Positions 1 to 26,989 of a DNA stretch of 26,989 bases are shown here, in pieces. The notes under the pieces are model-generated. The model saw only the letters and a program-made list of their open reading frames with translations. It searched no databases and had not been told where the DNA came from. The position numbers were made by a program, and so were the translations under genes. The DNA lies in the NCBI GenBank assembly GCA_050486425.1, contig JBJHDG010000001.1, positions 1 through 26,989 on the forward strand, given 5' to 3'. Origin of the DNA: Pseudomonadales bacterium. GTDB lineage: Bacteria > Pseudomonadota > Gammaproteobacteria > Pseudomonadales > Azotimanducaceae. Numbering within the stretch: position 1 is the stretch's first letter; every line of letters starts with the position of its first letter.

Positions 1-1
1 C

Positions 2-1084
2 CAGTTGAGCCTGGACGCCAACCAGGTGGATCCCAGCGCCTTCGACGAATTGCTGCACCTGGCGTTCCTGCTGCATGAGGACAGCAGTCGCAGCATGGAC
101 CAGAGTCTGGACGACTTGCACCGGGACGTGGTGCAACTGCGCTGGGCCATGTTGGTGCTGAGCCTACTGTTGGTGGGCGTAGTGATTCTGCTGGCGGCTG
201 GCTTCCGGCGTCTGGTGCGGCGCCCACTGGCGCAGATAGATCTCGGCATCCGCGCCCTGGGCCAGGCGGAATTCGAACGCCCCATTCAGGTGGAAGGGCC
301 CAAGGATCTGGCGGACCTGGGGCAGCTTTTGAACTGGCTGCGGGAACGCTTGCGGGATCTGGAAGCCCAAAAACTCACTTTCGTGCGGCACATGTCCCAT
401 GAGCTGAAGACACCACTGGCCAATGTGCGGGAGGGTTCGGAACTGTTACTGGAGGAATTGGCCACCAGCCCACAGCCGCAGTTACGGCAACTGGCAGATA
501 TAGTGCGTAACAACGGCCTGCGTCTGCATCGCCTGATCGACGATCTGTTCGACTTTGCCGCCTGGCATGACGATAAGTCCAACCTCTATCTGGAACAGGT
601 GGATCTGGGTCAGTTGCTGCGGGATATCTGCCGGGATCATCAACTGGATGTGCAGTCCCGCAGGCTGCAACTGGCGCTGAACCTGCCCGACAACTGCATA
701 CTGAATGCCGACCGGCGGCGCTTACATTCAGTGCTCGACAACCTGCTTTCCAATGCCCTGAAATACTCGCCGGAGGGTACCCGGGTGCACATTCAAGTCC
801 ATGCGGAAGATCCCTGCTGGGTGATTCTGGTGAGCGACGAAGGGCCGGGCATTCCCCTGGATGAGCGGGAACGGGTATTCTTACCCTTTTTTCAAGGGCA
901 ACCGCCCGTCCATGCTCGAGTCCGGGGCACAGGTATCGGCCTCTCCATCGTGCAAGCTGCCGTGGTCGCACATGGTGGCGAGATTCGCATTCTGGATAAG
1001 GAACCCGGCGCCCACTTTCTGGTCCGCTTGCCTATGAATCCTGCCAGTAACGGCCAATCCAGCCCCAGCCAGGACAAGTCCTGA
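2..1084 (+). CDS. glrK: Sensor histidine kinase, GlrK/QseE-like (5'-partial; frame is open from the window start)
   Basis: TM helix then HAMP-like segment. H-box FVRHMSHELKTPLANVREGSELL, N-box LDNLLSNALKYSP, G1 DEGPGI, G2 RGTGIGLSIV. Directly followed by a lipoprotein gene and a GlrR-type regulator. Confidence 0.85.
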   Translation, partial: QLSLDANQVDPSAFDELLHLAFLLHEDSSRSMDQSLDDLHRDVVQLRWAMLVLSLLLVGVVILLAAGFRRLVRRPLAQIDLGIRALGQAEFERPIQVEGPKDLADLGQLLNWLRERLRDLEAQKLTFVRHMSHELKTPLANVREGSELLLEELATSPQPQLRQLADIVRNNGLRLHRLIDDLFDFAAWHDDKSNLYLEQVDLGQLLRDICRDHQLDVQSRRLQLALNLPDNCILNADRRRLHSVLDNLLSNALKYSPEGTRVHIQVHAEDPCWVILVSDEGPGIPLDERERVFLPFFQGQPPVHARVRGTGIGLSIVQAAVVAHGGEIRILDKEPGAHFLVRLPMNPASNGQSSPSQDKS

Positions 1085-1085
1085 C

Positions 1086-1685
1086 ATGACCCAAACCAAT
1101 TTTTCATTGGGCCGCAGCGTCGGCCTGAGTTATAGCCTCCTTGGCCTGCTGGCACTGCTGTCCGCCTGTACCCTGCTACCGGATGCCACCAGCGTACTCA
1201 GTGTGCCTGCGGAACAGGAAGCGCTACCAACACCGGCAACCAGCCCGCAACCCGCATTGTCACCGCCGCCAGCGGAGCACCAACTGCAAGGCTATCTGCA
1301 GCTGCTGGATGCCTATCAACAAGCGGACAGCAGCGTGCGCGGCCATCTCCTGCAGCAGGTCAGTCATGCCTACACCCACAGCCCCACGGCCGCCAATCAG
1401 CTGCGCCTGGCACTGCTGCTGGCACAACCTGGGGAGGATGCCGAGGCTGCCGTTACCCATTTGCAAACATTGCTGCAGGCACCCAACGAAACTCTGCCCA
1501 CCGCCACCACTGCCCTGATGCGGTTGTACCTGGAACAGGTGCAGGCCAGGGTGCAGCTCAGCCAGCGGATCCGGCATCTGGAACATCAGATCCAGGAACT
1601 CACCCGCATCGAAACCTCCATGGAGGCCACCAACCAACAATTGCGCCGGCCGGAGCCGGCGCCGGAGATCAGACGCACCCCATGA
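1086..1685 (+). CDS. qseG: QseG/YfhG-like outer-membrane lipoprotein
   Basis: Lipobox LLSA-C (Cys codon 1167-1169), Pro-rich linker, helical body, C-terminal coiled coil (RIRHLEHQIQELTRIETSM). Sits between the kinase and the regulator as in qseEGF. Symbol rests mostly on synteny. Confidence 0.7.
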   Translation: MTQTNFSLGRSVGLSYSLLGLLALLSACTLLPDATSVLSVPAEQEALPTPATSPQPALSPPPAEHQLQGYLQLLDAYQQADSSVRGHLLQQVSHAYTHSPTAANQLRLALLLAQPGEDAEAAVTHLQTLLQAPNETLPTATTALMRLYLEQVQARVQLSQRIRHLEHQIQELTRIETSMEATNQQLRRPEPAPEIRRTP

Positions 1686-2998
1686 AAACTGGTGACATTC
1701 TGCTGGTGGACGATGACCTGGACCACCTGCACCTGCTACGACTGCGCCTGGAGCGGGAAGGCTATCGCATCCTTACCGCCACCCATGCCCGGGAGGCCCT
1801 GACCAAGGTCAGCACCACACGCCCGCGGCTGGTCATCACCGATCTGCGTATGGCGGATATGGATGGGCTGGCACTGCTGGACGCACTGCAGCGCCAATAT
1901 CCCACCTTGCCGGTGTTGATGATCAGTGCCCATGGCACCATCCCAGATGCAGTGGAAGCCATGCAACGGGGTGCATTCGGCTTTGTCACCAAGCCCATTG
2001 AGCGGGAAGATCTGCTGAATAAGGTGGAACGGGCGCTGGCCACTTATGCCGGTGATCATGCACCCCTGGACAGCACTGTGGTCACTTGCAGTGACCGCAT
2101 GCGCTCGGTGCTGGAGGAAGCCCGCTTGGCGGCAGCTTCGGAGCTCTCCGTACTGATCAAAGGGCCAACCGGCAGCGGCAAGGAACTCATAGCTCGCTAT
2201 ATCCACGACCAAAGTCCCAGAGCCAAGGGCCCCTGGGTCGCGGTGAACTGTGCCGCCATCCCACAAGAACTGCTGGAATCCGAACTCTTTGGCCATCACA
2301 AGGGCGCCTTTGCTGGCGCCGATGACGACCGTACCGGCCTGATTGCCGCCGCCCAGGGCGGCACCCTGTTTCTGGATGAAATCGGCGATCTGCCACTGGC
2401 GTTGCAAGCCAAGGTGCTGCAGGTACTGGAGGAACGACGAATCCGGGCCCAGGGCGCCCAAAGCAGCCAACCCGTGGACATCCGTTTGGTGGCAGCCACC
2501 CATTGCAATCTGGAACAGGCAATCGCCGACGGCGAATTCCGGGAAGACCTCTACTACCGTCTGAACGTGGTGCAACTGAAACTGCCAGCGTTGGTCGAGC
2601 GACGGGAGGACATCCCCCTGCTGGTGCACCACTTTCTGGAACAGATCGCAGCCAAATCCGGCAAGCGTCTGGTGTATGCACCGGAAGCCATGGAACTGCT
2701 GGTGCGGGCTCCCTGGCCCGGCAACGTGCGGCAATTGAAAAACCTGGTGGAACGCCATGCCACCCTATCCCGAACGCCAGTGATTCCAGCGCAGCAGGTG
2801 CAGGAAGCGCTGGCGGAAAAAGTGGCGGAGTTACCGTCCTACGATGAAGCCAGAGACAGCTTTACCCGGGAGTATTTGATTCAACTGCTGAAGATGACCG
2901 GTGGCAATGTGAGTCAGGCGGCGCGCCTGGCGCAACGCAACCGCACGGATTTCTACAAACTGCTGAACCGCCACGGCATCGAGAAGAGCCAGTTCTAA
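1682..2998 (+). CDS. glrR: Sigma54-family (NtrC-type) response regulator, GlrR/QseF-like
   Basis: Receiver (ILLVDDD, VITDLRMADMDG), Walker A GPTGSGKE, ESELFGH, Walker B LFLDEIGD, FREDLYYRLNV, WPGNVRQL, and the GlrR-type Fis HTH GGNVSQAARLAQRNRTDFYKLL. ATGA overlap with the upstream gene. Confidence 0.92.
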   Translation: MKTGDILLVDDDLDHLHLLRLRLEREGYRILTATHAREALTKVSTTRPRLVITDLRMADMDGLALLDALQRQYPTLPVLMISAHGTIPDAVEAMQRGAFGFVTKPIEREDLLNKVERALATYAGDHAPLDSTVVTCSDRMRSVLEEARLAAASELSVLIKGPTGSGKELIARYIHDQSPRAKGPWVAVNCAAIPQELLESELFGHHKGAFAGADDDRTGLIAAAQGGTLFLDEIGDLPLALQAKVLQVLEERRIRAQGAQSSQPVDIRLVAATHCNLEQAIADGEFREDLYYRLNVVQLKLPALVERREDIPLLVHHFLEQIAAKSGKRLVYAPEAMELLVRAPWPGNVRQLKNLVERHATLSRTPVIPAQQVQEALAEKVAELPSYDEARDSFTREYLIQLLKMTGGNVSQAARLAQRNRTDFYKLLNRHGIEKSQF

Positions 2999-3016
2999 CC
3001 CTGGAGTGATCTGTGC

Positions 3017-3039
3017 CACCGGCCCGTACTGGGCCGGTG
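3017..3039. terminator. GC-rich hairpin between convergent genes; possible bidirectional terminator
   Basis: CACCGGCCC-gtact-GGGCCGGTG is a perfect 9-bp stem with a 5-nt loop between the glrR and malic enzyme stops. The U-tract is weak. Confidence 0.5.
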
Positions 3040-3061
3040 TTGTCAGCGCGAGCACGCCGAC

Positions 3062-4774
3062 TCAAGACACCAAATAATGCGGATATTCCGGCCGCCACAT
3101 CAGGGCTTCCACTTCGCCCCGCAGGCGTTCCCGGTCAATCGGCTCACCGCGCTCTTCCAGAATACAAACCACCACCGCCAGGGCCACTTCCCGACAGATT
3201 TCCCGCAGCCGGGTCACCGCCGGAAACAATTGTCCAGCAGCCAGTTCATCCGCAGAGACATGATCTGCCAGTGCCATGGCGGCCGCAGTGACATGGGTGT
3301 CAGTGATTTCTTTCGGTTGTCCCAAGAGCGCGCCAAATCCCAATCCCGGAAACACAAAGACATTGTTGCCCTGACCGATCTGGTACTGGGTGCCCGCATA
3401 ATCCACCGCCGGAAACGGGCTGCCGGTAGCCACCAGCGCCATGCCGTTGCTCCAGCGGATCACATCTTCCGGGGCCGCCTCGGCGTAGTCGTTGGGATTG
3501 GAGAAAGGCAGAATCACCGGCCGCGGCGTGTTCTCGGCCATCTGCCGCACGATCACTTCCGTGAAGGTGCCAGGCTGCCCGGAGGTGCCGATAAGCACCG
3601 TGGGTTTGTATTGCCGCACCAGGGTTTCCAGGTCCCGAGCCGCCGGATCGCCCATGCCGAATTTCTCTGCCAGCGCCGGTGACCAGGCCAGCTCCTTTTT
3701 ATAGTCCTCACGAATGTCCTGATCGCTCACCAGCAAACCGCGGCTGTCCAGGGCGGCCACCGCCTCATCCAGTGCAGCACCTGTAATGCCAGCGTTGCGC
3801 AAACCATTACGCAGCTGCCGCACAATGCCCAAGCCAGCAGCACCGGCACCGTAAACCGCAATGCGGTGCTCGCCCAGGGACATGCCGGTAATCCGATTGG
3901 CACAAAGCACTGCCGCCAATGCCACCGCACCCGTGCCCTGAATATCATCGTTGAAGGAAGGCACCTGGGATCTATATCGGTTGAGAATTCGCGCTGCAGC
4001 ATCCTTGCGGAAATCTTCCCACTGGATCAATGCACCCGGGCAAACAGCGCTCACCGCAGCCACAAACTCATCCACAAAGGCGTCGTAATCAGCGCCCTTC
4101 AACCGCGGCTGGCGCCAGCCGGTATAGGCCGGGTCATCCAGCAGCTGCTGATTGTTGGTGCCCACATCCAGGCTCACCGGCAAGGTGGCGGAGGGTGGAA
4201 TACCGGCGCCCGCGGTGTACAGGGCTAACTTGCCGATGGCGATGGCCACACCACCCGCGCCCTGATCACCAATACCGAGGATGGATTCGTTGTCGGTGGC
4301 CACGATCAGGCGAATGTTGCGTTCACCCACCGCCATGCGCAGCACTTCCTCCATCTGCCCGCTGTGACCCGGGGTGAGCCAGATACCGCGTCGGGTTTGA
4401 TAGGCACGGCCGAAATTACGCGTGGCCCAAGCCACGGTGGGCGTATAGACGATGGGCATCAGATCGTTCAGGTGTTCGCCCAGCACCCGGTAGAACAAAT
4501 GCTCGTTCTGGCTCATGAGCTCCGACATATGCAGGAAGCGCTCTGCCGGGGAACCTTTGCCAGCAATCACCTGGTATTCACCACGGGCCTGATCCGCCAG
4601 GCTGCTCACCGCCGCCGGCAGCAAACCATGCAAGCCGAAGGTGGTGCGCTCTTCATCAGAAAAACCGATTCCCTTGTTCAGCAATGGATCGCGCAGCAGG
4701 TCATAACCGGTTTTGCTGATGGCAACAGGCTCGCCCTGGCGGCGCCAGGGGGCAAAGATTCCAGTCCTCGTCAT
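3062..4774 (-). CDS. maeA: Large-type NAD(P)-dependent malic enzyme (MaeA/SfcA family)
   Basis: PIVYTPTV (catalytic Tyr), GKL (catalytic Lys), QWEDF and FNDDIQGTG (metal ligands), GAGAAG, ILPFSNP, GQGNNVFVFPG. Start placed at ATG 4774 because AAGGAG lies just upstream; the ORF track's 4792 is a TTG. Confidence 0.93.
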   Translation of the reverse strand: MTRTGIFAPWRRQGEPVAISKTGYDLLRDPLLNKGIGFSDEERTTFGLHGLLPAAVSSLADQARGEYQVIAGKGSPAERFLHMSELMSQNEHLFYRVLGEHLNDLMPIVYTPTVAWATRNFGRAYQTRRGIWLTPGHSGQMEEVLRMAVGERNIRLIVATDNESILGIGDQGAGGVAIAIGKLALYTAGAGIPPSATLPVSLDVGTNNQQLLDDPAYTGWRQPRLKGADYDAFVDEFVAAVSAVCPGALIQWEDFRKDAAARILNRYRSQVPSFNDDIQGTGAVALAAVLCANRITGMSLGEHRIAVYGAGAAGLGIVRQLRNGLRNAGITGAALDEAVAALDSRGLLVSDQDIREDYKKELAWSPALAEKFGMGDPAARDLETLVRQYKPTVLIGTSGQPGTFTEVIVRQMAENTPRPVILPFSNPNDYAEAAPEDVIRWSNGMALVATGSPFPAVDYAGTQYQIGQGNNVFVFPGLGFGALLGQPKEITDTHVTAAAMALADHVSADELAAGQLFPAVTRLREICREVALAVVVCILEERGEPIDRERLRGEVEALMWRPEYPHYLVS

Positions 4775-5014
4775 TGACGGACGCTCCTTCAATCATGGGT
4801 ACAACAACCCGCCGGAAAACGCACCCGGCCAGAAAACGCAAAGGCGCCCGCGAGCGCCTGGCGTGCCGGCCCCCAGAGGCGGGCTGTAAAAACAAGCCGC
4901 GTATTAAACTACGAAACGCAGGCTGCGGATAGGCAGCCGGGCTGGCGCTGCCAGTGCTTGCCAGCGCGGCAGGCATATCGCAGGCTTGTGTCAGGACCTT
5001 AGCGGGAGCAGCGG

Positions 5015-7273
5015 ATGCACTGGCGTCAACGATTTCTCACCGGGCCCCTGTTCCGGCGGGTGGGGGCGGCCATGCCGGCCATTTCCGACACCGAATCCCA
5101 GGCGCTCAAGGCCGGTGATATCTGGTGGGACGGGGAAATTCTCTCCGGACGGCCGCAATGGCTGAAGCTGCTGGATCCCCCCCTGCCCGCCCTCACCCAG
5201 GAGGAACAGGCGTTTATCCAGGGCCCGCTGCAGCAATTGCTGGCCATGCTGGATGAATGGCGCATCATCTGCGACGCTGACCTGCCGGATGCCGTCTGGG
5301 ACTTTATCAAGACCCAGGGCTTTCTCGGCATGATCATCCCCAAGGCCTATGGGGGTCTGGGCTTTTCCCCCGCCGCCCACTCCGAGGTGGTGACCCGCCT
5401 GTCAGCCCGTTCCGTGACTGCGGCAGTCACCGTGATGGTGCCTAATTCCCTGGGACCCGGTGAACTGCTCATGGCCTTCGGTACCCAGGCGCAGAAGGAC
5501 TATTACCTGCCACGCCTGGCTGATGGCCGGGAAATTCCCTGCTTCGGGCTCACCAGCCCGGAGGCCGGCTCGGATGCTGCCGCCATGACCGACAGCGGTC
5601 TGGTGTGCAAGGGTGAATACGATGGGCAGGAAGTGCTGGGTATCCGCCTCAACTGGCACAAGCGTTATATCACCCTGGCCCCGGTGGCGACTCTGGTAGG
5701 CCTGGCCTTCAAACTCTTCGACCCAGACGCGCTGCTGGGTGATCAGCCGGAACTGGGCATCACGCTGGCGTTGATCCCCGCCGATACACCAGGGGTGCGT
5801 ATCGGTGCCCGGCACTATCCCGCCATGCAGGCATTTCAGAACGGCCCGATCTGGGGCGAGGATGTGTTTATCCCACTCAGTGCCGTCATCGGTGGGCCGG
5901 AACGCATCGGTCAGGGCTGGCAAATGCTGATGACAGCGCTGGCGGCCGGTCGTGGCATCTCCCTGCCCGCCATGGGCGCCGGTGCCTGTGCCATGGCGAC
6001 CCGGGTCACGGGCGCCTATGCCCGGATCCGCAGCCAGTTCGGTATTGCCGTGGGTCAGTTTGAAGGCGTCCAGGCACCACTGGCCGCGCTGGCTGGCCAC
6101 GCCTATGTGCTGCGCGCCGCCCGTAACACCACCAACCTGGCGCTGAATCAAGGCTATAAACCCGCCGTCGTCTCAGCCATCTTCAAATACCAGGCCACGG
6201 AGAAGATGCGGGCGGCTATCAACGCTGCCATGGATATTCATGGCGGCAAAGGCATTTGCGACGGACCGCTGAATTACCTGGGCAATGGGTATCGATCACT
6301 GCCTATTGGCATCACTGTGGAAGGTGCCAACATTCTCACTCGCTCGCTGATCATCTTTGGTCAGGGCGCTATCCGCTGCCATCCCTACCTGCTGGCGGAA
6401 ATGGAAGCCTTTGCTGACCCGGACCAGGCGCGCGGCCAGCACGCCTTTGACGGCCTGATCATGCAGCATGCCCGCCATGCGCTGCTGAACCTGGTGCGCA
6501 GTTTTTGGCATGGGCTCACCCAGGGCCTGTTCGCGCACGCACCCGCCGGCGCCGGCCAACTGGCAGGCTACTACCGCCAGCTCAGCAGATTCAGTGCGGC
6601 GCTGGCGCTGACCACCGAAATCGCACTGATCCACCTGGGCGGGGATTTGAAGCGGCGGGAGATGCTGTCTGCGCGTCTGGGTGATGTGCTGAGCGAGATT
6701 TATCTGGCCAGCGCGGTGCTGAAGCAGTTTCAAGCCGATGGCCAGCCCGAGGAAGATCTGCCGCTGGTGCATTACTGCCTGCAAACTGCACTGGCCAATA
6801 TCGACCAAAGCTTTTACGCCGTGGCGAAAAATTATCCGGCACGACCGCTGGGGTGGCTGCTGCGGCTGCTGGTGCAGCCCTGGGGACGACGCCATGCCGG
6901 CCCGGCTGATAGCTTGGTGCAAACCCTGGCCCTGTATCTGCAGCAGCCCGGCAGCGGCCGTGACCGTCTCACCCAAGCGGTCTATCTGGGTCAGGGCGAA
7001 GAGCCGATTGCGCTGCTGGAAGACGCATTCACGCAAGTGGTGGCCACCGAAGCCCTGCGCCAACAACTGCGCAAGGCCAATTGTGCGGATCCAGATGCTG
7101 CGGTTGCTGCAGGCGTCATCAGTCAGGATCAATGTGCCAGTCTGCAGGCCGCTGCCGCTGCGGTGGCCCGGGCCATTGCCGTGGATCATTTCCCGGCCGC
7201 TGAGCTGCAGCCCAATGGCCAACGCCAGGCAGCGGGACTGGCCGCGGCAGTGAACCACCCAGACAAGGGTTAG
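5015..7273 (+). CDS. fadE: Acyl-CoA dehydrogenase, FadE-like, lacking the N-terminal membrane anchor
   Basis: ISDTESQALKAGDIWWDGE, MVPNSLGPGELL, FGLTSPEAGSDA, WHKRYITLAPVAT, ITVEGANILTRSLIIFGQGAIRCHPY (catalytic Glu present), and a FadE C-terminal domain with LSARLGDVLS. Confidence 0.92.
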   Translation: MHWRQRFLTGPLFRRVGAAMPAISDTESQALKAGDIWWDGEILSGRPQWLKLLDPPLPALTQEEQAFIQGPLQQLLAMLDEWRIICDADLPDAVWDFIKTQGFLGMIIPKAYGGLGFSPAAHSEVVTRLSARSVTAAVTVMVPNSLGPGELLMAFGTQAQKDYYLPRLADGREIPCFGLTSPEAGSDAAAMTDSGLVCKGEYDGQEVLGIRLNWHKRYITLAPVATLVGLAFKLFDPDALLGDQPELGITLALIPADTPGVRIGARHYPAMQAFQNGPIWGEDVFIPLSAVIGGPERIGQGWQMLMTALAAGRGISLPAMGAGACAMATRVTGAYARIRSQFGIAVGQFEGVQAPLAALAGHAYVLRAARNTTNLALNQGYKPAVVSAIFKYQATEKMRAAINAAMDIHGGKGICDGPLNYLGNGYRSLPIGITVEGANILTRSLIIFGQGAIRCHPYLLAEMEAFADPDQARGQHAFDGLIMQHARHALLNLVRSFWHGLTQGLFAHAPAGAGQLAGYYRQLSRFSAALALTTEIALIHLGGDLKRREMLSARLGDVLSEIYLASAVLKQFQADGQPEEDLPLVHYCLQTALANIDQSFYAVAKNYPARPLGWLLRLLVQPWGRRHAGPADSLVQTLALYLQQPGSGRDRLTQAVYLGQGEEPIALLEDAFTQVVATEALRQQLRKANCADPDAAVAAGVISQDQCASLQAAAAAVARAIAVDHFPAAELQPNGQRQAAGLAAAVNHPDKG

Positions 7274-7275
7274 TT

Positions 7276-9201
7276 GTGCCGCAACAGTTTAATCATGCGC
7301 TGGCTTGTGCCGATGCCATCATTGCCCAGGTGGGGCCACGTATCGTGCTGGGCATTCCCCTGGGGCTGGGCAAACCCAATCAGCTGGTAAATGCCCTGGT
7401 GCAACGGGCTTGTGAAAATCCGGATTTGGATTTATTGATTTGCACCGCCCTGAGCCTGACACCGCCCACGCCAGGCAGCGCTATGGAGCGACGCTTTCTC
7501 GATCCCATAATAAAACGCTTGTGGGGCGACTATCCGCGGCTTGATTATCTGCGCTTGCAGCGCGAGAACCGGCTGCCGGCCAATATCCGTATCCGGGAAT
7601 TTTTTCTGCGCACCGGCGCCTACCTCGGCAATCCCAGCGCGCAGCAATCCTATGTCAGCGCCAATTACACCCATGCGGTACGGGATCTGGAAGCGCTCCA
7701 GGTGAATGTCATCGCACAATTGGTAGCGCCTGCTGCAGATCAGGGTACTTTCAGTTTGAGCTGCAATCCGGATATCAGCCTGGAGCTGCTGCCCGGTTTG
7801 CAGGCCAGGCGCGCCCGCGGTGACAAGCTGTTGCTGGTGGGTCAGGTTAACCAGGCCCTGCCCTATATGCCGGGCCCGGCAGCACTAAGCGTGGATGCCT
7901 TTGATATGCTGCTGGCCGATCCGGAACTGGAGTTTTCGTTGTTTCCGGTACCGGATGCGCCCCTGGCGCTGCGTGACCATGCCATCGGTTTGCATGCCGC
8001 CAGCCTGATCAAGGATGGCGGCACCTTGCAAATCGGTATCGGCTCGCTGGGTGATGCAGTCTGTCATGCCCTGGCCCTGCGCCAGCACGAGAACGCGTTG
8101 TTCCAGCGACTCTGTACCCAACTGCAATCCGGCGCCCCGCAACCAACATGCGCTGCCGAAACAGCGCCGTTTGCAGTCGGCCTGTACGGCGCCAGTGAAA
8201 TGCTGGTACCCGGCTTTCTGGCACTACGCCAACTGGACATACTTAAGCGCAGTGTCACCGACCCCACGGATGGCGCCGCCATCTATCTGCATGCGGGATT
8301 CTTCCTGGGCCCGGCGCGTTTTTATCAGCAGTTGCGGGATATGCCGGCCAGCGAACGCCAGGGTATTCGCATGTGCGGCATCAAGTTTGTCAACGCGATT
8401 TATGGCGATGAAGCACGCAAACGTGAACAACGCGTGCATGCCCGCTTTATCAACAACGCCATGATGGTAAGCCTGCTGGGTGCGGTGGTTTCTGATGGCC
8501 TGGATGATGGCCGCATCGTCAGCGGTGTCGGTGGACAGTACAACTTTGTGGCCATGGCCCATGAGCTGGCCGATGCCCGCTCTATTATCCTGGTGCCGGC
8601 CACACGCGAACATCAGGGCAAGCGCACCTCCAATATTCTCTGGCACTATGGCCACACAACCATCCCCAGGCATCTGCGCGACATGGTCGTGACCGAGTAC
8701 GGGGTAGCCGATTTGCGTGGCCGCACCGATCGGGATGTGATTGTGGCCATGCTGGCGATTACCGACACAGAATTTCAGGATCAGCTGCTGGCCCAAGCCA
8801 AAGCTGCCGGCAAGATTGAAGCCGACTACCAAATTCCGGCCTGGCAGCGCCGCAATACACCGGCTTGGTTACAACAGCAGCTGTTGCAGGATCATGCGCA
8901 GGCATTTCCCTATTTTCCTTTTGGCACCGATTTCAGCCCACTGGACGCCAGCTTGGCGGTGGCGCTAATTCAGCTAAAGCGCCAGCGCCACAGCAAGCTG
9001 GCATTGCTCAACCTGGCACTGACCGGTCGGCGTGTGCTGACAGACTGGCAAGAGGCCCTGGCGCGTATGGCTTTGCACCAGCCCAAGGGCTTACAGCAAC
9101 GCATGGAAGCCTGGCTGTTGGCCGGCGCCCTGGCACAGACGCAGCACCCTAAACGCCCGCTGCTGGGTCGCTGGCTGCCGCAGGACAACGCCTCATGCTG
9201 A
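7276..9201 (+). CDS. Long acetyl-CoA hydrolase / CoA-transferase family protein
   Basis: GIPLGLGKPN, YVSANYTH, LSCNPD, TLQIGIGSLGDA, LYGASEM, SGVGGQYNFV, TIPRHLRDMVVTEYGVADLRG. GTG start 2 bp after the fadE stop. Confidence 0.85.
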   Translation: MPQQFNHALACADAIIAQVGPRIVLGIPLGLGKPNQLVNALVQRACENPDLDLLICTALSLTPPTPGSAMERRFLDPIIKRLWGDYPRLDYLRLQRENRLPANIRIREFFLRTGAYLGNPSAQQSYVSANYTHAVRDLEALQVNVIAQLVAPAADQGTFSLSCNPDISLELLPGLQARRARGDKLLLVGQVNQALPYMPGPAALSVDAFDMLLADPELEFSLFPVPDAPLALRDHAIGLHAASLIKDGGTLQIGIGSLGDAVCHALALRQHENALFQRLCTQLQSGAPQPTCAAETAPFAVGLYGASEMLVPGFLALRQLDILKRSVTDPTDGAAIYLHAGFFLGPARFYQQLRDMPASERQGIRMCGIKFVNAIYGDEARKREQRVHARFINNAMMVSLLGAVVSDGLDDGRIVSGVGGQYNFVAMAHELADARSIILVPATREHQGKRTSNILWHYGHTTIPRHLRDMVVTEYGVADLRGRTDRDVIVAMLAITDTEFQDQLLAQAKAAGKIEADYQIPAWQRRNTPAWLQQQLLQDHAQAFPYFPFGTDFSPLDASLAVALIQLKRQRHSKLALLNLALTGRRVLTDWQEALARMALHQPKGLQQRMEAWLLAGALAQTQHPKRPLLGRWLPQDNASC

Positions 9202-10466
9202 TGACTACGCTGAACCTGCTGGGCCTGATGGCGCTGGGCTTTCTGCTGTTCCTGCTGATACTGGTGTTATTTCAACCTGGCCTCTATTACCAGGTCCCAC
9301 AACCCGTCCACGACCTTGATGACAACCAGCGCCTGCGCCTGCTGGCAGAACTGCTACGTACGCGGGTTCGGCAGGCAAGCCACATTCAACACTTCAATCA
9401 GGGCAGCGATTTTTATGCAGCTCAACTCACCGCCATTGCCGGCGCCACCCAGAGCCTGCATCTGGAAAACTACATCTTCAAACCCGGCCCCATCGCGGAC
9501 AAGTTCATCGCCGCGCTGGAAGAACGCGCTCAGGCTGGTGTGCAGGTGCGTATCGTAGTGGATGCCATTGGTAGTCGACATCTGCGATCGAAACTGTTGC
9601 GGAACATGCGCGCAGCCGGCATCGATATCCATCGCTACCATTTTCTGCAGTGGCATTCGCTGATCCGCCTCAATAACCGCACCCATCGCAACTTATTGTT
9701 GGTGGATGGCAAGCTCGCCTTTATTGGTGGCGCCGGTATTGCCGACTATTGGGATCGCCCGGGTGTTGCCTGGCGCGACACTGTACTCTGCTGCGAAGGC
9801 GAGGTGGTGGCCAGCCTGCAGGGTGTGTTTGCCGAGAACTGGCTGGAATGTACCGGTCAATTATTAGCCGGCGCCGCTTGCTTCCCAGCGCCCAGCCAGC
9901 AAGCAACCGACGCTTGCCAAGCCCTGGCTGTCGGCAGCACTCCCACTTATGGACGCTCCAATCAGGCACGGGTGCTGGTGCAATTTTTGCTGGCATCGGC
10001 GCGGGAAGAAATCCTGATCTGCTCGCCCTACTTTATTCCGGACAAAGGCATCCGCCATGAGTTGCTTCAGGCACAGGCGCGTGGCGTCAAGGTGCGCATC
10101 ATTACCGGCGGGCCTTACACGGATCATCATCTGGTGCGGCGGGCCGGCCGCAAGCGCTTTGGTCATCTGTTAAAAGCAGGTATTGAGGTTTACGAATATG
10201 CCAATGCCATGCTTCACGCCAAAGTGCTGCTGGTGGACGGGCGTTGGTGCCTGCTGGGCTCTACCAATTTCGATCATCGTTCATTCGGCATTAATGATGC
10301 GGTTAACCTGCTGCTGCTCAATCCGGCTCTATATGAAAAGTTGGCTACCGACTTTCAGCAGGACCTGAGCCATAGTCAGGCCTTTACGCTGAGCGACTGG
10401 CAACGCAGATCCGTGGGAGAACGCCTTTTGGCCTGGCTGGGCACCGCGCTGGAGCGCCATCAGTAG
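9195..10466 (+). CDS. Cardiolipin-synthase-like phospholipase D (ClsB/YbhO-like) with an atypical first HKD motif
   Basis: N-terminal TM helix, LENYIF, VDAIGS, first motif HRNLLLVDG...GGAGIAD, WRDT, SPYFIPD, second motif HAKVLLVDG...GSTNFDHRS. ATGCTGA overlap with the upstream gene. Confidence 0.85.
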   Translation: MLMTTLNLLGLMALGFLLFLLILVLFQPGLYYQVPQPVHDLDDNQRLRLLAELLRTRVRQASHIQHFNQGSDFYAAQLTAIAGATQSLHLENYIFKPGPIADKFIAALEERAQAGVQVRIVVDAIGSRHLRSKLLRNMRAAGIDIHRYHFLQWHSLIRLNNRTHRNLLLVDGKLAFIGGAGIADYWDRPGVAWRDTVLCCEGEVVASLQGVFAENWLECTGQLLAGAACFPAPSQQATDACQALAVGSTPTYGRSNQARVLVQFLLASAREEILICSPYFIPDKGIRHELLQAQARGVKVRIITGGPYTDHHLVRRAGRKRFGHLLKAGIEVYEYANAMLHAKVLLVDGRWCLLGSTNFDHRSFGINDAVNLLLLNPALYEKLATDFQQDLSHSQAFTLSDWQRRSVGERLLAWLGTALERHQ

Positions 10467-10518
10467 CGGTGCCAGCCTCTATGGCCACGCTCGAAAGATC
10501 ATGAGGAGATAACCCTTC

Positions 10519-12744
10519 ATGCACAAATTGGTTTCAGCACTGCTGATATTTTGCTGCCTTGGCAGTTGCACGTTGGTGCTTAATCGATTGGGCACCGGTT
10601 TGGTATCTGAAGCCCCCCAGGTGTTGGTAACGGGATTACCTCCAGGCTACGATCCTGCACGGCCCAGACCTTCGTATACCGGCCCCCATCCCTCGCAACT
10701 AGCATTTGATTTGCGCCAATTCGAATTTCCGGTGGCCCTGGGCGACGTGGGCCCCATCGATTACTCCCTGGGGCCCCTGCAGTATCCATTCGCCTGCGAA
10801 ACCCTTGCATCCGACCTGGGGCAGCCCCTGATCGACAACCAGCTGGGTGCTGGTACACCTGTCTTTGCCGAAACCCTAAACGGTGAACTTACCGATCAAG
10901 TGCTGGGTTACAGCCAGGACTGTGGCAGCCCCAGCCGAGTTGACTATTTCTATAAGCCTATTGATGGCCACCGCCTGCTGCCACTACCAGATTCCGCGTT
11001 CTTACCGGCCAATATGGCGTTTGTGGAGCTTGAAGGGCGCCGCATTCCTTTTGTGGTGGCGCTAGAGCGCGGCACCATCAACCGTTTTATCTATGGCATT
11101 GCCATGTTGGCCGATCCTCAGGAGCGCCGGGGGCGGCCGAATGGGCGACACTGGAATCAGCGCCTGGTGTATTACTTCCGCGGTGGTGTGGGTATTGGTA
11201 AACGCCAAGGCCGATTGCGGGTAGGCAGCATGCTGAACCGGCGCCTGGAGCAGTTAGGTCAGGGCTATGCCGTCGTCTTTTCCACTGGCAACCAAACCAG
11301 CAATCACTACAACATCTGGCTGGCAGGGCACACAGCGGCCATGGTGAAGGCGCAGTTTACTGCGCTCTATGGCGAACCCGCATACAGCATCGGCATCGGT
11401 GAATCCGGCGGCGCCGTGCAGCAATATCTGATCGCCCAGAATCAACCCGGCATTCTGGATGCCTTGATCCCCGTGTACAGCTACCCGGACATGATCACGC
11501 AAACCATCTGGGCCCTCGATTGTGAGCTGCTGGAATACTACTTTGATGTCACTGACGCTGATAATCCACGTTGGCGCCAGCAAGAAAATCGCATTCCCAT
11601 TGCAGGCCTGGCTGCTCGCAGTGACATTGAAAACCCCATGAAGCGTTTTGACGATGTGGCCCAGCGCCTGCGCTGGCGCCGACCGCGGCTGGCCGAGGGC
11701 GCGACTGAGTGCGCACTGTCCTGGCGCGGCTTGACGCCACTCACCAATAATCCTCATTACTACCACCGCGCCAACAGATATAGCCCTGAGGTAGCCGCTG
11801 TCGCCCAGTTTACCCACTGGCATGACCTGATGCAGTTCTACGGCGTTGGTCCCGATGGTTTTGCCAACAGCACTTACGACAACACTGGTGTGCAATATGG
11901 TTTGCAGGCATTACTGACCGGTAGCATCAGTGCGGTGGATTTTTTGCACATCAATGCCAACATCGGCAGCTGGAAGCCTGCTCGGGAAATGCGCCAGGAA
12001 CGCCTCTGGCTGTTATCCGGCGATGAAGATTTAACGCGTCTGTCGCTGTGGAGCGACCACAACATGCGCAAGACGCCAGGGGGCCCGACACCAAGATCCG
12101 TATTTGCCCGGCAACAACTTGACGCCATCCGCGTGGCGCCACGCAACCAGGGTCATGCTGGTGCCATGGCCGCCGCCTATTACTCCGGTCATGTATTTCT
12201 GGGCAAACTGGACATACCTGTGGTGGACCTCAGACATTATTTGGATCCGATGCTAGATATGCACCACTCTTTCGCCAGCATGGCAGCGCGCCTGCGCCTG
12301 AAAGCCGGTCAGGGTCATAGTGATAACCAACTGATCTGGGTGGCGGAACCCGACTATGATCCCACGCCACAGGCCTTTGCCCTGCTGGACAGCTGGCTAA
12401 CCACAGGGGCCAAGCCCAGCCACGCCCAGGATGCCTGCTGGAATAATCAAGGTGAACTGATCGCCCAGGGTGATAATGTTTGGGCTGGCGCTTGGTCAGG
12501 CGCGGCACGAGATGGCGACTGTCTTGCCAGATTCCCCATCCATCAGTCACCGCGCAATGCAGCGGGCATGCCCAGACGCGGTGATTACTTCCAGTGCGCA
12601 CTGATCAGCGTTACCGAGGCCATGGCCGCTGACCTGTACGGCAACCTGGACATGAAGCCCTATCAGGCCATGCTGGAATTGGTGTGTCCCCAGGGCGTGT
12701 GTGATTACCGCCAACCGGATCAAGCCCGACCCACGGGATTGTAA
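10519..12744 (+). CDS. Large putative lipoprotein with an alpha/beta-hydrolase nucleophile motif (DUF6351-like)
   Basis: Good RBS (GAGGAG), possible lipobox LGS-C17, YYFRGGVGIG, GESGG at 11398-11412, DMHHSF, C-terminal CPQGVCDY. Family is recalled from similarity, not searched. Confidence 0.7.
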   Translation: MHKLVSALLIFCCLGSCTLVLNRLGTGLVSEAPQVLVTGLPPGYDPARPRPSYTGPHPSQLAFDLRQFEFPVALGDVGPIDYSLGPLQYPFACETLASDLGQPLIDNQLGAGTPVFAETLNGELTDQVLGYSQDCGSPSRVDYFYKPIDGHRLLPLPDSAFLPANMAFVELEGRRIPFVVALERGTINRFIYGIAMLADPQERRGRPNGRHWNQRLVYYFRGGVGIGKRQGRLRVGSMLNRRLEQLGQGYAVVFSTGNQTSNHYNIWLAGHTAAMVKAQFTALYGEPAYSIGIGESGGAVQQYLIAQNQPGILDALIPVYSYPDMITQTIWALDCELLEYYFDVTDADNPRWRQQENRIPIAGLAARSDIENPMKRFDDVAQRLRWRRPRLAEGATECALSWRGLTPLTNNPHYYHRANRYSPEVAAVAQFTHWHDLMQFYGVGPDGFANSTYDNTGVQYGLQALLTGSISAVDFLHINANIGSWKPAREMRQERLWLLSGDEDLTRLSLWSDHNMRKTPGGPTPRSVFARQQLDAIRVAPRNQGHAGAMAAAYYSGHVFLGKLDIPVVDLRHYLDPMLDMHHSFASMAARLRLKAGQGHSDNQLIWVAEPDYDPTPQAFALLDSWLTTGAKPSHAQDACWNNQGELIAQGDNVWAGAWSGAARDGDCLARFPIHQSPRNAAGMPRRGDYFQCALISVTEAMAADLYGNLDMKPYQAMLELVCPQGVCDYRQPDQARPTGL

Positions 12745-12754
12745 CGCGGCTGGA

Positions 12755-15130
12755 TCAGCGCTTGTGTCTACTGCCCTGCCGCGTGAGCGCCTGATTTAAC
12801 GCCGCCGCCAACGCACCCTGGGGCTTTTGCGTCTCCCCTTTGCTGCGTTGTTGGTTCTGCTGGCGTCGCTCCCCACCTGGCTTCGTCGGCGCGGCAGCTG
12901 CTGCTTGCTCTGCCTTGGGCGGCGTATCTGACAGGCGCATACTTAGGCTGATACGGCGGCGCGGCAAATCTATTTCCAGCACCCGTACTTTGACAATGTC
13001 TCCCGCCTTCACCACCTGATGCGGGTCTTTGACAAACTGCTCTGCCAGATGCGAGATGTGTACCAGGCCATCCTGATGCACACCCACATCCACAAACGCA
13101 CCAAAATTGGTGACATTGGTTACCACGCCTTCCAGGATCATGCCCGACTGCAGATCTTTCAACTCCTGCACCTGCTCATGAAACTGGGGCGCGCGAAATT
13201 CCGGGCGCGGATCCCGTCCCGGCCGCTCGAGCTCGGCCAGAATGTCCTGCACTGTGGGCACACCGAAGCGGTCATCCGTATATTGTTCGGCTTTGAGTCT
13301 GCGCACCTTATCGGCTTGGCCCATCAGTGCACCCACGTCACAACCCAGATCAGCCAGAATGCGCTCCACCACCGGGTAGGCTTCGGGATGCACAGCGGTA
13401 ATATCCAGTGGATTGGTGCCGCCACGGATACGTAAGAACCCCGCTGCCTGCTCATAGGTTTTCGGCCCCAATCTGGGTACCTGCAGCAGGGCTTCGCGGC
13501 TGGCAAACGGACCCTGGGCATCACGCACGCCGACAATGGCCTCAGCCAGCGTCGGCGTCAGACCGGATACCACTGACAACAGCGGCACGCTGGCAGTGTT
13601 CAAGTCCACCCCTACCGCGTTGACACAGTCCTCCACCACCGCATCCAGCGACTTTGCCAAACGACTCTGACTCACATCATGCTGATACTGGCCGACGCCA
13701 ATGGCCTTGGGCTCAATTTTCACCAGCTCTGCCAATGGATCCTGCAGACGGCGGGCAATGGACACAGCGCCGCGCAAGCTCACATCCAGATCTGGAAACT
13801 CCCGTGCCGCCAAGGCTGAAGCCGAGTACACAGAAGCACCGGCCTCGGAAATCATGATCTTGGTGAGCTTAAGTTCGGGCTGACGCCGCATCAGCTCACC
13901 CACCAGCGCATCTGTTTCCCGGGAGCCGGTACCATTACCAATGGCAACCAGCTCCACCTGATGACGCGCACAGAGCGACGCCAGTTTCGCCAAGCTACCG
14001 GCCACATCATTACGCGGCTGCAACGGATAGATGGTATCCGTCGCCAGCAGCTTGCCGGTGCCATCCACCACGGCCACCTTCACACCGGTACGAATACCCG
14101 GATCCAGGCCCATGGTGCAACGCATACCCGCCGGAGCTGCCAACAGAAGATCTTTCAAGTTGCGGGCAAAAACATTGATGGCTTCCTCTTCCGCCCGAGC
14201 CCGCAGCGCCGTCAACAGTTGGGTTTCCAGCTGCAGGCTCAGCTTGGCACGCCAGGCCAGACGCAGGCTTTCCTGCAACCAGGGATCCGCCGGGCGCTCC
14301 AGGTCCTTGATGCCAAAATGCGCGGCCATCATCTGCTCAGCGCTGTCACGGCTGGTGCTGGTCCACTCTGGCGCCAGGGTTTCTGGCAACCGCAGTTCTA
14401 GGCGCAGCACTTTCTCGTTGCGGCCGCGAAATAATGCCAGGGCGCGATGGGGCGGCACCTTGGCATAGGCTTCCGCATAGTCGAAGTAGTCCTTGAACTT
14501 GGCACCCTGAGCTTCCATTTCCGGCACCAGTTGCGAACGCAGCACGGCCTGCTGCTGCAAATGCAGCCGCAACCGCTCCAGCAAGGCGGCATCTTCACTG
14601 AAGCTATCCAGCAAGATCCAGCGCGCACCCTCCAGCGCGGCCTTCACATCAGGTACACCAGGATTCTCACCGGCTTCGGTAGTAAACGCCGGTTTCAGAT
14701 AAGCGGCCGCCACTGTTTCCGGATGCAGCGTCGGATCCGCCAGCAACGCCTCAGCCAAGGGCGCCAGCCCTGCTTCAATGGCGATCTGCGCCTTGGTGCG
14801 ACGCTTGGGTTTATAGGGCAGATACAAATCTTCCAGCTGCTGCTTGGTTTCCGCCAACCCAATCGCTTTGCTCAGCGCTGCCGTCAGCTTGCCCTGCTCA
14901 TCGATACTGCCGAGGATGCTGGCACGCCGCTCTTCCAGTTCCCGCAGGTAACCCAGCCGCTCCTGCAAATTGCGCAACTGCGTATCGTCCAACCCGCCCG
15001 TGACTTCCTTGCGATAACGCGCGATGAAAGGCACCGTGGCACCTTCGTCAAGCAACTGGACGGCCGCATTGACCTGTGCTTCACGCGCGCCAAGTTCGGC
15101 CGCAATACGAGCTGGAATGGATGGGAGCAT
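12755..15130 (-). CDS. tex: Tex/YhgF RNA-binding transcriptional accessory protein
   Basis: [72 protein letters not shown]1 domain [26 protein letters not shown]. Confidence 0.96.
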
Positions 15131-15263
15131 GGCGGATGTGTTACCTCTGGCGCAGCGGAGGCGCGACTATGGCGAAACCAGCAAGGTCACACAAGTCTTG
15201 CGGCGCGGCAAAAATTCTGTAAGGCGCCGCCCGGATATTCGCTATTGCGACTGAAAATGTCGC

Positions 15264-15830
15264 TTATGCTCTGGCGACAAACTTACCGGTTTCCGTATTC
15301 ACCTTCACGGGTTCATCCACCGCCAAATATTCTGGCACCTGAATCTCCAGGCCCGTCTCCAGTTTTGCCGGCTTGGTGCGCCCGGTAGCAGTTGCACCTT
15401 TCAGCGCCGGCGCGGTATCCACAATACGCAGCACCACATTGGGCGGCAGTTCGATGGCTTTGAGATGATCCTCCACCAGCAAACCAAAAATACCTGTCAT
15501 GCCCTCCAGCAGGTACAACTCCTGACCGTCCAACGCTTCCCGCGTCAGGCTGTACTGACTGTAGTCTTCCGTATTCATGAAGACATACTCGTTGCCGTCT
15601 ACATAGGAGAGTTGCAGCCGCACCCGTAGACAATCGGCTTCCTGCAGGTAGTCATCCCCCTTGTAGGATTCCTCGCGTTTCAATCCGGTGAGCATATTGG
15701 TGAAGCGCACCTTGTACAGGGTTGCCGCCCCTCGGGAGGATGGACTGCGTGCCTCCAACCGGCGCACGATATGGGGCGCGCCTTCAACCTGCAGCACCAT
15801 ACCGTTTTTGAGCTCAGAAGCCTTGGGCAT
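15264..15830 (-). CDS. yeiP: Elongation factor P-like protein EfpL (YeiP)
   Basis: MPKASELKNGM start, tip loop SPSSR33GAATLYKVRF (YeiP type), C-terminal LETGLEIQVPEYL...KVNTETGKFVARA. True ATG at 15830; the ORF track's upstream extension is unlikely. Confidence 0.92.
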   Translation of the reverse strand: MPKASELKNGMVLQVEGAPHIVRRLEARSPSSRGAATLYKVRFTNMLTGLKREESYKGDDYLQEADCLRVRLQLSYVDGNEYVFMNTEDYSQYSLTREALDGQELYLLEGMTGIFGLLVEDHLKAIELPPNVVLRIVDTAPALKGATATGRTKPAKLETGLEIQVPEYLAVDEPVKVNTETGKFVARA

Positions 15831-15889
15831 TGCATCCTCTCCTGCTAGGTCAGGCGCGCAATCTAGCAGAAGCCCAGGCCGGCGCAAAC

Positions 15890-16549
15890 CTAGCGCTTGC
15901 AGGCCAGGTGAATGCCATCCCCCACGGGCAACAGGTAACTGCTGACCCGGGCATCAGCGGCAACCTTTTGATTGATGGCACGCAATGCCCGGGTATCCGG
16001 ATCCTGGGCACCGCCAGTCAGTACCTGCCCGCTCCACAGACAGTTATCCAGCAGCATCAGGCCGCCTGGTCGCAATAGCTGCAAACAAAGTTCGTAATAG
16101 GTCTCGTACCCGGTCTTGTCGGCATCAATAAACGCAAAATCGAAACTGCCCTGCTCGCCCGCAGCCAAGCGCGCCTGCAGGGTTTCTGCCGCCGGCGCCA
16201 GCACCAGTTCAATGCGCTCGGCAACGCCGGCACGCTGCCAGTAGCGACGGGCAATCTGCGTCCAGTCTTCTGCCACATCACAAGCCAGCAGATAACCATT
16301 GGCCGGCAGCGCCCGGGCCGTGATCAGGCTGCTGTAGCCGGTAAATACACCCACCTCGATGCAGCGTCTGGCACCGCAGGCGCGCACCAATAACTGCATC
16401 AATTGTGCTTGCTCAACGGATATCTGCATACCGGCATTGGGCAGCGCGGCGGTTTCCGTGCGCAGCGCCTGCAATATCTCATCTTCGGCCGGCAGCAGTG
16501 CCGTAACATAATCATGAATGGGCTGATCCACCTGTATCCAACGTGCCAT
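15890..16549 (-). CDS. Class I SAM-dependent O-methyltransferase (caffeoyl-CoA/catechol OMT-like, cation-dependent)
   Basis: MQISVEQAQ, IEVGVFTGYSSL, FDFAFIDADK, YYE, LRPGGLMLLDNCLWSG. Start at ATG 16549 with RBS GAGGAAGG. Confidence 0.9.
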   Translation of the reverse strand: MARWIQVDQPIHDYVTALLPAEDEILQALRTETAALPNAGMQISVEQAQLMQLLVRACGARRCIEVGVFTGYSSLITARALPANGYLLACDVAEDWTQIARRYWQRAGVAERIELVLAPAAETLQARLAAGEQGSFDFAFIDADKTGYETYYELCLQLLRPGGLMLLDNCLWSGQVLTGGAQDPDTRALRAINQKVAADARVSSYLLPVGDGIHLACKR

Positions 16550-16589
16550 TTGCCTTCCTCCCGCTATCCCCAGGGTGTGGGTCGGCATC

Positions 16590-18110
16590 TTACCCCTGTT
16601 GCCACAACTGCTGCAGTGCCGGATCCGGCCAGGACTGCAGACGACAGGGTTCATCAAAGATCAGCGTACTGCGCTGCCCGGGCTCATAAGCGGGCCAGGT
16701 CGGCAGTCCCGCATGGCCAGGCCTGCCATAGCGGGCGAAGTGACACCAGGCGCTGCTCATGTCCGCTGCCAACTGCCACTTGCCCGGTCGACTGCCGGTG
16801 AGCGGCACCAACGCGCAGTTATCAAACACCAATGGCACATCCAGGGCATGGCAGGCACCAAAAATGCCACCACGAAAATCTGTGCGCCAGTGCAGCTGAT
16901 ACATGTAGACCGGCGCTGCCGGATCTGCTGCCAGCCGCCAATTCGCCAGCTGCCAGGCCGCGCGCTGGGTAAAGCTGCTTTGAATCGCCACCAGCAGCGC
17001 CCAGGGGCTGGCATCAGGCAGCCGTTGCTGGAACAACGGCAACAACTGGGTGGCCGTTGCCGACCAAGCTGCCAGCCGCATCCGGAGTTCTGCCAGTGTC
17101 AGGCGGCCACGCCGACGATCCGTGGCCAGAAACATGGCCGCCTCGTCCAGGTTACTGCCCAATAACAGCGGTACAGCCGCAGTGGGTAGCATCGGGTCTG
17201 ACGCAAGATGGACGTCATCTGCCACTGGCCCCAACCGCAGCAACGGACTGCGGCGACCGGAAATGCGCGAACGCTGCTGCGACAGGGGCAAATTACGCAA
17301 CGCTGCCAGCAATGCCGCCGGAGGCATCTGTGTTAACGCAGGCAGCGGCTGCGCGCCCAGTTCCAGATGCGTCACCAGCGCCTTGGTCAGCGCTTCGGCG
17401 TCGGCAACAGTAACCGCGCCCGGACCTGCACCACTTTGAATGATGGCTTTGTGAAACAGTCCCTGCGCCGCCGGCATGGCGAGCAGCGTGCTCACCTTGG
17501 TGCCACCGGCTGATTCGCCAAACAGCGTGATGTTGTCCGGATCGCCGCCAAAGGCGCTGATATGAACACGCAGCCACTGCAGGGCCGCGATAATGTCCAG
17601 CATGCCGACATTGCCCGCGTCGACATAATCAGCGCCACCCAGTGCGGCCAGATGCAGAAAACCAAAAGGCCCCAGGCGGTGGTTGAGGGTTACCACCAGC
17701 AGCTCACCACGCCGCGCCAGGTTGTGACCGTCATACCAAGTTTCAGAACCCGCACCAGCGGCAAAGCCGCGGCCATGCAGCCAGACCATCACTGGTTGTC
17801 GAACTGCGCCTGCCGGCGCCCAGATATTCAGGCGCAAACAATCCTCGACCATGGGCAGATAACGGATACGCCCCAGCACATTGGCATCGGAGGCGCGGCG
17901 CTCCGTCAACTCACCCAGCTGGGGGCAGATGGGACCAAAGTCCGTGGCATCCAACAGGCCCATCCAGGGCGGCTGCGGCGCAGGCGCCTGAAAACGCTGC
18001 ACCACCCGCGCATAGGGCACACCCAGGAACCGGTTGATCTGTTGCCGGCACCGACCCCGGACCCATCCGGACGGCGTGGCCACCATTGGCCCTGGCGGAA
18101 ACTGCTGCAT
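16590..18110 (-). CDS. Type-B carboxylesterase (PnbA / p-nitrobenzyl esterase-like)
   Basis: FLGVPYA, EDCLRLNIWAP, NHRLGPFGFL, GDPDNITLFGESAGG (Ser), GSNLDE (Glu), GACHALDVPLVF (His). RBS AGGAG. Confidence 0.92.
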   Translation of the reverse strand: MQQFPPGPMVATPSGWVRGRCRQQINRFLGVPYARVVQRFQAPAPQPPWMGLLDATDFGPICPQLGELTERRASDANVLGRIRYLPMVEDCLRLNIWAPAGAVRQPVMVWLHGRGFAAGAGSETWYDGHNLARRGELLVVTLNHRLGPFGFLHLAALGGADYVDAGNVGMLDIIAALQWLRVHISAFGGDPDNITLFGESAGGTKVSTLLAMPAAQGLFHKAIIQSGAGPGAVTVADAEALTKALVTHLELGAQPLPALTQMPPAALLAALRNLPLSQQRSRISGRRSPLLRLGPVADDVHLASDPMLPTAAVPLLLGSNLDEAAMFLATDRRRGRLTLAELRMRLAAWSATATQLLPLFQQRLPDASPWALLVAIQSSFTQRAAWQLANWRLAADPAAPVYMYQLHWRTDFRGGIFGACHALDVPLVFDNCALVPLTGSRPGKWQLAADMSSAWCHFARYGRPGHAGLPTWPAYEPGQRSTLIFDEPCRLQSWPDPALQQLWQQG

Positions 18111-18197
18111 GAAGACTCCTGCGCAAGCCCAGGTTTGCCCTGGGCGCCCACAACATAGAGACTAGTGCGCTGAGATGGCAACCCCGAGTGAGCACAG

Positions 18198-18701
18198 GTG
18201 TTGGAAGATCTGCATGAAAAACCCGGCAGCGTCGTGGTACGCACTGTGCTGGCGGTGTACCGGGAAATGGAACGGCTGGCCCGGGATGAGACCATGACAC
18301 TGGCCCAGTACCGGCTGTTGGTATTCCTATTACGCGGCCCCAGACGCACCGCCGAGCTGGCGGTGGCCGCCTTGGTTGCCAAACCCAGCATCACCCCCAT
18401 CGTGGCCAGCCTGGAAAAACAGGGCTGGGTGACCAGATCCACGGATCCAGAGGATCAGCGGGTTTCCAATGTGCGCATCACCGACCAAGGGCGCAAGGCC
18501 ATGGCCGCCTTTGAGGCCCATCTGGAATCCGCCCTGGCCGACCTGATCGGGCGCGACGTGGTGAACCAGGCCAACCAGGGCCTGCTACCCATGTACCATG
18601 CCCATTCCAAAGCCCGGGAGGAAAGCTTCCTGCGCTGGGCAACTTACCGCATGGGCACCCCATTGACAGCGCCGGACGATGCAGCGGAGGAACGCGGATG
18701 A
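18198..18701 (+). CDS. MarR-family transcriptional regulator
   Basis: MTLAQYRLLVFL...AELA...KPSITPIVASLEKQGWVTRSTDPEDQRVSNVRITDQG winged HTH. GTG start. Divergent from the esterase. Confidence 0.85.
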   Translation: MLEDLHEKPGSVVVRTVLAVYREMERLARDETMTLAQYRLLVFLLRGPRRTAELAVAALVAKPSITPIVASLEKQGWVTRSTDPEDQRVSNVRITDQGRKAMAAFEAHLESALADLIGRDVVNQANQGLLPMYHAHSKAREESFLRWATYRMGTPLTAPDDAAEERG

Positions 18702-19312
18702 ACTCAGACAACGTCTACCAGGTTGACCCGCTGCAGCATCGACACCCGGAGCAACCGGCACTGGCGCCCATGTTTCTGCAACGTTGGTCACCGCGGGCCA
18801 TGTCCGGCGCAGCGGTCAGTCAGCAGGACCTGGAGGTGCTGCTGGAAGCGGCACGCTGGGCACCCTCCAGCAACAATGCCCAACCCTGGCGTTTCATTTA
18901 CGGCCACAGAGACACGCCAGCCTGGCAACCCTTGTTCGATCTGCTGCGTCCTGGCAACCAGCTGTGGGCTCATCAGGCTGGCGTACTCATACTCATCATT
19001 GCGCGCACTGCCTTTGAGCGCGACAACGGACCATCACCCACCTACGCCTTCGATACGGGTGCAGCCTGGATGAGCCTGGCGTTGCAGGCGCGGGCACTGA
19101 ATCTGGTGGCTCATGGGATGCGCGGCTTTGATGCCGAGCGGGCGACAATCCAGTATCAGATACCCGCTCTGTACCAGGTACAGGCCATGGTGGCCGTAGG
19201 TCATCCTGGGCAGATCGCAGACCTGCCCGCGGAGCTGCAGACCAGAGAAGTCCCATCACAGCGCAAGCCATTGGCCGCACTGATCAGTAACGGCCAGTTT
19301 GTCTGGGACTAG
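18698..19312 (+). CDS. Nitroreductase family protein
   Basis: RWSPRAM, LLEAARWAPSSNNAQPWRF, FDTGAAWMSLALQARALNLVAHGMRGFD. ATGA overlap with marR. Confidence 0.92.
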   Translation: MNSDNVYQVDPLQHRHPEQPALAPMFLQRWSPRAMSGAAVSQQDLEVLLEAARWAPSSNNAQPWRFIYGHRDTPAWQPLFDLLRPGNQLWAHQAGVLILIIARTAFERDNGPSPTYAFDTGAAWMSLALQARALNLVAHGMRGFDAERATIQYQIPALYQVQAMVAVGHPGQIADLPAELQTREVPSQRKPLAALISNGQFVWD

Positions 19313-19698
19313 CGGGTTTCGGCCAGGTGTCTTTCGCGTTTTTCGTAACGTTCCTGGGCTTCTACCGACAATGTTGCAATGGGTCTGGCTTCAAGGCGCG
19401 GAATGCCAATAGGCTCTCCGGTTTCCTCGCAATAGCCGTAACTACCGTCCTCGATGCGATTTAATGCCTCATCGATCTTCTTCAGCAGTTTTCGTTGCCG
19501 GTCACGCACCCGCAATTCAATGGCGTGGTCACTTTCAATAGTGGCGCGGTCGGCTTCATCACCGATCTCCCGGTTCGATTCACTGCGCAGGCCTTCAATG
19601 GTGGCGTCAGCTTCCTGAAGGATTTCCTGGCGCCAGTTGAGCAACTTGTTTTTGAAATACGCCAGTTGCTCCGGCGTCATATAGGGTTCCTGCTTCAT
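19309..19698 (-). CDS. dksA: RNA polymerase-binding transcription factor DksA, one-Cys (probably non-zinc) type
   Basis: EPYMTPEQLAYFK, coiled-coil tip GDEADRA (DxxD), ELRVRDRQRKLLKKIDEAL, GSYGYCEETGEPIGIPRLEARPIATLSVEAQE. Confidence 0.95.
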   Translation of the reverse strand: MKQEPYMTPEQLAYFKNKLLNWRQEILQEADATIEGLRSESNREIGDEADRATIESDHAIELRVRDRQRKLLKKIDEALNRIEDGSYGYCEETGEPIGIPRLEARPIATLSVEAQERYEKRERHLAETR

Positions 19699-19906
19699 CG
19701 CCTGGTATCTTCTCGCCTCTTAGGTTGCGCCTATTATTGCGCTTGGGTGGATGGTTACGCCGCTACGTTGGTTGGCAGCGGCTGCGGAATATGACCACGG
19801 CCACGCTGCCCTGTCCAGTTAGAAACAGATTTTTTTCGCGACCACAACAACAGTAGCCAGTGCTTTGAAATTGTCCAGGCAACAGGCTGGGCAAGCCAGC
19901 CCGGCA

Positions 19907-19923
19907 GTGTTATTTTATATCAC
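19907..19923. promoter_or_regulatory. Putative Zur box upstream of zrgA
   Basis: GTGTTAT-TTT-ATATCAC, one mismatch from TGTTAT-N3-ATAACA, ending 32 bp before the start of a zinc-uptake-family gene. Confidence 0.7.
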
Positions 19924-19955
19924 CCATCAGAGTCCGGTGCTGGAAGGGGTTCCAC

Positions 19956-20588
19956 ATGCTATGCCAATCTGTACGCAACCTGATGCCTGCGGTTCGCCCT
20001 GATTTATGCCATGCGTTGGCGCTCACAGCCCTGCTGCTGCCACTAACCACCTGGGGCGGCGCCGGACATAGCCATGAGCACGGTGTTGCAACGTTGAACC
20101 TGGCGTTAAGCCCATACCAGGTGCACTTGGAGTTTCTCAGCCCGGCCTACAACCTGCTGGGATTTGAACATGCGCCACAGACGCAGGCCCAGCAAACAGC
20201 TGTTAACCAGATGCTGACAGCACTGGCGGATGGTCATCTGTTCAATTTGCAAGGTGGCGGCTGCATCCTGGAAAGCCATGCGCTGGAAACCGGCTTTACC
20301 AAGGCGGATATGCCACGCCACGGCAATGAGCCGGGGCATGAACATAAACATGGTCATGCCCATCACGATCATCAGCACCTGCATGACGAACCCACCAACG
20401 CAGCCGGGTTTCATGACTTGCTGTTGCTGCTTGGTTACAACTGCGACGCCGTACCGGAACGGCTATCCATAGCGCCGCTGCTGGCGCAGTTTCCGGCCAT
20501 TGCACAGCTTCAGGTCCAGGTGGTGGGTATGCAGGGTCAGCGGGCACAGCAGTTGACGCCAGCGCAGCCAGTGATCAGGCTGCGCTAG
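19956..20588 (+). CDS. zrgA: ZrgA-family (DUF2796) His-rich periplasmic zinc uptake protein
   Basis: Signal-like N-terminus, HSHEHGVATLNLA, SPAYNLLGFEHAP, His tract at 20319-20384 (10 His in 22 residues), Cys pair GC...YNC. Confidence 0.82.
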   Translation: MLCQSVRNLMPAVRPDLCHALALTALLLPLTTWGGAGHSHEHGVATLNLALSPYQVHLEFLSPAYNLLGFEHAPQTQAQQTAVNQMLTALADGHLFNLQGGGCILESHALETGFTKADMPRHGNEPGHEHKHGHAHHDHQHLHDEPTNAAGFHDLLLLLGYNCDAVPERLSIAPLLAQFPAIAQLQVQVVGMQGQRAQQLTPAQPVIRLR

Positions 20589-20594
20589 CTGGCA

Positions 20595-21110
20595 TCAATC
20601 GTCCCACTCATAGATTTCAATACGCTCGGCCAGCATGCTGTACCCGGCATGAGCCAATTCTGACTCGGAGTGCTGCACCTGCAAACGGCCGGTAATCCAG
20701 AAGGCATTCCACTCCGGCTCATCCAGCACCTGAGGCTGCGCCAGCCGCACATGCACGATCTGATTGGACGGCGGCGGCGGCACATGGATGCAGGCGCCAA
20801 GGTACGGCACGAATAAAAACTCTGCCACACGCCGACCATCCATTTTCAGCGGCACCACGAAACCCGGCAGGCGCACCAGCAGGTTATCCAGGCCGGGCAC
20901 CACAGGCGCGTCCGGCGCCAGCTGCTCCATCATCACCATCTCGAAGTAGTCGTGCTCCATGATATCCGGCATGGGGGGCAACCAGTCTTCCGGCATCATG
21001 TCATCCCAACTGATTTCCAGTGGCGCCTCCGCCAGTACGGGCGAGGCCAGCAGACAGCACAGCAGCAGCACCCAGATAGACATGCCTGCTTGGGTTTTCC
21101 CATTCGACAT
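20595..21110 (-). CDS. DUF3299-family exported protein (ZrgD-like)
   Basis: Signal peptide, ISWDD, VRLPGFVVPL, FLFVPYLGACIHVPPPPSNQIVHV, WITGRL. Start may be the second Met (MSIWV). Confidence 0.85.
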   Translation of the reverse strand: MSNGKTQAGMSIWVLLLCCLLASPVLAEAPLEISWDDMMPEDWLPPMPDIMEHDYFEMVMMEQLAPDAPVVPGLDNLLVRLPGFVVPLKMDGRRVAEFLFVPYLGACIHVPPPPSNQIVHVRLAQPQVLDEPEWNAFWITGRLQVQHSESELAHAGYSMLAERIEIYEWDD

Positions 21111-21133
21111 CGGTAACTCAACTCCGGCCCAAA

Positions 21134-22390
21134 CTAAAGGCGCATAGACAGTCCATCAGCCAACGAATTCCGCAAGGCGCGCCAGGCCGGGACCAGACCG
21201 ATCAGAAACGCACCAGCCACCACGGCCAGCAGCATATACAATTCCCGCGGTGTGGGCGCCTGCAGCGCCAGATAAATGCCAAATCGCGCCTCCACCCAGC
21301 CCTGGGCCAGCGCCATGCCGGCATAGGCCAACAGCCAGCCTGTCACAGCACCACACAGCCCCAGCAAGGTGCTTTCCGCCAGCAACAGGGCAAAGATATA
21401 ACGCGGTTTCGCCCCCAACGCGCGCAGCACGGCCATTTCACGGCGCCGCTCATTCAAGCCGGCCAGAATGCCGATCAGCATGCCGGTCAGTCCGGTCAAC
21501 ACCACCATGGCAGCCACCATCAGCAAGGCCCGCTCGGCAATCCGCAGCAATCCCCAAAGCTCCTGTAGCGCAGCTGCAGGCAGAATGGCCAGCAGGGGTT
21601 CATCGCGAAACTGATTGATGGCGCGTTGCATACGAAAAATTTGCATGGGCTCATGCATACCCAGCAGGAAAGCCGTAATCGCTTGGGGTTGCAGGTCTGC
21701 GGCGACCAACTCATCCGCCTGGGGCAAGGCGCCAGGAATCCGGGTACCGGATTCCCAACCAATATGGATCGCCTCCATGCCCGCCAGACTGATATGCACA
21801 CCCTGATCCACCGGCGTCCCCGTATGCGCCAGGATGCCAACCACCTGGAACGGCAGGTTATCGTGCGCTGCAAAACTGCCATGACCCAAGCCGTGGCTGA
21901 TAACAATCTCCTGCCCCAGGCGATAACCCAAGGCTTCGGCCACGTTGGCACCCAGCACCACATCCAACACTTCCACAAAGGGGCCACCCTGGGCAAAGTG
22001 CAGCGCGCGATTCTGGCCGTAGCGGTAGTGGGTAAAATAATCGCCGGTGGTGCCAATCACCCGATAGCCACGATGAGAATCACCCAGACTGAGCGGAATG
22101 GACCAGGCAACATGGGGATGGCCCTTGATACGTTCGTAGCTGGCCCAGCTGATATTGTTGGTGGCGCTGCCCATACGAAAGACAGAGTACAGCAGCAGCT
22201 GAATCTGGCCCGTGCGTGCGCCCACAATCAAATCGGCGCCCGACACCGTATTCAGAAAACTGCTGCGGGTTTCCGTACGCACCTTTTCCACCGCCAACAG
22301 CAAAGCCACAGCCAACGCGATGGCCAGCACGCTAAGCACCAGATTTCCGCGCCGGTCCCAGATACTGGCCAGAATCAGCCGCGTCAGCAT
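21134..22390 (-). CDS. MacB/FtsX-type ABC permease (ZrgC-like)
   Basis: TM1, large periplasmic domain (GADLIVGARTGQIQLLLYSVF, PLSLGDSHRGYRVIGT), then ERRREMAVLRALGA and three TM helices. Confidence 0.88.
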   Translation of the reverse strand: MLTRLILASIWDRRGNLVLSVLAIALAVALLLAVEKVRTETRSSFLNTVSGADLIVGARTGQIQLLLYSVFRMGSATNNISWASYERIKGHPHVAWSIPLSLGDSHRGYRVIGTTGDYFTHYRYGQNRALHFAQGGPFVEVLDVVLGANVAEALGYRLGQEIVISHGLGHGSFAAHDNLPFQVVGILAHTGTPVDQGVHISLAGMEAIHIGWESGTRIPGALPQADELVAADLQPQAITAFLLGMHEPMQIFRMQRAINQFRDEPLLAILPAAALQELWGLLRIAERALLMVAAMVVLTGLTGMLIGILAGLNERRREMAVLRALGAKPRYIFALLLAESTLLGLCGAVTGWLLAYAGMALAQGWVEARFGIYLALQAPTPRELYMLLAVVAGAFLIGLVPAWRALRNSLADGLSMRL

Positions 22391-23100
22391 GAAGCTTCCT
22401 CAAAGGGTGCCTGGTTCAATGCCCGCATATCCAATATCTGATCAAAATGCTGCGCCAACCCCGGATCATGGCTGACAAACAACAAGGTGGTGCCGGCACT
22501 GTCACAGGCCGCCAGCAACAGCTCCATAAAGCGCTGGCGGGCATCAGTATCCAGCGCTGAGGTGGGCTCGTCTGCAATCAGCAGCGCCGGCGCTCCCATC
22601 AATGCCCGCGCCACCGCCACCCGCTGTTGCTGGCCGATGCTCAACTCCCGGGGTGTGCGCCGGCGCAGGTTATCCGTGGGCAGCCCCAGCTGCGCCAGTA
22701 ACGCCTGGGCCTGGGCCACCGGACCACCCGCAGCGCGGCTGCGGCGTAAGCGGGAAAAGTGACAAGGTAGCAGCAGGTTATCCAACAGCGACAGATAGGG
22801 CACCAGATTGAATTGCTGAAAGACGAACCCTATGTGATCAGCCCGAAAGGTATCCCGGGCCGGGCCACCCAGCGCAGCCAGCGACTGGCCCAGCACCCGC
22901 AGCTCACCACAGCTGGGCGTCAGCACCCCACCAATCAATCCCAGCAAAGTGGACTTGCCACTGCCACTGGGGCCGCGCAAAAACACCCGACTGCCCGCGG
23001 CTACCGACAACGCCGGCACCGACAACACCTCCGGCTGCCCAGGCTGCCAGCGAAACCCCAACGCCTCAATTTCAATAATGGCCGCGCGCTGATCAGACAC
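22384..23100 (-). CDS. ABC ATP-binding protein, LolD/MacB-type (ZrgB-like)
   Basis: Walker A GPSGSGKST, IGFVFQQFNLVPYL, signature LSIGQQQRVAVARAL, Walker B LIADEPTSALD, VSHD. Probable GTG start at 23100, since the ORF track's 23157 start runs into the promoter region. Confidence 0.9.
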   Translation of the reverse strand: MSDQRAAIIEIEALGFRWQPGQPEVLSVPALSVAAGSRVFLRGPSGSGKSTLLGLIGGVLTPSCGELRVLGQSLAALGGPARDTFRADHIGFVFQQFNLVPYLSLLDNLLLPCHFSRLRRSRAAGGPVAQAQALLAQLGLPTDNLRRRTPRELSIGQQQRVAVARALMGAPALLIADEPTSALDTDARQRFMELLLAACDSAGTTLLFVSHDPGLAQHFDQILDMRALNQAPFEEASC

Positions 23101-23176
23101 TCTGTGACCCCTGCTCCCTGGGGAAGCCCTCACAACGCCTGATGGTATAACAACCACCCCCGCAGGTCCCCATCAC

Positions 23177-23191
23177 TGTTACCTTGTAACA
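23177..23191. promoter_or_regulatory. Putative Zur box 1 in the divergent intergenic region
   Basis: Perfect 6-3-6 palindrome TGTTAC-CTT-GTAACA. Confidence 0.72.
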
Positions 23192-23211
23192 CGAGCCAGT
23201 AATAATATAAC
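23184..23211 (+). promoter_or_regulatory. Candidate sigma70 promoter for the barrel-znuABC-like operon
   Basis: TTGTAA (23184-23189), 16-bp spacer, TATAAC (23206-23211). Both hexamers lie inside the two putative Zur boxes. Confidence 0.4.
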
Positions 23212-23216
23212 ATTTC
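23198..23216. promoter_or_regulatory. Putative Zur box 2 in the divergent intergenic region
   Basis: AGTAAT-AAT-ATAACATTTC. The right half matches the extended gammaproteobacterial Zur consensus ATAACATTTC. Confidence 0.7.
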
Positions 23217-23272
23217 TGCCGAGGCCGAGAGCCGCCACTTTTTCCGCATCAACCATGAATCAGGGGATACCC

Positions 23273-24613
23273 ATGAAAACAGCAAACCGCCTTATTCCCG
23301 GCGTGCTGGCGCTGGCACTGGCAGCGCCAGCAACTTCACTGCAGGCCCAGCCAGAAACGGCAGCCGGCGCACAAAGCAGCAATCTCTTTAATCCCGCTAT
23401 GTCGGTCATCATTAATGGCGTCTACTACAGCGACAACCGTCATGGTGAAGGTGCCGGCCTGACACTGGCGGCGGATGGCTTTGCCGGCGGTCACAGCCAT
23501 GGGCATGATCATGGCCAGGGTCATGGCAGCCTCGAGCGCGGCTTCAACCTGCAGGAAGTGGAATTCGCCTTTTCCGCCAGCGTTGATGCCTATTTCGACG
23601 CCTTTGTGATGGCCGCACTGACGGACGGTGAGCTGGAACTGGAAGAAGCCTTTGTCACCACCCGCAACCTGCCAGCCGGTGTACAAGCCAAGTTTGGTAA
23701 GTTCCTGAGCGATGTGGGCTATATCAACAAACAGCATCCTCACAGCTGGCATTTCGTCGAGCGCCCTTTGGTCAACGCGCTGCTGTTTGGTGATCATGGT
23801 CTGCAGGAGTTGGGTGTGCAGCTCAGTTGGTTGGCGCCCACCGACAATTATCTGCGCCTGGGTGCAGAAGTGCTGCAGGGCGAATCCAACGGCATTGCCC
23901 AGTACCTGGGTGAAGCCGAAACCATAGCCGGTACCGCGCGTATTCTTAGCGAAGTCAGCGGTCCACGCCTGTTTACCGGCTTCGCCAAGTACGCACCCGA
24001 TCTGGGTTTTGATCATGCCGTACAACTGGGTTTTTCTCTGGGCTATTCCCGCAGCTATCAAAACAGCGTGGAACACAGCACCAGATATGAAGATCATGAT
24101 GGCACTGCCCAATTCTACGGTTTCGACCTGGTGTACAAACACACCCCAGGCGGTCGCACGTACGGCCAGTGGCTGGCCCAGTTTGAATATTTTCACCGCA
24201 AGCGCAGCATTGACCGCCGGGATGTTTATTTTGCCTGTCATCCTGCCGATCTTGACTGCACGGACCCAGGCAATGAATGGCAGATTGGCGATGTGCGCAA
24301 TGAACAGTCCTTCAGCGAAAAACAGGATGGTTACTATCTGGACGTGCTTTATGGCTTTGCGCCTCGCTGGTACGGCGGTCTGCGCTGGGAGCAGGTGGGC
24401 CTCACCAACAAATCCGGACGCGGCAGTGGCGAAAGCTGGGATGATAGCCGTCGTCTGTCCGCCGCACTAAGCTTTGCGCCTACCGAATTCTCCCGTCTGC
24501 GATTGCAACTGGCGCGCGCTGATGTCGCTGTTGATGACCACCGGGACAAACTCAATCAGGTTTTCCTACAATTCCAAATGAGCCTGGGTGCCCATGGCGC
24601 CCACGAGTTTTAA
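23273..24613 (+). CDS. Zinc-regulated outer-membrane beta-barrel protein (family often labelled 'zinc-regulated TonB-dependent receptor')
   Basis: Signal peptide, FNPAMSVIING, His tract HSHGHDHGQGH, FNLQEVEFAFSASVDAYF, GKFLSDVGYINKQHPHSWHFVERP, C-terminal QFQMSLGAHGAHEF. ATG 23273 has the better RBS; 23255 is an alternative start. Confidence 0.8.
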   Translation: MKTANRLIPGVLALALAAPATSLQAQPETAAGAQSSNLFNPAMSVIINGVYYSDNRHGEGAGLTLAADGFAGGHSHGHDHGQGHGSLERGFNLQEVEFAFSASVDAYFDAFVMAALTDGELELEEAFVTTRNLPAGVQAKFGKFLSDVGYINKQHPHSWHFVERPLVNALLFGDHGLQELGVQLSWLAPTDNYLRLGAEVLQGESNGIAQYLGEAETIAGTARILSEVSGPRLFTGFAKYAPDLGFDHAVQLGFSLGYSRSYQNSVEHSTRYEDHDGTAQFYGFDLVYKHTPGGRTYGQWLAQFEYFHRKRSIDRRDVYFACHPADLDCTDPGNEWQIGDVRNEQSFSEKQDGYYLDVLYGFAPRWYGGLRWEQVGLTNKSGRGSGESWDDSRRLSAALSFAPTEFSRLRLQLARADVAVDDHRDKLNQVFLQFQMSLGAHGAHEF

Positions 24614-24625
24614 TCGGGGCACATC

Positions 24626-25522
24626 ATGAATCGCTTATGGTTGCTGCGACTAATCCTGCTACCCGTCCTGCTACCTGGTTTGAGCCTGGCGGAGACGCCC
24701 CTGCGCGTGGCCGCCACCACCCCCAACATGGCCATGCTGGCACGCACAGTCGGTGGCTCAGCAGTGACCGTGCAGACACTGGCACCTGGCGATCGGGATG
24801 TGCATTACCTGGAAGCCCGGCCCAGCATGCTGGCGCACCTGCGCCGCGCAGACTTGGTCGTGGCGGTGGGTGCCGATCTGGAAGCGGGCTGGCTGCCTGT
24901 TGCCCTGCAACGGGCCGCCAATCCCGCCATTCAGCCGGGACGCAGCGGCTATCTGGCGCTGGCGGAACATCTGGATCTGCTGGCAGCAGACCAACCTGCG
25001 GATCGCGCCCTGGGTGATGTGCACCCCCTGGGCAATCCACATTTTTACTATGATCCGCAGCGCATGGCGCTGGCAGCCCAGCTGCTGGCAACACGCCTGG
25101 GTGAGTTACGCCCTGAGACCGCCGCAGACTTTCAGCAGCGGGCAGACGCCTTTGCCCAACTCATCAACAGTCAACTGCCCCACTGGCAAACCCGCAGCGC
25201 CCAGGCACCAGGCGCCGTGCTCTACCATAAAAATGCGGTCTATCTGCTGGAGCGATTTCAGATCCCGGTCCTGGCCTATATAGAACCCCTGCCCGGTATT
25301 CCCCCCAGCGGTCGCCATCTGCGCCACCTGGTACAGCAGTTGCGCTCCCGCCAAGGCGTGATTCTGCATCTGGTGTTCGAACCCGCTCGGGGACCCGCGT
25401 TTCTCAGTCGCCAACTGGGTTGGCCGGTGCATGTCATGCACGGCGAAGTTGCGCCGGACGGCAGCGCTGAGGATTATGTCGCCCTTATCGATGGCTGGAT
25501 CACCGCCTTGGAGCCACGTTGA
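24626..25522 (+). CDS. Metal ABC transporter substrate-binding protein (ZnuA/TroA cluster A-I)
   Basis: Signal peptide, VAATTP, DVHYLEARPS, GADLEAGWL, GDVHPLGNPHFYYDP, LYHKN. Three His positions fit a Zn-type site. Confidence 0.9.
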   Translation: MNRLWLLRLILLPVLLPGLSLAETPLRVAATTPNMAMLARTVGGSAVTVQTLAPGDRDVHYLEARPSMLAHLRRADLVVAVGADLEAGWLPVALQRAANPAIQPGRSGYLALAEHLDLLAADQPADRALGDVHPLGNPHFYYDPQRMALAAQLLATRLGELRPETAADFQQRADAFAQLINSQLPHWQTRSAQAPGAVLYHKNAVYLLERFQIPVLAYIEPLPGIPPSGRHLRHLVQQLRSRQGVILHLVFEPARGPAFLSRQLGWPVHVMHGEVAPDGSAEDYVALIDGWITALEPR

Positions 25523-26109
25523 GCGTTACACCGCAGCCCTCACTTACGGCAGCCACCACCTTACTGACGCTGCATGACCTGTGCGCCGGCTACCGCGCGC
25601 CCGTGGTGGGCCCCATCTCCCTGCAGATTCAGGCCGGAGAGATTGTTGGCTTGAGTGGCGTCAATGGCAGTGGCAAAACCACACTGCTGAAAGCCATCAC
25701 CGGCCAGGCCAGAATTTTTGCTGGCAGCGTACAGCGGCAGCCCGGCCTGCAACTGGCGTATCTGCGCCAGCACCCGGAACGACCACCGGAACTGCCACTG
25801 ACTGGCAGCGAAGTCATCGCGCTTGCCCAAGCAACGATCGCCCAACAGCCGGAGCGCCTGGCGGCCCTATCCCATCTGTGTCTGGATGAAATGAGTGGCG
25901 GCCAGTATCAGTTGCTGAAAACCTGGTGCGCACTGGCTGGTCCGGCGCAGTTGGTGTTGCTGGATGAGCCCACCAACAATCTGGATCAGGATGCCATGGA
26001 TCTGCTTCTGACCCAGTTGCGCACGCTGGCGCCGACGCGGGCGGTGCTCCTGGTAAGTCACGAACAGCTCTTTTTGACCAACGCCTGTTCCCGGCTGGTG
26101 CAGCTGTGA
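25519..26109 (+). CDS. Metal ABC transporter ATP-binding protein (ZnuC-like, short)
   Basis: GVNGSGKTT, MSGGQ, LLDEPTNNLD, VSHE. TTG start overlaps the upstream TGA, with GGAG 5 nt upstream. Confidence 0.87.
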   Translation: MSVTPQPSLTAATTLLTLHDLCAGYRAPVVGPISLQIQAGEIVGLSGVNGSGKTTLLKAITGQARIFAGSVQRQPGLQLAYLRQHPERPPELPLTGSEVIALAQATIAQQPERLAALSHLCLDEMSGGQYQLLKTWCALAGPAQLVLLDEPTNNLDQDAMDLLLTQLRTLAPTRAVLLVSHEQLFLTNACSRLVQL

Positions 26110-26912
26110 ACCTGCTCTGGGACCCATTGTTCCGCATCCCCCTGGCCACCGGCCTGATGTTGGCACTGCTACTGCCGCTACTGGGCGCCGGGCTGCGCCT
26201 GCGTCAGCAATGGCTGGCGGGACTGGGGCTGACGCAAATGGCGGCTGCTGGCGCCGTCTTGGCCGCGCTGCTGCATCTGCCCTTGCTGCTGGGTGGCGGC
26301 CTGACCGCGTTGGCGGCCGCAGCACTGCGGGTGCTCAGCGGCGAACCCCGCAACGAACACTACGCACTGATGCTGCTGGTGGGCTGGGCGGGCGTGCTGC
26401 TGTTGGCAATGCAGGGTCATCATGCGGATGCCCTGGTGGATACAGTGCTGAATGGACAACTGTATTTTACCGACAGCGCCCAACTGATGGGCGCCAGCCT
26501 GGTAACGCTGACAGTGCTGGCGGCTGGCACCTGGCTCAGCCGTCGCCTGCTGCTGTCACGACTTTTCCCTGCGCATTTTCAGGCCAATCAGCAGTCGGTT
26601 TGGCCCCACGAATTCACCTTCGACCTGCTGCTGGTGGCCGGGTTGGTGCTGGCCGTAACCAGCATGGGTGTGATGGCCAGTTTCGCGCTGCTGTTCGTCC
26701 CGCCCTGGGTGGCGTTCCGCCTGGCCCGGGGGCTACGCATGACGCTTTGGCTCTGCGTGGGGCTGGGTAGCGCTGCCTATCTGGCAAGCTTCGCGATCGC
26801 CTTGTGGTTGGATTTGCCCTTTGGCCCGGTGCTGGTTGCCGCCTGCTGTGCGCTGGCGCCACTGCGCTGGTTGGGTCGTATTGGATGGATTGGTCGGGAC
26901 GGCAGGATTTGA
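26106..26912 (+). CDS. Metal ABC transporter permease (ZnuB-like)
   Basis: Multiple hydrophobic helices, GLTQMAAAG, LNGQLYF, GVMASFALLFVP. GTGA overlap with the ATPase gene. The last codons fall inside the tRNA remnant. Confidence 0.85.
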   Translation: MNLLWDPLFRIPLATGLMLALLLPLLGAGLRLRQQWLAGLGLTQMAAAGAVLAALLHLPLLLGGGLTALAAAALRVLSGEPRNEHYALMLLVGWAGVLLLAMQGHHADALVDTVLNGQLYFTDSAQLMGASLVTLTVLAAGTWLSRRLLLSRLFPAHFQANQQSVWPHEFTFDLLLVAGLVLAVTSMGVMASFALLFVPPWVAFRLARGLRMTLWLCVGLGSAAYLASFAIALWLDLPFGPVLVAACCALAPLRWLGRIGWIGRDGRI

Positions 26913-26940
26913 ACCTGCGACCACCACACCCCCAGTGTGG
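26891..26940 (-). pseudogene. 3' fragment (50 bp) of tRNA-Pro(GGG)
   Basis: Minus strand reads CCACA-CTGGGGG-TGTGG (anticodon arm, GGG), TGGTC, GCAGG-TTCAAAT-CCTGC (T arm), CGTCCCG-A-CCA. The D arm and 5' acceptor strand are absent. Confidence 0.85.
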
Positions 26941-26989
26941 GATACCAAGTTAAACACCTATATAAATCAAAATGTTACGCCATTCTGGA
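26891..26989. mobile_element. Probable att end of a tRNA-Pro-integrated element extending to the right of the window
   Basis: Truncated tRNA 3' copy followed abruptly by AT-rich DNA (16 of 49 bases G+C at 26941-26989). No integrase is visible in the window. Confidence 0.65.

Follow-up and report, generated by a model that had tools for sequence, protein, structure and literature searches.

A zinc-starvation gene cluster with three modules in an uncultured Pseudomonadales bacterium

Do nine contiguous zinc-starvation genes form one pathway across the cell envelope, or are they separate systems that stand side by side? This question was raised by a stretch of 26,989 nucleotides (the window) from a Pseudomonadales bacterium, an uncultured MAG, for which the original prediction had proposed a full envelope pathway. 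All nine predicted genes are present at 19309-26912 (7.6 kb), and their families were checked by Pfam, NCBIfam and PDB sequence searches. We found that this is a real zinc-starvation gene cluster with three separate modules that were already recognised. Very likely, this chromosomal cluster belongs to the regulon of Zur (the zinc uptake regulator), and its modules are independently distributed in other genomes. All of its gene families are known Zur regulon members, and the cluster is an ordinary but well-formed example. The porin and the mechanism by which the Zrg module works can fairly be called under-described, as proposed, but the remainder cannot. The modules and their genes are as follows.

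Module 1, 19309..19698, minus strand: DksA2-type, cysteine-poor paralogue of the RNA-polymerase factor DksA, 129 aa (PF21157 and PF01258)
Module 2, 19956-23100: PA4063-PA4066/Zrg-type module of ZrgA, DUF3299 and a split MacB-type ABC transporter
19956..20588, plus strand: ZrgA/PA4063-type periplasmic zinc-binding protein (PF10986, E 1.1e-36)
20595..21110, minus strand: exported DUF3299 protein of the ZrgE/PA4066 type (PF11736; PA4066 4HSP, E 1.7e-33)
21134..22390, minus strand: MacB-type ABC permease with FtsX and MacB periplasmic core domains (PF02687 and PF12704)
22384..23100, minus strand: ABC ATPase of the MacB-type pair (PF00005; the longest ORF starts at 23157)
Module 3, 23273-26912, plus strand: operon of porin, ZnuA-like binding protein, short ATPase and ABC-3 permease
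23273..24613, plus strand: outer-membrane porin, 446 aa, predicted to have 16 strands and no plug
24626..25522, plus strand: ZnuA-family (cluster A-I) periplasmic binding protein (PF01297)
25519..26109, plus strand: short ABC ATPase of the importer, 196 aa (PF00005)
26106..26912, plus strand: ABC-3 family permease of the importer (PF00950)

Two gene starts were corrected relative to the original prediction. The barrel most likely starts at 23273, with a recorded product of 446 aa. The MacB-type ATPase most likely starts at the GTG at 23100 (238 aa), since the closest homologue has 238 aa and homologues align from about residue 24.

To locate candidate operators, we searched with the Zur-box pattern TGTTATAWTATAACA, allowing up to 3 mismatches. 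The window holds three sites, each with 2-3 mismatches, compared with 0.08 expected from shuffles; none of 100 shuffles reached three, and only 7 sites occur across the whole 2.58-Mb genome. No Fur box was found in the window at up to 6 mismatches. The sites are listed together with a weaker element.

19908..19922: Zur-box-like palindrome 1, TGTTATTTTATATCA, placed 34 bp before the ATG of zrgA and 210 bp away from the start of dksA2
23139..23151: weak third half-site, CTGATGGTATAAC, with 2 mismatches to GTTATNNTATAAC
23177..23191: Zur-box-like palindrome 2, TGTTACCTTGTAACA, overlapping the candidate -35 element (TTGTAA) of the porin operon
23198..23212: Zur-box-like palindrome 3, AGTAATAATATAACA, followed by TTTC and overlapping the candidate -10 element (TATAAC)

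The half-site is intergenic only if the MacB-type ATPase starts at 23100. The region equivalent to palindrome 1 contains a near-perfect Zur box, GAATGTTATAACATAACATTTC, in L103 and L105, the loci most closely related to the zrg module. Of 80 related loci, 23 have a gammaproteobacterial Zur box (up to 3 mismatches) ahead of the barrel gene, compared with 0/307 coding control windows; no such box was detected upstream of the porin operon in its closest relatives (L020-L024, L016). In L016, a small His/Cys ORF lies upstream of the porin operon where the box is absent. The genome also encodes a Zur-like repressor on contig C132, for which the best NCBIfam model is Zur (124.7 bits; next family 38 bits). 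Taken together, these motifs suggest regulation by Zur. When zinc is plentiful, Zur-Zn would occupy the single operator before zrgA and the two tandem operators, whose starts lie 21 bp apart in the divergent promoter (about 170 bp) between the MacB-type and porin operons, so that both operons would be off. The proposed organisation around three Zur-like palindromes is thus supported.

There is no Zur box near the dksA2 start, and the only box of this intergenic region is palindrome 1. The one promoter-like site found for dksA2 (19817-19788) does not include this palindrome. Because the box is 210 bp from the gene, Zur control of dksA2 in the window is unproven, although DksA2-type genes are listed in published Zur regulons (PMC6103462). 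This arrangement differs from that of homologues in three Thioalkalivibrio loci, which have a Zur box close to the promoter. The product (TIGR02420, 149.7 bits) has DksA2 (PA5536) of Pseudomonas aeruginosa as its best solved relative (4IJJ, E 1.2e-27). As in PA5536, C-x-ETGEPIG replaces CxxC, the DxxDxA tip (DEADRA) is intact, and a canonical C4 DksA is also encoded in the genome (contig C46, beside a gluQ-like gene). However, the zinc finger reads CEET-x17-SVEA and retains one Cys, whereas the aligned DksA2 has two (CQET...CIEA compared with CEET...SVEA). The protein predicted as a zinc-free-type DksA is a cysteine-poor DksA2-type factor. In L103 and L105, cobW occupies its place. Lacking the zinc finger, such a factor could replace the zinc-dependent DksA.

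The second module resembles PA4063-PA4066 of P. aeruginosa and ZrgABCDE of Vibrio cholerae and V. parahaemolyticus, with a His-loop ZrgA/PA4063, a split MacB-type ATPase and permease, DUF3299, and Zur-type operators upstream (PMC8561739, PMC9820375, PMC9817125, PMC11481552). Sequence identity to the solved PA4063, PA4066 and ZrgA proteins is modest. ZrgA carries a His-rich loop, HEHKHGHAHHDHQH, and matches PA4063 (7AHW, E 4.6e-19) and V. cholerae ZrgA (8EZW, E 4.5e-7). There is no room for a ZrgD (DUF2607) gene, so the module resembles the Pseudomonas version. Unlike in these systems, zrgA faces DUF3299 convergently from the opposite strand and is preceded by an operator of its own, which means that the module here is not one operon. 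L103 and L105 show the same convergence of the two genes, with zrgA divergent from cobW across the near-perfect Zur box. Alignments revealed invariant H53, C107, H109 and H120 in DUF3299 (GACIHVPPPPSNQIVH) and, for the permease (32 homologues), three invariant residues within its periplasmic domain, H166, H176 and H209. This permease has 923 representatives at E<=1e-30, and the best NCBIfam models of its partner are YbbA, LolD and MacB-type ATPases. Type VII ABC transporters with this FtsX and MacB core architecture are not known to carry substrates inward across the membrane.

Both zrg and PA4063-66 are Zur-repressed and induced under zinc limitation (PMC9817125, PMC11481552, PMC9820375). Vibrio zrg mutants grow poorly in zinc limitation (PMC9817125, PMC9820375), PA4065 mutants accumulate cobalt and pyochelin (PMC11481552), and the published readings conflict between zinc import and export of a cobalt-pyochelin complex. 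The original prediction had included the MacB-type pair in an import pathway; this assignment is not upheld, given the type VII fold and the reading of the PA4063-66 pair as an exporter, not an importer, in one study (PMC11481552). We suggest that ZrgA, DUF3299 and the split MacB-type transporter would form a second, ATP-driven zinc-handling machine, most likely acting on the periplasmic side where the conserved His/Cys residues of DUF3299 and the permease are placed. Its net effect may be the supply or the removal of a metal complex.

The third module begins with the outer-membrane barrel, for which Pfam and NCBIfam searches found no family, no Pfam Plug or TonB_dep_Rec match reached threshold, and no solved chain matched at the sequence level. 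Its structural model (pLDDT 83.8, pTM 0.82) has 16 strands and no plug. All fold matches are porins (OmpT, OprP, DcaP, chitoporin and, at lower TM-scores, OccD/K), with TM-scores of only about 0.5 and 8-13% identity. The original prediction of a His-bearing outer-membrane barrel can thus be refined to a predicted 16-strand porin without a plug. Its database name, zinc-regulated TonB-dependent receptor, is a misnomer for such a protein. Membership of the zinc regulon, an outer-membrane location and the kind of database name are shared with ZnuD and other Zur-regulated TonB-dependent zinc receptors; unlike them, the barrel has about 446 aa and matches diffusion porins.

The barrel shares 16 strands and a long loop between strands 5 and 6 with OprP/OprO, DcaP and OmpT-type porins, and some of its homologues have an N-terminal coiled coil, as DcaP does, but the motifs HPH and HGAHxF are specific to its own family. 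The first long loop is His-rich (HSHGHDHGQGH), the strand 5-6 loop contains the invariant HPH, and the C-terminus is GAHGAHEF. H161, H163 and E103 are invariant in 77/77 sequences from several phyla, E130 and E311 are kept in 76/77 and D358 in 75/77; part of the invariance of H447 and H450 stems from the search itself, because one of the two patterns used to collect loci contained the motif. The conserved His residues were placed in the pore lumen by strand order, not by coordinates.

The importer genes follow. The genome has no PF01297 match other than the binding protein. In PDB alignments, the three zinc ligands of Synechocystis ZnuA correspond to H60, H139 and H201 of this protein, and of 78 porin-linked homologues, 77-78 retain each of these residues and H133. 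The cluster A-I three-His binding protein, ABC-3 permease and ABC ATPase are shared with ZnuABC (E. coli, Synechocystis) and AztABCD (Paracoccus denitrificans), as is zinc-responsive regulation, which the motifs suggest here. In contrast to these systems, the binding protein lacks a His-rich loop and has the extra invariant H133, AztD is absent, and a dedicated porin gene leads the operon. The NCBIfam scores are far below the equivalog cut-offs: 67.5 for AztC (cut-off 350) and 36 for ZnuA (268) for the binding protein, 101.7 bits for AztA (220), the best specific model of the ATPase, and 29 for AztB (280) for the permease. Consequently, substrate specificity is assigned from ligand residues and context. 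ATPases of homologous operons have 190-198 aa. The barrel relatives bear the same database name as omr of V. parahaemolyticus, a likeness in name. There, zinc limitation strongly induces omr-znuAII-znuBII (ZnuAII is Vpa1307; PMC9817125, PMC3794297), with values of 283- to 1033-fold (PMC9817125); as listed, this cluster has no ATPase gene, unlike the operon here.

We surveyed the 80 related porin loci, which come from several phyla, for linked genes. Thioalkalivibrio, Alcanivorax, Halopseudomonas yangmingensis and Guyparkeria are among the carriers of these operons. A ZnuA-like gene lies directly 3' of the barrel in 79/80, all four porin-Znu genes are present in 51/80, dksA2 is near the porin in 6/80, and zur in 9/80. 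The four-gene module was also found in three unrelated contexts, once adjoining a FUR-family gene, and zrg genes are absent from all three. It is quite unlikely that the nine genes are a single machine in which zinc enters by the barrel and is chaperoned by ZrgA and DUF3299 to the importer. All genes do stand together behind Zur-like operators, conserved His sites occur on ZrgA, DUF3299, the permease domain, the porin and the binding protein, zrg-type genes lie beside the porin operon in 10/80 loci, and L065 has all eight transport genes on one strand. However, 70/80 loci have no zrg-type gene within 6 kb, and L103 and L105, the two closest readable zrg loci (on short contigs), show no adjacent porin operon. 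Moreover, the zrg module has its own ABC motor, and co-regulated genes are expected to adjoin even without physical coupling. The predicted envelope pathway is therefore retained for the barrel, binding protein and importer, but not for all nine genes. A tentative possibility is an export role for the MacB-type module, as has been put forward for PA4063-PA4066: it would remove a metal-chelator complex such as a cobalt-metallophore or secrete a zinc scavenger, without direct zinc acquisition. The permease architecture, the cobalt and pyochelin phenotype of PA4065 mutants, and the Pseudomonas proteins as closest solved relatives of ZrgA and DUF3299 favor export, whereas the growth defect of Vibrio zrg mutants argues for acquisition and the His/Cys sites fit direct metal handling; the cluster also contains no membrane-fusion protein, outer-membrane duct or metallophore biosynthesis gene.

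The barrel may instead be a channel for zinc-chelator complexes or a general diffusion porin, and its fold matches include channels for larger solutes (chitoporin, DcaP, OccD/K). We consider this unlikely, since the barrel is almost always followed by a cluster A-I binding protein, which takes a free metal ion, its family has invariant His and carboxylate residues, and no chelator biosynthesis genes lie nearby in the window or the three other contexts. A response to another metal (Mn, Fe, Co, Ni) or to another Fur-family regulator, with palindromes that would not be Zur sites, is very improbable. The binding protein weakly matches a Deinococcus MntC model (59 bits, compared with 67.5 for AztC), the palindromes deviate from the consensus, and cobalt is tied to the homologous Pseudomonas system (PMC11481552). 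Nevertheless, the GTTAT-N-ATAAC core is that of the gammaproteobacterial Zur box, the window has no Fur box, and the third ligand of the binding protein is an invariant His (zinc type) rather than Glu (manganese type). ZrgA, DUF3299 and DksA2 are zinc-regulon markers in the literature, and zur neighbors some homologous operons.

The evidence supports a coherent path that begins at the outer membrane and leads to the inner one, predicted from the barrel, the binding protein and the ABC importer. The fold, the conserved residues and the linkage of the genes suggest that this module would be the main uptake route in zinc starvation. Zn2+ would cross the outer membrane through the 16-strand, TonB-independent porin, with the His-rich loop outside and the invariant His and acidic residues in or around an L3-like loop. 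The three-His ZnuA-type protein would then take up zinc in the periplasm, and the ABC-3 permease and short ATPase would bring it inside. The least understood part of the cluster is this predicted histidine-lined outer-membrane pore, which almost always stands directly before a zinc importer.

The window is the entire contig C1 of a MAG of 2.58 Mb (420 contigs, about 94% complete), and nine genes pack positions 19309-26912 with almost no spacer between them. To assign these genes, we compared their products with Pfam and NCBIfam families.

Products of the nine zinc-cluster genes and their family matches
DksA-like protein: Pfam PF21157 and PF01258
ZrgA: Pfam PF10986
DUF3299 protein: Pfam PF11736
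Permease: FtsX and MacB_PCD (Pfam)
ABC ATPases, two in the cluster: Pfam
23273-24613 (+), barrel, 452/446 aa: no Pfam or NCBIfam family match
ZnuA-family binding protein: Pfam PF01297
ABC-3 permease: Pfam PF00950

The most likely start of the barrel gene is 23273, since the recorded product has 446 aa and a good signal peptide follows this start. For the MacB-type ATPase, the GTG at 23100 is the most likely start (238 aa), because the closest homologue also has 238 aa and homologues align only from about residue 24.

The strongest result is the linkage of the barrel gene to the zinc importer. Of 80 loci, 79 have a ZnuA-like gene immediately behind the barrel gene, and the remaining one is truncated by a contig end. 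All four genes of the module (barrel, binding protein, ATPase and permease) were detected in 51/80 loci, and the module was located in three unrelated neighbourhoods, once beside a FUR-family gene. The barrel family is large: it comprises over 2000 clusters at E<=0.001 and was found in at least 575 species genomes. Cultured bacteria that carry these operons include Thioalkalivibrio spp., Alcanivorax hongdengensis, Halopseudomonas yangmingensis, Guyparkeria sp. and Agitococcus lubricus. It occurs in about a quarter of the sampled Gammaproteobacteria (78/301, a count that includes the unpublished genome G079; 77/300 without it), and also in Acidobacteriota and the PVC group. In the literature searched, we found no experimental study of this family and no characterised Gram-negative Zur-regulated porin apart from omr, an entry in a V. 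parahaemolyticus expression table (PMC9817125).

To predict the fold of the barrel, a model was built from a 32-sequence alignment (pLDDT 83.8, pTM 0.82). The model has 16 strands, with long loops alternating with short turns, and no plug. Foldseek returned porins only (V. cholerae OmpT, OprP/OprO, DcaP, chitoporins and Omp32; TM about 0.5). The best Swiss-Prot match was an uncharacterised Aquifex protein, and matches in the AFDB clusters and Swiss-Prot were confined to uncharacterised proteins and generic porins. A profile search against PDB sequences gave no match. The model makes the barrel a predicted 16-strand porin in which strand 5 is followed by a long internal loop, and the last residue of the protein is F. 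In the ESM Atlas, its clusters are unnamed or labelled 'zinc-regulated TonB-dependent receptor'. We rejected this candidate: such a receptor has 22 strands, an N-terminal plug and a TonB box, and the barrel has 446 aa and 16 predicted strands instead, with only about 20 residues between the signal peptide and the first strand. Neither the Plug nor the TonB_dep_Rec family matched at threshold. The database label is the wrong name for this family.

We examined residue conservation in 77 porin sequences from Gammaproteobacteria, Betaproteobacteria, Acidobacteriota, the PVC group and others. H161, H163, E103, H447 and H450 are invariant, although for the last two this must be read with the fact that the C-terminal motif was within one search pattern used to gather the loci. 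E130, E311 and D358 are nearly invariant. Loops were placed by strand order with the termini assumed to be periplasmic, as is usual for 16-strand porins. Placed in this way, the first external loop would contain the His-rich tract H80-H90, and the long loop joining strands 5 and 6, where classical porins have their constriction loop, would contain the invariant K-Q-H-P-H-x-W. The invariant H-G-A-H-x-F tail would be at the periplasmic rim. Some homologues (P0012, P0105, P0110 and P0117 of the porin alignment A1) carry an N-terminal coiled-coil-like extension, e.g. EELMRKIEALEERDRERQ. This extension recalls the periplasmic coiled coil of DcaP, an analogy that hints at trimer formation.

The binding protein encoded after the porin carries H60, H139 and H201, which align with the ligand motifs of Synechocystis ZnuA. 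Among cluster A-I proteins, a His as third ligand marks the zinc type and a Glu the manganese type. Within the porin-linked subfamily of binding proteins, H60, H133, H139 and H201 are invariant (77-78 of 78 sequences). The ABC-3 permease and ATPase genes belong to the same operon and overlap by 4 nt. In contrast to ZnuABC and AztABC, the importer genes here score far below the equivalog cut-offs, indicating a distinct subfamily. This is the only ZnuA-family system found in the genome, which suggests that the porin-Znu importer is its main high-affinity zinc route. The importer resembles the zinc-induced omr-znuAII-znuBII cluster of V. parahaemolyticus (PMC9817125, PMC3794297), and homology between the two is a lead.

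We searched for Zur boxes with the pattern TGTTATAWTATAACA, allowing up to 3 mismatches, and found three matches in the window, at 19908, 23177 and 23198. The shuffle expectation was 0.08, and 0/100 shuffles reached three; genome-wide, the pattern matched seven times. The family matches and these counts above shuffles bear out the original prediction of nine contiguous genes around three Zur-like palindromes. The palindrome (core GTTAT-N-ATAAC) is present before zrgA and in the divergent promoter shared by the MacB operon and the porin operon. With the adjusted gene starts, this divergent control region spans 23101-23272 and contains the two strong boxes, which start 21 bp from each other and overlap a plausible porin-operon promoter read from the sequence, TTGTAA-16-TATAAC. 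A weak third half-site lies at 23139-23151. No Fur box was found in the window, even at 6 mismatches. An inverted-repeat search of the intergenic regions found nothing, because the arms of the Zur boxes are short and imperfect. Across the porin loci, the gammaproteobacterial Zur box was found before the barrel in 23/80, compared with 0/307 coding control windows.

Upstream of the porin operon in its closest relatives (L016:9615-9920, and also L017) there is no Zur box; an ORF of 101 aa is located there instead, which belongs to no Pfam family and encodes a hydrophobic segment as well as His/Cys motifs (..HHALDYH..CQVC..).

Two Fur-family genes were found in the genome. The one on contig C132 encodes a 169-aa protein whose best NCBIfam match is Zur (124.7 bits, cut-off 167; next family 38 bits). 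Since this protein matches the Zur equivalog best, a predicted Zur-type repressor is encoded in the genome and available. On C132 (L002:1-1917), the Zur-like gene immediately follows the end of a TonB-dependent receptor gene and a gene for an outer-membrane-like protein of 274 aa; a search of this short contig for a Zur box found none. Four Zur-like sites lie elsewhere in the genome, and one of them (TGTTATAACATCACA, C186:3235) is located 29 bp upstream of the gene for a 172-aa membrane protein with a MerC-like LHC motif and a His/Cys-rich tail. This protein may also belong to the zinc regulon.

The DksA paralogue has 4IJJ as its closest solved relative (E 1.2e-27), and both carry C-x-ETGEPIG at the position of CESCG in E. 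coli DksA. With SVEA as the second half of its finger, the paralogue retains only one of the four zinc-binding Cys, and its DEADRA tip (DxxDxA) is intact. A canonical DksA with CxxC-x17-CxxC is encoded on C46, in front of a gluQ-like gene, and a third, TraR-like gene is located on C62. Judged by its sequence, the paralogue is of the zinc-independent DksA2 type. The zinc-free-type DksA foreseen for this cluster was thus confirmed by the loss of the four-Cys site, the intact tip and the presence of a canonical DksA elsewhere in the genome.

The region shared by dksA2 and zrgA is 257 bp long, and its sole box is at a distance of 34 bp from zrgA and of 210 bp from the start of dksA2. For dksA2, one promoter-like site was found (19817-19788); it does not overlap the box, and a search for a second Zur box near dksA2 found none. 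In three Thioalkalivibrio loci (L027, L061, L067), dksA2 homologues have a Zur box 50-65 bp upstream. The gene diverging from zrgA is cobW (COG0523, 400 aa) in a genome of the same genus and in another close relative, where the near-perfect Zur box GAATGTTATAACATAACATTTC separates the two genes (L103:2948-3055, L105:1244-1333). As cobW takes the place of dksA2 in these relatives, the position beside zrgA appears to be a slot for zinc-sparing genes. Zur may also control dksA2 in this genome.

The second module corresponds to the Zrg/PA4063-PA4066 system. ZrgA matches PA4063 (7AHW, E 4.6e-19) and V. cholerae ZrgA (8EZW), and the DUF3299 protein matches PA4066 (4HSP, E 1.7e-33), with its nearest named relatives in Pseudomonas. 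However, unlike the known systems, the genes do not form one operon here: zrgA is on the opposite strand, convergent with the DUF3299 gene across a 6-bp gap, and has its own box. The same convergent layout was found in L103 and L105, the closest zrg relatives, indicating a lineage feature and not a local rearrangement. ZrgD (DUF2607) is absent, and no unassigned gap between the cluster genes could hold it; PA4063-66 and some Vibrionaceae lack it too (PMC9817125). The MacB-type transporter is split into a separate ATPase and an FtsX/MacB_PCD permease, and there is a 7-nt overlap between their genes.

The His-rich loop of ZrgA (PF10986), the invariant H53, C107, H109 and H120 of the DUF3299 protein and the invariant H166, H176 and H209 in the periplasmic domain of the permease point to potential metal sites on all three periplasmic parts. 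A predicted complex of the permease domain (residues 38-272, alignment A3) with the DUF3299 protein (residues 33-171, alignment A2) scored 0.00, which speaks neither for nor against binding. Many MacB-type permease homologues are longer by 30-150 aa, and their matches fall into two stretches with a break near residues 210-230, which suggests variable insertions in their periplasmic domains.

What the ATPase-permease pair does has been read in two directions. Vibrio genetics supports a role in acquiring zinc, in which ZrgA behaves much as a binding protein does (PMC9820375, PMC9817125), and work in P. aeruginosa interpreted the pair as a MacB that exports a cobalt-pyochelin complex (PMC11481552). 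A conventional importer is disfavoured by the MacB-type fold of the transporter, and a classical efflux pump is disfavoured since the module comes without an adaptor, an exit duct or chelator biosynthesis genes. Our preferred reading of the sequences is a putative ATP-driven machine that would handle metal on the periplasmic side.

At the window end, a 50-nt stretch (26891-26940, minus strand) matches the 3' part of the intact tRNA-Pro(GGG) at C320:2662-2738 with 100% identity. The final 109 nt are AT-rich and the same as the end of C116, and ARAGORN found no gene at 26891-26989. A weak Rfam match to the 3' part of a tmRNA at the contig end was rejected in favour of the tRNA-Pro(GGG) fragment. 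By sequence, the window end looks like the far, attR-like end of an element integrated in tRNA-Pro. Placement of the zinc cluster inside a mobile element was rejected, as the cluster, judged by the orientation of the tRNA fragment, is on the chromosomal flank, has no integrase next to it and is close to the flanks in G+C. Thus, the cluster is probably on the chromosomal side of the element end.

To examine whether the cluster forms one pathway, we counted neighbours within 6 kb of the porin. Genes of the zrg type were found at 10/80 loci, dksA2-like genes at 6/80 and zur at 9/80. This low co-occurrence indicates that the modules travel separately and are joined in some genomes, as expected for co-regulated genes. 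The original prediction of a multi-system island agrees with this separate distribution; its further suggestion of a single envelope pathway is not supported, given how few porin loci carry zrg-type genes nearby. Every module has a named counterpart, namely DksA2, PA4063-66/ZrgABCDE and a ZnuA-subfamily importer like omr-znuAII-znuBII. Taken singly, the locus is a further example of known zinc-regulon modules and no new kind of system.

A joint reading of the porin and Zrg modules is tentative, and we place it a little short of an even chance. According to this reading, the plug-less, His-lined 16-strand barrels would be widespread, dedicated TonB-independent Zn2+ channels that are obligately paired with a distinct ZnuA subfamily. 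The Zrg machine would spend ATP on shuttling zinc among periplasmic His/Cys sites of ZrgA, the DUF3299 protein and the permease domain, and would not pump a substrate across a membrane. With a small genome, one ZnuA-type importer and the contested Zrg/PA4063-66 machine, this organism could offer a simple background for deciding between import and export. If the reading is true, the porin would be the 'missing' outer-membrane step of high-affinity zinc uptake. Its linkage to a ZnuA-like gene at 79/80 loci across several phyla, together with its invariant histidines, makes it a concrete, testable candidate for that step.

Follow-up and report, generated by a model that had tools for sequence, protein, structure and literature searches.

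Is a DksA with a single cysteine, encoded divergently from a zinc uptake gene across a Zur-like box, a zinc-sparing back-up under Zur control, or is it a second DksA with a promoter of its own that came to lie beside a zinc locus? This question was raised by a stretch of DNA of 26,989 nucleotides, termed the window in the following, which belongs to a metagenome-assembled genome (G000, 2.58 Mb, 420 contigs, 93.65% complete). Sparing of the metalloproteome under Zur control is classically illustrated by zinc-free DksA paralogues, and because of this another such DksA adds little alone. The key paper on DksA2 and Zur is reportedly that of Blaby-Haas from 2011. Cysteine-depleted DksA paralogues in Zur clusters, one-Cys forms included, have been known since 2009–2011. 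A study of 2009 predicted Zur-regulated paralogues without the C4 motif for gamma- and betaproteobacteria (PMC2770081), the Zur-regulated paralogue of Pseudomonas aeruginosa was characterised (PMC9213440, PMC4850274), and it was found that the two-Cys, zinc-free DksA2 can stand in for DksA (PMC4850274, PMC9213440). In Rhodobacter sphaeroides the one-Cys DksA RSP2654, which has the pattern C, T, T, A, acts like DksA with ppGpp and complements an Escherichia coli dksA mutant; alongside it occurs RSP0166, a short C4 relative that does not complement (PMC4010833).

For the window, an explanation was arrived at that seems fairly probable as a whole: the gene would encode a zinc-free second DksA, it would have its own promoter, and its adjacency to the zinc genes would go back to a rearrangement at the species level.

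The one-cysteine DksA and its companions in the genome

The gene and the two motifs that define its product are the following.

19309–19698, minus strand: one-Cys DksA paralogue of 129 aa (TIGR02420, Pfam, AF2 model)
19357–19431, minus strand: degenerate zinc-finger region C90-E-E-T93 ... S111-V-E-A114 (translation)
19543–19560, minus strand: coiled-coil tip D47-E-A-D50-R-A52, DxxDxA (translation and alignment)

The translation showed that CEET-x17-SVEA replaces the canonical CxxC-x17-CxxC. C90 to A114 map exactly to 19431–19357, C90 is the sole cysteine of the protein, and the C4 zinc site is absent, while the DxxD tip is intact. In profile searches the protein matched TIGR02420 (dksA) with 149.7 bits at a cut-off of 115.5, and the Pfam families PF21157 (DksA_N) and PF01258 (zf-dskA_traR) with 98.8 and 50.6 bits, respectively. 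D47, D50, A52 and C90 were invariant in an alignment of 46 sequences. Motif, coordinates, tip and family all read as described in the first-pass annotation, and its observation was therefore confirmed: the gene product is a Cys-depleted member of the DksA family.

The AF2 model (pLDDT 88) has helices at residues 9–41, 48–84 and 112–128, and the predicted architecture is that of DksA, with a long coiled coil, a globular domain and a C-terminal helix. It aligned to 4IJJ, 1TJL and 7KHI with TM values of 0.82–0.84. The top solved match in Foldseek was DksA2 4IJJ (TM 0.84, 47% identity), with E. coli DksA in second place (TM 0.82), and a sequence search of solved structures returned 4IJJ with an E value of 1.2e-27 and 1TJL with 1.9e-27. 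4IJJ is P. aeruginosa DksA2 (PA5536), the Zur-repressed, zinc-independent paralogue, and 1TJL is E. coli DksA with its canonical Cys4 zinc finger. T93 and A114 fit the DksA2-type finger, as CQET...CIEA of 4IJJ aligned to CEET...SVEA. The ligand pattern C, T, S, A is that of the RSP2654 type, in which only the first cysteine is kept. [quoted passage not shown] It would be a zinc-free secondary-channel factor with an intact DxxDxA tip, and its globular domain would fold without the Cys4 zinc site, as is the case for P. aeruginosa DksA2 and R. sphaeroides DksA.

The first-pass annotation had named a second, four-Cys dksA as the gene to be searched for, and a sole dksA as a result that would speak against a back-up copy. 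A profile search of the contigs revealed three members of the DksA family. A canonical four-Cys dksA (173.5 bits, CxxC-x17-CxxC, tip DPADRA) is located on contig G000:C46, directly upstream of a gluQ-like gene for a class-I tRNA synthetase of the Glu/Gln type. The one-Cys gene is therefore an extra copy, and the genome has the coexisting four-Cys DksA that is typical for DksA2-type systems. It is proposed that the one-Cys DksA would be kept as a second copy alongside the canonical protein.

The third member, on contig G000:C62 (L003 1429–1794, minus strand), is a C4-type protein of 121 aa with the tip DFAEQA (DxxExA). Glu replaces the second Asp of the tip, and the protein can be likened to RSP0166, the R. 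sphaeroides relative that does not complement (PMC4010833). The four-Cys dksA lies within an open frame of 374 aa (L001 1465–2589, minus strand), in which about 230 Lys/Ala/Pro-rich, histone-H1-like residues precede the DksA part; residues 18–72 of this frame have a weak match to the Rv3852 family. Long open frames ahead of dksA were observed in many genomes of the same family, and the sole DksA of one of them (G007, L108 7992–8894, 300 aa) has a similar tail.

The dksA–zrgA junction and the control of dksA

The features around dksA are listed in the order of their positions.

18198–19312, plus strand: marR–nitroreductase gene pair, convergent with dksA (Pfam)
19788–19817, minus strand: candidate sigma-70 promoter of dksA (TGGACA, 18 nt, CATATT), about 90 nt before the ATG (weak consensus match)
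19908–19922, no strand: Zur-like box TGTTATTTTATATCA at the zrgA promoter (pattern search; aligned to the box of the sister species)
19956–20588, plus strand: gene for a His-rich zinc uptake protein of the ZrgA family (PF10986, 126.7 bits)
20595–23157, minus strand: zrgBCD-like operon (Pfam; kept on contig C36 of the sister species G001 with 72–74% amino acid identity)
20595–21110, minus strand: DUF3299 gene of this operon (Pfam)
21134–22390, minus strand: gene for an FtsX/MacB-type permease of this operon (Pfam)
22384–23157, minus strand: gene for an ABC ATPase of this operon (Pfam)
23177–23212, no strand: two Zur-like boxes (23177–23191 and 23198–23212) in a divergent promoter region (pattern search)
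23255–26912, plus strand: operon of a gene for a 452-aa exported protein and ZnuA-, ZnuC- and ZnuB-like genes (Pfam ZnuA, ABC_tran, ABC-3)

It was verified that dksA diverges from the PF10986 gene across the box at 19908–19922, and the distance of about 210 bp between box and dksA start that had been noted before was measured as 210 bp to the ATG. The distance to the ATG of zrgA is 34 bp. The box, TGTTATTTTATATCA, has one mismatch to TGTTAT-N3-ATAACA. The window contains three Zur-like boxes, compared with 0.29 expected, and three were reached in one of 100 shuffles. With up to two mismatches the pattern had 18 matches genome-wide, five of which were outside long ORFs, and three of these five were in the zinc locus. 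A Zur-like gene of the Fur family is present on contig G000:C132; it matched NF008646 with 124.7 bits, the best match but below the cut-off of 167 bits. The zinc locus looks genuine, and the Zur-like box at 19908–19922 appears to be genuine as well. The 452-aa exported protein (23255–24613, plus strand) had no match in Pfam or NCBIfam. In two Thiocapsa genomes, the first gene of the znuACB operon encodes a His/Asp-rich homologue with 39% identity (L020 3870–5516, minus strand), and the 452-aa protein may be a zinc-regulated outer-membrane component.

The junction of dksA and zrgA was bridged without differences by a contig of 1,818 nt (18888–20705) from a mine-tailings run that was assembled independently and is probably from the same sample. 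The only sequencing run listed as containing the stretch was a DNA run from mine tailings; no RNA run was listed. On its downstream side, dksA (minus strand) converges with the nitroreductase gene (18698–19312, plus strand) so closely that the 3′-ends overlap by 4 nt, and no terminator was found between the two genes. This side is conserved. The block of O-methyltransferase, esterase, marR, nitroreductase and dksA genes is kept in the sister species G001, the order dksA–(nitroreductase)–O-methyltransferase is kept in relatives at 74–78% identity, and in all relatives dksA is followed by nitroreductase and/or O-methyltransferase genes.

The placement of dksA beside a Zur-boxed locus is not conserved. 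In G001 it is a gene for a COG0523 (CobW-family) GTPase that is divergent from zrgA (L162 41–1243, minus strand, on G001:C36), and a perfect palindrome, TGTTATGTTATAACA, precedes zrgA (L162 1278–1292) and aligns with the box of the window at 19908–19922. The dksA gene of G001, an 86% identical copy, is located elsewhere. Its contig C38 runs into contig C424 through an identical overlap of 121 nt, and C424 carries a small Q-rich ORF and a homocysteine S-methyltransferase gene; no box was found within 1.6 kb upstream of this dksA. A counterpart of the C424 upstream region was not found in G000. Conversely, a COG0523 gene was not detected in G000, where the one match of PF02492, at a contig end, reached no more than 27.8 bits, and tblastn revealed no COG0523 remnants in the dksA–zrgA spacer or elsewhere in this genome. 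Relatives at 74–77% identity have a gene for an M50/CBS peptidase upstream of dksA and no box, and this peptidase was not found in G000. A further relative at 78% identity (L111, contig JBJHBO010000382.1) has a Zur-like box, TGTTATAATATATCG, at L111 15–29, 313 bp upstream of its one-Cys dksA and at the very end of the contig. Since G001 and the relatives differ upstream of dksA, the dksA–zrgA junction is specific to this species. The distance of 34 bp to zrgA, the alignment with the box of G001, and the boxless dksA genes of G001 and the relatives at 74–77% identity indicate that the box belongs to zrgA and is probably its operator.

Only one promoter-like site was present between 19250 and 20000, namely the candidate at 19788–19817, about 100 bp from the box. 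Hexamers resembling a −10 element were seen at a similar distance in relatives, but they aligned poorly. The upstream regions of dksA from six relatives had a mean column identity of 48%, and because of this poor alignment the argument for a conserved promoter is weak. An Rfam scan of 19200–20100 with E values up to 1 had no match, and thus neither a riboswitch nor a known leader RNA was indicated in the spacer of 257 bp. Besides 19908–19922 no further Zur-like box was found near dksA, and a search of the window for a second box type without spacer, TGTTATAACA, yielded none in the dksA–zrgA spacer.

In the explanation that is favoured here, dksA would have been inherited together with its downstream block of nitroreductase and O-methyltransferase genes in a narrow lineage, and most likely uses its own promoter about 90 nt ahead of the ATG. 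A species-specific rearrangement would have put the Zur-controlled zinc-uptake island beside it, at the position that is occupied by the COG0523 gene in the sister species, and the Zur box would serve zrgA as operator. Several points count against this. The promoter candidate is a weak consensus match, and the genome is an incomplete MAG in 420 pieces. The leftward COG0523 promoter of G001 must overlap the box, and if it was kept it reads toward dksA. Furthermore, Cys-depleted dksA genes beside Zur-boxed zinc genes recur too often to be dismissed.

The alternative is that the one-Cys DksA is a Zur-controlled zinc-sparing back-up, a serious if somewhat doubtful possibility. Zinc limitation would free the box, a leftward promoter would read dksA via a leader of about 190 nt, and the zinc-free DksA would replace or supplement the four-Cys DksA, all as a result of a recent promoter capture. 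Such back-ups are an established concept in gamma- and betaproteobacteria (PMC2770081) as well as in P. aeruginosa (PMC9213440). The genome offers the four-Cys partner, the box between the divergent genes and the Zur-like regulator on G000:C132, and the compact COG0523–box–zrgA region of G001 shows a leftward Zur-controlled promoter at the box. Other lineages provide precedents. Two Thiocapsa genomes have both a four-Cys and a one-Cys dksA; the one-Cys gene diverges from the operon of the 452-aa protein and znuACB, and the box TGTTATG(C/T)TATTACA is located 34 bp before its ATG (L020 5911–5925, L019 5911–5925). The Zur-like box upstream of dksA in the 78% identical relative (L111) also speaks for this alternative. 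In G025, a genome of the same order, a one-Cys DksA is encoded in a classic island with genes for a TonB receptor, HisI and COG0523, as well as FolE2, a gamma-carbonic-anhydrase-like protein and an amidohydrolase. Cys-depleted copies adjoin COG0523 in G307, G391 and G298 and lie among perfect boxes in G238, and thus the type recurs in Zur/COG0523 clusters, with one-Cys forms in G025 and G307.

However, in the window 210 bp separate the box from the ATG, the sole promoter-like site follows the box at a distance of about 100 bp in the direction of dksA, and a second box near dksA is absent. The dksA gene of G001 is boxless within 1.6 kb upstream, and no box precedes those of the relatives with the M50 peptidase. 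Of 14 two-copy genomes in the gammaproteobacterial sample, ten had neither zinc genes nor boxes within about 8 kb, as far as the contigs permitted. Even in Thiocapsa, the only promoter-like site that overlaps the box points away from dksA. Other zinc-sparing paralogues were not found in G000, an incomplete assembly; the same incompleteness, rather than biology, is reflected by the missing L31 (PF01197). Zur control of the one-Cys dksA in this genome is therefore given somewhat less than an even chance. If it is real, it most likely runs through the leftward promoter used by COG0523 in the sister species. It is tempting to speculate, although this is rather unlikely to be correct, that G000 is a snapshot of a zinc-free paralogue entering the Zur regulon by promoter capture, in which a standing, constitutive one-Cys dksA moved to the COG0523 site at a bidirectional Zur-controlled promoter. 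If true, dksA would gain a second, zinc-repressed promoter with a long leader, and the capture would be independent of the Pseudomonas DksA2 and Chromatiaceae lineages. As a separate observation, one contig of another genome (G369:C31, L158 2639–3422) carries a canonical-type and a Cys-depleted dksA in divergent orientation, about 110 bp apart.

A third view disregards the zinc locus next door as incidental and turns to the conserved side of dksA. The four-Cys finger would be a redox-sensitive thiol switch, and the one-Cys copy, resistant to oxidants and thiophilic metals, would keep stringent control going under oxidative, nitrosative and heavy-metal stress in mine tailings, regulated with the marR–nitroreductase genes or independently of them. 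This is quite unlikely. It agrees with the conserved linkage, which is to nitroreductase, MarR and O-methyltransferase genes and not to zinc genes, with the origin of the genome from a mine-tailings metagenome, with the missing zinc context in many two-copy genomes, and with the report that cysteine and zinc content set the threshold of DksA for sensing reactive species (PMC4850274). However, dksA is convergent with the marR–nitroreductase operon and not a member of it. In addition, C90 is invariant across the type, and therefore the one-Cys protein is not thiol-free.

Origin and distribution of the cysteine-depleted type

The one-Cys DksA is 50% identical to the resident four-Cys copy, and 62–69% identical to DksAs of Chromatiaceae, Achromatium, Thioalkalivibrio, Competibacteraceae and many Alphaproteobacteria. 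The CTSA pattern was found in 104 of the 120 best homologues, and the same motif occurs in DksAs of Betaproteobacteria (Azoarcus, Thauera, Accumulibacter), where it is the norm. A Cys-depleted DksA was strongly matched in 42 of 400 evenly sampled gammaproteobacterial genomes (about a tenth), and about half of the 29 such genomes that were examined pair it with a second copy of canonical-type score. Of 24 further genomes of the family, which cover 23 other genera, only the same-genus G001 had this copy, at 86% identity. The Tex protein of G000 had at most 71% identity to MAGs with the labels Steroidobacteraceae, Pseudomonadales, Burkholderiales or Gammaproteobacteria, and thus assigns the genome no more closely than to Gammaproteobacteria. 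The designation as an alpha-type DksA, which had been proposed at first, thus holds as a description of the motif; it is too narrow as a class, as the motif is also found in Betaproteobacteria and in about one in ten of the gammaproteobacterial genomes sampled.

Maximum likelihood trees, from which the P. aeruginosa DksA2 sequence was absent, placed the Cys-depleted DksAs in a single clade apart from the four-Cys gammaproteobacterial DksAs (support 100/98–99). Within this clade a beta-like branch splits first, and an alphaproteobacterial clade (100/98) lies among many gammaproteobacterial lines. The window protein and six metagenomic relatives (seven rows) form a lineage of their own (98–100/98–99), which is separate from the beta-like branch with the Zur-cluster copy of G025 and from the G298/G391/Thiocapsa group. 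The one-Cys copy falls within this large Cys-depleted clade, whose members come from Alpha- and Betaproteobacteria and from many Gammaproteobacteria. A recent in-lineage duplicate of the resident four-Cys dksA that lost its cysteines was also considered as an origin. Forcing the window lineage together with the resident four-Cys clade was rejected (AU p = 0.0005), and together with the separate clade this excludes such a duplicate. The phylogeny that the first-pass annotation had called for places the window lineage outside the alphaproteobacterial clade (100/98); a sister relation to this clade was not rejected (AU p = 0.34), and the trees neither establish nor rule out an alphaproteobacterial donor.

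A recent horizontal gain from an alphaproteobacterium, with dksA carried on or with the zinc island, is highly improbable: the higher identity of alphaproteobacterial DksAs (62–69% versus 50% for the resident copy), the AU value of 0.34, by which joining the window lineage to the alpha clade is not rejected, and the restriction of the copy to G001 among 23 other genera of the family would be in line with it, but the window lineage is excluded from the alpha clade at 100/98, one-Cys DksAs of Thiocapsa, Achromatium and Halochromatium are equally or more similar (67–69%), the GC content is unremarkable (0.564 for 19001–20000 versus 0.56–0.64 along the window), all relatives link dksA to the left-hand block and not to the zinc island, and neither a tRNA gene nor an integrase was seen. 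A half tRNA gene that had been suspected at the contig end was not confirmed, as ARAGORN found no tRNA gene in the window.

One further protein of the same family of genomes was observed in the trees. The sole DksA of G007 (L108 7992–8894) keeps two cysteines (CEET...CLEA), while its N-terminal half is canonical-like. It takes a basal position in the Cys-depleted clade, beside four-Cys proteins and grouped with the Zur-linked copies of G238 and G307, and may be a hybrid or transitional form.

Comparison with known DksA systems

The useful point of the analysis is comparative. Cys-depleted DksA is widespread in Gammaproteobacteria, zinc contexts occur in several unrelated lineages, and many other paired copies are without a link to zinc. 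G000 and its sister G001 differ exactly at the dksA junction and thus represent a natural experiment, with the question whether adjacency to a Zur box suffices to draw a gene into the regulon.

With E. coli DksA (1TJL) the window DksA shares family, fold and tip motif (TM 0.82, 42–43% identity, E 1.9e-27). In contrast to it, the window DksA is without the Cys4 site and has a shorter N-terminus (129 aa versus 151 aa), and its gene is not beside gluQ, whereas that of the resident four-Cys copy is.

The likeness to RSP2654 of R. sphaeroides extends to the ligand positions. Both proteins keep only the cysteine that is equivalent to C114 of E. coli, have Thr at the position of C117 and Ala at that of C138, and retain an intact DxxDxA. 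They differ at the third position, which is Ser in the window DksA and Thr in RSP2654, and in their role, as RSP2654 is the main DksA of R. sphaeroides, whereas the window DksA is an extra protein beside a canonical copy. In addition, the window lineage was placed outside the alphaproteobacterial clade in the maximum likelihood trees.

P. aeruginosa DksA2 differs from the window DksA in several respects. The window DksA has one cysteine and not two, with Ser at the third ligand position, and it lies outside the beta-like branch that contains the classic Zur-cluster copy of G025; the YGWC and RLL.RP signatures of DksA2 resemble that branch, although DksA2 of P. aeruginosa was absent from the tree. 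The window locus is without the companions COG0523, FolE2 and PyrC2, its box is not directly upstream of dksA, and within the genus the adjacency is not kept. Nevertheless, DksA2 is the best match among solved structures in both structure and sequence. It shares with the window DksA the Thr at the second and the Ala at the fourth ligand position and the intact DxxDxA, and both have a four-Cys DksA partner and adjoin Zur-boxed zinc genes.
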